64,000 nt of DNA from the IMG/VR virus record IMGVR_UViG_3300021373_001770, positions 1 to 64,000 of that record. The stretch is one strand, 5' to 3'. The notes below the pieces were generated by a model, which saw nothing but the letters and a program-made list of their open reading frames with translations, had not been told where the DNA came from and ran no database searches. Positions 1 to 64,000 of this stretch are shown here, one piece after another. Source of the DNA: an uncultured virus (IMG/VR IMGVR_UViG_3300021373_001770) (Duplodnaviria > Heunggongvirae > Uroviricota > Caudoviricetes). The translations under genes were made by a program, and so were the position numbers. Numbering within the stretch: the first letter of the stretch is position 1; each line of letters opens with the position of its first letter.

Positions 1-465
1 ATCACGCATTTGATTTACTGTCATTGGAGTAGATACAATATCTACTGGAAACTTTATTCTTTCTTTAGCATACTGATGACATGTGTTTAATGTATCACTA
101 TTTAGTACTGATCCTGCACTACATAACTCTTTATATGTTTTACCGGTTATAGAACTAAATTCTCTAATTGCTGAGGTTCTACCAACCATTTCAAATTGAA
201 ACTCTAATACTCTGAATTCATCATTAGGATTTAATATAAATGATTCTCTAATGATTTGATCTTTAATTAAAGTCTTACCTGAACCAGGTCTACCACCAAT
301 TACAGTAAGTGTGTTCCACTCAAGCCCATCTGTACATGCATCATTAAACTTTGGCCATGGCGTATATATGGATTTCTCCTCACCAGTTGATCTGGCATAC
401 ATATATTTAAGTGCATCATTAAAGGCTTGATATTGGCCCACCCATGCTGGTTTTGGTTTACTCAT
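1..465 (-). CDS. dnaB: DnaB-like replicative helicase, N-terminal part (runs off window)
   Basis: Manual translation from ATG at 465: MSKPKPAW...TPWPKFNDACTDGLEWNTLTVIGGRPGSGKT...RVLEFQFEM. It has the Walker A GRPGSGKT and the DnaB H1a-like FEM motif. The start overlaps the stop of the upstream ORF (ATGA). Not in the ORF track because it is truncated. Confidence 0.85.
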   Translation of the reverse strand, partial: MSKPKPAWVGQYQAFNDALKYMYARSTGEEKSIYTPWPKFNDACTDGLEWNTLTVIGGRPGSGKTLIKDQIIRESFILNPNDEFRVLEFQFEMVGRTSAIREFSSITGKTYKELCSAGSVLNSDTLNTCHQYAKERIKFPVDIVSTPMTVNQMRD

Positions 466-1052
466 ACAACGTTTTCTTTAAAATGTTCTTGTTCTGTGTT
501 GATACCTTCTATCATCATATCACAATAGTCTGCTAATGTAGAGTGTTTAACTCTATGCTTATCTTGCTTACATATAAAATATTGACTGGTTTGCATATAC
601 ATATACTCCTTATCCCTGTACTCATTTACGTACATTCTAGTAGCATTTATAACATCATCCCATGTATGATCATATGTTTCAAAGAACCATCTGAATGCTT
701 CACCTAATGCTTTTACATTATTTCTTGCAAGTTTACCGCTTGGTAACTTTTTAGCAGGAAATATTTCTCTGTAGTCATTAATTTTATCTACAAAGTCTTT
801 ACCCATTAGTTGAATATCAGTTTTCTTTTTAGCTTTTATAAAGTAATTATCCATTCTTGCTATCAGCATTTTTGCATCTGCAGTTAATGTATACTTACCA
901 TCTTCAAATTGTAAATATTTTTGCTCTACTAACTTATTCTTATCAGCATCATTATTAATTGCTAATGAAACTCCTTGCTTCATCCCAAATAGAATCAGCA
1001 GTTGATTTGGTGTTAGTTTTGCTTTTAAGATTTTTTGGAATAGTTCCCACAT
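462..1052 (-). CDS. Replication-associated protein (possible initiator/helicase loader)
   Basis: 196 aa ORF translationally coupled to dnaB, with a wHTH-like N-terminus. The function is inferred from position only. Confidence 0.45.
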   Translation of the reverse strand: MWELFQKILKAKLTPNQLLILFGMKQGVSLAINNDADKNKLVEQKYLQFEDGKYTLTADAKMLIARMDNYFIKAKKKTDIQLMGKDFVDKINDYREIFPAKKLPSGKLARNNVKALGEAFRWFFETYDHTWDDVINATRMYVNEYRDKEYMYMQTSQYFICKQDKHRVKHSTLADYCDMMIEGINTEQEHFKENVV

Positions 1053-1467
1053 GTTCTATTAGTTTATTTAATATATTATTATATGCATCTATAACTACTT
1101 TATCTTTTGTAAAGAAACCATTATCAACCATTTTACATGAATTAATAATTGTTGCATGATTACGGTTAAGATATTTACCAATGCTTGTTTTAGAGTGCCC
1201 TTCTTTATGTGCTAAATAAGACATTGTTTGAACATAAACCAAATAACTTCTGAATCTAATTTTTTCTTTTAATGATGGTACTTTCTTGTGTTCAGGCACA
1301 TTTTCATGTAATGCATCTAATGTACAAGTATGAAAGACATCAAGTGGTATCTTATCATTACACTCTTGTGGAGTATAAATAAATATTCTTACACCATACT
1401 TTTCATAAAAGTTTTTTTGAAACTCAGAAATATCTTTTTCTTGGCTAAGTTGTTGATTTTTAGACAT
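955..1467 (-). CDS. Protein with DnaA domain IV-like dsDNA-binding HTH
   Basis: HSKTSIGKYLNRNHATIINSCKMV resembles the DnaA C-terminal signature (SLxxIGxxFxRDHTTVxxAxxKI). There is no AAA+ domain. Confidence 0.7.
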   Translation of the reverse strand: MSKNQQLSQEKDISEFQKNFYEKYGVRIFIYTPQECNDKIPLDVFHTCTLDALHENVPEHKKVPSLKEKIRFRSYLVYVQTMSYLAHKEGHSKTSIGKYLNRNHATIINSCKMVDNGFFTKDKVVIDAYNNILNKLIEHVGTIPKNLKSKTNTKSTADSIWDEARSFISN

Positions 1468-1488
1468 TTAGGCTATGATTTTGTTTTA

Positions 1489-1496
1489 CAAATATA
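1489..1496 (-). promoter_or_regulatory. Bacteroidota-type -7 promoter element (TATATTTG)
   Basis: The reverse complement matches TAnnTTTG, about 20 nt upstream of the ATG at 1467. Confidence 0.5.
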
Positions 1497-1503
1497 AAAA
1501 TAA

Positions 1504-2214
1504 TTACCAAGCTATACAAGACTTTTCTTGTTTAATTAGCTCTTCATTTACTTTATTGAATACATCTTTGCAATCCCATTCTCCCCCTCTATAAGCAGCT
1601 GATGCTGGGTGTGCAACTTTAAATATTTTATTATTTGGTATTAACGGTGCCCACTCTTCTGCTTTTCTACCCATAAGTATGAATATAACATTTTTGTTAT
1701 ATTTATTAAGGATATCAAATAGATATTCAGTAAAGCTTTTCCATATACCATAATGTGATCCAATCTTATTGACTTCTACAGTTAGTGCTGTATTTATTAA
1801 TAATACACCTTGATTAGACCAACGTCTTAAGTCACATTCTTCTGGTGTATACATAACTCTACCTGTGTCAGTGTAATCACCAATGGTTTGTTTTAGTATG
1901 TACTGTAATGACTTTTCAGCTTTACCTTTATTACTACAACTGAATGCTATTCCATCAGCAACACCAAGTTGAGGATATGGATCTTGTCCAACAATTACAA
2001 CTTTAAGTTTATCATACGGACATTCTATAAAAGCATTAAATGTATCTTTAAATTTTGGAGTAAATCTTCTTCCTTCTGATACACTTTTAACCAATGTATT
2101 CATAATGTGATCAAAGCTTAATCCATTTATATACGGGGCTAATACATGATCCCAACCACTTTCTTTAAGTTTATTATTTAAATTATCTCTTAAATTATTA
2201 ATGTCTATTTCCAT
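1504..2214 (-). CDS. ung: Uracil-DNA glycosylase, family 1
   Basis: Contains the KVVIVGQDPYP, GIAFS, QGVLLINTALTV and HPAS motifs. Confidence 0.95.
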   Translation of the reverse strand: MEIDINNLRDNLNNKLKESGWDHVLAPYINGLSFDHIMNTLVKSVSEGRRFTPKFKDTFNAFIECPYDKLKVVIVGQDPYPQLGVADGIAFSCSNKGKAEKSLQYILKQTIGDYTDTGRVMYTPEECDLRRWSNQGVLLINTALTVEVNKIGSHYGIWKSFTEYLFDILNKYNKNVIFILMGRKAEEWAPLIPNNKIFKVAHPASAAYRGGEWDCKDVFNKVNEELIKQEKSCIAW

Positions 2215-2233
2215 TTTTCTTATAAATTTATAC

Positions 2234-2241
2234 TATATTTG
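2234..2241 (+). promoter_or_regulatory. Bacteroidota-type -7 promoter element (TATATTTG)
   Basis: Exact TAnnTTTG 18 nt upstream of the ATG at 2260. Confidence 0.55.
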
Positions 2242-2259
2242 TTACTTAAACTGATAGTT

Positions 2260-2694
2260 ATGTCTGAATCAAAACGAATACAAACATATGATGTGTATGA
2301 TCCAAAAGATGTGATCAAAGACATTGAAGTATCTACTATTTATATTACATCTCTTCAAAATATCATATCAGATATGATAATTGCTGGCTCTAAAATAGAT
2401 ACTGTTGGTGAAACTTTTCAAAAATTTGAAAGTATACGTGTAGCCGTTGAAAATAATGATAGAGATGATATAAAAAACATTCAACTGGATAACTGGGAAA
2501 AGCAAGTTTATACTTTGTACAGTTTACTACAGTTATTTAAGTTTAAAGCTTTACAACAAGGTTTAAATAAACCTACTGAGACAACTGCTACAGAAGATGA
2601 TATTAAACAACTTGGTGATATGCTAAAATCCAAAGATAACAATGCTATTGATAAGCTTACTGAAATCACTAATAAGATGAAAATAGTAAAATAA
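2260..2694 (+). CDS. Hypothetical protein, lone plus-strand gene in the minus-strand block
   Basis: ORF track 2239-2694. The ATG at 2260 is preferred because the TTG start overlaps the promoter element. Confidence 0.75.
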   Translation: MSESKRIQTYDVYDPKDVIKDIEVSTIYITSLQNIISDMIIAGSKIDTVGETFQKFESIRVAVENNDRDDIKNIQLDNWEKQVYTLYSLLQLFKFKALQQGLNKPTETTATEDDIKQLGDMLKSKDNNAIDKLTEITNKMKIVK

Positions 2695-3078
2695 CTATCT
2701 CAACTGCATACCACTAAAGTCTCCTATTTCTAAAGCTGCTTGTATAGCAAGATTTAATTCTTCTTTATCACACTTTGCAAATGATTTGCAATACTCTTTA
2801 TTATTTTTCATAAAGCATAAGCCGGCTTTTCTTTTTACCTGAAGCTTTATTTCTTCAAAGGTATAACCAAGTTCATTAGCTATCTCACGTATCATAGCAT
2901 GAACTCTTGCTAACTGCGGGTTACTACCTTTACCATCTTGCACTCCAATAAATATCTCAACTCTAACGCCATCTTTATGCTCTTTAAAGAAGTTATCATA
3001 TTTAATCTGAAATGCTTTTATAGGGAAATGTAACTTTCCATCTTTTACTGTGCCCTCTACAAACAATTGATCTCTCAT
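2695..3078 (-). CDS. NinB/YbcN-like recombination accessory protein
   Basis: GSNPQLARVHAMIREIANELGYTFEEIK resembles the NinB RSxxQNxxLHAMxxDIA motif. The ATG at 3078 overlaps the upstream stop. Confidence 0.55.
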   Translation of the reverse strand: MRDQLFVEGTVKDGKLHFPIKAFQIKYDNFFKEHKDGVRVEIFIGVQDGKGSNPQLARVHAMIREIANELGYTFEEIKLQVKRKAGLCFMKNNKEYCKSFAKCDKEELNLAIQAALEIGDFSGMQLR

Positions 3079-3242
3079 GAGGCAAGCAATATCATTAACC
3101 AAAGCATAGCAACTATGCCTAGGATGCTAAAGAATGCCATAATAGAATGGCCTTCAACTTGATCTTTTCTTTTACCCTGCCTGTATTTTATATCTTCTTC
3201 AGTCACGGTTGGTTTTTTTAAATACTCTTTACTATTATTCAT
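3075..3242 (-). CDS. Small membrane protein (55 aa)
   Basis: Manual translation MNNSKEYLKK...SIMAFFSILGIVAMLWLMILLAS, with a C-terminal TM helix and an ATGA overlap with the next gene. Confidence 0.6.
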   Translation of the reverse strand: MNNSKEYLKKPTVTEEDIKYRQGKRKDQVEGHSIMAFFSILGIVAMLWLMILLAS

Positions 3243-3250
3243 AAAATGTT

Positions 3251-3394
3251 TCATAAATTTTTAATTTTTTCTAATAACAGAACTGCAACATCTAGATTAC
3301 GTTGACTTGTACCTGGGTTTACATCAACATTATCTAGATGTTTTAATGCTGCTTCTGCATGTAACTTAATTAAACTAATCTTTTGATCCATCAT
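3251..3394 (-). CDS. Small hypothetical protein (47 aa)
   Basis: MMDQKISLIKLHAEAALKHL...; coupled to the upstream ORF by ATGA. Confidence 0.55.
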   Translation of the reverse strand: MMDQKISLIKLHAEAALKHLDNVDVNPGTSQRNLDVAVLLLEKIKNL

Positions 3395-3540
3395 CTTTTG
3401 TTTTGCAGATCCCAATCCCACCCATAGTCTGGGTCATGCGGATCAAGATCTAGATTGTTAGTGGGTCTTTTAGTAATCCACCTTCCATCTTCAAATATAT
3501 ATGTTTTTCCATTAATTATTTTAGTAGTTTTTTCATTCAT
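3391..3540 (-). CDS. Small hypothetical protein (49 aa)
   Basis: MNEKTTKIINGKTYIFEDGRW...; fills the gap and overlaps both neighbours. Confidence 0.55.
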   Translation of the reverse strand: MNEKTTKIINGKTYIFEDGRWITKRPTNNLDLDPHDPDYGWDWDLQNKR

Positions 3541-3805
3541 GATGATTTTCTAATATTTCTGTTTCAATTTCATCTGCCCAATTACTGGGTATAATATCAA
3601 CAATATCTACAGCTGTTAATTTGAGCCCTTCATTGGGTAATTCAGCCCATATGTGTAGTATTTCTATAGATGGAGCAGTACCTGGGGTACCCGGATCTCC
3701 ATTAGAATCATACCACTGATCTGGTTCACCTGGATCATAAGTATACTCTACTTCAACTTCTATATCATTATCAGGTAAATTCATATATACACCAAAAGCA
3801 CTCAT
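3533..3805 (-). CDS. Acidic hypothetical protein
   Basis: ORF track, 90 aa, tightly packed in the operon. Confidence 0.7.
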   Translation of the reverse strand: MSAFGVYMNLPDNDIEVEVEYTYDPGEPDQWYDSNGDPGTPGTAPSIEILHIWAELPNEGLKLTAVDIVDIIPSNWADEIETEILENHHE

Positions 3806-4038
3806 TACAAAAATCTTTTTGTACCTTCAACATATACATATTCAACACCACAAGCCTCACAGATTGCTGTGCTTTCATTACGTACTATAACAGGTGTATC
3901 ACAATTACTACAATCTTCATGTGGCATATGTGAGAATTCTTCACATGATTGTCTAGCCATATCTTGTAAGTGTGCATCATGATCTCCGTTATATTCATGT
4001 TCAACCATTTCCATAAATATTTCTTTCATTTTTCCCAT
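3805..4038 (-). CDS. Zn-ribbon protein
   Basis: CSNC...CEACG cysteine pairs. Confidence 0.65.
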   Translation of the reverse strand: MGKMKEIFMEMVEHEYNGDHDAHLQDMARQSCEEFSHMPHEDCSNCDTPVIVRNESTAICEACGVEYVYVEGTKRFL

Positions 4039-4040
4039 AA

Positions 4041-5192
4041 TTATCTTTTTAGTGGATTATATCTAGTTATTTTATTTTGATCAAAAGTTTTAAGGGCTTT
4101 GTCTACCCATTTTTCATCTTGTGTTCCTTTATAACACAATATGTGACATACTGCTGTCTCAGTTGGGTTAAGCCTTAATAGTCTACCTATACGTTGTGCT
4201 GTTTTACGTTCATTACCATATGCATGCATAATAATTCCTGCTTTTAATTTTGGAATTGTAACACCTTCTGATAATTGTAACACACATGATAATTTATCTA
4301 TACGTCCATCAGAAAATAATTCTAAATTTTCATCTGATTTTGGATTTTTTGAGTGATAGCTATGACTACACATTCTATCAGCTTGTTTTTGTGTATTAGC
4401 AAATATAATGCACTTGTCATTTATATTCTTTAATAGACTAATTACATAGCTTTCTTTACTTGTATAATCCATTATAGCTCTCATGCGTAATATTCTAGCA
4501 AACTGTATTTGCTTTGCTGTTGCTGCATCTGCTACTCTAGACGTTACATAATCATAATCTTTTTTCTCAGAAGTATACCAAAAACCACCTTTCTTATTCT
4601 TTTTTTTAAGGCTTGGTAGTTTAGATAATTCTAATTCATGTACTATGATTTTATAATCATTTAAGATGTTTGAGTCAGTAGCCTGATCAACATTAAACCT
4701 AAATCTTATAGGACAATATTTTTGTACAAGCATTCCTTTTTCAGAACCTGTGTCTTTTGGTGGCGTACCAGTTAAACCAAGGATCTTTCCTGTAAATCTT
4801 GCTAAAAATAATTCATGTACATACTTAAGTGAATGACATTCATCTAAATATACTATATCAAAGTCTTCTGGATTTCTTTTCTTAAGTGATATATATGTAG
4901 TAAAGGTTATATGGTCTAATAAATTTAAAAGACCCATCTTTTCTAACTCATCATTCCAAGACTGTGCTACAGAATGTTTTGGTACAACAACTAATACTTG
5001 TATAAACTGATTGTAGTGTCTTTGTAGATGCTTTATGGCTATTCTAGTTTTACCAACACCCATTGATATAGCTAAACCACATCTTTTATGTTGTGCGGCT
5101 ATACTTAATGCATTATGTTGTACTACATCCCTTTTATGTATTTGAATATGTTGATCCATATAGTTAGTGTTATAATTAGTATTATTGTCCAA
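4041..5192 (-). CDS. Superfamily 2 (DExH) helicase
   Basis: Motifs MGVGKT, LDECH, GLTGT, IIFAN, SEGVTIP and QRIGRLLR. The start may be the ATG at 5159. Confidence 0.9.
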   Translation of the reverse strand: MDNNTNYNTNYMDQHIQIHKRDVVQHNALSIAAQHKRCGLAISMGVGKTRIAIKHLQRHYNQFIQVLVVVPKHSVAQSWNDELEKMGLLNLLDHITFTTYISLKKRNPEDFDIVYLDECHSLKYVHELFLARFTGKILGLTGTPPKDTGSEKGMLVQKYCPIRFRFNVDQATDSNILNDYKIIVHELELSKLPSLKKKNKKGGFWYTSEKKDYDYVTSRVADAATAKQIQFARILRMRAIMDYTSKESYVISLLKNINDKCIIFANTQKQADRMCSHSYHSKNPKSDENLELFSDGRIDKLSCVLQLSEGVTIPKLKAGIIMHAYGNERKTAQRIGRLLRLNPTETAVCHILCYKGTQDEKWVDKALKTFDQNKITRYNPLKR

Positions 5193-5235
5193 GTAATAAA
5201 TTTTATTAAACGGGTCTTTTCAAAATCATTCATAA

Positions 5236-5433
5236 TTAAAATTTTAGTAATGACCATCTACGTTGATATTTTCTTATGAGCAAACAATTATTTTTAATTG
5301 CTCTCAGTTCTGATTTGTTGTTAAATTGATTTTCTGATGCTTTTAATGTTTTATTAAGAGTATCATATCTCAGATCTAATAAGTATTTATACATATAATT
5401 TAAGTGCCTGCGTTTTCTTTTTGATTTAAACAT
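5236..5433 (-). CDS. Small basic hypothetical protein
   Basis: ORF track, 65 aa. Confidence 0.55.
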   Translation of the reverse strand: MFKSKRKRRHLNYMYKYLLDLRYDTLNKTLKASENQFNNKSELRAIKNNCLLIRKYQRRWSLLKF

Positions 5434-5456
5434 AATTATTCTTTTATATTATTAGG

Positions 5457-5530
5457 TGGACCCTACAGGGCTTGAACCTGTGACCTACTGATTATGAGTC
5501 AGTTGCTCTAACCATCTGAGCTAAGAGTCC
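5457..5530 (-). tRNA. tRNA with CAT anticodon, most likely tRNA-Ile2 (lysidine type)
   Basis: GGACTCTTAGCTCAGATGGTTAGAGCAACTGA-CTCATAA-TCAGTAGGTCACAGGTTCAAGCCCTGTAGGGTCCA folds as a complete cloverleaf and resembles bacterial ileX. An elongator Met identity is not excluded. Confidence 0.85.
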
Positions 5531-5619
5531 TGGTAGCCGGAGTGGGACTTGAACCCACACGGGTATTACTACCCAACAGATTTTAAGTCTGTCATGTCTA
5601 CCAATTCCATCATCCGGCC
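5531..5619 (-). tRNA. tRNA-Leu(TAA)
   Basis: GGCCGGA/TCCGGCT acceptor stem, anticodon arm ACAGA-CTTAAAA-TCTGT, long variable arm and encoded CCA. Confidence 0.92.
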
Positions 5620-5623
5620 TCTG

Positions 5624-5697
5624 TGATCCCACAAGGATTTGAACCTTGAACCTACAGCTTAGAAGGCTGTTGCTCTATCCAGTTGAGCTATGGGACC
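5624..5697 (-). tRNA. tRNA-Arg(TCT)
   Basis: GGTCCCATAGCTCAACTGGATAGAGC-ACAGC-CTTCTAA-GCTGT...GGTTCAAATCC; complete cloverleaf. Confidence 0.92.
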
Positions 5698-5703
5698 ATA
5701 AGG

Positions 5704-5973
5704 TTATGATCTTGAGCCTGAGAAACCTAATTCATAGGATTCGGCTGGATGTTCTTCTATCCACATATGACAGTTTCTGCAAACTGGCATCCATGTAGAT
5801 ACTTCCAAGTGGTATACACCACGGCCATGTTTATGATGGACATCTGTAGCATGCAAAGAACACTTATGGATCTTTGCATGACAGATAGGGTTGTCTTGTA
5901 AAAACTTTCTACGCTTTTTAGTATAGTCAGTATTTATCTTAGACATTTTTTTAGAGACTTTTTTGATGCTCAT
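5704..5973 (-). CDS. Small HNH endonuclease
   Basis: C...C-ATDVHH...VCRNCH...H pattern. Confidence 0.8.
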   Translation of the reverse strand: MSIKKVSKKMSKINTDYTKKRRKFLQDNPICHAKIHKCSLHATDVHHKHGRGVYHLEVSTWMPVCRNCHMWIEEHPAESYELGFSGSRS

Positions 5974-6490
5974 TTGGTTTTAAAGTGAAATAATTTTTTG
6001 GTAATAATCCTATTGACATAAACTTTAATATTACATCTTCATAAGATATACCAAGTTCTTTAAATGTAAATGTATTTTTGTAATCATCTAATGTTTCTTC
6101 AGCTGGTATACTTACTATATACTGTGCTGTTGGTGAATTTTTAAATGTTTTACTAAAATAAGCATTTATTCTTTTATTACAAAGTGTTTGTTTCCAAGCA
6201 TTTATCTCTCTTTGCCCACGTTTCCAAACTTTTGTAATGCGCCTTTTCTTATCCCAATGTAGTTTAGTAACTTCTTCAGGTTTATAAACTCTAAGTCCAT
6301 GTAATACACGTTTAAACAAAAAATGTTGGTATGGATTAAGTTTACTATATTCTATATTATTAACTATAGAAGGCGGATGCAATTGATATTCTTCTAGTAT
6401 TCCTAGATATTGATAGCGCTCAATACGTTTACTTAATTGAAGTTCTTTCTCATTGAGTCTGATTTTTGATATTTGTTCTATTGATAACAT
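5951..6490 (-). CDS. Hypothetical protein
   Basis: ORF track, 179 aa, in the operon. Confidence 0.75.
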   Translation of the reverse strand: MLSIEQISKIRLNEKELQLSKRIERYQYLGILEEYQLHPPSIVNNIEYSKLNPYQHFLFKRVLHGLRVYKPEEVTKLHWDKKRRITKVWKRGQREINAWKQTLCNKRINAYFSKTFKNSPTAQYIVSIPAEETLDDYKNTFTFKELGISYEDVILKFMSIGLLPKNYFTLKPNEHQKSL

Positions 6491-6586
6491 ACATGTTTAT
6501 TTATTTAATTAAGTGGATTTAAATGTCAAAGAGGGAACAAATAGTTTGCACTATAGTCCCCTCTTATCCATTTTCAGAAATTAATC

Positions 6587-7150
6587 TTATAGTTCAAAAG
6601 TTTCTTCTTCTAAAACTTCTTCTTCTACAGAATCTTCTACTGTATCTTCTACTTCATTATCAACTTCTTCTGAATCAGTATCAATTCCAAAAGCTTGTGC
6701 TGGTGTAACTTTAGCAGCATTTACTGCATTACTGTTAGTACCATTAGCTTCTCTTATAGCATCTCCATTATCATGGGCTATAAGTACATCCTCTGCTGTT
6801 TGATCTTTAGTAAAGAATGTTTTCCTATAAATAGGTTGACCATCTACACAACAAATAATACCTGTATCACCAGCCATTTTGATATCTCTGTCTGGATTAC
6901 TAGCATTAAAAGGTGTTAATGATTCTTTGATTATGATTTTACCAGAAATTTCACTAACTCCATTGTATATGTACTGTAAATCTTCTAATTTACCTTGAAT
7001 TAATGTGCTGATACGTTTTACACTTGCCCAACCTGAAGCTGAATATACAACTTTGTTTGACTCTAATCTAACGTGACCAAATTCTGGATTTTGTGATTGA
7101 CGGACAACATTTCCCATGTCATCTGCCACTACTTGACATTTGTTTTGCAT
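6587..7150 (-). CDS. Hypothetical protein with acidic tail (possible ssDNA-binding protein)
   Basis: Beta-rich core plus a very acidic C-terminus ending EEETFEL, as in phage SSBs. This is an inference. Confidence 0.5.
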   Translation of the reverse strand: MQNKCQVVADDMGNVVRQSQNPEFGHVRLESNKVVYSASGWASVKRISTLIQGKLEDLQYIYNGVSEISGKIIIKESLTPFNASNPDRDIKMAGDTGIICCVDGQPIYRKTFFTKDQTAEDVLIAHDNGDAIREANGTNSNAVNAAKVTPAQAFGIDTDSEEVDNEVEDTVEDSVEEEVLEEETFEL

Positions 7151-7193
7151 TTTTAATAAAATTTAATTGTGAATAAAATAAGTAAATTGATGA

Positions 7194-7454
7194 TTAAGAA
7201 TCATCTGAATGAAAATACGGGTCTTCTAATTTTTCAAAAGCGCTAATCTCATCTAACGTTGGTTCATTTTCTTCAATGAACTCCTCCTGGATATCAGGTG
7301 GTGTTTTAGCAAAGCTATTGTAAAATGGGTTACCCACTTCCTTTGTATATGCTGAACTAAGGCCATTAAGATCTTTATACTCTTCATCTGTTAATGAAAG
7401 GTACTGTTCAAGAGAACACTCTATTATGCGACCATTAGGAAGTTGTATTATCAT
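7194..7454 (-). CDS. Acidic hypothetical protein
   Basis: ORF track, 86 aa. Confidence 0.7.
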   Translation of the reverse strand: MIIQLPNGRIIECSLEQYLSLTDEEYKDLNGLSSAYTKEVGNPFYNSFAKTPPDIQEEFIEENEPTLDEISAFEKLEDPYFHSDDS

Positions 7455-7566
7455 TATCTTATTAAAAACTATTGTAAAGATAATAATATAATTTCCTTTG
7501 AGTCACTTAATATAACCTAATTTGACTATAATTCAAAAATAATAAGCATTAATATAGCTAACGCAA

Positions 7567-7818
7567 TTAGATTACGGTTAACTTATTGCCTATTCTTCTA
7601 ATATATTTGTTTAATTTGAGCTCTTTAATCCATCTATTAACACTAGATTGACTTGTGTCAAGATGATCTGCTAATGTACTGATTGATGGCCAACATTGTC
7701 TTTGTTTATCTGCGTAACAACATAATAAACTATACAATGCTTTAGCTCCTATAGATACTGATGGGTCTGATATTACTTCATGTTTAACTATACCAAACCT
7801 ATTCTGATTCTTGTACAT
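7567..7818 (-). CDS. Winged HTH protein (HTH_36 / replisome-organizer N-terminal type)
   Basis: SIGAKALYSLLCCYA...CWPSISTLADHLDTSQSSVNRWIKEL. Confidence 0.75.
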   Translation of the reverse strand: MYKNQNRFGIVKHEVISDPSVSIGAKALYSLLCCYADKQRQCWPSISTLADHLDTSQSSVNRWIKELKLNKYIRRIGNKLTVI

Positions 7819-8008
7819 GATCCCTTAGTAACCTAAGTAATGCTGTATTATCATCAGTTTCAGCAGCTAACTCTTCATCTTGTAAGTTAAAAGTTCTATT
7901 CATGAATGCACCAAAAGACTTACCATCTAATGCTTTTTCTCTTTCTTCTTTAACTTTCAGATACTTCTTGAGGTACGATTGAATTGCTTCCGTTGATAGT
8001 TTTGCCAT
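7799..8008 (-). CDS. Hypothetical protein
   Basis: ORF track, 69 aa, overlapping its neighbours. Confidence 0.6.
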   Translation of the reverse strand: MAKLSTEAIQSYLKKYLKVKEEREKALDGKSFGAFMNRTFNLQDEELAAETDDNTALLRLLRDHVQESE

Positions 8009-8516
8009 TATTATTAATTTTATCTAATGAATTCTTTAGTTTATAATAAGGGATATCAGACTTTCTAGTACGCTTTACATACAAAGGATTTATAGTGTGT
8101 TCATAGCGTTTAATTTCTCTATCCCCGTTATGATATAAGATATCAATTTTAATTGAACTATGAAAGGGATTGTATTTTTTATTTGATGACCATGAAGTAT
8201 CACCCATTACAATTCCATATACATCTCCGCTTGAATGCATTAAACCCATATCATTTAAAATATCAATTTCATACTCACTACCTACATGATAACTTGGTGG
8301 TGTAAATCTTACATAATCACCAACGTTTACTTTTTTATAAGGTTCATCAAGTAACATTAGATGAACAGCGCCTTCTAATGCATTATCAGGTATTGAATTA
8401 GCCAATAATTCTGTAATATGCTTTACATTAGCTCTTATATTTACATTTTGCGTGTCTATTAATTTCTCAAATAGTACTTTAATTACATCTTTGTGTAATG
8501 TTATTGTATCAGACAT
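7950..8516 (-). CDS. Hypothetical protein
   Basis: ORF track, 188 aa. Confidence 0.7.
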   Translation of the reverse strand: MSDTITLHKDVIKVLFEKLIDTQNVNIRANVKHITELLANSIPDNALEGAVHLMLLDEPYKKVNVGDYVRFTPPSYHVGSEYEIDILNDMGLMHSSGDVYGIVMGDTSWSSNKKYNPFHSSIKIDILYHNGDREIKRYEHTINPLYVKRTRKSDIPYYKLKNSLDKINNNGKTINGSNSIVPQEVSES

Positions 8517-8539
8517 ATTTATTATTTTTTAAAAATTAA

Positions 8540-8638
8540 AGTCAAGCAGTCCCTATCCTAAACAAGTATGATAAAAGAATAAAGATCTGCTTGACTGTTG
8601 GTCCACTTAACCAATAAAACTATAAGTCACAGGACCAA
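8540..8638 (-). ncRNA. Candidate two-hairpin antisense RNA element
   Basis: Stems AGTCAAGCAG(8540-49)/CTGCTTGACT(8587-96) and TTGGTCC(8598-604)/GGACCAA(8632-38). The loops are complementary to start regions of early genes. Confidence 0.5.
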
Positions 8639-8684
8639 TTGTACTAGTGTTATTATATAATATATAATTACTGGTACTGTTAGT

Positions 8685-8700
8685 GTGTCACCCGTGACAC
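8685..8700. promoter_or_regulatory. Perfect dyad GTGTCAC-CC-GTGACAC (operator-like)
   Basis: 7-bp arms with a 2-nt spacer, intergenic. Confidence 0.4.
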
Positions 8701-8702
8701 TT

Positions 8703-9548
8703 TTAATTTATAAATCTATGTAAATCTGATGGTTCAAATACATATTCAGGAGTATTGACATAATTCATGTCATCTAATGAATACCATACATCATTTGTAA
8801 CCGGATTTAATAAGATGTGTTGTTCTTGAGCTGGCATATAGCTTTGGGCAAGCATAAATATTTTATGACCATTGCTGTTAACTGCCATATCTACTACTGT
8901 AATAGCATGACCAGGAAATCCTCCAGTGATAAATACATCACCGGTTTTCATTTCCCAATAGTTAACATCCTTTGTATCATATTTCTCTATTGAGTATGTA
9001 CCTGCATAACTCCATATTAGATCTAACCAACGTCTGAATGTTTTACAAGTATCTTTACGACTTTTGCCCCATACTGTAGCTATATCACGTCCACCATTGA
9101 CTGGTGTTGGTGATGCTCCTCTAAGATAATCTAGATAACTTGATTTATATCCGTTTGTAAAACTGAATTTTAATTTATCTAAATTACCTTGAGAATAATT
9201 ATAAGATGCTCTCAAGTATATAGCAGCATCAGCACAGTGATGTAAATCTCTTTTACCGATATCATATTTAAATACTGCTGCGTATATATAATTATTGTGT
9301 TTAACACTACCATTAAAGTATTTTACTTCTGTTTTTTCCTTTAAAGGATGATCAGTTAACCAATCAGCATAATCTGACTCAATGAGTCTTTCATATCCTG
9401 ATGGTAACTGAAACAAATTTTTGATGCTTAAGTGGTTGTGTTTGTTATACGTTTGTCCTTGACATTGCATAACGAAGCCCAGTGCTATTATAAGCGTTAT
9501 TAAATAAACTGTGCCTCCATTAAAACGGGTATTATTATTTAGACCCAT
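8703..9548 (-). CDS. DUF4846-family exported protein (papain/NlpC-P60-like Cys-His)
   Basis: Signal peptide, plus DLHHCADAAIYLRA, GDVFITGGFPGHAITVVDMA and FMLAQSYMPAQ. Confidence 0.75.
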   Translation of the reverse strand: MGLNNNTRFNGGTVYLITLIIALGFVMQCQGQTYNKHNHLSIKNLFQLPSGYERLIESDYADWLTDHPLKEKTEVKYFNGSVKHNNYIYAAVFKYDIGKRDLHHCADAAIYLRASYNYSQGNLDKLKFSFTNGYKSSYLDYLRGASPTPVNGGRDIATVWGKSRKDTCKTFRRWLDLIWSYAGTYSIEKYDTKDVNYWEMKTGDVFITGGFPGHAITVVDMAVNSNGHKIFMLAQSYMPAQEQHILLNPVTNDVWYSLDDMNYVNTPEYVFEPSDLHRFIN

Positions 9549-9883
9549 TTTAATTCAATTGTAAAGAATGGTAGTACAACTAATACAGCCATACCTTTTC
9601 CATATCCTTTAGTATCTACGGCTAACGCTAAGCCAAATACTGGTGCAAATTCAAATTTAAACTTTGGTAACATATCTGTTTTACTCATAAATGATGCAAA
9701 AAATATACAATTTATATATGTTCCAATAAGAATTGTTAATAACCCTAATCCTAAGAGATAATGATCACCTGTGATCATGCTATCACTTCTATCAAGGGTT
9801 AAATTTCCCAAAGTTATTGTAACTATAATTGGTAGTAGTACTACGAAGAATAGTTTTACGAATGATTTCAACATTATTTTCAT
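9539..9883 (-). CDS. Membrane protein
   Basis: Two clear hydrophobic helices. Confidence 0.7.
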   Translation of the reverse strand: MKIMLKSFVKLFFVVLLPIIVTITLGNLTLDRSDSMITGDHYLLGLGLLTILIGTYINCIFFASFMSKTDMLPKFKFEFAPVFGLALAVDTKGYGKGMAVLVVLPFFTIELKWV

Positions 9884-9912
9884 TTCTATTAATTATTTAA
9901 TTAGTTACTTGA

Positions 9913-10386
9913 TTAATTTTCTGTTACTGTATCTCCATTGTTATAAAACGTGTCTATATCAAATGGCACAAGAAATCTATTCCATTGATTACCGACTTGA
10001 TAATCTATTTTATCTTGTTGATTTATGTAATCTATATTAGTTATTACTATAACATCTATATCAATTACAAATGTATCAACTAAATTTCCTGATGCCCATT
10101 GCATAAATTGTTCTGCGTCACTGGATATATTAGTATTTTGTGCATAGTCTAACCATTGATTCCAAACAAATTCATATTTGGTTTCTGCGGTTATACCATT
10201 GCTATCTATACTATAGAAGCCTAGTAATATATACATGGTTTCATTATTCTGAGCAAAACTATATGCTTCAGAGAATACTTTGACTGTGTCTGTATTCATT
10301 TGATTTACCTCTGGTGTAAACAAAGGCTCTTGCTCACAGCTAGTAATCATAACTGCAAGCAAGAATATTTGCATTATCTTCCCCAT
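9913..10386 (-). CDS. Lipoprotein
   Basis: Signal peptide II MGKIMQIFLLAVMITSC followed by acidic EQE. Confidence 0.7.
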   Translation of the reverse strand: MGKIMQIFLLAVMITSCEQEPLFTPEVNQMNTDTVKVFSEAYSFAQNNETMYILLGFYSIDSNGITAETKYEFVWNQWLDYAQNTNISSDAEQFMQWASGNLVDTFVIDIDVIVITNIDYINQQDKIDYQVGNQWNRFLVPFDIDTFYNNGDTVTEN

Positions 10387-10538
10387 TTGGATCTCTTATG
10401 TTTTTTAGGTTTCCAATAGTTCTTCTTAGCGAACTTTTTCTTTTGGTTTACAGCTCCACATGATCTTGACGATCCACAGGATTGTAATACTGGTGCAGCT
10501 ATAAATAAGAATGCACATAAATAAAGAATCTTTCTCAT
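10374..10538 (-). CDS. Small basic lipoprotein (54 aa)
   Basis: Manual translation MRKILYLCAFLFIAAPVLQSCGSSRSCGAVNQKRKK...; lipobox LQSC. Confidence 0.65.
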   Translation of the reverse strand: MRKILYLCAFLFIAAPVLQSCGSSRSCGAVNQKKKFAKKNYWKPKKHKRSKWGR

Positions 10539-10550
10539 AATACTTGTTTT

Positions 10551-10835
10551 TTAGTTGTAACTATTAGCATACTCTAGAAAGTCTAATGTATGTTGATATG
10601 TTACAGTGATTAATTGATTTTGTTTAGCTAGGTATCTCAACGATTCATTATGCTCAAGTTCTAACTCAAGCTCTACTAATGATGGAGAACCTATTTCTTT
10701 ACGGTTTACACGACTATGTTCCATATCTCCTGTAAAGAGATTAACGAACTCATCTTGTTCACGGCTATATAAGATAATACCTATGGCATTACCCCATGTA
10801 GCAAATTTTTCTGGATAATTGATTTTTACTTTCAT
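10551..10835 (-). CDS. Hypothetical protein
   Basis: ORF track, 94 aa; leader AAAAACAAGT-ATG. Confidence 0.7.
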   Translation of the reverse strand: MKVKINYPEKFATWGNAIGIILYSREQDEFVNLFTGDMEHSRVNRKEIGSPSLVELELELEHNESLRYLAKQNQLITVTYQHTLDFLEYANSYN

Positions 10836-10989
10836 ACTTGTTTTTATTAATGATTATTAGTATTTCTTACGGTTAATAGTTCTATGTGAGTTCAACTTCT
10901 GTTGTTTCACTTGCCTTTTTACTTTTATACTTCTAAATGTTGACATACGATTTGGGTATTAGTGGTTACTTGCAATATTGCGGGTACTA

Positions 10990-11136
10990 TGTCTATTATC
11001 CTATAGAGGAATAGACAAACTAACATATAACTAGAGTGCTTATCCTTCAATTCCACACAAGTCAAAGAAGGCTGATACTATTTCAGAATAATCAGTGGTA
11101 TTGCTTGACTCATTGCTCTAGTTATTGTTATGTTAG
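10990..11136 (-). ncRNA. Candidate structured non-coding RNA (long nested hairpin plus small hairpin)
   Basis: Nested pairings CTAACATA/TATGTTAG, ATAACTAGAG/CTCTAGTTAT, AGTCAA/TTGACT and CTGAT/ATCAG. An adjacent TGTCTATT/AATAGACA hairpin is present and there is no long ORF. Confidence 0.5.
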
Positions 11137-11280
11137 CTATATATATATTATACGTTGCTTTAGTTTTTTTCAAGTGGTAATAAGTGGGTTTTTGTGGGGT
11201 TATTGACCACACATTCTCTGTGCAATGCACACAATTAATTAAATATTAGTTGAGAAAAATGCTAGATAGTAACGTTTATT

Positions 11281-11313
11281 ACAAAAACAAGGGTTTTACC
11301 CCTTGCTTTTTGT
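11281..11313 (-). terminator. Intrinsic terminator
   Basis: CAAGGGT-ttt-ACCCTTG-type stem flanked by A and T runs, directly after the stop at 11317. Confidence 0.7.
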
Positions 11314-11316
11314 GAA

Positions 11317-11652
11317 TTAGATTGGTTCAGCCCAAAACATTCCTGTTTCTTCACCGGTTTGTGTGTCAAGAACAGGATTACTGCTAAGCTTCCACTCCGG
11401 TAGCAAATCATCCTTATTTAGCGTGGACATAAAGTCCCGTGCTAAAGGATGGTCAGCTGTGACCTTATTGCCATCACTATCCTTAACAGATAGCAACCCA
11501 AACACACGGTTAGGCTTTGATGCAATCACAGTCTTACCGGCTAATGTGGTCTTAATAGGAGCACCACTCTCCACAACACTTATGCAATAAGTGTTATTCA
11601 CTTTGTTTACGCAATGCATATGCACACGCAATTCTTTTGCTTTTTCTTCCAT
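11317..11652 (-). CDS. Early hypothetical protein, paralog of 12075-12404
   Basis: Shares the LAG, FGxLS, AxHP, LNxxDxxP, LSxNxV and TGEETxxxW motifs with 12075-12404. Confidence 0.8.
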   Translation of the reverse strand: MEEKAKELRVHMHCVNKVNNTYCISVVESGAPIKTTLAGKTVIASKPNRVFGLLSVKDSDGNKVTADHPLARDFMSTLNKDDLLPEWKLSSNPVLDTQTGEETGMFWAEPI

Positions 11653-11763
11653 AATGTATAAATTTTAAGATTCAATGCATAGATGGGGAGCCGAAGGCAT
11701 AAGAATATGAGCAGATGGAAGTAACAATAGAAGAACACCGAGCAGATAGTAACAAAGAGGATG

Positions 11764-11913
11764 TTACTCCTCTGATAAATCAAACTCCTGTTTGTTTAGT
11801 TTTTTCATCAACCCGTAGAAGTGGTAATCATCCATTAGTTGATGTACTGTGCATCCAAATTTTTCTACACAGATTTGGTTTAGTGTTTCCACTTTTTGTT
11901 TTAAACCATCCAT
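11764..11913 (-). CDS. Small early protein (49 aa)
   Basis: Manual translation MDGLKQKVETLNQICVEKFGCTVHQLMDDYHFYGLMKKLNKQEFDLSEE. It has an A-rich leader and a hairpin over the stop. Confidence 0.55.
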   Translation of the reverse strand: MDGLKQKVETLNQICVEKFGCTVHQLMDDYHFYGLMKKLNKQEFDLSEE

Positions 11914-12032
11914 AGTTTTATTTTTTTAAAGTTACACTGTTAAGGTTGGGAGTAGTTAAAAAGAGGTCACACGCTCCAGTGCAGCAGCATACTACACTCA
12001 GCGTGTTATCCAATTTAATGTTTATCCCTCTT

Positions 12033-12070
12033 AAAAAAAAGAGGTGTGCTGTTACACACACCCCTGTTCT
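12033..12070 (-). terminator. Intrinsic terminator
   Basis: GGTGTG/CACACC stem with an A8 run (U8 on the minus strand) after the stop at 12075. Confidence 0.65.
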
Positions 12071-12074
12071 TGGA

Positions 12075-12404
12075 TTAGGCTTGTTCAACCCAACGCAAGT
12101 TAGTTTCTTCCCCTGTGTTCAAGTCCACTACGGCATTGTCACTTAGTTGGAAACCCGGCATTTCATCCCCTTGGTTTAATTTAGTTTGCAAGGCTTTAAT
12201 TGTTGGATGGTTAGCACGCATTACCTGATTAGTTTCAGGGTCAATGAGGCTTAATACACCAAAAGTGATGTTACCATTAGTTCTTGTTCCAACTTTCATT
12301 CCTGCAAGTTCTCCTACTTTGTTTGAGATAGGTTTGTCTGTTACGATGATTGTAGCAGTCCCTGTGTTCTCATTTACTCTTAATTTTCTGAAAAATACTG
12401 ACAT
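12075..12404 (-). CDS. First early gene, hypothetical protein, paralog of 11317-11652
   Basis: ORF track; motif-level similarity to 11317-11652. Confidence 0.8.
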   Translation of the reverse strand: MSVFFRKLRVNENTGTATIIVTDKPISNKVGELAGMKVGTRTNGNITFGVLSLIDPETNQVMRANHPTIKALQTKLNQGDEMPGFQLSDNAVVDLNTGEETNLRWVEQA

Positions 12405-12648
12405 TTTTTTAATTATTTAGATTAATATTATTTTTATGTGCATACACGTGGGGGGTACCCACCGCACATTTTTTAGCTGGGGAGCAGATTGGTAGAACCT
12501 TCTTAGAACTTAAAACACATAACTTTTGGGGGGCCGTGGGCAGAGTTTTATAGAGTAGGGGGACATGTTATGACTTAAAAATTTTTATAGGATTTAGAAA
12601 TTTAGTATATTGTCTTTATAGAAGAGTTACTAATTAAATTTTAATGGT
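12405..12648. promoter_or_regulatory. Divergent strand-switch control region
   Basis: Genes diverge here. It holds several G runs and the hairpin ATGTGC..GTGGG..CCCAC..GCACAT. Confidence 0.6.
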
Positions 12649-12954
12649 ATGCCACAGGACAAGGAAAAGGATGATATATTAGATCAGATAGAACAAATGC
12701 AGTTAGATGCAATAATACTTGAGCAGGCATATGAGAATGCTTGGTTAGTACTTTCGGGGCAGATAACATTTGATGAACTTATGGGGAATCAGTTTGAGGT
12801 GGGCCGAGAACTAATAATGCCATATGATCCTGAAAGTGGGCCGAGTGAAGATGACATTCAAAACATGATTAGTTTTTTTATAGACACTGAAGAATACGAG
12901 AGGTGTGCTAAATTACAGACAATATTAGCATCCTTTCCTCAAATATCGGAATAA
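12649..12954 (+). CDS. Protein with C-terminal UvrB/UvrC-like motif
   Basis: FIDTEEYERCAKLQ. Confidence 0.6.
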   Translation: MPQDKEKDDILDQIEQMQLDAIILEQAYENAWLVLSGQITFDELMGNQFEVGRELIMPYDPESGPSEDDIQNMISFFIDTEEYERCAKLQTILASFPQISE

Positions 12955-12955
12955 A

Positions 12956-13159
12956 ATGGCACTTAAGAAGACAAGTAAAAAGAAGAGCACCGTAAATAGT
13001 AGTGGTAATTATACTAAACCAACGCTTCGTAAAAGATTATTTAATTCAATTAAAGCTGGAAGCAAAGGTGGGAGACCGGGACAATGGTCAGCACGTAAAG
13101 CACAAATGTTAGCTAAAAAGTATAAAGCTGCTGGTGGAGGTTATAAAAGTAAAAAGTAA
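12956..13159 (+). CDS. Small basic protein (DUF5872-like N-terminal half)
   Basis: YTKPTLR...GGRPGQWSARKAQMLAKKYKAAGGGY. Confidence 0.6.
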   Translation: MALKKTSKKKSTVNSSGNYTKPTLRKRLFNSIKAGSKGGRPGQWSARKAQMLAKKYKAAGGGYKSKK

Positions 13160-13371
13160 TGAAGAAAAAGGTACTTACAATATTGTTTTTATTTGTGATG
13201 AGCTGTGGTCCAGCAAAACCATCATGGGAATATAAGAAAGCACCTGATACTTTATTTGAAGTGGTTAACGTAAAAGATAATCCAAACGTGACTAAGAATG
13301 ATAAAACTATACTAGGACTTTTATTTTCAGGCATGGTTTTATTTGTATTGCATACATTTACAACAAGATAA
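13159..13371 (+). CDS. Small lipoprotein/membrane protein
   Basis: Lipobox VMSC plus a C-terminal TM helix. Confidence 0.6.
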   Translation: MKKKVLTILFLFVMSCGPAKPSWEYKKAPDTLFEVVNVKDNPNVTKNDKTILGLLFSGMVLFVLHTFTTR

Positions 13372-13664
13372 TGGCAAAGACAAAGCAACAAAAGAGTTTA
13401 GATAGATGGACTAAACAGAAGTGGAGAACTCCTTCAGGCAAGAAAAGCTCTGAGACAGGGGAAGTATATGCACCATCTAAAACTATATCTAAACTTAAGA
13501 GTACCAAAGGAGGTAGAAAAAAATTAGCTTCGGCAAACGCAAAGAAAAGAGCTGCTACCAAAGCAGGTAAACAACATGCTAGTCATGGATTGCATAAGGG
13601 TAAGAATAGAACTGGAGCAAAAAAAACTACTCGTAAAAGAACAACTAAAAGAAAAAAGAAATAA
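13371..13664 (+). CDS. Small basic protein (DUF5872-like C-terminal half)
   Basis: QKSLDRWTKQKWRT...YAPSK; Lys/Arg-rich. Confidence 0.55.
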   Translation: MAKTKQQKSLDRWTKQKWRTPSGKKSSETGEVYAPSKTISKLKSTKGGRKKLASANAKKRAATKAGKQHASHGLHKGKNRTGAKKTTRKRTTKRKKK

Positions 13665-13665
13665 A

Positions 13666-14751
13666 ATGGGAAATATATTACAGGATATGATGGGTTTACT
13701 ATCTAGAAAAAAGGTAGTAAAAAAAGTAGACGAAACCGATCTATTAGTTTTAGGTAGACAGCCTAATCCAGAAGACAGCATGTTTGTTACACCAAAGATG
13801 ACAAATGAACTTATATCTATAAAAGATCTAAGAGCATCATTTGATGAAGGAGAAGTAACAGGTGAAGGTACAACAGATTTTGTACTTAAATTTACTGACG
13901 GACCTAACGCAGTAGTAGGTGATTCATTTATAAAATCTTATGTATATGCACCAGGAACAGGTAATGAAGAAAATAGAGTAGAAATAGAACCTCCGGCAGG
14001 ACCAAACCCAAACGTATTAATAGTAAGTAGAATTAGAACTACTACTGTTGTAACAGATAATATAGTAGCGTCAGACGGTGGCTCTGTTAGTCTATTAGGT
14101 AATGTTTCAATAGGTAATGCAAGTACAGATGAATTAAAAATACAATCTACTATAAATATATTTGATGCACCAGTAAAAGCTGGTCCTACAGCTTTTGGTG
14201 ATTTAGCGCCAGGAGCTGACTATCTTTTAGTTTCAAATGCTAGTAGTGGTCTAGAATGGAGAGCTCAAGTAGATATAGGTGGTACAGTTCAAACAACTGG
14301 TACTATTTTACCACAGGTATCTGCAGGAATATCAGGTTTTACTTATAATAGTCAGGGTGGGTTTTGGACAAGAATAGGTGATATTGTTCATGTATATTTA
14401 CGTATAAGTATTGGTACTTTTACAAAGACAGACCCATTACAAGTTTTAGCTATTCAAGATGCATTTCCTTATGACATGGATGGTAGTAGATATTTTTTTA
14501 ATGGTGATTTAATGGAATATGTAAATATTAGTGATGCAGGAACTGCTATTCCAGCATTATATATTGATAGACCTGCTACAACAGGTTCTAATTCACATTT
14601 AATTAAGTTTATACGTTCTGTAAATTATTCACTTACATCATCAAATGAAATTACAACAAATGAAATGTCTACTGGTAGTTTTGTAGTTGCCTTAAGTTTT
14701 ACATATAAGGCTTCAGGAGATACTTTAAGACAAGGAGCAGCAATTGATTAA
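13666..14751 (+). CDS. Fibre-like virion protein
   Basis: The ATG at 13666 follows the upstream stop. Beta-rich, with a C-terminal WTRIGDIVHV motif typical of fibre tip domains. Confidence 0.55.
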   Translation: MGNILQDMMGLLSRKKVVKKVDETDLLVLGRQPNPEDSMFVTPKMTNELISIKDLRASFDEGEVTGEGTTDFVLKFTDGPNAVVGDSFIKSYVYAPGTGNEENRVEIEPPAGPNPNVLIVSRIRTTTVVTDNIVASDGGSVSLLGNVSIGNASTDELKIQSTINIFDAPVKAGPTAFGDLAPGADYLLVSNASSGLEWRAQVDIGGTVQTTGTILPQVSAGISGFTYNSQGGFWTRIGDIVHVYLRISIGTFTKTDPLQVLAIQDAFPYDMDGSRYFFNGDLMEYVNISDAGTAIPALYIDRPATTGSNSHLIKFIRSVNYSLTSSNEITTNEMSTGSFVVALSFTYKASGDTLRQGAAID

Positions 14752-14756
14752 TAATT

Positions 14757-15044
14757 ATGGCAAAGAAGAAAGATCCAAGATTAGCAAGAGCAGGTGTATC
14801 AGGTTATAATAAACCTAAGCGTACCCCAAATCATAAAACTAAGTCTCATGTAGTTGTAGCTAAAGTAGGAGATAAAGTAAAGACCATACGTTTTGGTCAG
14901 CAAGGTGTAAAGGGTGCAGGTAAAAATCCTAAGTCAGCTAAAGATAAAGCTAGAAAAAAGTCATACTATGCAAGGCATAATGCACAAGATTCTAAACCGT
15001 CTAAGCTATCAGCAAGATATTGGTCTCACAAAGTTAAGTGGTAA
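14757..15044 (+). CDS. Small basic conserved phage protein
   Basis: GYNKPKRTP...KTIRFGQQG...KSYYARH...SARYWS. Confidence 0.7.
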   Translation: MAKKKDPRLARAGVSGYNKPKRTPNHKTKSHVVVAKVGDKVKTIRFGQQGVKGAGKNPKSAKDKARKKSYYARHNAQDSKPSKLSARYWSHKVKW

Positions 15045-15047
15045 GAT

Positions 15048-15290
15048 ATGACAGAGTCAAGCATTAAAAAGTTAGGTTTTAAAAAGGTAAATGTAACAGC
15101 AGAAGAATCTGGTGATACACCTTTTTATTTTTATGCATATAAAATTGGCAACATAGAACTTATTTCTAATAGCCATGATAATCTACAAGATGGGTCATGG
15201 ATAGTTGAAATACTTGAAGGAGATATACAATTTAACAATATAGGAGACGTAAAAGAACTTATAAATATACTTCAACGTAATAAATTATAA
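15048..15290 (+). CDS. Hypothetical protein
   Basis: ORF track, 80 aa. Confidence 0.65.
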   Translation: MTESSIKKLGFKKVNVTAEESGDTPFYFYAYKIGNIELISNSHDNLQDGSWIVEILEGDIQFNNIGDVKELINILQRNKL

Positions 15291-15353
15291 TAAACTTTTT
15301 TTATTTAAACATTTTTTATATATATTTGTCATTATTAACTTAAATTTATTAAA

Positions 15354-15653
15354 ATGGCAGATTTAAAAACCAATTCAGAACTATCTGATAAGAATCCTGA
15401 ACTTTCAAAGGAAGAGTTAGCACAACGCAGAGAAGAAATCACTGCATTTTACAAGGATAATATTCCACATTTAACTGTTCAAGCTGAATATGAGGCATTA
15501 CTTGCTGATATTGAGAAGTCAAGAGCAGAGCGCATGCAAGCACAAATGTTTATGGCACAACAATATGCTGCACAAAAACAGGCTGAACAACCATCAACAC
15601 CTGAAGCTGAGGCCTTTAAAGAGGCAATGAATGAAGCAGTAAAAGCAGAATAA
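15354..15653 (+). CDS. Coiled-coil hypothetical protein
   Basis: ORF track; preceded by TATATTTG (15321-15328). Confidence 0.7.
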   Translation: MADLKTNSELSDKNPELSKEELAQRREEITAFYKDNIPHLTVQAEYEALLADIEKSRAERMQAQMFMAQQYAAQKQAEQPSTPEAEAFKEAMNEAVKAE

Positions 15654-15654
15654 G

Positions 15655-16575
15655 ATGAGACTGTTAAAAAAAGGCACAACTGGTGCTGATGTTAGAACTC
15701 TTCAACAAAAACTTGGTATCAATGCTGATGGTATATTTGGACCAAATACAGAAAAACACGTTGAACGGTTTCAACTTGCACACAATCTACCAGTAAATGG
15801 AATGGTAGATAATAATATGTGGTCTCTAATTTTAAATTTAGAGAATGTTGTAATAGAAGAAATAGATGAAGACACAGACATACAACTTCAGTATTTTAAA
15901 ACTAATTTTGATCAAGTAATACACAAACATTATTTACCAAAAGGTGAATATATTACAGGACCTATTAAAAATGAGTATGTGTTTTTACATCATACAGCAG
16001 GTCATGCAAATCCATATAGATGTATTGATCATTGGGGAAGAGATAGTAGAGGAAGAGTTGCTACAGAGTTTGTATTAGGTGGTATTGATCACAGAAATGG
16101 TAATGATGAACATGATGGGGTGATGGTTCAAGCTTTTCCTGAAGGTGCACAAGGTTGGCATTTGGGTAAAACTGGTTCCGGGTGGATGAACCGTCATTCT
16201 GTAGGAATAGAAATATGTTCTATGGGTTACTTAGATAATGATCACAGAACATACGTAAACTCAAAATGCCAGTCAGAACAAGTAATTCAATTAGAAGAAC
16301 CTTTTAGAGGTAAAACTTATTGGCATAATTATTCTGAACAGCAACTTAAAGCTCTTTACAAGTGGTTATTATTTATTGCTGAAAGAGATAATATTGATAT
16401 ACGTATTGGTTTAAAGCAATACATTCAAAAGTATGGACCAACAAAAGGTTTTGGCTTTCAAGAAGACGCATATCTAGGTAAAGTAAAAGGTTTATTAACA
16501 CATACTAATGTAAGAAAAGGAAAAACGGATTGTTATCCTCATCCTGACTTAGTTGATATGATAATGAGTTTATGA
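15655..16575 (+). CDS. Endolysin: PG-binding domain plus N-acetylmuramoyl-L-alanine amidase
   Basis: LKKG...LQQKLGINADGIFGPNT (PG_binding_1); LHHTAG, WHLG, SVGIEI, LTH and KTDC (Amidase_2). Confidence 0.88.
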   Translation: MRLLKKGTTGADVRTLQQKLGINADGIFGPNTEKHVERFQLAHNLPVNGMVDNNMWSLILNLENVVIEEIDEDTDIQLQYFKTNFDQVIHKHYLPKGEYITGPIKNEYVFLHHTAGHANPYRCIDHWGRDSRGRVATEFVLGGIDHRNGNDEHDGVMVQAFPEGAQGWHLGKTGSGWMNRHSVGIEICSMGYLDNDHRTYVNSKCQSEQVIQLEEPFRGKTYWHNYSEQQLKALYKWLLFIAERDNIDIRIGLKQYIQKYGPTKGFGFQEDAYLGKVKGLLTHTNVRKGKTDCYPHPDLVDMIMSL

Positions 16576-16576
16576 T

Positions 16577-16948
16577 ATGGCAATAGTTAATAAAGTAGAT
16601 TTGAAGATGCAAGTTGATATAGATGTATCAATAAAATATCAAATACTTACATATTGTTTTTTTAATGATATACTAATAAGTAATTCAGATTTAAAATTTT
16701 TAGCTGAGCTGTCAAAAAATTCTGGAATTGAGTTAACTAAATTTTGTTTAGCTATAGTTGAAAAAGGAATATTTAAAAGTCCTCAATCAGCTAGAAATGC
16801 TATAACAAAAGCAGAAAAAAAGAATTTATTAAGTAAAAAAGGAAATAATAAAAAAACAATATCACTTAATAATGACCTCAATGTACAGATAAATGGATTT
16901 GTATTACTTGATTATAAAATTTTAGGTAGTGAATCCAAAGAGTCATAA
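16577..16948 (+). CDS. Putative wHTH DNA-binding protein
   Basis: FKSPQSARNAITKAEKKNLL helix-wing pattern. Confidence 0.5.
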   Translation: MAIVNKVDLKMQVDIDVSIKYQILTYCFFNDILISNSDLKFLAELSKNSGIELTKFCLAIVEKGIFKSPQSARNAITKAEKKNLLSKKGNNKKTISLNNDLNVQINGFVLLDYKILGSESKES

Positions 16949-17285
16949 AGATTTTAAAGAAGGTATTGCTGATGAAGTAGGTGTACATCCATCAGTAGTT
17001 GAGGATTTTATAACTTTTTATTATGGTAAGTTAAGAAAAAAGTTATCAGCTTTAGAGTTTCCCAGAATAAATGTTGATGGGCTTGGTACATTTTATTTAA
17101 GAAAAAATAAACTAGAAAAGTCAATTAAAAAAAATAAAAGTGTTTTGGGTAATTTGGCAAAACGTACATACGTGGGTTTTGCAAAAAGTGAAGAGATCCA
17201 AAAAAATGTAACTATGATGGAAAATGCATTAAAACAAATGGAGCAAGATATATTAAATAAAAAGAAGTTTAGGAATGAAAAGTAA
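16929..17285 (+). CDS. HU/IHF-like DNA-binding protein
   Basis: IADEVGV...VEDFI...RINVDGLGTF. Confidence 0.7.
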   Translation: MNPKSHKDFKEGIADEVGVHPSVVEDFITFYYGKLRKKLSALEFPRINVDGLGTFYLRKNKLEKSIKKNKSVLGNLAKRTYVGFAKSEEIQKNVTMMENALKQMEQDILNKKKFRNEK

Positions 17286-17604
17286 ATGGAAAAAATATTT
17301 AGATATATTTAAAAATGCAGATAAGATTGCTGATGGAATTGCAAATTCAATGTTTAAAAAAGAACATGTTGAAGCTGCAGCAACAGAAAGATTTCAAATC
17401 TGTATAAATTGTAGTTTGTTTGATGCAAAAGGAACATCTTGTGTTGCACCTGGTACACAGCCTTGTTGTGGAGATTGTGGTTGTAGTTTATCTTTTAAGG
17501 TAAGATCACTATCATCAGAATGTCCAAAAGGCTATTGGGATGCTTTTACAAGCGAAGAGCAAGAAGATTTAATTAACAATCAAATAAATAAAAATGACAA
17601 TTAA
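17275..17604 (+). CDS. Cys-rich Zn-binding protein
   Basis: ICINC...CCGDCGC...KVRSLSSECPKGYW. Confidence 0.7.
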   Translation: MKSKWKKYLDIFKNADKIADGIANSMFKKEHVEAAATERFQICINCSLFDAKGTSCVAPGTQPCCGDCGCSLSFKVRSLSSECPKGYWDAFTSEEQEDLINNQINKNDN

Positions 17605-17683
17605 TTATTATTGTAATGATACTATAACAACAGTAGAAACTAATACAGCAGATAGCTGGTGGTATACTACTACAACACTATAA
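17594..17683 (+). CDS. Possible 29-aa peptide
   Basis: MTINYYCNDTITTVETNTADSWWYTTTTL; fills the gap and stops 2 nt before the next ATG. Confidence 0.35.
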   Translation: MTINYYCNDTITTVETNTADSWWYTTTTL

Positions 17684-17685
17684 CT

Positions 17686-18498
17686 ATGGCACTAAAATTT
17701 ATAGAAGAAGGGCATGTATATGAAAGCACTGATCAAGATAATATCAAATGGACTGGTGTAACATCCTTTATTGGTAAATTTAAACCTAAGTTTGATAGGG
17801 AAGGACAAGCTAAAAAGTCATCAAAGAATAAAAGATCTAAATGGTATGGGATGACACCTAAAGAAATATTAGCGGCTTGGGATGGTGAAACAGAAAGAGC
17901 TATTAAGCTTGGTAATTTTTATCATAATCAAAGAGAAGCTGACATGCTAGACCTTGAAACAATTGGTAGACATGGTGTGGAAGTTCCCATCATTAAACCA
18001 GTTACTAATGAAGAAGGAATTAAAATTGCACCAAATCAAAAATTAGAAGAAGGTGTTTATCCAGAACACTTGGTGTATTTAAAATCAGTTGGTTTATGTG
18101 GTCAAGCAGATTTGGTTGAAGTAGTTAATGGTTATATAAACATCAATGATTATAAAACTAATAAAGAAATAAAAGATAAAGGATTTACTAATTGGGAAGG
18201 CATTACTAAGAAAATGTATAAACCTATAAGTCATTTAGATGATTGTAATCTTAATCACTACAACTTACAGTTGAGTATTTATGCGTATATTATTAAAAAG
18301 CACAACCCTAAACTTAAGATAGGAAAGCTTACCATACAACATGTAAAATTTAAACAAGTTGGTGAAGATTCTAATGGTTATCCAATAAATGAACATGTAA
18401 ATGGAGAACCAGTTTTAGATGAGATAAAAATTTATGAACTACCATATTTAAAAGATGAAGTAATATCTTTAATGATGTGGATTAAAGAAAATCAATAA
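17686..18498 (+). CDS. PD-(D/E)XK exonuclease
   Basis: GVTSFI...G-FYH...E...GQADLV...INDYKTN...YNLQLSIYAY. Confidence 0.85.
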   Translation: MALKFIEEGHVYESTDQDNIKWTGVTSFIGKFKPKFDREGQAKKSSKNKRSKWYGMTPKEILAAWDGETERAIKLGNFYHNQREADMLDLETIGRHGVEVPIIKPVTNEEGIKIAPNQKLEEGVYPEHLVYLKSVGLCGQADLVEVVNGYININDYKTNKEIKDKGFTNWEGITKKMYKPISHLDDCNLNHYNLQLSIYAYIIKKHNPKLKIGKLTIQHVKFKQVGEDSNGYPINEHVNGEPVLDEIKIYELPYLKDEVISLMMWIKENQ

Positions 18499-18501
18499 AA
18501 T

Positions 18502-19020
18502 ATGATAGTAAGATTATTTGATGTACAAAATAGTGAATTAATAGTAACTGAGCATTGTTATTCATTACCATTCTTAAAAAAGATAATGGATGAATATCCG
18601 GATACTCATATGTCTGTGTACAAATATTTATTTTATATGACATGTCCTAATCCTGATTTAAATCCTTTTTTTAATTTACCTGAGCATGAAAAAGAAGATA
18701 TAATAATAGAAGAGATTCAACTAGAAGAATCTACTGAAGATCCACCTATTAGATATGCTCTTGACATGTGCAAAAAATTATTTGAAACACCAACATATAG
18801 AGCATATGTAGGTATTAAATCTATGTTAGATAGATTAGCAAAATATATGGAAACAACCGCTATTGAGCATGGAAGAGATGGTAATATCAATTCTATGGTA
18901 AATGCAGCAGCTAAGTTTGAACAAATACGTCAATCATATAAAGGCGCATTTACAGACATGAGGCAAGAACAAGACAGTTCAGTACGTGGTGGAGCAGGAC
19001 TAGCCTATGATCAACTCTAA
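18502..19020 (+). CDS. Conserved protein upstream of terminase (possible small terminase)
   Basis: Position before TerL; helical C-terminus ending VRGG. Confidence 0.45.
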   Translation: MIVRLFDVQNSELIVTEHCYSLPFLKKIMDEYPDTHMSVYKYLFYMTCPNPDLNPFFNLPEHEKEDIIIEEIQLEESTEDPPIRYALDMCKKLFETPTYRAYVGIKSMLDRLAKYMETTAIEHGRDGNINSMVNAAAKFEQIRQSYKGAFTDMRQEQDSSVRGGAGLAYDQL

Positions 19021-19085
19021 AAAAGAAACCCAATACATCTTTTGTTATTGGGATGAACCAATTAATAATTTAAAAAAAATCAACA

Positions 19086-19364
19086 ATGAAGAAACAAGTA
19101 GTAATACCAGTAGGAAAAAGATTACTGATAAAAAGAAAAGCAGCAGAGACTAAAACAGCATCAGGAATTATTATTCCTGAAATAGCTCAAAAAAAAGAAT
19201 TTAAAGGATTAGTAGTTGGTGTAGGTGCTGAAGTTGAAGAAATTAATGTAGGTGATGAAGTTCAGTATGCAGAACATGCTATGCCAACTCCAATGAAACA
19301 TGAGGGTGAAGAGCATTTACTTCTTCAAGCTGGTGATGTATTTGCCATCATAAGATATGAGTAG
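19086..19364 (+). CDS. groES: Co-chaperonin GroES
   Basis: PVGKRLLIKR, KTASGIIIPE, GLVVGVG and VGDEV. Confidence 0.92.
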   Translation: MKKQVVIPVGKRLLIKRKAAETKTASGIIIPEIAQKKEFKGLVVGVGAEVEEINVGDEVQYAEHAMPTPMKHEGEEHLLLQAGDVFAIIRYE

Positions 19365-21546
19365 AGTAATACCTACATATGAAAATAATAAGTGGACAAC
19401 AACTGAGTTTACCTCGGATAATGAATTCCGTGATTTTTTAGAGGGTATATTTAAAGAACCAGGTAAGTATGAATTTGATACAGTAGCTTGGTCATTTAAT
19501 GATCAGGCTAAACAATTTACTAAAGAAGGTTATTATTGTAACAAACCCTTTAGGTCAAAAGATTTTACAACATATTGGGAAGATCAAAAGAATAAATGCC
19601 GTCAAGGAGTAATATATAAAAGTAAAAACAAAACTTGGTATTTAACTAGAGATTATTACATGTGGTTAAACTTCTTGCCAATATTTGACAAAGAAGAAAA
19701 AAAATATGGTTTTGCTAAAGTTAGAGATGCTCAATATCACATGGCATTATATGAATTGATTGCAGAATTAAATAATCAACATTCAGCTATACTTAAAAAA
19801 AGACAGATTGCTTCCTCATATTTTCATATGGGTAAAATAATAAACCAGTATTGGTTTGAAGAAGGATCAATATGTAAGATAGGGGCATCATTAAAAGATT
19901 ATATTAATGATAAAGGATCTTGGAAATTTCTTGAAGAATATAAAACATTTTTAAATGAGCATACTGCATGGTATAGACCTAGTAATCCAGAAAAGGTTTT
20001 GTTATGGCAACAACAGATAGAAGTTAAAATAAACAACCGTAAAACATCAAGAGGATTAAAATCTAAAATACAAGGTGCATCTTTTGAAAAAAATGCAACA
20101 ACAGGTGTTGGTGGTCCGTGTACGTACTTTTTTCATGAAGAAGCAGGTATAGCACCAAAGATGATGCAGACTTATGAATATCTGCGTCCTGCTATGTCTT
20201 CAGGTATGGTAACTACTGGTATGTTTATAGCGGCAGGTTCTGTGGGTGATTTAGAGCAATGTAATCCTTTAAAGGATATGATTTTAAATCCAGGTGCAAA
20301 TGATATATATGCCGTAGAAACAAATTTAATGGACGCTGATGGCACTATTGGTATGGCAGGCCTATTTATTCCTGAACAGTGGTCTATGCCACCTTATATT
20401 GACAAATTTGGTAACTCAGAAATAGAAGAAGCTGTTAAAGCAATAAACTTAGAGAGAGCACGTTGGAAATCTGAATTAACAGGTGAACAATACCAATTAA
20501 GAATATCTCAGAAACCATTAAATATTGCAGAGGCATTTGCATATAGAAAAGAATCAATATTTCCACAAGGTATTCTTAGCAAGCAATTGAAAAAAATTGA
20601 AGAAAAAAGTTATCCTTATGAGTTAATAGAATTAGATAGAGATCAAACAGGTATAGTTGCAAAAAGAACAAGCAAGCTACCTATTAGTGAATTTCCTGTA
20701 AATAAAAAACAACAAGACAAAACAGGAAGTATTGTTGTTTGGGAAAGACCTGTAGATAATCCTCAGTTTGGTGCTTACTATGGATCTATTGACCCTGTAT
20801 CAGAAGGTAAAACTACAACATCAGATTCTTTATGTAGTATATACATTTATAAAAATGCAACAGAAGTTACAAGAGATTTGGGTGCGGGTGATGTTGAACA
20901 ATTTATTGAGAGAGATAAAATAGTAGCAGCATGGTGTGGTAGATTTGATGATATAAACAAGACTCATGAGAGATTAGAAATGATCATTGAATGGTATAAT
21001 GCTTGGACTATTGTAGAGAATAATATATCTCTTTTTATTCAGCATATGATAGCAAGAAAGAAACAAAGATATCTTGTACCAAAACAACAAATATTATTCT
21101 TAAAAGATCTTGGTTCAAATAGAACAGTATATCAAGAATATGGTTGGAAGAATACAGGTACATTATTTAAAAGTCATTTGATATCATATGCAATAGAATT
21201 TTTAAGAGAAGTTATAGACGAAGAGACAGATGAAAAAGGTGATGTAATGTCACAAACATTAGGTGTTGAAAGAATTCCTGATCAAATGCTTATAAAAGAA
21301 ATGATGGCATATTATCCGGGATTAAACGTGGATAGGCTTGTGACATTTGGTGCATTAGTTGCATTTGCTAAAATCCAACAATCAAATAGAGGGTATTCTA
21401 AAAGACGTGAATCAGAGGGTGATTCTTTGGTTAATTCAGAAAAAATAAGTAAATTAAAGTATAGCAGTCCATTTAAAAATATAGGGCGTAATAGAAGACT
21501 GGGTGGTTCTAAAATAAGAAGATCAGGGTTTAAAAATATTAAATAG
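19357..21546 (+). CDS. terL: Terminase large subunit (crAss-like)
   Basis: LKKRQIASS (Walker A variant), FFHEEAG (Walker B) and the RNase H-fold nuclease motifs GSIDPV, VENN and NVDRL. Confidence 0.9.
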   Translation: MSRVIPTYENNKWTTTEFTSDNEFRDFLEGIFKEPGKYEFDTVAWSFNDQAKQFTKEGYYCNKPFRSKDFTTYWEDQKNKCRQGVIYKSKNKTWYLTRDYYMWLNFLPIFDKEEKKYGFAKVRDAQYHMALYELIAELNNQHSAILKKRQIASSYFHMGKIINQYWFEEGSICKIGASLKDYINDKGSWKFLEEYKTFLNEHTAWYRPSNPEKVLLWQQQIEVKINNRKTSRGLKSKIQGASFEKNATTGVGGPCTYFFHEEAGIAPKMMQTYEYLRPAMSSGMVTTGMFIAAGSVGDLEQCNPLKDMILNPGANDIYAVETNLMDADGTIGMAGLFIPEQWSMPPYIDKFGNSEIEEAVKAINLERARWKSELTGEQYQLRISQKPLNIAEAFAYRKESIFPQGILSKQLKKIEEKSYPYELIELDRDQTGIVAKRTSKLPISEFPVNKKQQDKTGSIVVWERPVDNPQFGAYYGSIDPVSEGKTTTSDSLCSIYIYKNATEVTRDLGAGDVEQFIERDKIVAAWCGRFDDINKTHERLEMIIEWYNAWTIVENNISLFIQHMIARKKQRYLVPKQQILFLKDLGSNRTVYQEYGWKNTGTLFKSHLISYAIEFLREVIDEETDEKGDVMSQTLGVERIPDQMLIKEMMAYYPGLNVDRLVTFGALVAFAKIQQSNRGYSKRRESEGDSLVNSEKISKLKYSSPFKNIGRNRRLGGSKIRRSGFKNIK

Positions 21547-21557
21547 ATAAAAATAGT

Positions 21558-24305
21558 ATGAGAGTATTAAATGCAATGCAAATGAAAAATGGTGCTACTG
21601 CTGAAAGTGGACCAACTTTTTCTAGCTTAACACAGCCGGTACAATTTTTACCTTATTCTAAAAAAACTGATGATTGGGCTGCATGGAATCTTGATTGGTT
21701 AGAACTACAAGGAATAGAGTTCTTACGTATGAATTCTAGAAGACTTCTTAAAAATTATAAATTAGCAAAAGGTATAATTGATAAAACAGATTATATTGTT
21801 GAACCAGATAATGAATATAAAGAGTTGATGGATGTATTAACTCAAGAAAATGATTCAGCTTTGGAATTAAAATTTTATCCAATTGTCCCTAATGTAATTA
21901 ATGTTCTTACTGGTGAATTTGCTAAAAGATATACTAAAGTACAATTTAGAGCCGTAGATGATACATCTTATAATGAGATGTTAGAACAAAAAAGAATTCA
22001 AGTTGAAGAAGCATTGTTAGCAGATGCAGAATCAAAGTTAGTTCAGAAAATGGTGATGATGGGAATGGATCCTTCATCAGAAGAAGCAAAACAAAGTTTA
22101 TCTCCACAGGGTCTTAAGTCATTACCAGAAATAGAAGACTTTTTTAGCAAGTCTTACAGAAGCATGGTTGAAGAATGGGCATCTCATCAACTAAATGTAG
22201 ATGAAGAAAGATTCAAAATGCAAGAGCTTGAAGAGAGAGGCTTTAGAGATATGTTAATTGCAGATAGAGAATTTTGGCATTTCCGTATGTTAGAAGATGA
22301 CTATGATGTAGAATTATGGAATCCAATTTTAACTTTCTATCAAAAATCTCCTGATCAAAGATATATTGCTGATTCAAATTATTGTGGTAAGGTTGATTTA
22401 ATGACTGTTGCAGATGTTGTTGATAGATATGGATATTTAATGGATGAGAAACAACTTAAATCATTACAAAAAATATATCCTGCACGTTCTGCACAATATC
22501 AAGTAAATGGTTATCAAAATGATGGTGCATATTATGATGCTACCAGATCTCATGAATGGAATACTCAGATGCCAGGTTTAGCATATAGACAATTCACATC
22601 TAATTATTGGGATGACCCAGCAAGAGGTGGAGATATATTAAGTCAGATATTAGACGAAGGTGAAGATGTACAGATGTGGGGAGAAGGAAATCTTATGCGT
22701 GTATCTACAATATATTGGAAGACACAAAGAAGAATAGGTCACCTAACTAAAATAGAAAAAGACGGTGATATTACACAAGAAATAGTAGATGAAACATTTA
22801 AACTTACTAAGAAAGGTGTATATGATACTTCTATATTTAAACAAAAAAGAAAAGATAATTTAATAGAAGGTGAACATATAGATTGGATATGGATTAATGA
22901 AGTTTGGGGTGGTGTTAAAATTGGTCCAAATTTACCAGCTATGTGGAGATCTACTATGGGTGATAATATTAATCCAATATATTTAGGTATTAATAGAACT
23001 AAACCTGGTAGACTTCCTTTCCAATTTAAAGGTAATAATTCACTTTATGGGTGTAAGCTACCAGTTGAAGGTAGAGTTTTTTCAGATAGAAATACTAGAT
23101 CTACATCTTTAGTAGATTTGATGAAAGCGTATCAAGTTGGATACAATATGGTTAATAACCAAATTGCTGACATTCTAATAGATGAATTAGGAACAGTAAT
23201 AATGTTTGATCAAAATGCTTTACCACGTCACTCAATGGGTGAGGATTGGGGTAAGAATAATTATGCAAAAGCATACGTAGCAATGAAGGATTTTCAAATG
23301 CTACCACTTGATACATCTATTACAAATACTGAGAATGCCACTAACTTTAATCATTATCAAACTCTTAACATGGAGCAGACTAATAGATTAATGTCTAGGA
23401 TTCAACTTGCTAATTATTTTAAACAACAGTGTTTTGATGCAATTGGTATCAATCCACAACGTTTAGGAGGTGCTGTTTCAGCTCAAACAGCTACGGGTGT
23501 TGTTCAAGCTATGCAACAATCATATGCACAAACAGAAATGTATTTTGTACAACATTCGGATCATTTAATGCCACGTGTACATCAGATGAGAACAGACTTA
23601 GCTCAATATTATTATAGTACAAATCCAAGTTTAAGGTTATCTTATATATCTACAGAAGCAGAAAAAGTAAACTTTACAATTAATGGTACTGATTTATTGT
23701 TACGTGATTTTAATGTATTTGCAACAACCAAAACAAATCATAGAGCTATATTAGAGAATCTAAAACAAATGGCTTTAACAAATAATACTACAGGAGCAAG
23801 TATTTATGAATTAGGAAATATAGTTAAAGCAGATTCTATTGCAGAAGTAACAGATATATTAAAAGATTCTGAGAAAAGACAGCAGGCAATGCGTGAGCAA
23901 GAAATGCAACAACAACGTCAGCTACAAGAACAGCAGATACAAGCTAAGGCTCAAGAAGAACAACAAAAACTTCAAGTGGAGATTTCTGAAAATGAAAAAG
24001 ATAGACAGAATAATATTACACTAGCAGAAATTAGATCTGCTGGATATGGGTCTATGGTTGATTTAAATCAAAATCAAGTGTCTGATTACCAAGATGCTAT
24101 GAAAGATATTAGAGAAACAACTCAGTATCAACAGCAAATGGATATGAAGCGTCAAGAAAGCACTATGAAACAAAGTATGGAATCTGAAAGATTAAATGTT
24201 GAAAGAGAAAAGATAAATGCCCAAAAAGAGATAGCTAATACAAAACTTCAAATAGCTAGAGAAAACAAAAATAAGTATGATCAAAAGGATTCTGAGAAAG
24301 AATAA
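21558..24305 (+). CDS. Portal protein (crAss-like)
   Basis: 915 aa immediately after TerL; YPIVPNVINVLTGE, GINPQRLG and a Q-rich coiled C-terminus. Confidence 0.88.
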   Translation: MRVLNAMQMKNGATAESGPTFSSLTQPVQFLPYSKKTDDWAAWNLDWLELQGIEFLRMNSRRLLKNYKLAKGIIDKTDYIVEPDNEYKELMDVLTQENDSALELKFYPIVPNVINVLTGEFAKRYTKVQFRAVDDTSYNEMLEQKRIQVEEALLADAESKLVQKMVMMGMDPSSEEAKQSLSPQGLKSLPEIEDFFSKSYRSMVEEWASHQLNVDEERFKMQELEERGFRDMLIADREFWHFRMLEDDYDVELWNPILTFYQKSPDQRYIADSNYCGKVDLMTVADVVDRYGYLMDEKQLKSLQKIYPARSAQYQVNGYQNDGAYYDATRSHEWNTQMPGLAYRQFTSNYWDDPARGGDILSQILDEGEDVQMWGEGNLMRVSTIYWKTQRRIGHLTKIEKDGDITQEIVDETFKLTKKGVYDTSIFKQKRKDNLIEGEHIDWIWINEVWGGVKIGPNLPAMWRSTMGDNINPIYLGINRTKPGRLPFQFKGNNSLYGCKLPVEGRVFSDRNTRSTSLVDLMKAYQVGYNMVNNQIADILIDELGTVIMFDQNALPRHSMGEDWGKNNYAKAYVAMKDFQMLPLDTSITNTENATNFNHYQTLNMEQTNRLMSRIQLANYFKQQCFDAIGINPQRLGGAVSAQTATGVVQAMQQSYAQTEMYFVQHSDHLMPRVHQMRTDLAQYYYSTNPSLRLSYISTEAEKVNFTINGTDLLLRDFNVFATTKTNHRAILENLKQMALTNNTTGASIYELGNIVKADSIAEVTDILKDSEKRQQAMREQEMQQQRQLQEQQIQAKAQEEQQKLQVEISENEKDRQNNITLAEIRSAGYGSMVDLNQNQVSDYQDAMKDIRETTQYQQQMDMKRQESTMKQSMESERLNVEREKINAQKEIANTKLQIARENKNKYDQKDSEKE

Positions 24306-24426
24306 CTGGTGTTAGCTATATACTGCAATTTATTTTTAATTTTCATCAAATATTATAAGTTTATAATATAAAGTTTACGTATATTATATATGTAACAAGT
24401 ATTAATTATTTAAAACCAACATAATT

Positions 24427-25734
24427 ATGGCAACTGAAACACAAACTGTGAATAGTAAAGTAGAACAAGTAGATATTAATTTAGATGAAATATTTAACGC
24501 TGCACCTAGTGGCGCTGATATGATTCAAGATGATAAGAAGCAGAAAAATATTTTTTCTGGAAGTTCTGCTAAAGCAGACTTTAGTTTTGCAGATCCTGAT
24601 AAAGATGAAAAGGATGACCTAAATGCTAAAGTTGAAGCTAAAGAAGAAAATACTGAAAATGAAACAGAGGTAACAGATACCCCTGAAAATGAAACAGAGG
24701 TAAAAGAAACTGAAACAAAGGTAGATGATATTATTGATTCTTTAAATGAAGTTGAAGAGGAAGATGATAAAACAGATGCACCAAAAAGAGGTAGAAAATC
24801 TATTTCTGGTATATCAGATGTTTTTAACAAATTAATTAAAGATGATAAAATTGTTCCTTTTGATGATGATAAAGCATTAGAAGATTATACTGCTAAAGAT
24901 TGGGAAGAATTAATTCAAGCTAATTTAGAAGAAAAAGCTAATCAAGTTAGAAGAGAAACGCCTAAACAGTTTTTTCAGTCTTTACCAGAAGAATTACAAA
25001 TTGCTGCAAAGTATGTAGCGGATGGTGGTAAAGATTTAAAAGGTTTATTTTCTACATTATCACAGGTAGAAACCCATAAAAGTTTAGATGTAAAGAATGC
25101 TTCTGATCAAGAAAGAATCATTACAGAATATTTATCTGCAACTGGCTATGGTACTACAGAAGAAATTGCTGAAGAAATAGAAATTTGGAAAGACTTAGGA
25201 AAGTTAGAACAACAAGCAAACAAGTTCAAACATAAGTTAGATAAGATGCAGGAAAAAGTTGTTGCTCAAAAATTAAAAGAACAAGAGTTAAAGAAAGCAC
25301 AACAAGAGCAAGCATCAAAGGCATATATGAAAAATGTATATGATACATTAAAAGAAGGAAAATTAGGAGATATCAAAGTTGATAGAAAGACACAAGCTAT
25401 GTTATATAATGGGTTAGTACAACCTAATTATCCTTCAGTAAGTGGACGTAACACAAATTTACTAGGTCACTTACTAGAAAAATATCAATTTGTTGAACCA
25501 AACTACGGATTAATATCTGAGGCATTATGGTTATTGCAAGATCCAGAAGGATATAAAGCAAAAATTATGGATAAAGGTGCACAGAAAAGTGTAGAAAAAA
25601 CAGTTAGAAAATTGAAGACTGAGCAATCAAATGCAGGAGGAGCATCATTGGGTGTTAATAGAGCGGAAGCAGAAAGTAAAAGATCTTCAAAAAGAAAACT
25701 AAGTAGACCAACAAATATTTTTAAACGAATTTAA
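24427..25734 (+). CDS. Putative scaffolding protein
   Basis: Acidic disordered N-terminus plus coiled coil, located between portal and MCP. Confidence 0.65.
   Translation: MATETQTVNSKVEQVDINLDEIFNAAPSGADMIQDDKKQKNIFSGSSAKADFSFADPDKDEKDDLNAKVEAKEENTENETEVTDTPENETEVKETETKVDDIIDSLNEVEEEDDKTDAPKRGRKSISGISDVFNKLIKDDKIVPFDDDKALEDYTAKDWEELIQANLEEKANQVRRETPKQFFQSLPEELQIAAKYVADGGKDLKGLFSTLSQVETHKSLDVKNASDQERIITEYLSATGYGTTEEIAEEIEIWKDLGKLEQQANKFKHKLDKMQEKVVAQKLKEQELKKAQQEQASKAYMKNVYDTLKEGKLGDIKVDRKTQAMLYNGLVQPNYPSVSGRNTNLLGHLLEKYQFVEPNYGLISEALWLLQDPEGYKAKIMDKGAQKSVEKTVRKLKTEQSNAGGASLGVNRAEAESKRSSKRKLSRPTNIFKRI
24653..24703 (+). repeat. In-frame 21-bp direct repeat, 30-bp period
   Basis: CTGAAAATGAAACAGAGGTAA twice (ENETEV). 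Confidence 0.8.
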
Positions 25735-25796
25735 TTAAGTAAATTAAATATATAGTAACTAAAAACAATTATTAACAATTAAAACAATCAAAAATT

Positions 25797-27416
25797 ATGG
25801 CAACTCCAGTTTTAAATAATGGGATTTTCCTAAGAGATACAAGCTATAAAGCTAGTTCTCATGTTGATTCGTATCACCTTACCCAAATGCTTGGTAATCC
25901 TGAGCCTATGGATATGGGACCAATTGATCTTTGGGCTATGACCCAAAAGGTAGAAATGCCTTTGTATCAAATGGCTTCTTTTGGTGGTAAGAATACTATC
26001 ATGGTGGACAATGCTAGAGGTGAGTATAAATGGCAAACTCCTATTGCACAAGACCTTCCTTACATTGTAGCTGACATTGAACCTGCTAACGCTAGCAAAG
26101 GTATTGATGGAACTACTTTTAAGATTAAGGTTAACAAGAGATCATTTGGTCATGGTGATATTATCACATATGACAAGTATAATGGTCTTGAATTATACAT
26201 TACTGCGGATGATATTATCCCTGCAGGTGATGGTTTTGTTTATACAGTACAGTTGGTAAACAACAATAATAGTGCTGTATTAGACAACAAGTATCTTGCA
26301 AAAGGAACTAAATTCTTTAGAAAAGGTTCTGCAAGAGGTGAGTATGGTGAAAGATTTTCTGACATTGAAACAGGATCTGGATTCCGTGAATTCTACAACT
26401 TTGTAGGAGGAGCTGAAGCACACGTACACTATTCTATTTCTAGCCGTGCTGATCTTATGATCAAAGGTGGTTTGAATGCTGATGGTACTGTACCAGTAAC
26501 TGAGATTTGGAGAAACTTTGACACTGACCCAAATAATCCATCTGTACCTAGTATTGAAGGATTAGTAGCATCTATGGGTAAAGCTGGTGCAAGAGAAGCA
26601 TTTGAAAATGGAACTCTTACACGTACTTTCATTACAAATATGGAAGCAGCACATTTATCTAAAATTGCTACAGATATTGAAACTTACCTCATGTGGGGGA
26701 AAGGTGGTAGAATTAAGCAAGACGGTCCAGATGATATTAGATTATCTGTTGGTTTATGGTCTCAGTTGGATAACTCATTTAAAAGAGTATACAACAAGTC
26801 ATCATTTACACTTGACATGTTTAAATCTGAGCTTTACAACTTCTACCAAGGAAAAGTTGAATTTAAAGGACCAGACCCACAAAGATCACTTGTTGTACAA
26901 ACAGGTATTGGTGGTATGCAATTAATCAACAAGGCAATTGCTGATGAAGTGTATGGTTCTGGTTTAGTTCAAAATGCTACTGATGTTGGAGCTGTAACAG
27001 GTAAAGGCATGGATTTAGATTATGGTTTTGCTTACACAAGCTTTACTATTCCTTTCTTAGCTAACGTTAAGTTTGTATTGAATCCGGCATTTGATAACTT
27101 AAATACTAATGACATTGAGAATCCATTAATTGATGGAAGACCTCTAAGTTCATTTAGTTTTATCATCTTTGATGTAACTGATGAAGGTAATGACAACATT
27201 CACTTGTTGAAGCTTTCTTGGGATAATCAACTTAAGTGGTTCTACCAAAATGGTACTATGGACTACATGGGAAGAACTCAAGGATTTGCATCTACTGGAC
27301 AGTTCAATGGATATAGAGTTTATATGACTCAAACCATGCCAGCTATATGGGTTAAAGATCCGACTAAAGTTCTAAAAATTGTAATGAGAAACCCTGTAAC
27401 AGGAGGATCATTCTAA
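25797..27416 (+). CDS. Major capsid protein (crAss-like HK97 fold)
   Basis: 539 aa in the TerL-portal-scaffold-MCP synteny, followed by a strong terminator. Confidence 0.88.
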   Translation: MATPVLNNGIFLRDTSYKASSHVDSYHLTQMLGNPEPMDMGPIDLWAMTQKVEMPLYQMASFGGKNTIMVDNARGEYKWQTPIAQDLPYIVADIEPANASKGIDGTTFKIKVNKRSFGHGDIITYDKYNGLELYITADDIIPAGDGFVYTVQLVNNNNSAVLDNKYLAKGTKFFRKGSARGEYGERFSDIETGSGFREFYNFVGGAEAHVHYSISSRADLMIKGGLNADGTVPVTEIWRNFDTDPNNPSVPSIEGLVASMGKAGAREAFENGTLTRTFITNMEAAHLSKIATDIETYLMWGKGGRIKQDGPDDIRLSVGLWSQLDNSFKRVYNKSSFTLDMFKSELYNFYQGKVEFKGPDPQRSLVVQTGIGGMQLINKAIADEVYGSGLVQNATDVGAVTGKGMDLDYGFAYTSFTIPFLANVKFVLNPAFDNLNTNDIENPLIDGRPLSSFSFIIFDVTDEGNDNIHLLKLSWDNQLKWFYQNGTMDYMGRTQGFASTGQFNGYRVYMTQTMPAIWVKDPTKVLKIVMRNPVTGGSF

Positions 27417-27427
27417 GAACAATAATT

Positions 27428-27461
27428 AAAGGGGAGGTGGGTTAAACCTCCTCCCTTTTTA
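27428..27461 (+). terminator. Intrinsic terminator after MCP
   Basis: GGGGAGGT...ACCTCCTCCC followed by a T run. Confidence 0.8.
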
Positions 27462-27487
27462 TTTTTAACCTTTTAAAATATACTATC

Positions 27488-27685
27488 ATGGCACTAGATA
27501 TTAAAAGACAAAACAAAACATATGAATTTTCAAATTCAAGTGTTTCTAAAATACTTGCTTCTAAAGCAGTTGGTACGGATATCTTAGCAAGAGACCATGC
27601 AGATGATGCAGCAGCAAAAGCTGCAGGTTTAGCAAAAGGTGATTTATATCACACAGCTGGAGCTTTGAAGATAGTTGTTAGTTAA
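27488..27685 (+). CDS. Small virion protein (fibre-tip-like motif)
   Basis: ADDAAAKAAGLAKGDLYH motif. Confidence 0.55.
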   Translation: MALDIKRQNKTYEFSNSSVSKILASKAVGTDILARDHADDAAAKAAGLAKGDLYHTAGALKIVVS

Positions 27686-27802
27686 AGTCAAAAACTATAG
27701 CAAGGGTAATACCTTGCTTAAGAAATATTAGTAATAATAGAATGTACACTATGGTGTATTATTTGACGCAAGTAATAATTATTAATTTTTAAAAACCACA
27801 AA

Positions 27803-28822
27803 ATGGAAGATTACACAATTGTTGAAAAGTATCAACACACAAAAAAGAATAGCACAATTGCTATTCGTCCTTATTTTAATCCAAGCAAAGAAAATATGGG
27901 TTTAGAAGCATATGGGCTATCATTACATGATGGTGTATGGCATCAAGAAAGTTTAGCTTGTTTAGAAATGAATGGAGTCAAGAGATACGTTACAGGTCTT
28001 AATGAGTTTGCTCCTGAAGTTAAAATGCTTGATCCTAAAAAGAAAAAAGAAAAAATTGCAGAAATTAGAAAAGTAGTTTCTGAGTTAGAAGCAGAGTTAG
28101 CTGCTAATGTAGTTGATCCTGAAGATAAAGATTTTTGGAACAAACTTACAGTTATGAAACCTGATAACTCAAAGTTTTGGGATAAGATTGAAATTAGATG
28201 TGGTAATGATCCAGTGTTTTTAGAACCTGATACTGATCCGTATGACAAAATAAAATTATATGCTATTAAAGCTGGGGGTTTTTCTATTGTTGCTAAATCA
28301 TTAGCTGAAGCTAAAAGATCTCAGAAAGAACCTAAATTTTATTTAGATACAGTTAAAGAAACTCTTACAACAAGAACAGAGTTAACTAAAATTAAAAATA
28401 AAGCATTATCTAATTTGCAAAAACTTTATGATGGTAATGCAACTAAATTGATGTATGTTTCAAAAGTAGTTGATGTAGATAGTGTACAATATACTAAGAA
28501 CACACCTAATGATATCATGTATGAAAATATGGATACATATATAACAGGTAATGGTGCAGAGAGCAACAAGAAAAGAGCAGCATCACAGTTTTTAGAAGTA
28601 TCTGAATTAGATATGGAAGAATTAAAATTAAGAGCATTAATAAAAGATGCCTTATATTATAGATTTCTATTAACTAAAGCAGGTGGTTGGATAGAGCCAA
28701 TGGATAGTGGTGTTAGGTTAGGTAAAAGACCGCATGAATGTTTGGAATTTTTAAAAGATCCAAATAATGAAGAAACGTTATTATCATTATTGGATAAAGT
28801 AGAACCATACTGGAATTCATAA
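27803..28822 (+). CDS. Conserved crAss-like protein downstream of MCP
   Basis: 339 aa; synteny with the crAss capsid module. Confidence 0.65.
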   Translation: MEDYTIVEKYQHTKKNSTIAIRPYFNPSKENMGLEAYGLSLHDGVWHQESLACLEMNGVKRYVTGLNEFAPEVKMLDPKKKKEKIAEIRKVVSELEAELAANVVDPEDKDFWNKLTVMKPDNSKFWDKIEIRCGNDPVFLEPDTDPYDKIKLYAIKAGGFSIVAKSLAEAKRSQKEPKFYLDTVKETLTTRTELTKIKNKALSNLQKLYDGNATKLMYVSKVVDVDSVQYTKNTPNDIMYENMDTYITGNGAESNKKRAASQFLEVSELDMEELKLRALIKDALYYRFLLTKAGGWIEPMDSGVRLGKRPHECLEFLKDPNNEETLLSLLDKVEPYWNS

Positions 28823-28832
28823 TATATAAAAA

Positions 28833-29537
28833 ATGGAAAATAGTACACTCTTAATTAAAATAAAACAAAGGCTCAATAAGCTTGATAGCAATGACTATGA
28901 TAACATTGAGTGTTGGCAATTTATAGAAGCCTTTAATAAAGCACAAATTGAGTGGTGTAGAAGAAATCTTCATGGTGGAAATATGTATAAGGAAGGGGAT
29001 GAGCTATCTAAAAAAAGGATAGATGATCTCCAACCTTTACTTATTGAATTATCATTAACAGGAACTGTTACAGAAACTTATTTTGAAACTAATAATTTTC
29101 CAGTAGATGAATATTTAGAATATAAACGTGTAACAACACAGGCAAAAGATGATTGTTGTACACCTAGATCTATGACTGTTTATTTAGCTGAGGAAGCTAA
29201 TGTACCTCTTTTATTAAGAGATCCATTAAAAAATCCAAGTTTTGAATGGGGTGAAACTTTTTGTACTATGTTAAATAATACAATAAGAATATATAAAAAT
29301 GAAAATTTTGATATTGTAAATCCAATATTAACATATTATAGAAAACCAACTTTAATACAAATACCAGATTGTGTAGATCCATATACTGGGCAAGTAAGTA
29401 CAGTAAATGTAAATTGTGAATTCAAAGATGATTTAGTAGAAGTTATACTTGATGATACAGCAGCATTAATAGCTGGTGATATAGAAAATATGTATCAGCA
29501 GCAAAGAGGTACACAATCTGCAGAAAGGAATAATTAA
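28833..29537 (+). CDS. Tail ring (tubular) protein
   Basis: LNKLDSN...FNKAQ...LTYYRKP; ring-protein size and synteny. Confidence 0.65.
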   Translation: MENSTLLIKIKQRLNKLDSNDYDNIECWQFIEAFNKAQIEWCRRNLHGGNMYKEGDELSKKRIDDLQPLLIELSLTGTVTETYFETNNFPVDEYLEYKRVTTQAKDDCCTPRSMTVYLAEEANVPLLLRDPLKNPSFEWGETFCTMLNNTIRIYKNENFDIVNPILTYYRKPTLIQIPDCVDPYTGQVSTVNVNCEFKDDLVEVILDDTAALIAGDIENMYQQQRGTQSAERNN

Positions 29538-29665
29538 TGTATTGTTTTTTTAACTAAAAATGATTATATTATTATAGTAACAATGAAGTTACGAACAGAG
29601 TAAACTGTTAAAATCTTTATTTATAACCAGTGAGGGTAATGGTCCTCACACAAATTTTATTTATT

Positions 29666-31147
29666 ATGGCTTATTTTAATAATGCGTTTAACAAGACGTT
29701 TGTTGTGTCTTCAGTAGATACTGCTGGTGGAACAGCAACAAGCGCACTTACCGCAGGACAATTAGGTTTAGTAGATGGAGCTGACTGGCAAACTGTAGCA
29801 GTTGCTGGTGGTGGTGCCGTTCCGGCTATCACTGCTGGAGAGCTTGCTTATGTTGTTGAAGGAGCTTTTTATTCTAAAGACACAATTGGTAACAATCCTG
29901 GACACGGTGGGTACAAAGAGTCTGTAAAATCTAAAGGAATTAATCCAAGATATATTACAAGATTATGGGCTGCTAACTGTCTTAGTGCATCTCAAGCAAC
30001 AGCAAGCTTATCATTAGGTTCTGACTGTGCTCCATGTGGTAAAACACAATTTATGAGAATTGATGTAAAAGGTTCTCCAGCACTAAGATTTTTAAATCAC
30101 AATGCATATGCTATTGGTGATTCTGCAAATGTATGTTGTGTAGAAGGTCAAGAATACATTGATCCTACATTAATTGTTGGTGCAATGGCACAAATGGTTT
30201 TAGCTGACCCGCTAATCAAGCCGTTTGTAGCAGAAGCTGATTTAGATGGTGTAGCAACTGCAACATTATCTGCTGGTGGAACAGGTTATGCTGTTGCTTC
30301 AGGTGTTGCAACTACTGGTGGATCAGGATCAGGAGCTAAGGTGAACATTGATTCTCTTGGTACTTCTGATGCTGTAGCAACATTTTCAATTGCTGATGTA
30401 GGTAGTGGTTATGCTGCTGCAGATGTATTAACTATTACTGGTGGTAACGCTGATGCAACATTTATTGTTGATACAGTTACTGAAGGTGGTGTTATTGTAA
30501 GTGTTACTGACGCAGCTGGTGAAGTTGTACAATCAGTTTATTCAATTGCACAAACACAAGATGGTACATACACTCCTTCTACAACTCCAAACACATCAGG
30601 AGCTAAAGTTTCTGCTGAAGTTAAATTTGTAGGTGCATATGTTGATACTGTTTTTGGTAATTGTTCATTTAGAACTACTGATCACTTTAATGCAGAGCCT
30701 GTTGAAATCATTGTATCTTTACTTGATGAGACTGGTAATCCTTGTAATGATTGTGGTGTAGCTTCATCTACTCCAGGTTCAATGCAACAAACTCAAGGTG
30801 AAGAAGTACTTAGAGAATTAATTTTATCTGAAAGATACCGTCAGAGTCCTTTTAATCAAGGTAATGCTGATAGTTCAAGAATCAGAGAAATTGAAATGTC
30901 TTCTGAAATCCTTGCTGCTGTAGATAGATCAGCTACATATAGAGCATATTACATTCAACATTCTGTACCAAGATTCAACAATCCTTCTGGAGTGTTTGAT
31001 AATGATCAGTATGTTTACAAAATTTATGTAAAATGTGATGATGCTGCTGGACAAGCTGCAGTTGTTGACCTTATGGAAGGGTTAGAAGCTTGGGCAGGTG
31101 ATAACGGAAACAAAATTGTATTTGAAGATACTAACGTATACTGGTAA
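29666..31147 (+). CDS. Auxiliary capsid/structural protein
   Basis: The ATG at 29666 is preferred because the GTG at 29630 lies in a hairpin. It has its own promoter and terminator, and synteny with the crAss auxiliary capsid gene. Confidence 0.6.
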   Translation: MAYFNNAFNKTFVVSSVDTAGGTATSALTAGQLGLVDGADWQTVAVAGGGAVPAITAGELAYVVEGAFYSKDTIGNNPGHGGYKESVKSKGINPRYITRLWAANCLSASQATASLSLGSDCAPCGKTQFMRIDVKGSPALRFLNHNAYAIGDSANVCCVEGQEYIDPTLIVGAMAQMVLADPLIKPFVAEADLDGVATATLSAGGTGYAVASGVATTGGSGSGAKVNIDSLGTSDAVATFSIADVGSGYAAADVLTITGGNADATFIVDTVTEGGVIVSVTDAAGEVVQSVYSIAQTQDGTYTPSTTPNTSGAKVSAEVKFVGAYVDTVFGNCSFRTTDHFNAEPVEIIVSLLDETGNPCNDCGVASSTPGSMQQTQGEEVLRELILSERYRQSPFNQGNADSSRIREIEMSSEILAAVDRSATYRAYYIQHSVPRFNNPSGVFDNDQYVYKIYVKCDDAAGQAAVVDLMEGLEAWAGDNGNKIVFEDTNVYW

Positions 31148-31171
31148 TACATATTAATGTTTAAATTAATT

Positions 31172-31200
31172 AGAGCAGGGGGAAATCTCCTGCTCTTTTT
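31172..31200 (+). terminator. Intrinsic terminator
   Basis: AGAGCAGGGG-gaaa-TCTCCTGCTCT followed by TTTT. Confidence 0.85.
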
Positions 31201-31260
31201 ATTTTATATATTCTTGTTTTTTTTGTATATTATCTATATAGTGTATTAAAGTAACAAAAA

Positions 31261-31836
31261 ATGGCAAGCAGACATATATTAAGTTTAGAAATTCCCACAG
31301 TATCTAACTGTGATTTATTGTGTATAAAAGACACTAGTCAATATTCTAAAGAATTGGCTGTTGATTGTGAAGAATTATTAATAACCTTACCTGGTTATTC
31401 GGTACCTGTTTTAATAAAAGTTGATAAAGATTTTGATATGTGCCTAACTGCATGTACTCTTTCTTTACAAAAAGAAGATTGTGGAACTAAACAATCACAA
31501 ATTCCTGATGGTATTTACATTATAAAATATAGTGTATCACCTAACTCTAAAGTGTATGTTGAATATAATCATTTAAGAGTAACTAAATTACTAACTACTT
31601 ATTATGAAGTATTGTGTGATTTAGATGTGCAAGCATGTCAGCCAGATTCTGATAAACAGGAATTATTATCAGAAATGTATTATATAAGAACAATAATTGA
31701 TGCGGCAGTATCTAATGTAGAATATTGTCAATCATCTGCACAAGGTATGCAGTTATATAATTATGCAAAACAAATGTTAAACAAGATATCTTGTCCATCA
31801 GGTAATTGTGGATCAAGTTCAAAATATTTAATATAA
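31261..31836 (+). CDS. Tail hub/collar-like structural protein
   Basis: IPDGIYIIKYSV; position before the fibres; Cys-rich. Confidence 0.55.
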   Translation: MASRHILSLEIPTVSNCDLLCIKDTSQYSKELAVDCEELLITLPGYSVPVLIKVDKDFDMCLTACTLSLQKEDCGTKQSQIPDGIYIIKYSVSPNSKVYVEYNHLRVTKLLTTYYEVLCDLDVQACQPDSDKQELLSEMYYIRTIIDAAVSNVEYCQSSAQGMQLYNYAKQMLNKISCPSGNCGSSSKYLI

Positions 31837-31848
31837 ACCAACAATAGA

Positions 31849-32031
31849 ATGGCAAATTGTACCAAATGTAATAAAGTATTTACTTGTGGATGTCAAAAAG
31901 CTAGATCAAGTACAGGTGAACTTGTATGTAAACCATGCGCAGCTAAAGAAAGAGCTGAAATGGATTTATCATCAAGAGATTTATCTTTAGAATTAGCAAA
32001 ACAACAGATACAAGATTTAAGAAATAAGTAA
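31849..32031 (+). CDS. Small Cys-rich protein
   Basis: CTKC...CGCQ...CKPC. Confidence 0.65.
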   Translation: MANCTKCNKVFTCGCQKARSSTGELVCKPCAAKERAEMDLSSRDLSLELAKQQIQDLRNK

Positions 32032-32038
32032 AAAAAAT

Positions 32039-32581
32039 ATGGCATCATCTATAGTAGCAACATCTAATACTGCTCAAGAAAAAGAATTGAGTCTTTTAAA
32101 GAGAATCAAGACTGAGCAGAATTTTGCAAAACAAGCTTATGCTAAGTTTCAATCTGCAAGGTTTGGAATTGCATCATGTTGTTATACAGATTTTCAATCT
32201 GCCAATGTAAAAAAAGAATTATGTGATTGGCAAAATGCTGCATCATCAAAAGTTGTTGTAGCATCAGGTGTATCAGGAGTATTTGTTGAACCATTAGCTT
32301 CAATAAATATTAAAGCTAGCCAATCTTGTCCTCCTACACCAACTAATGTTTGTACAGTATTAGATTTAGCAGAAATAATTGCTGATACTGGAACTTATGT
32401 TTTCTGTCAAGATGCACCATTAGCTGTTTGGACTATTACTCATAACATGGGTAAATTTCCATCAGTTACAGTTGTAGATAGTGGAAATAGTGTGGTTGTG
32501 GGAGATATAGATTATACTAATTCAAATGTATTAGTTATAACATTTGCAAGTCCATTTAATGGGTGTGCATATTTAAATTAA
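32039..32581 (+). CDS. Structural protein with C-terminal fibre-type domain
   Basis: WTITHNMGKFPSVTVVD...GCAYLN. Confidence 0.65.
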   Translation: MASSIVATSNTAQEKELSLLKRIKTEQNFAKQAYAKFQSARFGIASCCYTDFQSANVKKELCDWQNAASSKVVVASGVSGVFVEPLASINIKASQSCPPTPTNVCTVLDLAEIIADTGTYVFCQDAPLAVWTITHNMGKFPSVTVVDSGNSVVVGDIDYTNSNVLVITFASPFNGCAYLN

Positions 32582-32616
32582 AAAAAAGTAAAACAATAAC
32601 AATAAATTAAATAATT

Positions 32617-34932
32617 ATGGCAAGTATCAAATTTTTAAACAATATTACCTTAGTGGGTAATCAGCTAGAATTAGCTAGGATTCAAAATTTAGGTAGTGCT
32701 CCCACAGTTTATGGTGATGGTCAATTATATTATGATACTGCCACCAACAAACTTACATTACGTGAAAACGGAAATTGGGTGCCTATCCAAACAGGGACAG
32801 AAGTATCTTATGATTTAACTGTACCAAGTGGAACAACAGCAATTAGATTAACTGATGGAACTACAAATGATGATATCACTATTACAGGTGGTACAAATGT
32901 AACAGTTGTAAGAACAAGCGCAACAGAACTTACTATTAATGCAACAGATTCTGCTGCAGGTACAGTAACTAGTGTAGGTGGAGGAACTGGTATTACAATA
33001 AGTGGTACACCTACAGTTACACCAACTGTTAATATAGATTATTTAGGTTCAGACAACGCAATTTTAGCCACACCATCAACTGGCACTCCGGTTGGTGCTG
33101 ATACAATATGGTTCTCAGACGCTGATGATAGTAACATCAAAAAGGCTACTATTTCAGCATTTCCAGGTTTTGGTAAAGATGGTACAGTAACAAGCGTTGG
33201 TACTGGAAACTCAACATTTATATCTGGATCAGGTGGACCAATTACAGGCGCAGGAAATTTAACATATAGTTTAAGTGCAACAGGAACACCAAGTGCAACT
33301 ACATTCCTTAGAGGTGATAATGCTTGGGCTACTCCTGCTGGTGCATATACAGACTGGAAATTAATTGGTGATGGCGGTACACCAGTAGATATTGGTGATG
33401 GTGAATCAGTAAACTTTATAGGTGGTGCAGGTATTGATGCTACAGCTGCAAGTGGAACACCAAATACTTTAACATTAGCTTTAGATCTTAATGAATTACA
33501 AGCTGTATCTGCAGCTTCATCTGATTATATTGCTATTGTAGATTCAACAGATAACTCTACTAAAAAAGCATTAGTTAGTAGTTTACCATTTACTAACAAT
33601 AGTGGTGTAACTTCAATTGACTTAGCTGGTGATAGTGGTACAACAAGTGCCATTACCTCAACAGGTACCTTTACTATTGCAGGCGGGACAAACGTTACAA
33701 CATCTGCTTCAGGTACTACAGTAACAATTAATTCTACAGATCAATTCCAAGGTACAGTAACAAGTGTAACTGCTGGACTTGGTTTAACTCAGACAGGTAC
33801 AAGCACTGTTAATCCTACAATATTAGTGGATTATACTAATGCAGGTATTATTGCTGATGCAACCGGTATGTCTGGTAGTGCAGAAGCTGATGATATTATT
33901 TTATTAGCTGATGACAGTTTAAGTGGTGCAGTTAGAAGTGCTTCTTTAGTTGATATTCCATTAAACGTACTTGGATTACCTAATGCTGATTTAAATATAA
34001 ATTCTCAAAAACTTACTTCAGTTGCAAATGGTACAGCTGGTACAGATGGTGTTAACTTAGGGCAAGTTCAAGGATTGATTGCTGGTGTAGGTTTATTCAA
34101 AGGTGGATATAATGCAAATACAGGTTTAACTACAGATTTAGGTGCAGGAAATGGTTCATTAGATGGAGCAAGTAACATTGCTTTAGACTTAGGTGACTTC
34201 TTTGCTGTAACAGTTGCAGGTACTGCATTCTTTACAGAATCATTAGAGCCTGGTGATATGATCTATGCTAATACTGATATTGCAGCTAATTCAAGTCCTT
34301 CAATTAGTGATTATACTGTAGTAATACAAGATGCAAACGTTGCTGGTGTAGGTGCTACAGATGGTGGAACAGATAAAGGTGTTGCTGGATTTAGCAGTGC
34401 ATCTTTTGCTGGTACAACAAACGGATTTATTACAATTAAAGCTGGTGGTATTAGTGATGCTCAGTTAGCAAGTACATTTAATAAGATTATTGGTACTGAC
34501 TCAGATATTAATACTTCAGGTGTTGATGTAATTGATCAGTTAAATATGACTGATGGTGTTATTCAATCACACTCTACAAGAACATTACCTGATTCAACAG
34601 AAAGTGCACGTGGTGTAACTGAAATTGCTACACAAGCAGAAGTAGATGCAGGAACAGATGACTTCAGATATGTTACTCCTGAGAAGTTGGCAAATTATGC
34701 AAGTATTAAAACTTTTGTAGGTACATATCCTGCTACAAATACTAATAGTTGGACAGTAGCTCATGGTTTAGGAACAGCTGATGTAATCGTACAAATTTAT
34801 GAGTTATCATCAGGAGCAACTGTATATGCAGATGTACAAAGAGATACGTCATCTCCATATAGTTTAACTATTAACACAGGCTCAACTACTACAGCAAGTA
34901 CGCTTAGAGTTATGGTTACTAGAGTGGGATAA
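32617..34932 (+). CDS. Tail fibre protein
   Basis: GTVTSV repeats, RGVTEIATQAEVDAGTDD..YVTP (T4 gp12/gp34-type repeat) and a C-terminal VAHGLGT. Confidence 0.85.
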   Translation: MASIKFLNNITLVGNQLELARIQNLGSAPTVYGDGQLYYDTATNKLTLRENGNWVPIQTGTEVSYDLTVPSGTTAIRLTDGTTNDDITITGGTNVTVVRTSATELTINATDSAAGTVTSVGGGTGITISGTPTVTPTVNIDYLGSDNAILATPSTGTPVGADTIWFSDADDSNIKKATISAFPGFGKDGTVTSVGTGNSTFISGSGGPITGAGNLTYSLSATGTPSATTFLRGDNAWATPAGAYTDWKLIGDGGTPVDIGDGESVNFIGGAGIDATAASGTPNTLTLALDLNELQAVSAASSDYIAIVDSTDNSTKKALVSSLPFTNNSGVTSIDLAGDSGTTSAITSTGTFTIAGGTNVTTSASGTTVTINSTDQFQGTVTSVTAGLGLTQTGTSTVNPTILVDYTNAGIIADATGMSGSAEADDIILLADDSLSGAVRSASLVDIPLNVLGLPNADLNINSQKLTSVANGTAGTDGVNLGQVQGLIAGVGLFKGGYNANTGLTTDLGAGNGSLDGASNIALDLGDFFAVTVAGTAFFTESLEPGDMIYANTDIAANSSPSISDYTVVIQDANVAGVGATDGGTDKGVAGFSSASFAGTTNGFITIKAGGISDAQLASTFNKIIGTDSDINTSGVDVIDQLNMTDGVIQSHSTRTLPDSTESARGVTEIATQAEVDAGTDDFRYVTPEKLANYASIKTFVGTYPATNTNSWTVAHGLGTADVIVQIYELSSGATVYADVQRDTSSPYSLTINTGSTTTASTLRVMVTRVG

Positions 34933-34940
34933 TAAATATT

Positions 34941-34975
34941 CAGAGAGGATAATTAATTTTATCCTCTCTAAATTA
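34941..34975 (+). terminator. Hairpin/terminator
   Basis: AGAGAGGATAA/TTATCCTCTCT inverted repeat. Confidence 0.6.
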
Positions 34976-35003
34976 TTTTGTATTTTTGGTAAAAATTATA
35001 TAG

Positions 35004-38000
35004 ATGGCAATAAAATTCTTAAATAGTCAATCCATAACGGGTTCCCTTACAGTTAGTTCAATATCTAATGCGTCATCTGATACAGATAAGTTTTTAGTAA
35101 GTGATAATGGTATTATTAAATATAGAACCGGTGCTCAAGTTAGATCTGATATAGGTGCTGGTACAGGTGATGGTTCTGTAACTTCTGTAGGTTTAGGATC
35201 ATTAGATGGAATATCTGGTTCTATTGCTAATCAAACAACAACACCATCAATAAGTCTTACAAATACTGATAAAGGATCAGCACAAAATATATTTAAAAAT
35301 GTTGCGGTTTCAGGACAAGGAACAATTGTAGCTGATTCAAATAATGATACTATAACGTTAGTAGGTACAGGAGTATCAATAACTACTAATGCTACAACTG
35401 ATACAATTACATTTACAGCATCTAATAATTATTTAACAAGTGCAACATTTAATACTTCAGACGGTGTATTAACACTTAATAGACAAGGTCTTTCTGCAGT
35501 GACTGTTGATCTTGATGGTAGATATGTAACAAGTTCAGGTGTAACATCAATAGCTACACAAAATGGTATTACTGGCGGTACAATAACTTCAATAGGAACA
35601 CTTGAAGTAGATGCCACAGTAGTAAGAACATCAGGTGCTCAAACTATAGCAGGTGAAAAAACTTTTACAAATCAATTAGCTGTAGATACAGCTGGTGGTA
35701 GTGAAAGAATGAGATTATTTAATGAAAATAATACAGCACCCATAGCAGATAGTTTTTCAGGTAATACATCAAAATCATATATATATTTTGATACAGTATC
35801 TGGATCAAATGATCCTGGATACATTATGCATGAAAGTAGTGCAACAGAAACAAATGAAGGTGTATTACATTTAGTTCCTACAGATGATAATGCTACAGGT
35901 GACTATGTAAGTATACATGGAACAAATGATCAAGATGTTTTAAAGTTACACACAAATGGTTTAATTGAATCTGTTAACTTACAATTAGAAATTAAATCAG
36001 GTTCTGGAGCTGTATATGTCAATGATGATTTAACTGTACAGACTGATTTAACAGTATCAGGTGGAGATATTACTTTAGGAGGAACAGGAAGAATACAAGG
36101 AGTAGATACAGTAAGTGCAGGAACTGATGCTGTAAATAAAAACTATGTAGATAATGCAGTTAGTGGATTTGTTGATGGCTCTGGTACAGCTAATGATGTA
36201 GCAATGTGGTCAGATAGTGATACATTAACAGATGCACCAATAGCTATTTCTGGTAATAATGCAACTTTTGCAGGTGATATTTCTATTGCAGGCGGTGATA
36301 TTACTTCTAATGGCATAGAAATTATAAGTAATTCAGCTTCATCAAATATTTTAAAAATAGGTGATATTTCTGTTGATGATTCTATACAACAAATCCATTT
36401 AGATACATGGGGTGCTACACAAATATATTTAGATGATAATGAAACTGATATTAAAAGTGGTACAGTAAAATTTTCTGGTGGAATACAAACATCAGCACCA
36501 ACAACTTATTTAGGTTTAACATCAACTAATTTATTAACAGAAAGAACTGTAGCACAAACTAAAACAGATTTAGGTATTATTACCACTGTTCAAACTGCAA
36601 ATCAAAATAGGATAGCAGTTAGTAACATTAATGGGCCGATTGTATCAATAGATGCAAATACGTCAGCAGTAAGCAGTAGCTCATCAAATTTAGCTACAGG
36701 TGCACAAATACAAACAGCTATAGATACAGCCATAACAGGAGTATTAAAATATCAAGGAACATGGAATGCAAATACTAATACACCAACGCTTACAAGTGGA
36801 TCAGGTACACCAGGTTATTATTACATTGTATCAACAGCAGGGTCTACTAACTTAGATGGCATAACAGATTGGGCTGTAGGAGATTGGGCAGTATTTTCTG
36901 ATCAAGCAACAGATGCGTGGCAAAAAATAGACAACACTCAAGTTGGTAATGTAACAGGTTCAGGTGCTAACACAAGAATACCAATATGGAATAGTTCTTC
37001 AAACTTAACTTCTGATAGTGGTCTCACATTTAATACATCAACAAATGCTTTAGCTGTTAGTGGTGCTGTTACTTGGAGTGGTGGTGGATCTTCAGAATCT
37101 AATAGTGCATATGACAATATGATTACTGGTTTTAGTGATAGTGGTTCATCTACAGTCACCTTAACTTTAACACAGCAAGATGGTGGTACACTATCAACTT
37201 CATTTGCTGTACCACAAGGAACTGTAACAGGTACTGGGTCTAGTGGAAGAGTAGCATATTGGAATTCTTCATCAGGTATAACAAGTGATTCAGCTTTTAC
37301 ATTTACAACTAATAATGGTGGTAGATTACAAGCAAATAATGTAATTCTTCCAAATGATGGAAATTATTTAGGTTTTGATACAAGTGGTAATGCCAGAACT
37401 GTAGCAACACTTGATGCTAATAATAATATTGAAATATCAAACTCTGCTTTACAAAGCGGATCTAATACAAATATATATGGTGGTGATAATACTATATTTT
37501 ATGTAGGAGGTTCAGAAGAATTGAGAATAAATAATGTTGGGGCTATTGGTATTGCTGGAACAAATTATGGTACATCAGGACAAGTTTTAACCTCTTCTGG
37601 TTCAGGATCAAATCCAACATGGTCAAATCCAAATACAGGTAGCAACAATTATGTAAGCTCTGTTAGTTTTAATACTGGTGATGGTATACTTACTCTTAAT
37701 AGAAATGGATTAAGTGCTCTAACTGTTGATTTAGATGGTAGATATAATCCTACTATAGGTACAGATACTGATATCAATACATCAGGATATAGTATTATTG
37801 ATCAGATTAACATGACCGATGGGGTCATAACATCTACTGGTGCAAGAGACTTATTAAATGTACATGTAGAGGATACTAGAGCAGCAGAAAAAACACCTAA
37901 TGATTATCTAGACAAAGCATTATCACTTGACTTTACAGATGAATTTGGTTCACTAGGATCATGGTGGAGTGGTATTACTATGAAAGGTTGGGCTGATAAT

Positions 38001-39413
38001 TATCAAGCATGGCAACTTATTAGTGGTTCTGATACAAGTGCTGATAACGTATTATATTTTAGAACAGGCATTGGTACAACATGGGGAGACATGCATGAAA
38101 TATGGGGCTCTATGAGTTCTAAAGGAGAATTTGGTGATAATCATAGTATTACAGGTGATAGATCTTTTGCATTAGGTGACGGTAATACTGCATCTGGTGT
38201 TAATTCAGTTGCTTCAGGTAATATAACTACTGCATCAAATTTTGCATCAGTTGCATTTGGATATGATACTACAGCCAGTGGGGCAACTGCTATGGCTATA
38301 GGAGCATTAACAACAGCTTCTGGATCTAATTCATTTGCAGCTAATGGTAATACAAGAGCAACTAATAATGATTCTTCATCTTTTGGTCAAGAAACTTTAT
38401 CATCTGGTGCTCAGTCTTTTGCTATAGGATATAAGACAACAGCAAGTGGTGATTCTTCATTTTGTGGAGGTGGTGAAGGTTCTTCTGCTACTAATACAAA
38501 CTCTTTTGCTTTTGGTGCAGATGTAGATGTTACGGCTGCACACAGTGCTGGTTTTGGTAGAACACATGATATTTCTGGTTTAGAACATTTAGTAGGTGGT
38601 TTATCTAATACTATTAGCGGGGGTGCCAATTTAGTTGGTGGATCAATAAATACATTGGCAGGTGCACCTGAAGGTTTACTTATGTGTGGTGCTAGTAATT
38701 CTAATTTAAGTGGTGCTGGTGATTATAGTTTAATAGTAGGTCAATCTAATCAATGTCAATTTGGTGATTGGAGTTTTACTGGTGGTAAAGATTCAGACAA
38801 CTTTAGTAATTTTGGTATTGCATATGGTTCTGGTGCTACTGCAAGTAAAGCAAATACAAACTTTGCTTTTGGGGAAGGTGTTACAACACCAACTAATGCA
38901 ACAGCAGCAAATGATGCTAATCAATTTGTTGTTGGTAAATATAATAGTTATAGTGATGGTAGAATACATAGATTTTCAGTAGGTAATGGTAGTAGTGATG
39001 CTTCAAGATTTACTGCATTTTGTGTAGATAATTCAAGTAGAGTTGGTATCAAAGATCCTACGCCATCATATGAATTAGATGTAACAGGAACAATTAGAGC
39101 AACCGGTAACGTTATAGCATTTTCTGATGAAAGAGTTAAAGAAAATATTAAAACAATTGACTCAGCATTAGATAAAGTAAATAATTTAAGAGGTGTTGAG
39201 TTTAATAAAATAGGTGAAGAAAAAAAATCTATTGGTGTTATAGCCCAAGAAATAGAAAAGATACTTCCAGAAGTAGTTGAAACAGATGATAAAGGAATGA
39301 AATCAGTTGCTTATGGAAATATTGTGGGTGTCCTTATAGAAGCTGTTAAAGAACAACAAGCACAAATAAATCAACTTACAGATATAGTAGAAGAATTAAC
39401 TAAAAGAGTTTAA
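35004..39413 (+). CDS. Long tail fibre/spike with YadA-head-like repeats and C-terminal S74 chaperone
   Basis: About 14-aa AxGxxTTASG repeats; FSDERVKENIK...IGVIAQE...SVAY...LIEAVKE (Peptidase_S74). Confidence 0.9.
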   Translation: MAIKFLNSQSITGSLTVSSISNASSDTDKFLVSDNGIIKYRTGAQVRSDIGAGTGDGSVTSVGLGSLDGISGSIANQTTTPSISLTNTDKGSAQNIFKNVAVSGQGTIVADSNNDTITLVGTGVSITTNATTDTITFTASNNYLTSATFNTSDGVLTLNRQGLSAVTVDLDGRYVTSSGVTSIATQNGITGGTITSIGTLEVDATVVRTSGAQTIAGEKTFTNQLAVDTAGGSERMRLFNENNTAPIADSFSGNTSKSYIYFDTVSGSNDPGYIMHESSATETNEGVLHLVPTDDNATGDYVSIHGTNDQDVLKLHTNGLIESVNLQLEIKSGSGAVYVNDDLTVQTDLTVSGGDITLGGTGRIQGVDTVSAGTDAVNKNYVDNAVSGFVDGSGTANDVAMWSDSDTLTDAPIAISGNNATFAGDISIAGGDITSNGIEIISNSASSNILKIGDISVDDSIQQIHLDTWGATQIYLDDNETDIKSGTVKFSGGIQTSAPTTYLGLTSTNLLTERTVAQTKTDLGIITTVQTANQNRIAVSNINGPIVSIDANTSAVSSSSSNLATGAQIQTAIDTAITGVLKYQGTWNANTNTPTLTSGSGTPGYYYIVSTAGSTNLDGITDWAVGDWAVFSDQATDAWQKIDNTQVGNVTGSGANTRIPIWNSSSNLTSDSGLTFNTSTNALAVSGAVTWSGGGSSESNSAYDNMITGFSDSGSSTVTLTLTQQDGGTLSTSFAVPQGTVTGTGSSGRVAYWNSSSGITSDSAFTFTTNNGGRLQANNVILPNDGNYLGFDTSGNARTVATLDANNNIEISNSALQSGSNTNIYGGDNTIFYVGGSEELRINNVGAIGIAGTNYGTSGQVLTSSGSGSNPTWSNPNTGSNNYVSSVSFNTGDGILTLNRNGLSALTVDLDGRYNPTIGTDTDINTSGYSIIDQINMTDGVITSTGARDLLNVHVEDTRAAEKTPNDYLDKALSLDFTDEFGSLGSWWSGITMKGWADNYQAWQLISGSDTSADNVLYFRTGIGTTWGDMHEIWGSMSSKGEFGDNHSITGDRSFALGDGNTASGVNSVASGNITTASNFASVAFGYDTTASGATAMAIGALTTASGSNSFAANGNTRATNNDSSSFGQETLSSGAQSFAIGYKTTASGDSSFCGGGEGSSATNTNSFAFGADVDVTAAHSAGFGRTHDISGLEHLVGGLSNTISGGANLVGGSINTLAGAPEGLLMCGASNSNLSGAGDYSLIVGQSNQCQFGDWSFTGGKDSDNFSNFGIAYGSGATASKANTNFAFGEGVTTPTNATAANDANQFVVGKYNSYSDGRIHRFSVGNGSSDASRFTAFCVDNSSRVGIKDPTPSYELDVTGTIRATGNVIAFSDERVKENIKTIDSALDKVNNLRGVEFNKIGEEKKSIGVIAQEIEKILPEVVETDDKGMKSVAYGNIVGVLIEAVKEQQAQINQLTDIVEELTKRV

Positions 39414-39415
39414 TA

Positions 39416-39898
39416 ATGGCAATAGTTGATTCAGGTGTATTATTTTTAGGTAATAGTGAAGAAATAGTAGATGGAAGATCTATTGCCCGTGAATTAGGAA
39501 GGGAAAACGGAGGTGAAGTTTCCTTGGGAGAATCATCCGCAAGAGCTTTAGCACAAAGAGAAGGAACTATAGAAATATCAATGCAGGACTTTTATGGTAA
39601 ATCTCAAGCACAGTGTTTTCCACATTTATTTGGTTTTGATTCTAAAGATCCGTCACTTGCATGTAACAATTATGGTACTGGATCTTTAACAATATATTCT
39701 ACACAATTTATTGATTGTGATAGTTTCCAACAATGGAATGAAACAGGAGGTTCTACCCCTTTCTTTACAGATGCAGCATGTACACAATCATGGATAAGAA
39801 TATTATGGGGATGGTACAGTTTTCAAGATTCACTAGGAGGGATATGGACTATTAATTTTGGATCTGGTGGTTGGGGAAAATGTGCGCCATGTAGTTAA
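39416..39898 (+). CDS. Fibre-tip adhesin-like protein
   Basis: N-terminal IARELG...ISMQDFYGKS resembles fibre-attachment domains (T-even gp38 N-terminal-like); aromatic/Cys-rich C-terminus. Confidence 0.55.
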   Translation: MAIVDSGVLFLGNSEEIVDGRSIARELGRENGGEVSLGESSARALAQREGTIEISMQDFYGKSQAQCFPHLFGFDSKDPSLACNNYGTGSLTIYSTQFIDCDSFQQWNETGGSTPFFTDAACTQSWIRILWGWYSFQDSLGGIWTINFGSGGWGKCAPCS

Positions 39899-39945
39899 AG
39901 AAAATAATTTTTATTATATTTACATAAAATTTTAAAATTTTTATA

Positions 39946-40338
39946 ATGGCAAAAAGAAAAACAAGAAAAAAAACAGTTAAAAAATCTGTTGAAAAACAAA
40001 CAAAAGAATTAGGACCTGATGATATTAAATATACTTGGGAAATTGTTTCAATAGTTACATCTGCACAATCAACTATTGAACAAATTATATACGAACTTCA
40101 CGGTACTGTTGGTAAATATTCTACAAAGAAAATGGCAGCAGCAACTGGAGCACTAGCTCTTTCATTTGATCCAAAAGATAAATATACTACTACAGATTAC
40201 AATCAGTTTAAAAAAAATGATTTAATAAAATATGTAAAAAGTAAATTGAGTGATAAATACTTAAATAGTTTAAAAAATATTATTACTCAAGAATTATTTG
40301 GAAATAAAAAAATAATTTCTGGATCTGATTTAAAATAA
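39946..40338 (+). CDS. Hypothetical protein (fibre-associated)
   Basis: ORF track; YTWEI motif; downstream of the fibres. Confidence 0.55.
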   Translation: MAKRKTRKKTVKKSVEKQTKELGPDDIKYTWEIVSIVTSAQSTIEQIIYELHGTVGKYSTKKMAAATGALALSFDPKDKYTTTDYNQFKKNDLIKYVKSKLSDKYLNSLKNIITQELFGNKKIISGSDLK

Positions 40339-40372
40339 TTTACTATATTTGTTAATATAAAAACCAAATAAG

Positions 40373-40627
40373 ATGGCTAAAGCAAAAACAAAAAAGGCAG
40401 CTAAATCAATTACAGCTGCAGAGTTAAAAGAAGTCCAAGATGTTCAGACAACACTTAATCAAGTTATTTATAACATAGGTGCTGCTGAAATAGCAACTCA
40501 GAAATTGCATGAAGCTCATGCATCTGCAAATGCAAAATTTCAAGAAGTTACTGCAAAACTACAAAAAAAATATGGTGAGGTTAATGTAGATTTATCTACA
40601 GGTAATATTACACCAATAGAGGCATAA
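40373..40627 (+). CDS. Small coiled-coil protein (possible fibre chaperone)
   Basis: Coiled coil ending KYGEVNVDLSTG; own TATATTTG at 40344-40351. Confidence 0.55.
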   Translation: MAKAKTKKAAKSITAAELKEVQDVQTTLNQVIYNIGAAEIATQKLHEAHASANAKFQEVTAKLQKKYGEVNVDLSTGNITPIEA

Positions 40628-40754
40628 TACTTCACTTCTCATAATATTCTTACAAAAGTTTTTAAGATCAGACTTTTCTGGTTTTAAAAATTTTTGTATA
40701 TTATAATTGTATAGTTTGTAAGTCAGAAGTACATTATAATAAAAAAGAATATTT

Positions 40755-42965
40755 ATGATCCCAACAAATTCAAGTATAACCACAAACGGTTGTGATAATA
40801 TATCATCCAATTGTGTAATTTGGCAAGGGCCAGATATTGCATGTATAGATTTATGTACTGGTGATACTATAAGCATAGTTACAAAAAAAATTGCAGATAA
40901 GGTTTGTCAAATTATAACTGATGGTGTAACTGCTAATCCGGACTTAACAGGATTAGATTTAAGTTGTCTTAATATTCAAGGTGTAACACCAACAGAATTG
41001 GTTCCTGTTCTTCAGGCAATGGTTACTCAAATATGTGCTAACACAAATAGTAGTGGAGGCGGAGGTATGAGTCCTTTACCAACTATGACATTACCTGCTT
41101 GTTTAGTGTATGATGATCCAAGTGGAAACCCAGTAACACAATTACCACTAGATCAATTTGCTACATTAATTGCAAATCAGGTATGTACTAATTTAGCAAG
41201 TATTACTACTATAAATGCTACTTTAACAAGTTACAATACTAGAATTACAACTTTAGAAAATTGTGTTTTACCTTGTGGTGGTTCAGTGGCAGAAGTTCAA
41301 ATAGTACCTACTTGTGTAAGTAATGTAGGTCAATTAACTAATGTATCGGTAGTAGTATTAGCACTTGAAAGTGCGTTTTGTGCATTACAAACGGCTGTTG
41401 GTTTACCTGGAGCTATATCTTCTGCAATATCTCAAACAGTAATTACAGGATCTTATAATACACTAACAGATAATAGTGTTTCCTATGGAAGTATTGTTGG
41501 TTGGAATAATAGTCCAAGTACATTGGCAGAAAGCGTTCAAAATGCATGGGTTGTAATTGATGATTTATATAGTGCAGTAGCAGCTATACAAACAAATTGT
41601 TGTCCTAGTGGATGTGACGGTGTTGTTTTTGCATACTCTACATCTACTCAAATTAATACATCAGGTGTAATAACAGGTATTAATTTTGATTTTACAGGAT
41701 CTACTATACCTGCTTCATTTAATGATACATCAGGTTATTCTATTATTACTTTAACAGATGCAAATGGAGCTTCAACAAATACAGTATTTAGTGTAGCAAG
41801 TTTACAAAATAATCCAACAGGATTATTAGTGTCAACTGGAACTTTAAATACTTTTCAAAATATTCAAGTTGCTATAAGTTTCTCAGTTACTGATGGTAGT
41901 GATACATGTGAAGCAGCTCAAAATTCTGTGGTTAATGGCGTAATACCTTGTCCAACTATGTTATCATCAGCAATTACTACAACAGAAGCAACAATATCAT
42001 TTGGTAATTTATTAGGTACTAGTGCTGTATATACATTAGACTTGTTAGATGTTAGCAATAATGTGGTTGCTACACAAGTATTTAATAATCCAGGTGTATC
42101 ATTAACACATACATTTACAGGATTAACTCCAGGCAGTAATTATACAGCTAGGCTTACTATAGGTATTGGTGGAGCAACTGAGGTGTGTGCTAATACAATT
42201 AATTTTACAACAGTTAATGGTGCAGCACCATGTACAGATGGTATGGATGTAGCATTTGTTATTGATTACACTGCCTCTATGGGTACTGAAATAAATTCAA
42301 TTAAAACTGGATTTGCTTCATTAGTAAACACTATTCAAACAAGCTCAGGAGCTAATAATTATAGAATAGGTGTTACTACTGCTGATGAATATACAGATCC
42401 TACTACTCAACCTACTTATAGTGCATGTGCTGATTATCAAGCATTACCAGCTTCACAAAGAATTATAAATACAGGAATAGGACATACACAAGTTATTACA
42501 GCTTGGGAAATGTTCTCAGATAATAATGGTGCAAGTGCTACAACACAAGTTAATTTACTTAATGATGGTGTGGGTGATGGTACAGGATGTATTCAATTAG
42601 GTAATGGTGGTGGTGCTCCTGAACCAACAGATATGGCCATAAATCAAATATTAAATAATAATTTCTTAGGCGCTTGGAGACCAAACGTTGCTAAGTATAT
42701 TATTGTTATAACAGATGAATTGTCAGGTGGTCCAGACGATAGCTTTACTGCAGTAGATTATGCACAAATACAAACGTTTATTAATCAAGCATTAGCACAA
42801 GGAGTTACAATATTTGTTCTAGGTGAAGGGGTTGATAAAACATTTAATAATGGTGGTACTTTAGTATACCCATGGAGAGAGTTAGCAGATCAAACAGGAG
42901 GTAGTTGGAATATAAATGAAGATCCATCTACAATAAATGCAGAAATAGTAGCTGGTTGTTCATAA
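40755..42965 (+). CDS. Cys-rich virion protein with FN3-like and C-terminal vWA domains
   Basis: FTGLTPGSNYTAR (FN3); DVAFVIDYTASM, GGGAPE and WRPNVAKYIIVITDE (vWA). Confidence 0.75.
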   Translation: MIPTNSSITTNGCDNISSNCVIWQGPDIACIDLCTGDTISIVTKKIADKVCQIITDGVTANPDLTGLDLSCLNIQGVTPTELVPVLQAMVTQICANTNSSGGGGMSPLPTMTLPACLVYDDPSGNPVTQLPLDQFATLIANQVCTNLASITTINATLTSYNTRITTLENCVLPCGGSVAEVQIVPTCVSNVGQLTNVSVVVLALESAFCALQTAVGLPGAISSAISQTVITGSYNTLTDNSVSYGSIVGWNNSPSTLAESVQNAWVVIDDLYSAVAAIQTNCCPSGCDGVVFAYSTSTQINTSGVITGINFDFTGSTIPASFNDTSGYSIITLTDANGASTNTVFSVASLQNNPTGLLVSTGTLNTFQNIQVAISFSVTDGSDTCEAAQNSVVNGVIPCPTMLSSAITTTEATISFGNLLGTSAVYTLDLLDVSNNVVATQVFNNPGVSLTHTFTGLTPGSNYTARLTIGIGGATEVCANTINFTTVNGAAPCTDGMDVAFVIDYTASMGTEINSIKTGFASLVNTIQTSSGANNYRIGVTTADEYTDPTTQPTYSACADYQALPASQRIINTGIGHTQVITAWEMFSDNNGASATTQVNLLNDGVGDGTGCIQLGNGGGAPEPTDMAINQILNNNFLGAWRPNVAKYIIVITDELSGGPDDSFTAVDYAQIQTFINQALAQGVTIFVLGEGVDKTFNNGGTLVYPWRELADQTGGSWNINEDPSTINAEIVAGCS

Positions 42966-42982
42966 AATAAAAAAGAATTAAA

Positions 42983-43546
42983 ATGGCATGTAATTGTACA
43001 AAATGTAGTCAAAAGTGTAGCTGTGCTGATACAGCATTAACAAACCCGTGTACTTATACAGATTGTAGTGTAGGTAGCGAAAGATGTGATGATATACAGT
43101 GTGCTGCATGTGTAAGCTATTGTGGTACATCTTTTAAGATAGGTGATACTGGTAGTGAAATAGTTATAACTTCTGGTGAAAGATTAGATTCTATTATTCA
43201 AAAGTTTGCTATGATATTGGCAAATGGTTTAGGTGCTTGTACATCAAGTGATTTACAACATGATCCATATAATGTTTATGCTGGTGTTATTACAAGTAGT
43301 ACAGCAGAAGTAATATGGGATGGATTATGGAGTTCAAGCACTGGAGTAAATATATATTTAGATACTCAAATAGCTCCAGGAGGTTGGGTATTACAAAACT
43401 CATCACCTATTGCAACTACAATAAATAATTTTCAATTGACTAATTTAACAGCAAGTACTGCATATAAAGTAAAAGTTGTTGATAATGGAAACAGTGCAGC
43501 ATGTAAACCAATAGAGATTTTATTCTCAACATTAGCGGCATCATAA
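42983..43546 (+). CDS. Cys-rich protein with FN3-like domain
   Basis: Cys-dense N-terminus; LTNLTASTAYKVKV. Confidence 0.7.
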   Translation: MACNCTKCSQKCSCADTALTNPCTYTDCSVGSERCDDIQCAACVSYCGTSFKIGDTGSEIVITSGERLDSIIQKFAMILANGLGACTSSDLQHDPYNVYAGVITSSTAEVIWDGLWSSSTGVNIYLDTQIAPGGWVLQNSSPIATTINNFQLTNLTASTAYKVKVVDNGNSAACKPIEILFSTLAAS

Positions 43547-43552
43547 AAAAAA

Positions 43553-43626
43553 CAACAAGTGGTGGTTTGTTGGTTTTTCTACTACAAACGTTGGGAGAGA
43601 CTGGGGTGACTCAGTCTCTTTTTTTT
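43553..43626 (+). ncRNA. Candidate small RNA: antisense-loop hairpin plus terminator
   Basis: GTGGTGG(43559-65)/CTACTAC(43579-85) stem with 2 G-U pairs, loop TTTGTTGGTTTTT, outer stem CAAC/GTTG, then a terminator. Confidence 0.55.
43595..43626 (+). terminator. Intrinsic terminator
   Basis: GAGAGACTGGG-gtga-CTCAGTCTCT followed by a T run. Confidence 0.85.
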
Positions 43627-43676
43627 ACAATTAAATAAAAATGCTTATTTTTACATAAATCCTAATTAAAACTTTT

Positions 43677-44897
43677 ATGTCAAATTATCTCAAACAAAGA
43701 ATTATTGAAAGCCTCAAATGGAAAAAACATCCTTCATATTGTGCAGATAAATTAAATATTACTGAATCACAATATACTAAATTAAAGAAGCAAATATTAC
43801 AAGAAAGAAAAAAGGATAAAAAGAAAGATAAATTTTTTAGTAAAGCTGCAGATAATGCTCAACTAGTTGAATCAATAGATTTAGAAAAAGGGGAAGGTAA
43901 AATATCTGGTACATTTGATCATGAACCTAAAAGCGCTGAAGAAATTATTAAACTACTTAAGATAGATACAAACAAATGGAAACTATCACAATATTGGAAT
44001 AAACAAATGGGTGATCACTGGAGAGTTTCTGCATTAATTAGTCAGATAAAAAATCCAGATGAAAAACATTTTGAAGAGCTTCTTAAAAATTGGAAACCTC
44101 AGCAATATAAATTACCAAAAACTAAACTAAATAAAAAAGGAGAAAAAGTTTGTGGTGTTATGTCATTACAAGATATTCATTTTGGTAAACAAGGAAATGA
44201 AACTATTGATAAAGATTTTGAGGAAACCATTATTAATTTATTAGAAAGAGCTACACCAGCACATAATATTGAAAAGATGTATTTTGTTGTAGGAGGTGAT
44301 CTAATCAACATGGATACATTTGAGGGTACAACTACAAGTGGGACAGGATTAGATAATTGTATGACAGCTACAGATGCATATATACAAGCATTTAATGCTA
44401 TGCATTGGGCTATTGGTTATATAAAAGCTTTCTGTAAAGAACTAGTTATAGTTTATGTACCTGGTAATCATGATAGACTTTCTTCATTTCATTTAGTTCA
44501 TGCTCTATCACAATCTATAGATAGTAATGAAATTACTTGGGATATTAAATATGAAGAAAGAAAAGTTCATGTGTGGTATAATAATTTTAATGCATTTGAA
44601 CATGGTGATAAAAGAAGTAAAAATAACCCATTAATATATGCATCTGAATATCCTAAAGAATGGGGTCAAACAGTTAATAGAACTTTATTTAAAGGTCATA
44701 TTCATACAGATAGAAAAGTAGAATACATGACATCTAATGAGACAGCAGGTTTTATAGAAAAGACATTACCCAGTCTAGGTAAAACAGATTATTACCACTA
44801 TTCTAATAAGTATGTAGGTAACAGAAGAACAGGTAAATTAGAATTACAGCATCCAACTTTGGGTAATATAGCTGAATTTGCACATCAAGTATTATAA
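43677..44897 (+). CDS. Calcineurin-like metallophosphoesterase
   Basis: DIHFG, GGDLIN, PGNHD, EHGD and GHIH. Confidence 0.9.
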   Translation: MSNYLKQRIIESLKWKKHPSYCADKLNITESQYTKLKKQILQERKKDKKKDKFFSKAADNAQLVESIDLEKGEGKISGTFDHEPKSAEEIIKLLKIDTNKWKLSQYWNKQMGDHWRVSALISQIKNPDEKHFEELLKNWKPQQYKLPKTKLNKKGEKVCGVMSLQDIHFGKQGNETIDKDFEETIINLLERATPAHNIEKMYFVVGGDLINMDTFEGTTTSGTGLDNCMTATDAYIQAFNAMHWAIGYIKAFCKELVIVYVPGNHDRLSSFHLVHALSQSIDSNEITWDIKYEERKVHVWYNNFNAFEHGDKRSKNNPLIYASEYPKEWGQTVNRTLFKGHIHTDRKVEYMTSNETAGFIEKTLPSLGKTDYYHYSNKYVGNRRTGKLELQHPTLGNIAEFAHQVL

Positions 44898-44934
44898 AGA
44901 CTCCTGTTAAATTTCATTTAATGGGGTTTTTTTT
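44898..44934 (+). terminator. Intrinsic terminator
   Basis: ACTCCTGTTAAAT/ATTTAATGGGGT followed by a T run. Confidence 0.65.
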
Positions 44935-44955
44935 GTAAATTATAAATGTAACCAT

Positions 44956-45522
44956 ATGATTAATAATTTTAGAAAGCCTGATCTAAAAGCACCTAGATAT
45001 AGAGAAAAGAGATTGGGGTTATTAAACGAGGAAACAATAAGAGAGTTCAAAGATAAAAAACCTATGTACTCTCAAATAGATAATGTTAAATTAAAAAAGA
45101 TTATAAAACTATATAATGTAAAACTTTGGAATGCAGTTATAAACAATAGAGATGGTGTAGAATTACCTGATTCATTAGGTTTTTTATTTATTGGAACGTG
45201 TAAGCCTTCTAAAACAGTTAATACTAATTATGCTTTATCTAAACAATATGGCAAGGTTTTACAAAATAAAAACTGGGAAACTGATGGTAATTTGGGTAAG
45301 ATATTTTATACAAATTATTCAACTAAATATAGATTTAAAAATAGAGAGTTGTGGAGGTTTGTTGCATGTAGAGAGTTTAAAAGAGCTGTAGCTAAAAGCT
45401 ATCCTAATAATTGGACCAGATATGTAGTTATGAAGAATAAATATAGAGTAGCTCATTTATATGATGAGAACTCAGATGAAACCAACAAAGCATTAAAGTA
45501 TTATAATGAATTTGAAAAATAA
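44956..45522 (+). CDS. crAss-type IHF-like protein
   Basis: DGVELPDSLGFLFIG...WRFVACREFKRAVAK; synteny before the tubular and muzzle genes. Confidence 0.6.
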   Translation: MINNFRKPDLKAPRYREKRLGLLNEETIREFKDKKPMYSQIDNVKLKKIIKLYNVKLWNAVINNRDGVELPDSLGFLFIGTCKPSKTVNTNYALSKQYGKVLQNKNWETDGNLGKIFYTNYSTKYRFKNRELWRFVACREFKRAVAKSYPNNWTRYVVMKNKYRVAHLYDENSDETNKALKYYNEFEK

Positions 45523-45527
45523 AAAGA

Positions 45528-46199
45528 ATGGCAACAATAGCAGAAACAATATCTAGAATTAGGGGTCAAGTCAAAGCTGAAGTTCAAGATGCTTTTGTTA
45601 CTGATAGATATATTTATAGTCTTATTGAAAAATATGCTCAGTTCTTAATGAGAAGGCAAGACTATGCAAACAAACTTATAAAATTTAATTCAGTTTGGAA
45701 AACATTACCATATGTAGAATTGATTGAGGTAGATAAAGTAGAAGCACATTGTGCTGGAATACAAAGTGGTTGTACAATAAAACGTACAAAAAATAAACTT
45801 CCATCAATGTTTGAAGGATATTGGGGACCTCTTATACGAACCATAAGTTCTATTGATGGATCACAAGAGTTACAAGCAACTCAACCAGGAACTTACACCT
45901 CTATGACTAAAACTACTACTTTTAAATATAATAGATCATTATATTTTTGGTGGCTTGATGGTTATATATATTGCCCAAACATAGAATGGGATGCTATTAA
46001 AGTTGAAGGTGTATTTGATTCTGATATTACTAAATGGGATTGTGATATAGAAAATGACTGCACACCTAGATATGATCAACAAATATTTATACCAGAGGCT
46101 TTGTTTGCAGAAATAGAAAGTCAAGTTGTTGCAGCAATGACAAATACAATGCAAATCCCTTCAGAAGATTCTGATAACAAAAGAAACATAAATAGATAA
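45528..46199 (+). CDS. Tail ring/tubular protein
   Basis: Size and synteny; DGYIY...VEGVF. Confidence 0.65.
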   Translation: MATIAETISRIRGQVKAEVQDAFVTDRYIYSLIEKYAQFLMRRQDYANKLIKFNSVWKTLPYVELIEVDKVEAHCAGIQSGCTIKRTKNKLPSMFEGYWGPLIRTISSIDGSQELQATQPGTYTSMTKTTTFKYNRSLYFWWLDGYIYCPNIEWDAIKVEGVFDSDITKWDCDIENDCTPRYDQQIFIPEALFAEIESQVVAAMTNTMQIPSEDSDNKRNINR

Positions 46200-46201
46200 T
46201 A

Positions 46202-47140
46202 ATGGGAGTATCACATAAATATAGAACGTTTAGTCAATTAATGGAAGATGTATCTATTGATTTTTCTACATATGCATTAGAAGGTATGATAGAACCTCAA
46301 CAGCTAATAAAAGTTGCACAAAGGGTAAACTATGATTTAGGTTTAAAAATACATAGAACTAAGCAAGTAATAATTGATATTGAACATGGTAAAGGACAAT
46401 TGCCTGTAGATTTTAAATATATTAATTATGCATTTAGATGTGGTAATTATAAAATAAACACAACAATGCCGTCAGGTACACACGTTGAAACATTTAATGA
46501 TGTTCCATATGTACCTGCACCAGGTGAGAAAGCTCCGTGCAATACAGATCCTACATGTAAAGATGTATGTGTAATTAAAACATGTGATGATGAAAAAAGT
46601 TATCAATTAGTTCAAAGAGTTGGGCCAGATCAGTATAGATGTTTTGATACTTGGACACAACTTAGAATTCAAGATGTTAATGATGCTGTATGTTATTGTC
46701 CAACATTAGGAGCACAAGCATTAGATATTGCTGAAGTAAAAGATGGATGGCTTATTACAACTTTTAAAACAGGTAAAGTTTATTTGAGTTATCAAGGAGC
46801 TATGGAAGATACTTTTGGTGATTTACTGGTATTAGATCATCCATACTGTAATGAATATTATGAGTATGCCATAAAACAAAGAATACTTGAGAATATGGTT
46901 TGGCAAGGAGAAAATGTATCTAATCAATTAGGATTAGTAGAACAAAGGTTAAGAGCTGCAAGAAATAATGCATTAGGTTTTGTTAATACTCCTGATTTTA
47001 AAGATATGTGGAAAGTCTTTACAATGAATAGAAGAGCACAGTATCATAATTATTATAATATGTTTTTGAGTTATGCTCCTATAAACCCAAGAGTTGTTTC
47101 TGCACCAAATGTTTCATCAAGCGGTAGCACAACAGTTTGA
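46202..47140 (+). CDS. Tail ring/tubular protein
   Basis: GQLPVDF...TGKVYLSYQG; immediately before the muzzle gene. Confidence 0.65.
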   Translation: MGVSHKYRTFSQLMEDVSIDFSTYALEGMIEPQQLIKVAQRVNYDLGLKIHRTKQVIIDIEHGKGQLPVDFKYINYAFRCGNYKINTTMPSGTHVETFNDVPYVPAPGEKAPCNTDPTCKDVCVIKTCDDEKSYQLVQRVGPDQYRCFDTWTQLRIQDVNDAVCYCPTLGAQALDIAEVKDGWLITTFKTGKVYLSYQGAMEDTFGDLLVLDHPYCNEYYEYAIKQRILENMVWQGENVSNQLGLVEQRLRAARNNALGFVNTPDFKDMWKVFTMNRRAQYHNYYNMFLSYAPINPRVVSAPNVSSSGSTTV

Positions 47141-47158
47141 AAATAGAAGTAATATATT

Positions 47159-50100
47159 ATGGCAAAAAAAAGATCATCTTCTTCAAATAACAGGCAGAGG
47201 CAATCTAGAACAAGTTCATCTGTGCAAACAAATTCATTCACTAAAGGAATGAACAAAGACATTGCACCTTCTTTGGAAAATAACCAAAGTTGGTGGCATG
47301 CACGTAATGCTGCAAATAATTCAGAAGATGGTGATGTGGGTGTTATTGGTAATGAGCCAGCTAATTTAGCTTGTGGTGTTATACCATATACAATCATTGG
47401 TGCTGTTCATAGATATGGGGATGAGTGGATAGTATATTCTACAGATGATATTAATTCTGAAATAGGACGTTTTGATGACAGTGAATGTAAATATGAAACA
47501 CTTGTTAATGATCCTTGTTTAAACTTTAATAGAAAATATTTAATTACAGGTGCAGCAAAAGAAAATTTTGATTGTACATGGCAAGTCTATTGGGATGATG
47601 GTAATAATCCATCAAGAACATTAAATATTGATGACATACCTTGGAAAAAAGTTCAAGTCACAGGTCCAGATATAGATGGTAGTGATTGTGTTACTTATGA
47701 AATTATTGAGCCAAAAAGATTAGACTGTGAACAAATAAGATTAGCCCCTTTAGTTGATACACCTTGTATTGTTTTAAGCAATTCAACTGACTCAGGTATG
47801 ATACGCAATGGTGCTTATCAAGTGTTTGTTGCATATGTAGAAAATGAAGTAAGAGTAACTGATTATATTGGTATTTCAAATATTCAGACTATATGGAGTC
47901 ATGAAGGAAGTAATGGTTCTTTAAATATAAGTTTATCTAATTTAGATAAAGATTATGAATATTATGAAGTAGTACTGCTTAGAAGAAACCAAGGTCAAAC
48001 TTCTGCTAAAAGAATTGGTTTTTATAGTGTCCAGCAAAGTGATATAAATATAGATTATATAGATGAATCATTACCAGCAGTATCTTTAGAAACAATTCCT
48101 TTGCGTAGTCCAGCTTATGAAAAGTCTGAGTCAATGTTTGTTGTAAATGATTGGCTTATAAGACAAGGCCCAACAGAACAATTTGATTTTAATTATCAAC
48201 CAGATGCAAACAACATTCAAGTAGAATGGGTTGCTAATGCAGAAAATACTAACTTTTACTATAAAGGCGGTAATAAATATAATTTTTTAAGAGATGAGCA
48301 ATATGCTTTCTTTATAAGATGGATATATAATACAGGAGAAAGATCTTCTTCATATCATATACCTGGTAGAGCACCAGAATCTTATACTACTCCTAGCGGT
48401 TCAGTATATCAAGAAGATGAGATAATTTATGGAGATAATGTTTTGGATACTGTAAGTGGAGATAAACTATTTAAAGTATATAATACAGCTTCAGTTACTT
48501 CATTAGTTACTGAAGAGTTAGATGATGGTACTGTTGTTTATGCAAGAGGAAAAATGGGATACTGGGAATCTACAGAAAGATATCCTATGAAGCCTGATAT
48601 TTGGGGTGACTTATGTGGTAAGCCCATAAGACATCACAAAATGCCATCAGAAGAAACATCTAATGCATTAGCATTAACAAACACAACTGGTGATTTAATA
48701 AATATATTGGGTGTTCAATTTTCTAATATTGCAAGACCCAAATACAATGATGGTACATTTATACCAAATGTAGTAGGATATGAGATACTAAGAGGTTCTA
48801 GATTAGGTGCAAAATCTATACTTGCAAAAGGATTATTTAGAAACATGCGTAAGTATACTGTTCCTAATCCGGAAGATTTAATTGGAAATAATGTTCAAGG
48901 CTTATATGTAAATTATCCTTATAATGACCTTAGACCAGATATTTATTTTCACACAGGTGGATCAGGTAGTTTAAAAAGAACAGATGGTTGTGATTCATTT
49001 GATAGTTCTATGACATCTTATCAAGCATTAGGTGATGAACCTGATATAGGCGGTGAGCCTGCAGGTTATTCAAGAAAAGTTTTTAGTTTTTCTTCTCCTG
49101 ATTTAATGTTTACAAAACCATTTTTAAATGCTTACGAAACTCGGATATATGGACAGCTAAGTGGTAATGCAACTGGTAGATTTAAACAATCAGAAGATCA
49201 TCCTCAGTTTAAGTTATTAAGAGGTGGTGCTGCATTAGTGGCATCTATTATAGGTTTTGGATATGCAATTCATCAGATTAGAGGTACGGAAGGTAGAAGA
49301 ATGAATTCTACTGGAGGTAATATGACAAGTATCTCAGGTAAAGGAGAAGAAATAGTAGGTACAGAGCAAAGGGGTAACAATGGATTTGTTACGTTAACTG
49401 TACCACCTGGTGTTGCTACGGTAAACTGGAGTCCAAGAAGTGGAGGAAAAATTTCTGGTGGTGATTGGGAAATACAAGATCCTAATAAGCTAACTACATA
49501 TAAAGCAGCTGCTACTGCAGCAGTTGGTGCTTCTTCAGGCTCATCATTAGCATTATCTTTATTAATGGAAAGTTTAGCTGGTATAGGAGATTTATATACT
49601 GGTGGATTAGTTACTGAGATTCAAGAAGGTGCTCAAATCACACAAAATGCTAGTCATGCAAATGTGTTGGGTGTCAATTCAGGAATACAAACAAACACAA
49701 GAACAAAAGATACAAGTACATCTAATATTCCACAAATATTTAGAACAATTACTGGTTTATTAAGTACTCAAACAAATCTTGCTATAGGAGGTAATGAAAT
49801 CATTGAACTTCTATATAATTTAGCAGATGAATCTTCTTTTGCATACAAGTACAATTCAGAAGGTTTTTTCTTTGATTTCTCAAATCAAACAAATGGTTTA
49901 TGGAGAATAAAAAATACTGATTCAAATTATATTGGTCAATCATTTCAAACATTTAATCAAGGTGAATATAAAATAAATAATTTATATAGACCTAGTACAG
50001 TTGCTGTAGCTTTAGATAAAGAATTAACTGATCCAGCTACAGTTGATACATCTAGATTTTCTATAGGTGGTGAACTGAATTTAACTTTAAATGCCGCAGG

Positions 50101-53100
50101 AGAATATGTAAGTTCTACTCCAATAGAGTTTAGTGATAGTTATTTGCTAGAACCTACTACTGAAAGAGGATCAACAATATCAGCATATTATGGTGCATTA
50201 AAATTTAATTTTGATAATCAATATGGTCAATTATCTGGTATCAAACAAGTTCAAATGCGTGGTTGTGTTGAGCTGCTTGATCCTAATAAACCAGATGAAT
50301 ATTTATACAGCAGTAAACCTATTTTTGCAGGAGATACATTTGTAGGTAGGTATACTGAAAAAGTTATAATGCCAATATTTAGTAATTATTTATTAGGCCA
50401 ACCTGATAATTATACTTTTGATTATTCTTTATATGTAAACATACCTTACCCAAGATGGTGGTTGAATTCTCAAAGATATGATATTACACCATTAGCAAGA
50501 GAAATAGCTACTTTAGGTCTGGTTAGTACTGGCTCTTTAGAAGCTCTTTATCCAAATGATTTATTTTATTTGGATAGAGGTAATGATTCTTGTGCTTCAG
50601 GTTTTAATGCATTATTTAATGAAGATGATCCTAATCCAACGTTTGAAATGCTATATGCATATATGTATACACATATTAATGGTATGTTAGATTTTTATGT
50701 GGAGTCTGAAATTAATTTAGATCAAAGAGATTGGGAAGATGAACCAGCAAAAAGAATATACAGTGTTTATGATTATAATGATACTGATGAATTATTCCAT
50801 GCAGCTATAGAAAAAGAAGACAACTTTTATAAATATGATGAATCATTAAGTGTTGGAAAGTTTCCTACACAAATGGCATCTTTTGCTGAAGTACAGCGTT
50901 TAGATTATGATCCTTACATTGCTGAGACTTGTTATGTAAATTATCCTAAAAGGTTAATATATTCTTTACAGGCACAAGAAGAATCAAGAAAAGATTATTG
51001 GAGAGTATTTTTAAATAACAACTATAGAGATTTTAAAAATGATGTTAGTGTTATAAAACCAATTAATAAAAGCGGTGCATTAATATTCTTTCCACATTTG
51101 TCACCTCAAATGTTTCAGGGACTTGATACATTGAAGACTCAGCTTGATACTAAATTAACAATAGGTGATGGCGGTTTGTTTAGTCAACCCTTCCAAAATG
51201 TTGCAAATGCAGATATATCTAATGAGTATGGTTCATGTGAAAGTTTAAGAGGTGTTATTAATACACCTGTTGGTTTATTTTTTATATCACAAGCACAAGG
51301 TAAGATATTTCAATATGCTGGTAAAGGTCTTCAGCCAATATCAAATCAAGGTATGAAATGGTGGTTTGCAAAATATTTACCATCTAAATTTATAAAACAA
51401 TTTCCAAATTCAGAGACATCAGTATGGACAGATAATCCAGTTCAAGGTGTGGGTTGTCAAGTTATATATGATTCAGTAGATGATGTAGTTTATTTTATGA
51501 AAAAAGATTATAAACTTAAATCTCAATATATTGCAACAGCAGAATTTGTTGACACTGATTATAAGCCGGTTATTGTAGAAACTGTACCTGGTGTAAAAGT
51601 TAATGTAGACATAGGTGATCCAATTTATTTTGATGATTGTTCATGGACTATTAGTTATGATCCTAAAGTCAAAGCTTGGATTTCATTTCATGATTGGCAC
51701 CCTGAATTAGCATTACCAAGTATAAATCATTTCTTTACTACAAAAACAACAACTACTACTATACCTCAATGTCCTCCAGGATATTCTTATAATCCTTCAA
51801 ATGGTTTGTGTGAAATAGCAATTAATCAAACTGTAGATGCAACTATTACTGTTGATGAAATAACTGAAAATATTGTATCAGGTGGACCAGTTAATTGTTT
51901 GGTAGATGTTGTAATTGCAATGGACACTTCTGGTAGTACAAATAATAATAATAGAAGACAAGCACAACTTGCCCTTGTTGCTGCTTTCTTAGCGGATCCT
52001 CAAATAGTAACTTTGATGAATAATGCACAGATGCAGATTGGATTTACAGAATGGGATACTGCATCTACAGCTTTTGATATTCCTAATCCTGCAGGTGGTA
52101 CTTGGTCTATGAGTAATACAGTTACTAATGCAACGGTACAAAACTGGTATAACTCAATATGGGGTGGTGGTGGCACAAGTGAAATTGTAGGTTTGAATGG
52201 TGCACAAGCATTAATAAATAATAAGGCTGGTTCTCAACTAGGAGATAGAAGTGCTCAACCAAATTTTAGAAATGTTATTTTATTTATAACAGATACAACA
52301 GGTAATCCTGGTGCACAAACTGGACAACCTTTTCAAAGTAGCACTGTAGGTACTGGTACTGGACCAGCTAACCAATTTTTGTATGGTATATATTGTGGTG
52401 CTACAAGTGCAGTTCCACCAAGTACAGCAACATTAAATTCAATAACACAAACTACTGGACCAGTTAACGTTGATCCATATCAATTTGGTATAAATGCTGC
52501 TAACCCAGCAACTTTTCAACCTGTTGCAAATGCTATTGCTGGTGCAGTTTGTGGAACAGATTATGAGTGTGAATGTCCTACAGGCTATACATTAGTTTAT
52601 CCAGACCCTGTTACTTCATCATATAGTTCTGCTACTGGTACTTGTACAGATGTTCCTGGAGAAGCTCCAATATGTAGAAGAGTTACTTGTGAGTGTCCAC
52701 CTGTTGTTGTACCTGGAACAGTAGTTACCGAATTGGGAACTTGTCCAGATAGTGCTCCTGGAATATATGATATTGGTGATCCTAATTGGGTTGACCCAGA
52801 TCCAAGACGTTGTAATTTTTATTTTTATGAAAGTACAACAGCTAATTTTGAAGTAGGATCATTTTGGAGACATAATGTAAGATGTGATTTATTTGCAAAT
52901 TACTATAATGAAGATTACCCATGGGAAATAGATTTAATATCTAATACCGGTCAGGCGGTAAACACAGTCCGTAGTTTTGAATATCAATTAGAAACTTATG
53001 TTTATAAAGGAGATCCTCAATATAATATGTGTGGTGGAGATAAATGGGAAGATTTAGATTTTAATTTTGATAGAGCAATTGTATATAACAATGATCAGAC

Positions 53101-53473
53101 TTCTGGATTATTAAATATTAATCAGCAATCTGTAAATGATCCTTGGGGTAACCTAACATATCCAATAATAAATTTTAATAGTATAGATATTTTAGCATCT
53201 AAAGTTGAACACAAATTTAGATTTAATCAATTTTGGGATATAACAAATGATAGAGGAGAATTTACAAATGTTGAGCAGTCTATATTTGATACGGAATGTA
53301 ATGGATATATAAGACCTTTGAATAGTATAAATTTAAATTATAATAAACCTCCAACACAAAGAAAGAAGTTTAGACATTATTCAAATCAAGTTATATTAAG
53401 AAGACAGCTTTCAGGAAATAGAAAAATGTTATTAAGATTAAATAATACTAAGTTATTACTATCACAAAGATAA
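47159..53473 (+). CDS. Muzzle/tail stabilization protein with vWA insertion
   Basis: NSFTKGMNKD, RDEQYAF, PIRHHKMP, GDTFVGRY and WTISY...WISFHDW match crAss muzzle motifs; internal DVVIAMDTSGS. Confidence 0.82.
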   Translation: MAKKRSSSSNNRQRQSRTSSSVQTNSFTKGMNKDIAPSLENNQSWWHARNAANNSEDGDVGVIGNEPANLACGVIPYTIIGAVHRYGDEWIVYSTDDINSEIGRFDDSECKYETLVNDPCLNFNRKYLITGAAKENFDCTWQVYWDDGNNPSRTLNIDDIPWKKVQVTGPDIDGSDCVTYEIIEPKRLDCEQIRLAPLVDTPCIVLSNSTDSGMIRNGAYQVFVAYVENEVRVTDYIGISNIQTIWSHEGSNGSLNISLSNLDKDYEYYEVVLLRRNQGQTSAKRIGFYSVQQSDINIDYIDESLPAVSLETIPLRSPAYEKSESMFVVNDWLIRQGPTEQFDFNYQPDANNIQVEWVANAENTNFYYKGGNKYNFLRDEQYAFFIRWIYNTGERSSSYHIPGRAPESYTTPSGSVYQEDEIIYGDNVLDTVSGDKLFKVYNTASVTSLVTEELDDGTVVYARGKMGYWESTERYPMKPDIWGDLCGKPIRHHKMPSEETSNALALTNTTGDLINILGVQFSNIARPKYNDGTFIPNVVGYEILRGSRLGAKSILAKGLFRNMRKYTVPNPEDLIGNNVQGLYVNYPYNDLRPDIYFHTGGSGSLKRTDGCDSFDSSMTSYQALGDEPDIGGEPAGYSRKVFSFSSPDLMFTKPFLNAYETRIYGQLSGNATGRFKQSEDHPQFKLLRGGAALVASIIGFGYAIHQIRGTEGRRMNSTGGNMTSISGKGEEIVGTEQRGNNGFVTLTVPPGVATVNWSPRSGGKISGGDWEIQDPNKLTTYKAAATAAVGASSGSSLALSLLMESLAGIGDLYTGGLVTEIQEGAQITQNASHANVLGVNSGIQTNTRTKDTSTSNIPQIFRTITGLLSTQTNLAIGGNEIIELLYNLADESSFAYKYNSEGFFFDFSNQTNGLWRIKNTDSNYIGQSFQTFNQGEYKINNLYRPSTVAVALDKELTDPATVDTSRFSIGGELNLTLNAAGEYVSSTPIEFSDSYLLEPTTERGSTISAYYGALKFNFDNQYGQLSGIKQVQMRGCVELLDPNKPDEYLYSSKPIFAGDTFVGRYTEKVIMPIFSNYLLGQPDNYTFDYSLYVNIPYPRWWLNSQRYDITPLAREIATLGLVSTGSLEALYPNDLFYLDRGNDSCASGFNALFNEDDPNPTFEMLYAYMYTHINGMLDFYVESEINLDQRDWEDEPAKRIYSVYDYNDTDELFHAAIEKEDNFYKYDESLSVGKFPTQMASFAEVQRLDYDPYIAETCYVNYPKRLIYSLQAQEESRKDYWRVFLNNNYRDFKNDVSVIKPINKSGALIFFPHLSPQMFQGLDTLKTQLDTKLTIGDGGLFSQPFQNVANADISNEYGSCESLRGVINTPVGLFFISQAQGKIFQYAGKGLQPISNQGMKWWFAKYLPSKFIKQFPNSETSVWTDNPVQGVGCQVIYDSVDDVVYFMKKDYKLKSQYIATAEFVDTDYKPVIVETVPGVKVNVDIGDPIYFDDCSWTISYDPKVKAWISFHDWHPELALPSINHFFTTKTTTTTIPQCPPGYSYNPSNGLCEIAINQTVDATITVDEITENIVSGGPVNCLVDVVIAMDTSGSTNNNNRRQAQLALVAAFLADPQIVTLMNNAQMQIGFTEWDTASTAFDIPNPAGGTWSMSNTVTNATVQNWYNSIWGGGGTSEIVGLNGAQALINNKAGSQLGDRSAQPNFRNVILFITDTTGNPGAQTGQPFQSSTVGTGTGPANQFLYGIYCGATSAVPPSTATLNSITQTTGPVNVDPYQFGINAANPATFQPVANAIAGAVCGTDYECECPTGYTLVYPDPVTSSYSSATGTCTDVPGEAPICRRVTCECPPVVVPGTVVTELGTCPDSAPGIYDIGDPNWVDPDPRRCNFYFYESTTANFEVGSFWRHNVRCDLFANYYNEDYPWEIDLISNTGQAVNTVRSFEYQLETYVYKGDPQYNMCGGDKWEDLDFNFDRAIVYNNDQTSGLLNINQQSVNDPWGNLTYPIINFNSIDILASKVEHKFRFNQFWDITNDRGEFTNVEQSIFDTECNGYIRPLNSINLNYNKPPTQRKKFRHYSNQVILRRQLSGNRKMLLRLNNTKLLLSQR

Positions 53474-54693
53474 TGAAAGAATCATTTGAATATAGCACAG
53501 TCAGAGGTTTGCCGGGTGGGCCTAATGAAGAAATTACTTATGTAACAGGTGTTTTTTCTATAGAGGGTTATAAAAGAAACTCACCTGATGTAAACAATCC
53601 TTATAATATTATACCATCAGCAGATATTACTATGAAGGGTGTAGATTTTCCAGTTAGAGGATATGGTAATAATGGCATTGTTCAAGATATGATACCTGGA
53701 AAAGAAAATTATAACTATGGAGATGCAGATTATGTTGTTGAAGTTCCAATGGCTAAAAAAGCACAGGATGGTACAGAAACACAACCTATAGAGCTTGATG
53801 AAGTTGTTGTTAAAGCATATAATTTAAATAATCTAACTGAAGATGAAAGAAAGCTTTATAACATCTTTAGAACAGGTGTAGGAAGATTGCAAATGATAGA
53901 TAACCCTGATTATAATCCAAACTGGAAAGATAACCCATCAGAAAACAGAGGTATGGTAAGAAGAGAAAAAATACCAATGAAAGATGAAGAAGGTAGATCA
54001 GTGAAAGTAAAAGATTTTGTGCCTAATTTAAAAGTATATAAAAACATTGATGGAGATAATGTTGAATTTGATGTTTCTTTTGAAGATGCTTTACGTTTAT
54101 ATAGAGAAGCTGGATCACCAACTATATCTAATAAACCAGGTTTGCTGGCAAGATTTATGCCTGAAAAATTTAATATTAATAAAAAAACTGGGGATTTCAG
54201 AGCTCATGCTAATCCTCTTTTAAATAAAATTTATATACCAGAAGGATCAGGTCCAAATTATTTTAAACCTTTTCTTGCTGAAATAGCTCACATACATCCA
54301 GATTATAATTTTTTACCAACATTATCGGGTACACTAGACAGAATAAAAAGGTCATATCAAGAAAGTGATTTTATAATACCTGGCCCTGGTTTTATACCTT
54401 TACCTACTAAAATAGCAGATGATAGTAATTATAAAAGCAAAAAAGATTTTGAATATAAAACTCATCAGATAGCAGAAAAAAATATTGCAAATGCTTATTT
54501 TAAAAGAAAGGAAAAAGGTGGGCAAGTAAAAGAAATGTTTAGTACATATGCAAATTACATTAATGGAAAAGATAAAAGTCAAAATGCTAAAAAAGCATTT
54601 GATAAACTAAATAGAATCTATTATAAAGATGCTAAAAAAAGTGGGATGGGCGTAGCTAATTTTATTGCTACATATATTATTCCAAATTCTTAA
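53473..54693 (+). CDS. Virion cargo-type protein
   Basis: N-terminal ITMKGVDFPV domain; segments delimited by KAQDG and KEKGG; FLAEIAH motif. Confidence 0.55.
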   Translation: MKESFEYSTVRGLPGGPNEEITYVTGVFSIEGYKRNSPDVNNPYNIIPSADITMKGVDFPVRGYGNNGIVQDMIPGKENYNYGDADYVVEVPMAKKAQDGTETQPIELDEVVVKAYNLNNLTEDERKLYNIFRTGVGRLQMIDNPDYNPNWKDNPSENRGMVRREKIPMKDEEGRSVKVKDFVPNLKVYKNIDGDNVEFDVSFEDALRLYREAGSPTISNKPGLLARFMPEKFNINKKTGDFRAHANPLLNKIYIPEGSGPNYFKPFLAEIAHIHPDYNFLPTLSGTLDRIKRSYQESDFIIPGPGFIPLPTKIADDSNYKSKKDFEYKTHQIAEKNIANAYFKRKEKGGQVKEMFSTYANYINGKDKSQNAKKAFDKLNRIYYKDAKKSGMGVANFIATYIIPNS

Positions 54694-54753
54694 ACCCTAA
54701 AGATTAGTGAATCTCCTTAATTATTTGTATATTAATAATATAATATTAGCAAA

Positions 54754-57700
54754 ATGGATCTAAATAAAATAAGTTTAAAACAACAAGGTGGGGATGCTAT
54801 GATTCCAAATGAACCGGGTATGAGAAATGAACCCAAAGTAGATCCTGCTATTCAACAAATTACTGAGTTTTTTGCACAAGCAATTGAGTCAGGTCAAAGA
54901 CCTGAAGATGTTGTTATTTCTTTAATGGATAAACAAGTAGATCAAGAAACTATCATTCAAGTTCTTACAGGTATAGGTTATGAACAAAATGACTTAGAAG
55001 TTTTGTTTCAAAACATTCAAGAAAGAACTAACCCTGCACCTCCAACAGATCAACAGATAAATCAAAATCCTGAACAGTTAGCAAGACAACAAAAGATACA
55101 AGAAGGGCAAGAAGGTTTAAACGTTAATATAGATCCTATTGAAATGGCTAAATCTGGTATTGAAATCAAACCAGAAAATAGAGGTAAGTTTACTAAGTGG
55201 GCTAAAGCACGTGGTATGACTGTTAAGGAAGCATATGCAAAGGTTTTAAAAAATAAAGATAGATACCCCGCATCAGTTGTAAAGATGGCTAATTTTGCAC
55301 GTAATGCAGCTGGTTGGAAAAAAGGACAAGAAGGTATTGAAATACCAAGTGAAGCTTTACCTGTACAAGATCCATCTGCTTTGCAAAGAATGCAAATTAA
55401 ACTTCGTGACTTAATAAAAGGAAATGAAAGGGGTGAGGCATCATCTATAACCCCAGAAACTCTATTCTATGGCACAGAAGCAATGGGTGGTATTCCTGAA
55501 GGATATGTAGTAAATCCATTCCAAACAATGGAGTTTAGAGATGTAAATCAAAATGGTATTGAAGATAGGGAGGAAGGCCTATATATAAAAAGAGATTTAA
55601 TACGTGAAGAAGATTTACCTAAAAGTAGAGGTCTAAAAAAAGGCGGGGAGTTTAAACCACATTTAATGTATGATCCAAAGACTGGTAAAGCTTATGAGGC
55701 TAAAGTACCTGCTGACCATGAAAGAATGGCTAAGATGGGATACTTGCATAAAGATGAAATGCAAGGTGGTAAAGCTCAGATGGGTTTTGAAATGTCTGAT
55801 TTAGCAGATTTTCTAAAAAGCGTAGAAGGTGATGATCTAAGCCAGTATAAACAAAATTATCAAAATAGTTTTATGGCTGAAGGATATAAACCTAGCCAAG
55901 AGGAGTTTGATAGAATGGATCAATCTACAAAACAAATGTATGCTGAATCTTTTCCTGGTCATTATAAGATATCAGCTGATACACCAACGGCTTTAGATTT
56001 ATACAAGTTAAGATATCAAAATAGTTTTATGATGCCTACACAAACTGATGGGCCTCAATACAAATATGGTGGACCAAAAGGTGAAGAAGCTTATTTAGCA
56101 AGAAGAGATGCTGCAATAAAAGCATCTATGGATAAAGCATATACAGGTAAAGAATTAAATGATGCTATTCAAAAATATGCTAAAAGAGATAATATTTATA
56201 TTACAGGTAAGGAGGGTAATGTGATATATGATGGTAGAAGTAATGAATCTCCTGCTGCTAATGGAGTAGTTACAAATCCATTTTATGTAAACCCTTTAAT
56301 ATTTAGTTCAGGTAAAAGTTTTCAGCCGGGTAGACTTGTAAATGATATTGCTGATTTATATATGGGTGTTATTGGAACAGAAGATAGTCCTGGTATAATA
56401 GGTTATGGAGGAGCAGAAGCTAACTATTTACAAAATCAAAAAGATAAATATGAAAATGCAACATTTGAATATAAAGCAGATGATTCACCAGAAAATATAG
56501 AAGCTATAAAAGCTTACATGAAACAATATGCTTTAGAGAATCCTAATGTAGAAGATGCAATTGCTAATTTACCAAATATTAAAACTAGTGAAAGAAAAGT
56601 AGATAAAGCATTAAACTCATTTACAGATTGGTTTAAAAATGCAGGACAAAATGTAAAACAAGGTGGTCAAGAAACATATGATGCTATTATAGATATGATA
56701 CAAGGTACTAAAGGTACTAGCACAAAAACACCGGGTATAATTCCTGATGGTCAATTTGGTAATGGTGAATTTGGTGATTTTGATGTTATGACAGAAGATA
56801 ACCCATATGGTTTACCAAATTGGATGTTTGATTCAAATGTAGATCCTGGTCAAACTAATTATATGGAAGACACAAGGATTGTAGCAGATGCTCAGTTAGC
56901 AAAAAAGTTTCCTGGTTTAGGTGATACACCTTTAGAAGAAGAACAAAATAAACAACGTGAAAATCAACAAAAAGATGCACAATTAACTGCAGATGAATTA
57001 TTTAAAAAAATAGAACCTGGTACTATGGATATAGATACCAATGAAGGATTCTTTGAAAAAGCAGAAAGATTTGGTAATAGCACAGCTCTTAGGCTGGCTG
57101 ATCAACTTGCAGATAGTACAGTTAAAATTGTTAGTAACATAACTGACTTTCAAGCTGATGAAGCTGTTGATGATGCACGAGTAGATTTTTATAATACTAG
57201 AGGTGCAGATTTTGTAGCTCCAGTTGTTACTGATGCTTTATTTAAAAGAGGAAAAGGACCAGATATAAATTCAGGTATTTTTGGTTCTGAGGGAGATGCA
57301 ACTACAGGTTTATATATAACCAAGAAAGGTGGTGAACCTAGTAATGCAGGTTTTCAAGCTTTACCAGATTATGTTCAAGATAAGATAATGAAAAGACAAA
57401 ATGGTGGAGAAGAAATATATAACAATCCTTTTGGTGATCTAAGATCTTTTACAGATGATTTGAATCAATATCAAGATGGAAATGGTGAGATGACACGAGA
57501 TGAATTAATGAGTCAAATAATGGATCTTAGAAGTCAAGTAGAACAAGAAGACTCAAGGATTCAAAATTTCCAAAGTAATATTGACAAGTTATATAGAGGC
57601 TTTTTAACATCTAAAGAAGTGGATGATGAGGAACTAAGAAAAGCCCAACTAGCAGAGATATTAGGTGCTGATTCTTCCATTAATCCTGCTTTATTTAATA

Positions 57701-58434
57701 CTGTTGAAGGTGATTATGGGCGTGTTGTAGGATTAGATAGTATTCCAGCAGCAACTTTAAATTGGGGATCTAAATTATATGATAGTGGTGAAGGTTATGG
57801 GTGTACAAGCTATGGTTGTGGTATATTAAGACAAGCAGGTGCAACAACTGCAGAAGGGAAACCTTTTCCAATTATATCAGGTAATAGTCAACTTAATGGT
57901 ATGATTGAACGCAATCAAGGAGGTTTAGGAATGCAATTAATGGAACCTGGTTTTACTGATTTATTACCAGGTGATAGAGTTGTATCTAATTATAGTACTT
58001 CAGGTGGATCAGGCGCAGCACATACAATGATATTTACTGGGGATTATGATGAAAATGGCTCTCCAATAATGATGGAAAATTCTGGAGGTAATTGGAAAAC
58101 TGGTGTAGACTATAGACCTTTAAGTGAGATTAAACGTAATCTAGATCTTAGTGATCCTGATTCAGGATTAAGAGTAACAAGATATGTAGGTCAAGCACCT
58201 GAATTACGGACTAAACTAAGAGATTTACAAAAAGAATTAGACAGTAGAAATGTGGCTGATATACCTATTAAAAGTAGACCTATAGCACAGCTTTCAACTT
58301 TACCTATGGGTGTTGATAATTTAAAAGTTATGCAACCACCTACTTTTCAAAAAAGCGGTGGTGAAACAATAAATGTTGATGCTACAATGTTAGCTAAATT
58401 AATTGCAGCAGGAGCTGATATAGAAATGTTATAA
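54754..58434 (+). CDS. Cargo/ejection protein with C-terminal NlpC/P60-like domain
   Basis: IEIKPENRGKFT...MANFARNA module; GCTSYG...LLPGD...AHTMIF catalytic pattern. Confidence 0.65.
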   Translation: MDLNKISLKQQGGDAMIPNEPGMRNEPKVDPAIQQITEFFAQAIESGQRPEDVVISLMDKQVDQETIIQVLTGIGYEQNDLEVLFQNIQERTNPAPPTDQQINQNPEQLARQQKIQEGQEGLNVNIDPIEMAKSGIEIKPENRGKFTKWAKARGMTVKEAYAKVLKNKDRYPASVVKMANFARNAAGWKKGQEGIEIPSEALPVQDPSALQRMQIKLRDLIKGNERGEASSITPETLFYGTEAMGGIPEGYVVNPFQTMEFRDVNQNGIEDREEGLYIKRDLIREEDLPKSRGLKKGGEFKPHLMYDPKTGKAYEAKVPADHERMAKMGYLHKDEMQGGKAQMGFEMSDLADFLKSVEGDDLSQYKQNYQNSFMAEGYKPSQEEFDRMDQSTKQMYAESFPGHYKISADTPTALDLYKLRYQNSFMMPTQTDGPQYKYGGPKGEEAYLARRDAAIKASMDKAYTGKELNDAIQKYAKRDNIYITGKEGNVIYDGRSNESPAANGVVTNPFYVNPLIFSSGKSFQPGRLVNDIADLYMGVIGTEDSPGIIGYGGAEANYLQNQKDKYENATFEYKADDSPENIEAIKAYMKQYALENPNVEDAIANLPNIKTSERKVDKALNSFTDWFKNAGQNVKQGGQETYDAIIDMIQGTKGTSTKTPGIIPDGQFGNGEFGDFDVMTEDNPYGLPNWMFDSNVDPGQTNYMEDTRIVADAQLAKKFPGLGDTPLEEEQNKQRENQQKDAQLTADELFKKIEPGTMDIDTNEGFFEKAERFGNSTALRLADQLADSTVKIVSNITDFQADEAVDDARVDFYNTRGADFVAPVVTDALFKRGKGPDINSGIFGSEGDATTGLYITKKGGEPSNAGFQALPDYVQDKIMKRQNGGEEIYNNPFGDLRSFTDDLNQYQDGNGEMTRDELMSQIMDLRSQVEQEDSRIQNFQSNIDKLYRGFLTSKEVDDEELRKAQLAEILGADSSINPALFNTVEGDYGRVVGLDSIPAATLNWGSKLYDSGEGYGCTSYGCGILRQAGATTAEGKPFPIISGNSQLNGMIERNQGGLGMQLMEPGFTDLLPGDRVVSNYSTSGGSGAAHTMIFTGDYDENGSPIMMENSGGNWKTGVDYRPLSEIKRNLDLSDPDSGLRVTRYVGQAPELRTKLRDLQKELDSRNVADIPIKSRPIAQLSTLPMGVDNLKVMQPPTFQKSGGETINVDATMLAKLIAAGADIEML

Positions 58435-58436
58435 TT

Positions 58437-61280
58437 ATGGCAAAAATTAAAATAAATAAATTACCAAAAGGATTTAAACTTGTTGATGGTAAAGTTGTAG
58501 AAGAAAAAGTCATGCGAAATGGTGGAGACATTTATTCTACAGGTGATCAAGCTGATTATGGTTTAGTTACAACACCTCAAGAGTATTATGGACAAACAAT
58601 GTTTAATAATACAGATGACCAATCCACAAGATATAGTTTATCTGGAGTACCACGTGAAGATGCAAACATTGAAGCAGAAGGTGGTGAGACAGTTCTTACT
58701 GATTTAAATGATGATGGTAATTTTGGTTTATATAGTATTACTGGTCCAAGACATTCACAAGGCGGTGTGCCGATGTTTTTACCAGAACAATCTTTTATTT
58801 TTTCAGATACACCTAAATTAAAATTTACAAAAGATGAGATGTCAGAATTTGGAATGGGTGGTTCTAAGAAAACACCCGCTAAAATTTCTAAGAATTTTGG
58901 TTTAAATAATTATTATGCTGAATTAGACTCACAATATGCTGATGAAATATCAGCTGTTAGTGCAGAACTTATGTTAAAAAAGAACATGGAAGACCTTTCA
59001 AAATTAGCTTACATGCAAGAAGCAAAAAAGAATTTTGAAGATGGTGTACCATTAGCAGCACATCCATTTTTATTATCTGAAAATATTGATCCATTACAGT
59101 TTACAGCTCAAGTAGAAGATATATCACAGCAACAAGCAAGACAAAATGCTATTGCTCAATTATCTCCAGGTCAACAAGAACAACTATTTTTAGTTCAACA
59201 AATGTTGCAACAACAACAAAATCAAGTTAATGCAGCTCAGGCTCCTGATCCTTCACAATTTGCAAACCAAATGCAAATGGCTAATGCAGATAACGATATG
59301 TTAAGCATGGCTGAATATGGTTATGAAATGAGAGAGTTTTTAGATAAAGCTCAAAGAGGTACTGAAATTGTATATAATAGAATGGAGGATGGAGACTATG
59401 GTATACCTAGAAAGGCTGAAGCAACTGAAGGTATGTATTATGTAAATGCTATACCGGGCAATGAAGATTTTGGTAAGGGTTATATATTTAAAGATGGTGA
59501 TTATGTACATGTTGAAACAGTTGCATTTGATGAAGACTTTAATATAATAAATAGAGTACCTGCTGAAGAAACTGTTACTGATACTGAATCTATTGACATT
59601 ATTGGTTCAGGAAATACTGAAGTTGTAGAAACAGAAGAAGAAACTACAAATACTAATTCAGAATTTAATCCTTTCCCAATAGGATCTGAAAACTATATAG
59701 AAATTGAAAATCTTAAAAAAGAAGGTTATACATTTTCTATTGTAAAAGATGGACCTGAAAAAGGAAAACTTAGAGCATATAGACCAAGAAAGTCTAGATT
59801 TGATGCGCAGGGTGACAGAGAAATAGCTCAATATGAAACAACAGGTAGTGGAGGTAATATAAATGTATATGATGACAATGTAAGTTCACAAGGGGATGTA
59901 TTAAGAAATTCTTCTATAGCAAATGAAAGATATGGTAGATTAGCTGGTGTAAGACCTGAGACACAAGGTTTTGCTGGTGGTGATTTTGCATTTGGTACTA
60001 AAGAAATTGAATCACAAGAATCACAAGAAGCATTTGAAAGAATGTGGAGTGATGTTTTAGATGATATAGAAGGTTGGGATTATAGAAGACCAGCATTTAA
60101 AAATGAAGAAGATAAACAAAAGTATTTAAGAACAAAAGACAAGAGTCTTTTTGATCCTGAGTGGTTAGCACAATGGAAACAATTTCAAATAAAATCTGAA
60201 GAATTAAGAAAAGCAGATGCTGAAAGATTAGATATTCCATATGTACCATATTACAAAAATCCAGGTGATGAAGGATACAGAACAGGAGATGGTCCTGATG
60301 GTATTCCTGGTTTAAATACATATAATACACCAAGGTTTGACGTAGATGTACAAACAGAAGATGAAAGATTTTTTGATTTACCAAAAAAGAAAGAAACAAT
60401 TGAAATACCTGATATAGAAGAAGCAGAAGGACCGGTTAAAAGATATTGGGCACAGGATATGAATAATATGACTGCTCTTGGTCTAATGAAAGATGAGTTG
60501 TTTTTGCCTTGGTCACCTAAGTTAGAAGAACAAAAAATTGATTATGTTTTAGATGATTATACAGGAAGAGTAAATGCAATAATGGGAGCACAGAATGTTA
60601 TGTCTGGAGCTTTAGGGGCATATGGTCCACAGGCTATTGCAAGAAGTAATATTCAAGGTAAGACACTAAATGAAATAGGTAAAGCTATACAAACAACAAA
60701 CACTAATAATGTTAATACAATGAACCGTGTTGCTGCAGCTCAAGCTTCTATGGATAATAGAATTGATGCGGGTAATGTAGGTATAGAAAGACAGCTTTAT
60801 GATGATACACAAGCATCATTACAACAAAAACAAAATTTTGATAATGCAAAAATTGCTAAGGCTAATGAGTTGTGGAATACAGCAATAACAAATGCATCTA
60901 ATACATATAATATAAATACTATGTATGATGAGTATAACATTCGTCCTGATTTTGGTGGAGATGTTTTATTTACTGGTATTGGAAGAAAACCATATAAGGA
61001 TACTTCACAAAATAAACAAGAAGCTTTCTTAGATGCATATACTAAGCTTAGAAAAAATTTACCAGCAGATCAAAAAATAACACCTGAGTTATTAAATATG
61101 TACATGCAATTAGGAAATAATGGTGGTTATACACCTAGTACACAAGGAAAAGCTGCATTACAACAAAGAGGTATAACAGGTTATTCAGGCAGTAATATAC
61201 CCGTTGGAGAAAAAGGAACAGAAATAAAAAATTTACCAAAGGCATTTCCCAATTTTACAGTAGGTAAGATGGGTGTATAA
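58437..61280 (+). CDS. Cargo/ejection protein
   Basis: ANIEAEGGET...GPRHSQGGVP...FIFSD module typical of crAss cargo proteins. Confidence 0.65.
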   Translation: MAKIKINKLPKGFKLVDGKVVEEKVMRNGGDIYSTGDQADYGLVTTPQEYYGQTMFNNTDDQSTRYSLSGVPREDANIEAEGGETVLTDLNDDGNFGLYSITGPRHSQGGVPMFLPEQSFIFSDTPKLKFTKDEMSEFGMGGSKKTPAKISKNFGLNNYYAELDSQYADEISAVSAELMLKKNMEDLSKLAYMQEAKKNFEDGVPLAAHPFLLSENIDPLQFTAQVEDISQQQARQNAIAQLSPGQQEQLFLVQQMLQQQQNQVNAAQAPDPSQFANQMQMANADNDMLSMAEYGYEMREFLDKAQRGTEIVYNRMEDGDYGIPRKAEATEGMYYVNAIPGNEDFGKGYIFKDGDYVHVETVAFDEDFNIINRVPAEETVTDTESIDIIGSGNTEVVETEEETTNTNSEFNPFPIGSENYIEIENLKKEGYTFSIVKDGPEKGKLRAYRPRKSRFDAQGDREIAQYETTGSGGNINVYDDNVSSQGDVLRNSSIANERYGRLAGVRPETQGFAGGDFAFGTKEIESQESQEAFERMWSDVLDDIEGWDYRRPAFKNEEDKQKYLRTKDKSLFDPEWLAQWKQFQIKSEELRKADAERLDIPYVPYYKNPGDEGYRTGDGPDGIPGLNTYNTPRFDVDVQTEDERFFDLPKKKETIEIPDIEEAEGPVKRYWAQDMNNMTALGLMKDELFLPWSPKLEEQKIDYVLDDYTGRVNAIMGAQNVMSGALGAYGPQAIARSNIQGKTLNEIGKAIQTTNTNNVNTMNRVAAAQASMDNRIDAGNVGIERQLYDDTQASLQQKQNFDNAKIAKANELWNTAITNASNTYNINTMYDEYNIRPDFGGDVLFTGIGRKPYKDTSQNKQEAFLDAYTKLRKNLPADQKITPELLNMYMQLGNNGGYTPSTQGKAALQQRGITGYSGSNIPVGEKGTEIKNLPKAFPNFTVGKMGV

Positions 61281-61339
61281 ACTTAAACAGTTTATGCTCA
61301 ATGCTTTGTAAACTTATTAAATTATATTAATTTTGAATT

Positions 61340-64000
61340 ATGGCAACATATATTAAAGGATCAGAATCTTTCTTACCGGATATTAAACCATTTACACCGG
61401 ATTATAAATTTTTGTCTGCTGTTTTGCAAACAAGAACGGATAAGTATGATGCTAACTTTAAAGCAACTAATGATCTATATAATAAAGTTGTTTATGCAGA
61501 TTTATCAAGAGAAGATACAAAAGAAAGAAGAGATCAATACGCAGACTTAATAAGTCCTCAGATAGAAAAAATATCTGGAATGGATTTATCTTTGGCACAA
61601 AATGCTGATGCAGCACGTAGTGTTTTTGCACCATTTTATGATGATGACTTAACTGTAAAAGATATTGTTTTTACATCTCAATATAGAGAAGAAATGGCTT
61701 ATGCGGATAGGTTAGCTGAGAGTTCAAATAAAGAAATGAATGAAAGATATTGGGAAACTGGTAGAAGAGGTTTACAATATAGAATGGATGACTTTATTAA
61801 TGGAACTGCAGATCAAGCACTCCAAGCTAGTTTGCCTAAATACATAGAAGACGCTGATTTATATCAATTAGCTACAGATTATTTAGAATCTATGGAACCA
61901 CCTTTGAGTGTTAAGATAGATCATTATGGAGAAAACGCTGATGGTACAGCAAACACTGATTGGATTATTACTGAAAAAAATGGAAGATTGGTAACTGGTC
62001 AAGCACTACAAGCTGTACAAAATGCATTACTAACTAATCCTAAAGTACAAGCTGCATACCGAGAAGATGCATTTGTAAAAAGTAGAGATTTTGCTTCTCA
62101 AGGTATGCAAGCAGGACAATTTTCTTCTGTAGAACAAGGTCAAAATGCTTGGGCAACTGAACAGATAAATATCATAAATAAACTTAATGATTCAGAAATA
62201 GAAGAAGCATCACAAAAGAATGATCAAGCTCAAAGAGTAAATTTATATTGGCAAGACTATAAAAGCAAAAATGGTATTATACCTGGTTCTGATATGGATG
62301 AAGCAATGAAAGAGCACGAAAGCATTGCAGAAGCTACACAGAAAGCATTAGATGCTAAATTAAATATTAAACGTATAGGTGCAGCTCCTAAAAAAAGTAC
62401 ACAGGGTAATTTAAATAAAGCATACAATATGCTTATGAATTACAATATTGCTAGAGATATGAAAGCAGCTGCTGTAAATTATGGAGCTAGAGACCAAGAA
62501 TACACAATGCGTGTTAATGAGATTGCTTTATTTGAAAAGAAGAAAAAGTGGGATTTAGTAATGGAAAGAACTAGAGCTTCTAATAAAATTGCTTTACAAA
62601 ATCTTAAAAATAAACAAGCTAGAGACTTAGCAATTGAGAAAGGAGAAATAGTTGGTGATTCTGGTGATCCAAATTCATTAAAAAATAAATTAAAAAGAAG
62701 AGGTATAACTTTTAATGACCCTAATACATTTACAGCAAAAACTGATAAAGATGGGGATATTACTAGTAATGTAAATGTACCAGCTATGAATAGCCAAAGG
62801 TTTATTGAACTTGATAATAAAGTTTTTGAGCGTCAAGTAGATGCAATCTTAGATATGAAAAAAACTTTATATCCTGATGGTAATACACCAGCAAGAAATC
62901 AGACTTATAAGTTTGAGTACGAAGGTGCTATAATAGAAGGGACTGTAGAATCAATAAAGAAAAAGTTATTAGAAACAGTAAAAACTGAAGGAGATGAAGG
63001 TGGGCCTACTGAATATGTTAATAGAGGTCTTGTAGCTTCTTTGTATGAAAAAGAAAGTGAATTATTTTTAAACAACCCCGAAGTAACAAAAAATATCAAT
63101 CCTAATGCAACTGCTGATCCTAATATACGTGGTCAATATGATGATCTTTATGATAGAATAGCGGGGCCTAACAATAGCATTAATACTCAAATTGCTGGTT
63201 TACAAGCTGCTTATGATAAAGTAAATGAATTAACTTTTAATGCTGGAGAACTTACTTATAAAGCATTACATGATAAAGGTAATAATTATGCTGGTGGATA
63301 CAGCAAAGATGCATCAGATTTACAAAAGGCAGGATGGCCATCAATTTTTGATGAGAATGGTGTATTGTTAAATAAAGATGAATATAGAAAACTAGTTGTA
63401 GCTGGCATTGAGAAAGGTGAGATAACAAACCCAAATATATCTGGCTGGGATAGTGGTACTAACAACAAAGATTATAAAGCATTCCGTACTTATAGCAGAA
63501 GTGAAATGGATAATTTATATGGTTATGATCGTAATAATGCTTATGCTCAAGAAGTAAGAAAAAAGAATAGGTATTTGATAAATGGTGTTAATGAAGTACA
63601 AATGGCGGCTGTTAACAATGATTTAAATACTTATTATGACCTGCAGTACAATGCATTAAATAATGCTTTAACAGGTAAAAAAGGAGACATACCAACAGCA
63701 TCTTTAAATACTGTGTTAGAAGGTGGTGCTTATAATGTTGGAGATTTAATGATGAATCCAAGTTATAAATATTCTGTTAATCCATTAACTCCTAATATTG
63801 AAGCTGAAACAGAAGTTGGTAACTTTTTGGATCAAATGGATCATTTAAATACTACAGGTAAAGGTTATGGTATTGTAGCAGGTGATATAGACGGATTAGA
63901 TTCTGATGAATTATTATCTCAACAAGCTGTTGCACAAAAAGTGCATAATTTATATATGGAAGATTTACAAAGTTGGTACAATAATCCAAAAAGATCTAAT
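61340..64000 (+). CDS. Large cargo/ejection protein (runs off window)
   Basis: MATYIKGSESFLPDIKPFTPDYKFL...; the same frame is open at the window end (...DLQSWYNNPKRSN). Absent from the ORF track because no stop is reached. Confidence 0.8.
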   Translation, partial: MATYIKGSESFLPDIKPFTPDYKFLSAVLQTRTDKYDANFKATNDLYNKVVYADLSREDTKERRDQYADLISPQIEKISGMDLSLAQNADAARSVFAPFYDDDLTVKDIVFTSQYREEMAYADRLAESSNKEMNERYWETGRRGLQYRMDDFINGTADQALQASLPKYIEDADLYQLATDYLESMEPPLSVKIDHYGENADGTANTDWIITEKNGRLVTGQALQAVQNALLTNPKVQAAYREDAFVKSRDFASQGMQAGQFSSVEQGQNAWATEQINIINKLNDSEIEEASQKNDQAQRVNLYWQDYKSKNGIIPGSDMDEAMKEHESIAEATQKALDAKLNIKRIGAAPKKSTQGNLNKAYNMLMNYNIARDMKAAAVNYGARDQEYTMRVNEIALFEKKKKWDLVMERTRASNKIALQNLKNKQARDLAIEKGEIVGDSGDPNSLKNKLKRRGITFNDPNTFTAKTDKDGDITSNVNVPAMNSQRFIELDNKVFERQVDAILDMKKTLYPDGNTPARNQTYKFEYEGAIIEGTVESIKKKLLETVKTEGDEGGPTEYVNRGLVASLYEKESELFLNNPEVTKNINPNATADPNIRGQYDDLYDRIAGPNNSINTQIAGLQAAYDKVNELTFNAGELTYKALHDKGNNYAGGYSKDASDLQKAGWPSIFDENGVLLNKDEYRKLVVAGIEKGEITNPNISGWDSGTNNKDYKAFRTYSRSEMDNLYGYDRNNAYAQEVRKKNRYLINGVNEVQMAAVNNDLNTYYDLQYNALNNALTGKKGDIPTASLNTVLEGGAYNVGDLMMNPSYKYSVNPLTPNIEAETEVGNFLDQMDHLNTTGKGYGIVAGDIDGLDSDELLSQQAVAQKVHNLYMEDLQSWYNNPKRSN

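Follow-up and report, generated by a model that had tools for sequence, protein, structure and literature searches.

A conserved two-module hairpin element of crAss-like phages with a putative antisense role at the start of a same-strand gene

An intergenic element of about 160 nt in the genome of a crAss-like virus is real and conserved among relatives and, as far as sequence comparison can tell, probably a functional antisense element. We place at roughly two in three the probability that it is a conserved two-site antisense element which represses translation initiation of gene 6490 (5951..6490, minus strand), both pairing and repression being read from complementarity. The element lies in the window, the whole stretch of 64,000 nucleotides analyzed here, which makes up the initial 64 kb of a virus record of 71.5 kb (IMGVR_UViG_3300021373_001770). 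The initial annotation had described a minus-strand RNA hairpin with a loop antisense to start regions. That hairpin is conserved and co-varies with a target leader, but the element has a further antisense module besides it. This further module and the co-variation with gene 6490 are new here.

According to the mechanism we favor, positions 8540-8640 would be transcribed on the minus strand together with the surrounding early/middle genes and would form a two-armed antisense RNA. The long stem would hold open a U-rich loop of 15-18 nt, which would pair with gene 6490 across its AUG and the ~8 leader bases before it; a linker segment (P2) would pair 15-40 nt further upstream in the same leader. 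Both arms would cover the ribosome landing region, where A-rich positions are expected to favor initiation in this phylum, and initiation would be repressed; the host phylum presumably does not use Shine-Dalgarno pairing. The loop also matches the start of the small upstream gene 10835 and, depending on the lineage, that of 10538 or of the 9883 homolog, which would make up a small regulon. The action could be either in cis within one long mRNA or that of a released small RNA.

Genomic setting

The crAss-like phages are among the most abundant viruses. The capsid, portal, terminase and muzzle proteins of the window match crAss-like families; the genes before position 12.4 kb lie on the minus strand and the virion genes on the plus strand. 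Since complete relatives have genomes of 108-117 kb, the record is partial. A host among the Bacteroidota is inferred from the phage group and from A-rich leaders without Shine-Dalgarno words. The sequencing runs containing the stretch are of marine or marsh origin. No cultured relative was found, as two neighbor genes had no tblastn match, the capsid was at most 29% identical, and the element was unmatched. Seven RNA runs contain part of the stretch, and four of them were aligned to it. Metatranscriptome contigs from one marine sample, which carry neither strand nor ends, bridge the element; they cover the whole region at like depth, a pattern that DNA could yield as well. A promoter scan found 32 promoters against 44 expected, i.e., at or below chance.

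Directly upstream of the element lies a DUF4846 gene (8703-9548, minus strand), which is present only in some relatives. On the other side is the gene of a 188-aa protein (7950..8516, minus strand), which starts 23 nt after the hairpin and for which the element may be the 5′ leader. It was observed that in a distant clade the DUF4846 gene runs straight into the 188-aa homolog, the element being absent there.

Gene 6490, the main co-evolving target, encodes a 179-aa all-helical protein with a confident structure model (pLDDT 93). The gene is widespread, 583 of 600 candidates being relatives. A fold search gave a best Z of 4.2 with no viral match under E 0.001, and the Atlas gave no match for gene 6490 or 10835; neither result implies novelty or absence. 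The products of 6490, 10835 and 10538 have no Pfam family at cut-off and no PHROG. A terminator-like hairpin (6530..6564, minus strand) lies between the gene of a 187-aa protein and gene 6490, and was found in 12 folded loci with U-tracts of varying strength. Downstream of gene 6490 are three tRNA genes (Met, Leu-TAA and Arg-TCT; 5455-5697, minus strand).

Architecture of the element

The element has four parts, P0, P1, P2 and P3, and the hairpin P3 is its 3′ part. The perfect 10-bp stem reported before (8540-8549/8587-8596) and the plus-strand 12-mer reported in its loop (8560-8571) were both found exactly as written. It had been overlooked that the stem extends by 10 further pairs on the minus strand (8550-8559/8576-8585, three of them G-U), and the loop is therefore 16 nt long (8560-8575). 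P3 (8540..8596, minus strand) is composed of an outer stem 8587-8596/8540-8549, a bulge at 8586, an inner stem 8576-8585/8550-8559 and the 16-nt loop, with 20 bp in total. The loop (8560..8575, minus strand), termed module B, is antisense to leader plus AUG and covers −8 to +4 of the target start codons. P2 (8597..8640, minus strand) is a G/U-rich linker with a weak hairpin in the window genome; it contains module A (8602-8614), which is partly buried in this local hairpin. In P1 (8641..8683, minus strand), an AT-rich inverted repeat comes after a 13-nt motif (8671-8683) that hardly varies, and P0 (8685..8700, either strand) is a 6-4-6 inverted repeat with compensatory changes at all six pairs. 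Folding of 8517-8705 gave −54 kcal/mol (z −5.47) for the minus strand and −46.4 kcal/mol (z −4.79) for the plus strand.

P3 does not look like an intrinsic terminator: its loop is of 16 nt, it is absent from the terminator-scan list and no U-tract is conserved after it; an A-rich tail follows it in L149, L162 and L171. The stems of 16-29 pairs found among relatives are compatible in length with an RNase III-type stem. Rfam returned only tRNAs at gathering for the window and five relatives, and at E ≤ 10 over 8400-8800 it gave six weak unrelated matches, none of them to C4. Twelve nucleotides in the 5′ inner arm of P3 (8571-8583) are antisense to the ORF 5236-5433 leader. This match is probably due to chance and is mostly buried in the stem.

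Conservation among relatives

The first set of loci comprised the best 80 of 336, fetched with an alignment of the 86-aa gene at 7194-7454. With the window and five further loci, it provided 48 distinct regions upstream of the 188-aa homolog; loci without this homolog or with less than 230 nt upstream were left out. Of these 48 regions, 39 have retained a hairpin at the syntenic position that carries the loop core. The stems are swapped out wholesale between relatives while the loop is conserved. In the case of 12 clade representatives, the left arms are 30% identical, and nevertheless the own right arm gave the best pairing in all 12 (−22 kcal/mol for own against −7 kcal/mol for swapped arms), in a comparison biased toward own-arm pairing by the definition of the arms through folding. 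This arm-swap test was used in place of column-wise covariation. With a MAFFT alignment of P3, RNAalifold gave no consensus and a slid register beat the named one, because the stems are unrelated and the loop lengths differ. The 12 representatives have z-scores from −2.0 to −6.9 and loops that are 59-97% unpaired. When each strand was folded separately, 27 G-U pairs were counted on the sense strand versus 4 on the opposite one.

A second scan, seeded on a distant homolog and covering 80 loci, yielded 23 new distinct elements, 20 loci with no motif near the anchor and 5 without the anchor. Thirteen of these 20 motif-less loci were rechecked: the motif lay further off in three, and ten had no element in the 10-kb locus. 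The gene-6490 leaders of these ten distant loci often retain a similar C-rich word. The exact stem pattern was found in viral contigs at three loci, one of them a near-identical relative. For the exact 16-nt loop, an enclosing hairpin below −20 kcal/mol was present, among 80 loci examined, only in the near-identical relative and in G001, and the remaining loci were used as background. In an outgroup clade (L006:8590-8680, L010:8590-8690, L294, L295, L296 and L298), P3 folds into a branched stem whose interior holds another conserved word. There is no start-codon loop in that clade, and P2 still fits the gene-6490 leader.

These folds bear on the strand of the element. If the plus strand were transcribed, the loop would hold a sense copy of the leader, a decoy that captures ribosomes or a translational repressor, or would be the start of a tiny plus-strand ORF. 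The plus-strand fold (z −4.79) and a terminator-like site on the plus strand at 8685-8700 agree with such a scheme. It is nonetheless highly improbable, as the sense (minus) strand gives the more stable fold in 37 of the 39 hairpin-bearing regions, the plus-strand ATG is missing in L143, L146, L173 and L178, and P0 read on the plus strand has two A-C mismatches in L143 and L161.

Loop matches in the window genome

In the 64-kb window, the 12-mer has exactly two perfect copies, at 8560 (plus strand) and at 10832-10843 (minus strand), in agreement with the initial annotation, and the 10/10 match at 10540-10549 is also as reported. The former target comprises leader and ATG of ORF 10551-10835 (94 aa, no family; site 10832..10843, minus strand, 12/12 with the loop), the latter the leader of ORF 10374-10538 (54 aa, with a lipoprotein-like signal read from sequence; site 10540..10549, minus strand). 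To obtain the 11/12 match given for 6488-6499, one must include base 8559, which closes the stem; the 12-mer itself has two mismatches there. The loop proper forms 10 of 11 pairs, with one U-U, at the leader plus AUG of gene 6490 (target site B, 6488..6498, minus strand), and 11 of 11 in several relatives.

Compared with shuffled loops, these matches are modestly above chance and weak in a single genome: 103 of 5000 shuffled loops reached an antisense match of at least 12 nt to one of 67 start regions, and 33 of 5000 gave at least 12 nt plus a second match of at least 10. Among 7662 intergenic 16-mers, 95 had an antisense match of at least 12 nt to a start region; these 95 represent 19 binned site-gene pairs, two of which are at the element. 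The match in a single genome is only modestly beyond chance, and the support therefore rests on the relatives.

On these numbers one may ask if the hairpin serves processing, stability or termination, with an RNase III-type stem, the matches being a by-product of A-rich leaders and a U-rich loop. Stems of 17-29 pairs, the fact that 12-nt antisense matches to starts are not rare in the window genome, and the absence of the match in some lineages speak for it. However, it is the loop and not the stem that is conserved, the loop pairs with the remaining starts in the operon only at the shuffled level, and the own-genome excess described below is specific to gene 6490 and was replicated in held-out loci. 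This explanation is already weakened, and we regard it as improbable.

Co-variation of the loop with start regions

The co-variation of loop and leaders, proposed earlier as a check, was found for gene 6490 and was not significant for 10835 and 10538. With the start of gene 6490, the loop paired at −7.84 kcal/mol within the own genome, at −6.11 after swapping and at −3.02 after shuffling, and none of 20000 permutations was as good (n = 25, related rows). The corresponding energies were −12.89, −12.51 and −4.43 kcal/mol for the 10835 start (p 0.088, n = 10), −7.18, −6.92 and −4.63 kcal/mol for the 10538 start (p 0.25, n = 22), and −5.75, −4.96 and −3.94 kcal/mol for the 9883 start (p 0.012, n = 22). 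Pairing with the starts of six other neighbor genes was at the shuffled level. In a cluster test restricted to P3, gene 6490 gave a median p of 0.0025 with 20 clusters, and 0.034 (worst 0.21) with 10 clusters; two control genes stood at median p 0.026 and 0.036 at the 90% level. The hairpin had been proposed to shut off, possibly, earlier genes. Gene 6490 does co-evolve with the loop, but it lies 2 kb downstream and is not among the earlier genes.

For 15 whole or partial genomes (53-112 predicted genes, by a crude longest-ORF rule), all start regions were ranked, and the top-ranked one was the homolog of 6490, 10835, 10538 or 9883 in 11. The best energy beat all but at most 3 of 60 shuffles in only 5 of the 15. 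The top rank was held by the 10538 homolog in the relative G029. In 14 of 14 loci with the canonical loop, the gene-10835 leaders carry the matching motif, and in none of 4 without it (related rows). Judged from these sequences, 10835 and 10538 may be additional targets of the loop in some lineages. Two other matches were considered and rejected. The one to the portal gene in G012 (0 of 60 shuffles) is doubtful because G011 shares the leader and has no P3; the one to the gene of a 325-aa protein in G009, 31 kb away, was reached by 7 of 60 shuffles.

On a tree of 47 rows, one clean compensatory change was seen at −2 (clade L173-L202). At −3, there were two independent co-changes (L139 and L180), both leading to a C-A mismatch instead of a pair. 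Loop extensions fit codons 2-3 of gene 6490 (L195/L202 and L180/L200), and loop and leader motif were lost together in L210, L172 and L167. The switches of the loop core are too few (two pairs per trait), so a sign test cannot reach 0.05. The fits of loop and target tolerate G-U pairs and bulges. The hairpin is kept and the loop does not fit the gene-6490 start in L146, L161-163 and L193/196, and L335 has a mismatch. The best fit of the L162 loop is to the 9883 homolog.

P0, P1 and a possible role as DNA sites

The 5′ motif of P1 is present in all 48 distinct regions, with at most one perfect copy per genome, and the sense strand gives the more stable P1 fold in 13 of the 48. In P0, 26 G-U positions were counted versus 18 A-C positions. 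P0 and P1 have no clear sense-strand bias and are therefore possibly DNA signals, not RNA. P1 is possibly a promoter or operator rather than an RNA. The single-copy P0/P1 segment (8641-8700) may function as an origin, a promoter or an operator; a helix-turn-helix gene that lies three genes downstream of the element resembles replication initiators. The P1 motif was also considered as antisense to this gene and was rejected, as no co-variation was found with the codons of the gene.

One may extend the argument and regard the shared words as sites in DNA or single-stranded DNA for a phage protein, used in both orientations, which changed together as its specificity shifted, the hairpin having another role. 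The lack of clear strand bias in P0 and P1 and the nearby helix-turn-helix gene would suit this proposal, and a degenerate DNA motif accounts for the C-A states at −3 more readily than pairing does. Nevertheless, P3 is strand-biased, the word is placed exactly in the open loop, G-U pairs, bulged fits and extensions into codons 2-3 are tolerated, and a single leader changes along with two words, A and B, that are unrelated to each other. We consider the proposal to have a low probability.

The second antisense module

Module A (8602-8614) in P2 can form 13 contiguous pairs, two of them G-U, with the gene-6490 leader at 6505..6517 (minus strand; target site A), 15-27 nt before the AUG. P2 paired with the upstream leader of gene 6490 at −14.5 kcal/mol within the own genome, −12.45 after swapping and −10.7 after shuffling, with 0 of 10000 permutations as good (n = 35). 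There was no own-genome excess by energy with eight other genes; 10538 gave p 0.012 by exact-match length only. Searched against all start regions of single genomes, P2 did not rise above shuffles, the best case (1/30) being a self-match.

The whole element was then compared with the 5′ region of gene 6490 using one row per cluster and 66 elements. The values obtained were p < 0.001 with 41 clusters (90% identity), ≤0.001 with 27 clusters (85%) and a median p of 0.0085, worst 0.09, with 16 clusters (80%); four control neighbors from the operon gave nothing. In held-out loci (20 elements), the P2 result was replicated with median p of 0.011 (17 clusters) and 0.017 (14 clusters), three control genes were null, and the held-out locus L367 has 13 exact P2-leader pairs. 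The element pairs best with the gene-6490 leader of its own phage, which makes gene 6490 the co-evolving partner. Since the modules, anti-A then anti-B, follow the same order as sites A and B, the element does not simply repeat the leader in inverted form.

In the window, 11 nt of leader plus ATG of a 49-aa ORF (11764-11913, minus strand) are complementary to the loop of the P2 hairpin (8610-8624). In the near-identical relative L001, this ORF is not listed and one base differs in the P2-hairpin loop; this is a single case.

Action in cis or in trans

The element and gene 6490 being on the same strand, the lack of a conserved U-tract after P3 and the next start codon 23 nt on point toward an action in cis. 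On the other hand, site A comes after a terminator-like hairpin, and a repeated early-gene motif lies, in several clades, between P3 and the next gene; both observations point toward an action in trans.

The same observations admit a different reading, in which the real pairing is a long-range fold in a polycistronic mRNA that couples both ends, through the 188-aa gene start, cleavage of the long stem or read-through before site A; control could then be exerted by the 6490 leader on the element. In favor of this reading, the two partners share a strand and are separated by 2 kb, P3 has no conserved U-tract and directly adjoins the following start codon, and site A comes right after the terminator-like hairpin. 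Moreover, pairing is symmetric, and co-variation cannot tell which side is controlled. But the loop covers the AUG, which means that gene 6490 cannot initiate while paired, and the loop also fits separate upstream genes. The early-gene motif between P3 and the 188-aa gene in several clades, if it is a promoter as we infer, would place P3 on a separate transcript. We hold the long-range fold to be unlikely, and antisense repression of gene 6490 remains the preferred reading.

A bolder version of antisense repression, which is tentative and rather doubtful, is a two-point clamp in one mRNA. Linker and loop would reach 2 kb across the terminator-like hairpin and lock the 6490 start, while upstream starts would compete for the loop and so time an early-to-later switch. 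The loop would be a re-aimable guide pointed at different genes by clade (the 9883 homolog in G014, the portal gene in G012 and the 325-aa gene in G009).

Comparison with known systems

In the c4 RNA, two single-stranded segments pair with two target sites, and these sites lie both upstream and downstream of the RNA; RNase P cuts the RNA out of a precursor. The c4 RNA of phage P1 is a same-operon antisense RNA (c4-icd-ant) needed to repress ant (PMC8198154). Like c4 of P1/P7 and the CI RNA of P4, the element would be a structured phage RNA on the same strand as its target and upstream of it, and by computation it has two distinct segments, each complementary to its own site in the target leader. 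The layout resembles the c4 operon in that the element lies 2 kb upstream of gene 6490 on the same strand; a terminator-like hairpin stands between them and co-transcription is putative. By analogy, the element may work like P1 c4, yet it is no Rfam C4 member, the covariance model giving no match even at E ≤ 10. The fold also differs, with a linker beside a single long stem that carries a 16-nt loop. In addition, the proposed target, at a distance of 2 kb, encodes a protein without known family and is not the icd/ant antirepressor operon, the element occurs in a crAss-like phage and not in a temperate coliphage, and its loop appears re-aimed at other genes in some clades.

In Bacteroides, which is without Shine-Dalgarno sequences, the small RNA GibS represses mRNAs by pairing over the start codon and has several targets (PMC7366714). 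The element would share with this RNA of the Bacteroidota a seed complementary to the start regions of several distant mRNAs. Unlike the element, GibS is a host small RNA with an unstructured 5′ seed and mapped ends; here, a hairpin loop plus linker, with no conserved terminator, would act from a putative transcript.

The OOP RNA of lambda and the sar RNA of P22 are read from the strand opposite their target and are fully complementary to it. The element resembles them as a phage RNA proposed to block a phage mRNA start region, but it is on the same strand as its targets, 2 kb away, and would pair over 7-14 nt per site. The replicase start of MS2 is hidden by long-range pairing with a coding sequence that ribosomes open. 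Same-strand pairing over a distant start region is common to both cases, whereas the partner here is a dedicated intergenic hairpin loop.

No description of the element was found in a literature search that covered few subscription papers. Supplement files 3-6 of Fremin 2023 (PMC10690425), the largest catalog of candidate RNAs from viruses, gave no short-motif match, and the element may be among the candidates in the rest of that supplement; the accessible part of PMC8375218 has no antisense RNA. The known control of crAss-like genes is transcriptional, with a virion polymerase acting early and host polymerase later (bioRxiv 10.1101/2020.03.07.982082). Two long non-coding RNAs of phi14:2 appear in that study with no function assigned. 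If our reading is correct, a conserved antisense element with named target sites would constitute a translational layer in crAss-like gene control and would show how starts get blocked in hosts that do not use Shine-Dalgarno pairing. It would also mark gene 6490 as a protein whose dose the phage controls closely, and would offer exact base pairs for reporter and compensatory tests that need no phage culture.

The 43.5-kb element and other observations

The hairpin had been considered to be of the same design as an element at 43.5 kb (43547-43625, plus strand). The idea is alike, but the two are separate families that have only short G/U-rich words in common. The 43.5-kb element is a hairpin with a terminator, and one pattern finds near-invariant copies of it in 8 of 17 genome sets. 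Its loop is the complement of a word that stays invariant in front of the next gene after the portal gene (24427 here). Unlike P3, it is on the late strand, is followed by a terminator, is near-invariant and pairs upstream of the AUG.

Two small early genes (11317-11652 and 12075-12404, minus strand), which are apparently related, head the minus-strand region, and relatives have one or two copies of such genes. A C-rich motif recurs 40-100 nt before early-strand genes in the window (12478-12487 and 11683-11693, minus strand) as well as in relatives. With 1-5 copies per genome, it is a candidate early promoter.

Follow-up and report, generated by a model that had tools for sequence, protein, structure and literature searches.

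A conserved hairpin with a near-invariant loop in the 3′ UTR of a virion-gene transcript in crAss-like phages, a candidate anti-leader RNA

We identified a structured RNA element that is a genuine, deeply conserved motif of crAss-like phages and is absent from Rfam. It was studied in a stretch of 64,000 nucleotides (hereafter the window), which is part of a crAss-like phage record of 71,496 bases. A hairpin and a terminator make up the element, on one strand only; the loop is near-invariant on a covarying stem, each genome carries one copy, and the word complementary to the loop recurs in the leaders of two gene families. Judging from its sequence, the hairpin is likely an undescribed regulatory RNA, and our best reading, held tentatively at somewhat short of an even chance, is that it may be an anti-leader small RNA (sRNA) derived from the 3′ end of a transcript and working like GcvB.

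The window encodes crass-type capsid, tail ring, and muzzle proteins, as expected of a Crassvirales-like phage, with Pfam matches to Crass_capsid (106.1 bits), CrAss_Ring_2 (71.6 bits), CrAss_Ring_1 (29.6 bits), and crAss_MUZ (93.7 bits), all above the 27-bit cut-off; PHROGs matches include terminase, portal, GroES, and tail fibres. The capsid protein shares 23-29% identity with the nearest cultured capsid proteins, and a nucleotide search of the INPHARED phages with positions 42,000-45,000 returned no match. The parts of the element and its two neighboring genes are as follows:

42,983-43,546 (plus strand): 187-aa Cys-rich gene, 5′ of the element (weak “major tail protein” PHROG match, no Pfam match)
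43,544-43,546 (plus strand): TAA stop codon of the 187-aa gene
43,553-43,626 (plus strand): whole element (P1, P2 hairpin, and terminator), 3′ of the stop codon on the same strand
43,553-43,556 (plus strand): 5′ strand of P1, CAAC, the outer helix of the window clade (MFE fold)
43,559-43,565 (plus strand): 5′ strand of P2, GUGGUGG (fold and covariation)
43,566-43,578 (plus strand): loop UUUGUUGGUUUUU, 13 nt here, the predicted pairing surface (conservation)
43,579-43,585 (plus strand): 3′ strand of P2, CUACUAC (fold and covariation)
43,590-43,593 (plus strand): 3′ strand of P1, GUUG, within an invariant GUUG(G/A) (fold and alignment)
43,594-43,626 (plus strand): intrinsic terminator, a 12-bp stem (43,594-43,621) with a GUGA loop and a U-run (8 U)
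43,677-44,897: 406-aa exonuclease-like gene (phrog_704), 3′ of the element

The first-pass annotation had described a 7-bp stem with a 13-nt loop and a strong terminator behind the stop codon of the 42,983-43,546 gene, and we confirmed all of these in the sequence and in the fold. It had also held that the hairpin forms on the plus strand only; this is correct, because P2 includes two G-U pairs among its 7 bp, and the minus strand adopts a different fold (-3.7 kcal/mol) in which the hairpin is absent. The terminator is a G+C-rich stem-loop followed by a U-run, as in intrinsic (rho-independent) terminators, and folds at -26.9 kcal/mol (z -3.76; 0 of 200 shuffles were as stable). The first hairpin by itself reaches -6.9 kcal/mol (z -0.77); since 43 of 200 shuffles fold as well, it is not singled out by thermodynamics alone. 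Upstream of the hairpin, we saw no evident -7 box. In a scan of the window with Rfam 15 only three tRNAs were found, and no family reached its gathering threshold; a permissive scan of 43,400-43,750 gave at best 24.3 bits (E ~1) for Bacteroid-trp, which has a gathering score of 49, and 17.9 bits for FasX against a gathering score of 100.

Relatives were fetched by means of both flanking proteins, which yielded 159 loci, the most divergent having 39% identity in the upstream protein; for the 187-aa protein, the best 80 of 106 relatives were taken. The loop 10-mer is at the expected place in every one of the 159 protein-anchored loci, which contain 67 distinct versions of the element. Our alignment holds 58 of these versions and the window (59 sequences; nine near-duplicates were left out). 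An invariant loop with a covarying stem, which had been proposed as the check on this hairpin, is what these loci contain: the loop core GUUUGUUGGUU is invariant in the window-clade alignment (the loop is 12 nt long in most relatives, and 13 nt in the window), and the stems under it vary, for example GUGGUGG/CUACUAC, GUAGUGG/CUACUGC, GUGAUAG/CUAUCAC, and GUGGCGG/CUGUCAC. Across the 59 sequences 96.2% of the cells are paired overall, the covariation score was reached by none of 500 shuffles, and pairing falls to 39-60% when the pairing partners are slid. P2 is the best supported helix (99.5% of cells paired, with GC/AU/GU exchanges and three pairs changed on both sides), followed by the terminator stem (95.4%, with five pairs changed on both sides) and P1 (columns 9-12 with 49-52; 91.8%, with one-sided changes only). 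A covariance model found exactly one strong match (70-95 bits) in each of six genomes, the next best match having 31 bits. As a separate observation, the 187-aa protein encoded upstream has a Cys-rich N-terminus, in which at least eight Cys are (near-)invariant in 10 diverse homologues; judging from this sequence pattern, it might bind metal.

The same loop occurs beyond the window clade. We scanned viral contigs for an exact 15-mer (~550 stretches estimated, of which 120 were examined) and did the same with bacterial genomes (~2500 stretches estimated, 121 examined). Among the first 100 viral loci, the covariance model assigned 23 to the window clade (at least 59 bits), and 18 scored ~30 bits. 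Nine of the latter, from AT-rich contigs, were folded, and all but one (L620) have the common loop and a terminator on unrelated stems, such as AUGUUCUAG/CUAGAACAU, AAAUCAUAG/CUGUGAUUU, and AAAAUCUGAG/CUUAGAUUUU. In total, a closing stem of at least 6 bp was found in 44 of the 120 viral loci, 43 of them with a T-run, and these represent 23 distinct stems; in the bacterial control the same test gave such a stem in one of 121 loci and a stem with a T-run in none. From these counts (~550 stretches, 44 hairpins among the 120 examined) we estimate ~200 instances of the element in IMG/VR. The pair count on alignment A3 is inflated, because its rows were chosen for having the stem, and the bacterial control serves as the independent check. 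Bacterial homologues of the element in the hosts were considered and rejected: the 15-mer is common in bacteria, but none of the 121 loci combines stem and T-run, and the covariance model found one weak match in 100 bacterial loci (L244, 30 bits, no hairpin).

In five genomes of this AT-rich lineage the element is directly upstream of the exonuclease-like gene, as in the window, and the gene before the element differs; P1 is absent. The capsid and exonuclease proteins of the lineage share 20-29% identity with those of the window phage, with the exception of G020 (73% capsid identity). To sample the lineage without a bias toward the loop, we collected 65 distinct upstream regions through the exonuclease protein: 53 keep the 10-mer (loop UUUGUUGGUU), 10 have UUUAUUGGUUUU, one has U7GGU5, and one is unclear. 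Given these variants, the truly invariant part of the loop is UUGGUU(UU). In both lineages a Bacteroidota-type -7 box (TAnnTTTG/A) lies between the terminator and the exonuclease-like gene (43,627-43,676 in the window); since it follows the terminator, the element marks a boundary between transcription units. We also noticed that many genes of the AT-rich lineage (G016-G019, L794-L803) start in a fixed context, AACUACAU(N)AUG, which the window clade does not have.

The gene that lies between portal and capsid carries a complement of the loop, AAAACCAAC(A), in its leader, and similar words occur elsewhere in the window. The first-pass annotation had listed matches in five leaders and one inside a coding sequence, all of which are present:

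24,412-24,423 (plus strand): AAAACCAACAUA (AAAACCAACATA in DNA), at -15 to -4 of the 435-aa gene (ATG 24,427), the best predicted target
27,791-27,802 (plus strand): AAAAACCACAAA, directly before ATG 27,803 of the 339-aa gene after the capsid gene, the second predicted target
31,834-31,845 (plus strand): leader of the 60-aa gene (ATG 31,849), a weaker candidate target (-11.7 kcal/mol)
40,359-40,371 (plus strand): leader of the 84-aa gene (ATG 40,373), a weaker candidate target, 7 nt after the -7 box TATATTTG
19,076-19,087: leader of the GroES gene (ATG 19,086), sequence match
15,367-15,376: AAAAACCAAT, inside the 15,354 coding sequence, sequence match

A further internal site, GAAACCAACAAA at 45,478-45,489, was not taken as a target: it is coding, and varies at wobble positions in the orthologues.

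With up to two mismatches, the 12-mer complement of the loop occurs 40 times in the window (22.0 ± 4.5 in shuffles), and it matches 5 of 60 window leaders (positions -25 to -1) versus a mean of 0.9, ranking first among 220 words of the same composition. In the genomes of five relatives, the same leader test gave ranks of 2, 7, 42, 66, and 142 of 220, so that the complete 12-mer is no general motif of leaders; its enrichment is absent in three of the six genomes. A shorter word is more widespread. In 550 leaders from the six genomes, the top A-rich hexamers are AAACCA (29 occurrences), AAAACC (25), and AACCAA (20), where ~5.5 are expected; and 18 of the 118 occurrences of AAAACCAA fall in a leader, versus a mean of 3.0 for 28 words of the same composition, again the top rank. 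The motif is therefore more frequent at starts than A-rich words of the same composition, which had been the second check on the idea.

Two gene families carry the word throughout. The 435-aa gene can be called scaffold by position only, with no PHROG or Pfam family match. Its leader contains the motif in all six genomes, and AAAACCAA is present in all 33 distinct leaders from 80 relatives (32 with AAAACCAAC, one with AAAACCAAU); AACCAA or more is kept in four of four more distant relatives, and AAACCAA in each of the 12 AT-rich-lineage genomes examined. Likewise, AAACCA is found in all 40 distinct relatives' leaders of the 339-aa gene family after the capsid gene. As background, AAACCAA occurs within 50 nt upstream of 44 of 955 genes (4.6%). 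The motif is found in the orthologue leaders of the 31,849 gene in two of three cases, and of the 40,373 gene in one of four. These upstream regions have other recurring features as well. A box, GTATATTATaTATgTA, recurs 25-45 nt upstream of several virion genes (24,380-24,400, and also before 31,261 and 40,755), is kept in relatives, and could be a promoter specific to the phage. Before the 27,803 gene (27,745-27,775 in the window; loci L418-L497), a palindrome, GTACA...TGTAC, with TTTTGAC behind it, is kept in most of the 40 distinct relatives, and may be a terminator or an operator overlapping a -33 TTTG.

We utilized RNAduplex to predict the pairing between the loop and start regions. The start region of the scaffold-position gene ranks first in five of six genomes, with -11.7 to -13.7 kcal/mol (the median is about -4.5), including the window, where the target leader is free of structure and the duplex with 24,412-24,423 has -11.7 kcal/mol; the start of this gene had been miscalled in the sixth genome, where the true leader has AAAAACCAACA. 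The first-pass annotation had proposed that the RNA tunes assembly helpers such as scaffold and GroES; the scaffold part is upheld by this ranking and by the motif in every relative examined, while the GroES leader match is not conserved, the leaders of the orthologues being different. By mean best energy, the real loop is second among 220 loops of the same composition: it is surpassed only by itself shifted by 1 nt, and all of the four best loops are shifts of one core. Genome by genome, the permutation tests are moderate (17, 7, 12, 9, 40, and 1 of 220), and in the AT-rich lineage they gave 10, 34, and 43 of 220: in the complete genome G016 the best energy is matched by 10 of 220 permutations and the top three energies by 2 of 220, and the test is not significant in two partial contigs. 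The best loop matches in the AT-rich lineage are leaders with AAAA(C/U)CAGCAA, which pair through G-U wobbles: 42,945-43,562 (reverse strand, -13.4 kcal/mol) and 50,102-50,563 (reverse strand, -10.3 kcal/mol) in G016, both of them genes encoded on the other strand from the virion genes, and 45,878-46,306 (forward strand, -10.7 kcal/mol) in G017.

The element is placed at the 3′ end of the transcript of a virion gene in a crAss-like phage, and we propose that it would work as follows. The RNA would accumulate, be it as a 3′ fragment released by processing or simply as the mRNA's 3′ end, and would pair in trans, through its exposed G/U-rich loop, with an A/C-rich word, AAAACCAA(CA), that a few virion genes carry in their 5′ leaders; the clearest candidate target is the scaffold-position gene. 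In the window phage, pairing at -15 to -4 would mask the A-rich determinants on which Shine-Dalgarno-less initiation in Bacteroidia depends, and less target protein would be made. In Flavobacterium johnsoniae, adenines at -12/-13, -6, and -3 promote initiation (PMC6847099), and the window site covers such positions. The assembled RNA-library contigs that we inspected are short and lie on neighboring genes; over the element there are none, or only those of run X1, whose RNA label is a guess and which may be DNA. In the AT-rich lineage, 20-40 nt separate the word from the ATG, and it starts 5-9 nt after a TAnnTTTA(C) -7-like box, close to where the transcript is predicted to start; an action on translation alone is therefore not the sole option there, and an effect on mRNA stability is equally possible. 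An effect on 5′ ends or stability, or a role at the promoter, is as plausible in that lineage as ribosome occlusion.

The main rival reading, which we consider somewhat unlikely, is that an RNA-binding protein of phage or host recognizes the loop, or that the loop is a signal for processing or stability of the mRNA 3′ end, the complementarity being incidental. Complementarity that holds across the family spans only ~7-8 nt (UUGGUUUU/AAAACCAA; UUGGUUU(U)/(A)AAACCAA) and is longer only in the window clade; since the whole 12-nt loop is near-invariant, something besides the targets may constrain it, as recognition by a protein would. Natural loop variants point the same way: the variants UUAC and UUCU still face AAAACCAACA in the scaffold-position leader, no pattern links the base at loop position 4 (G or A) to the one that it faces (A, U, or C), and no compensatory change in the target was seen for any of these (UUAC, UUCU, G4 to A), only the complement of the 8-nt core being kept. 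That both lineages have the element at a fixed place just before the exonuclease-like gene (phrog_704), behind a gene that varies, also suits this reading, and so does the presence of GUUGG twice in the window clade, in the loop and again 3′ of the stem. Against it, no RNA-binding domain was found among 51 window ORFs scanned with Pfam, the real loop is second of 220 in matching the conserved leaders, and the complementary word is always present in two gene families against the 4.6% background.

A second possibility, to which we give a rather small chance, extends the anti-leader reading to the host: a phage-made anti-enhancer RNA that would mask words of the AAACCAA type, retune the phage's own head-assembly genes, and also act on host messages with that word. 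With two MAGs as host proxies, AAACCAA is the top word of its composition in 322 leaders of a Flavobacterium MAG (12 versus 3.95), and is not enriched in 270 leaders of a Flavobacteriaceae MAG (2 versus 1.76; rank 14 of 21); since it leads in one of these two Flavobacteriia genomes, AAACCAA may be a generic leader word and not phage-specific, which weakens the pairing model as such. If host messages are hit too, an RNA would take over translation in Bacteroidota by a route that is new. To our knowledge, Bacteroidota have no Hfq, so that an 8-bp A/U-rich duplex may be weak, a further point against our best reading.

We also consider it rather improbable that the element is a termination accessory and nothing else, a tandem hairpin that aids termination or blocks 3′ exonucleases between two virion-gene units with no sequence-specific partner. 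The element does always adjoin a strong terminator, with the -7-type promoter box behind it in both lineages; but the terminator hairpin is already strong alone, and a structural role would leave the invariant 12-nt loop on freely varying stems unexplained.

Action at promoters or transcript starts seems to us improbable. Here the loop would be an RNA copy of the template strand near the transcription start site (TSS), acting on RNA polymerase or on nascent 5′ ends; a 6S-like decoy and a P4 CI-like termination of nascent leaders are both possible models. 6S RNA presents a two-stranded bubble, which a 12-nt hairpin loop does not resemble, and in the window-clade leaders the spacing to -7-like boxes is inconsistent. 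In favor are the 5-9 nt spacing of the AT-rich word behind its box at a variable distance from the ATG, the 7-nt spacing to TATATTTG at the 40,373 gene, and the TSSs of F. johnsoniae, which lie 4-5 nt after the -7 element (PMC6847099). Last, that the hairpin arose by chance in an A/T-rich spacer and is no real feature is refuted: by itself it is no more stable than shuffles, but the covariation with an invariant loop, the one copy per genome, the 23 distinct stems, and the negative bacterial control all speak against it.

Several other readings were rejected. A tiny ORF (GTG..TGA, 16 codons) over the hairpin would be shifted in frame by the 12- versus 13-nt loops. A signal for -1 frameshifting or readthrough does not fit an A-run after the stop that is interrupted and variably spaced in relatives, a loop length that varies between 12 and 13 nt, or a terminator inside the would-be extension. 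For mimicry of or pairing with 16S rRNA, the first 1373 nt of a Flavobacterium 16S contain no complement of the AACCAA type, and resemble the loop only in UUGUUGGU, which lies in a region that we take to be helical; no 23S was found in the three MAGs searched. CRISPR repeats end in GUUG...CAAC, and the element, with CAAC...GUUG, is unlikely to be a mimic of them.

Among known systems, the closest functional analogue of the proposed anti-leader RNA would be GcvB, an enterobacterial sRNA that uses its G/U-rich region to silence translation enhancers, rich in C/A (ACA), located before starts (PMC3879156). Both have a G/U-rich single-stranded surface complementary to an A/C-rich element before the starts of several mRNAs, and the predicted mode, masking of an initiation-promoting element, is the same. 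GcvB is chromosomal and Hfq-dependent and has its own promoter, whereas the element is phage-encoded, sits in a 3′ UTR, has its pairing surface in a hairpin loop, belongs to a Shine-Dalgarno-less host group, and is assigned its function by prediction; the two share no homology in sequence or structure (no Rfam match).

By position, the element resembles the 3′-UTR-derived, terminator-sharing base-pairing sRNAs of the CpxQ, SroC, and DapZ type, which depend on RNase E and Hfq in enterics. It follows a stop codon on the same strand and uses the mRNA's own intrinsic terminator, in all 159 loci and in the AT-rich lineage, and it has a conserved, exposed motif that could serve as an accessible seed (the invariant loop core on its covarying stem); it differs in being known from sequence, with processing and accumulation only predicted. 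By homology, it is a member of neither this group nor GcvB. Phage hairpin RNAs processed from longer transcripts are represented by c4 of P1/P7, CI of P4, and DicF of the Qin prophage, which act in immunity and lysogeny of temperate elements in enterobacteria. The element shares with them a small phage-encoded hairpin whose unpaired bases are complementary to leaders of the phage's own transcripts, but its place is amid virion genes in a crAss-like phage, and it has no homology to them (Rfam negative). RNAIII and the Rsa sRNAs of Staphylococcus aureus pair C-rich hairpin loops with the Shine-Dalgarno sequences of many mRNAs; a conserved hairpin-loop motif complementary to a generic start-region word of several mRNAs is common to them and the element, whereas the motif and hosts are different, the word involved here is no Shine-Dalgarno sequence, and its targets are only predictions.

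A full-text literature search found no published description of the element and no regulatory RNA of crAss-like phages. These are among the most abundant phages of Bacteroidota, hosts that initiate without Shine-Dalgarno pairing and in which the control of initiation by an RNA regulator is little understood. The element is a deeply conserved single-copy motif whose exposed loop is invariant and whose predicted targets are few; it gives access to this question by direct tests, and could readily be put forward as a new RNA family.

We also noted other features of the window. Three adjacent tRNA genes (71.3, 57.4, and 71.7 bits) are located at 5,457-5,697 (reverse strand) in a minus-strand block, which also contains, on the reverse strand, a DUF4846 gene (8,703-9,548, 238 bits), a gene of the uracil-DNA glycosylase superfamily (1,504-2,214), and a ResIII/Helicase_C helicase gene (4,041-5,192). 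A 20-bp A/T-rich inverted repeat, terminator-like, lies 3′ of the 84-aa gene at 40,653-40,696 (forward strand).
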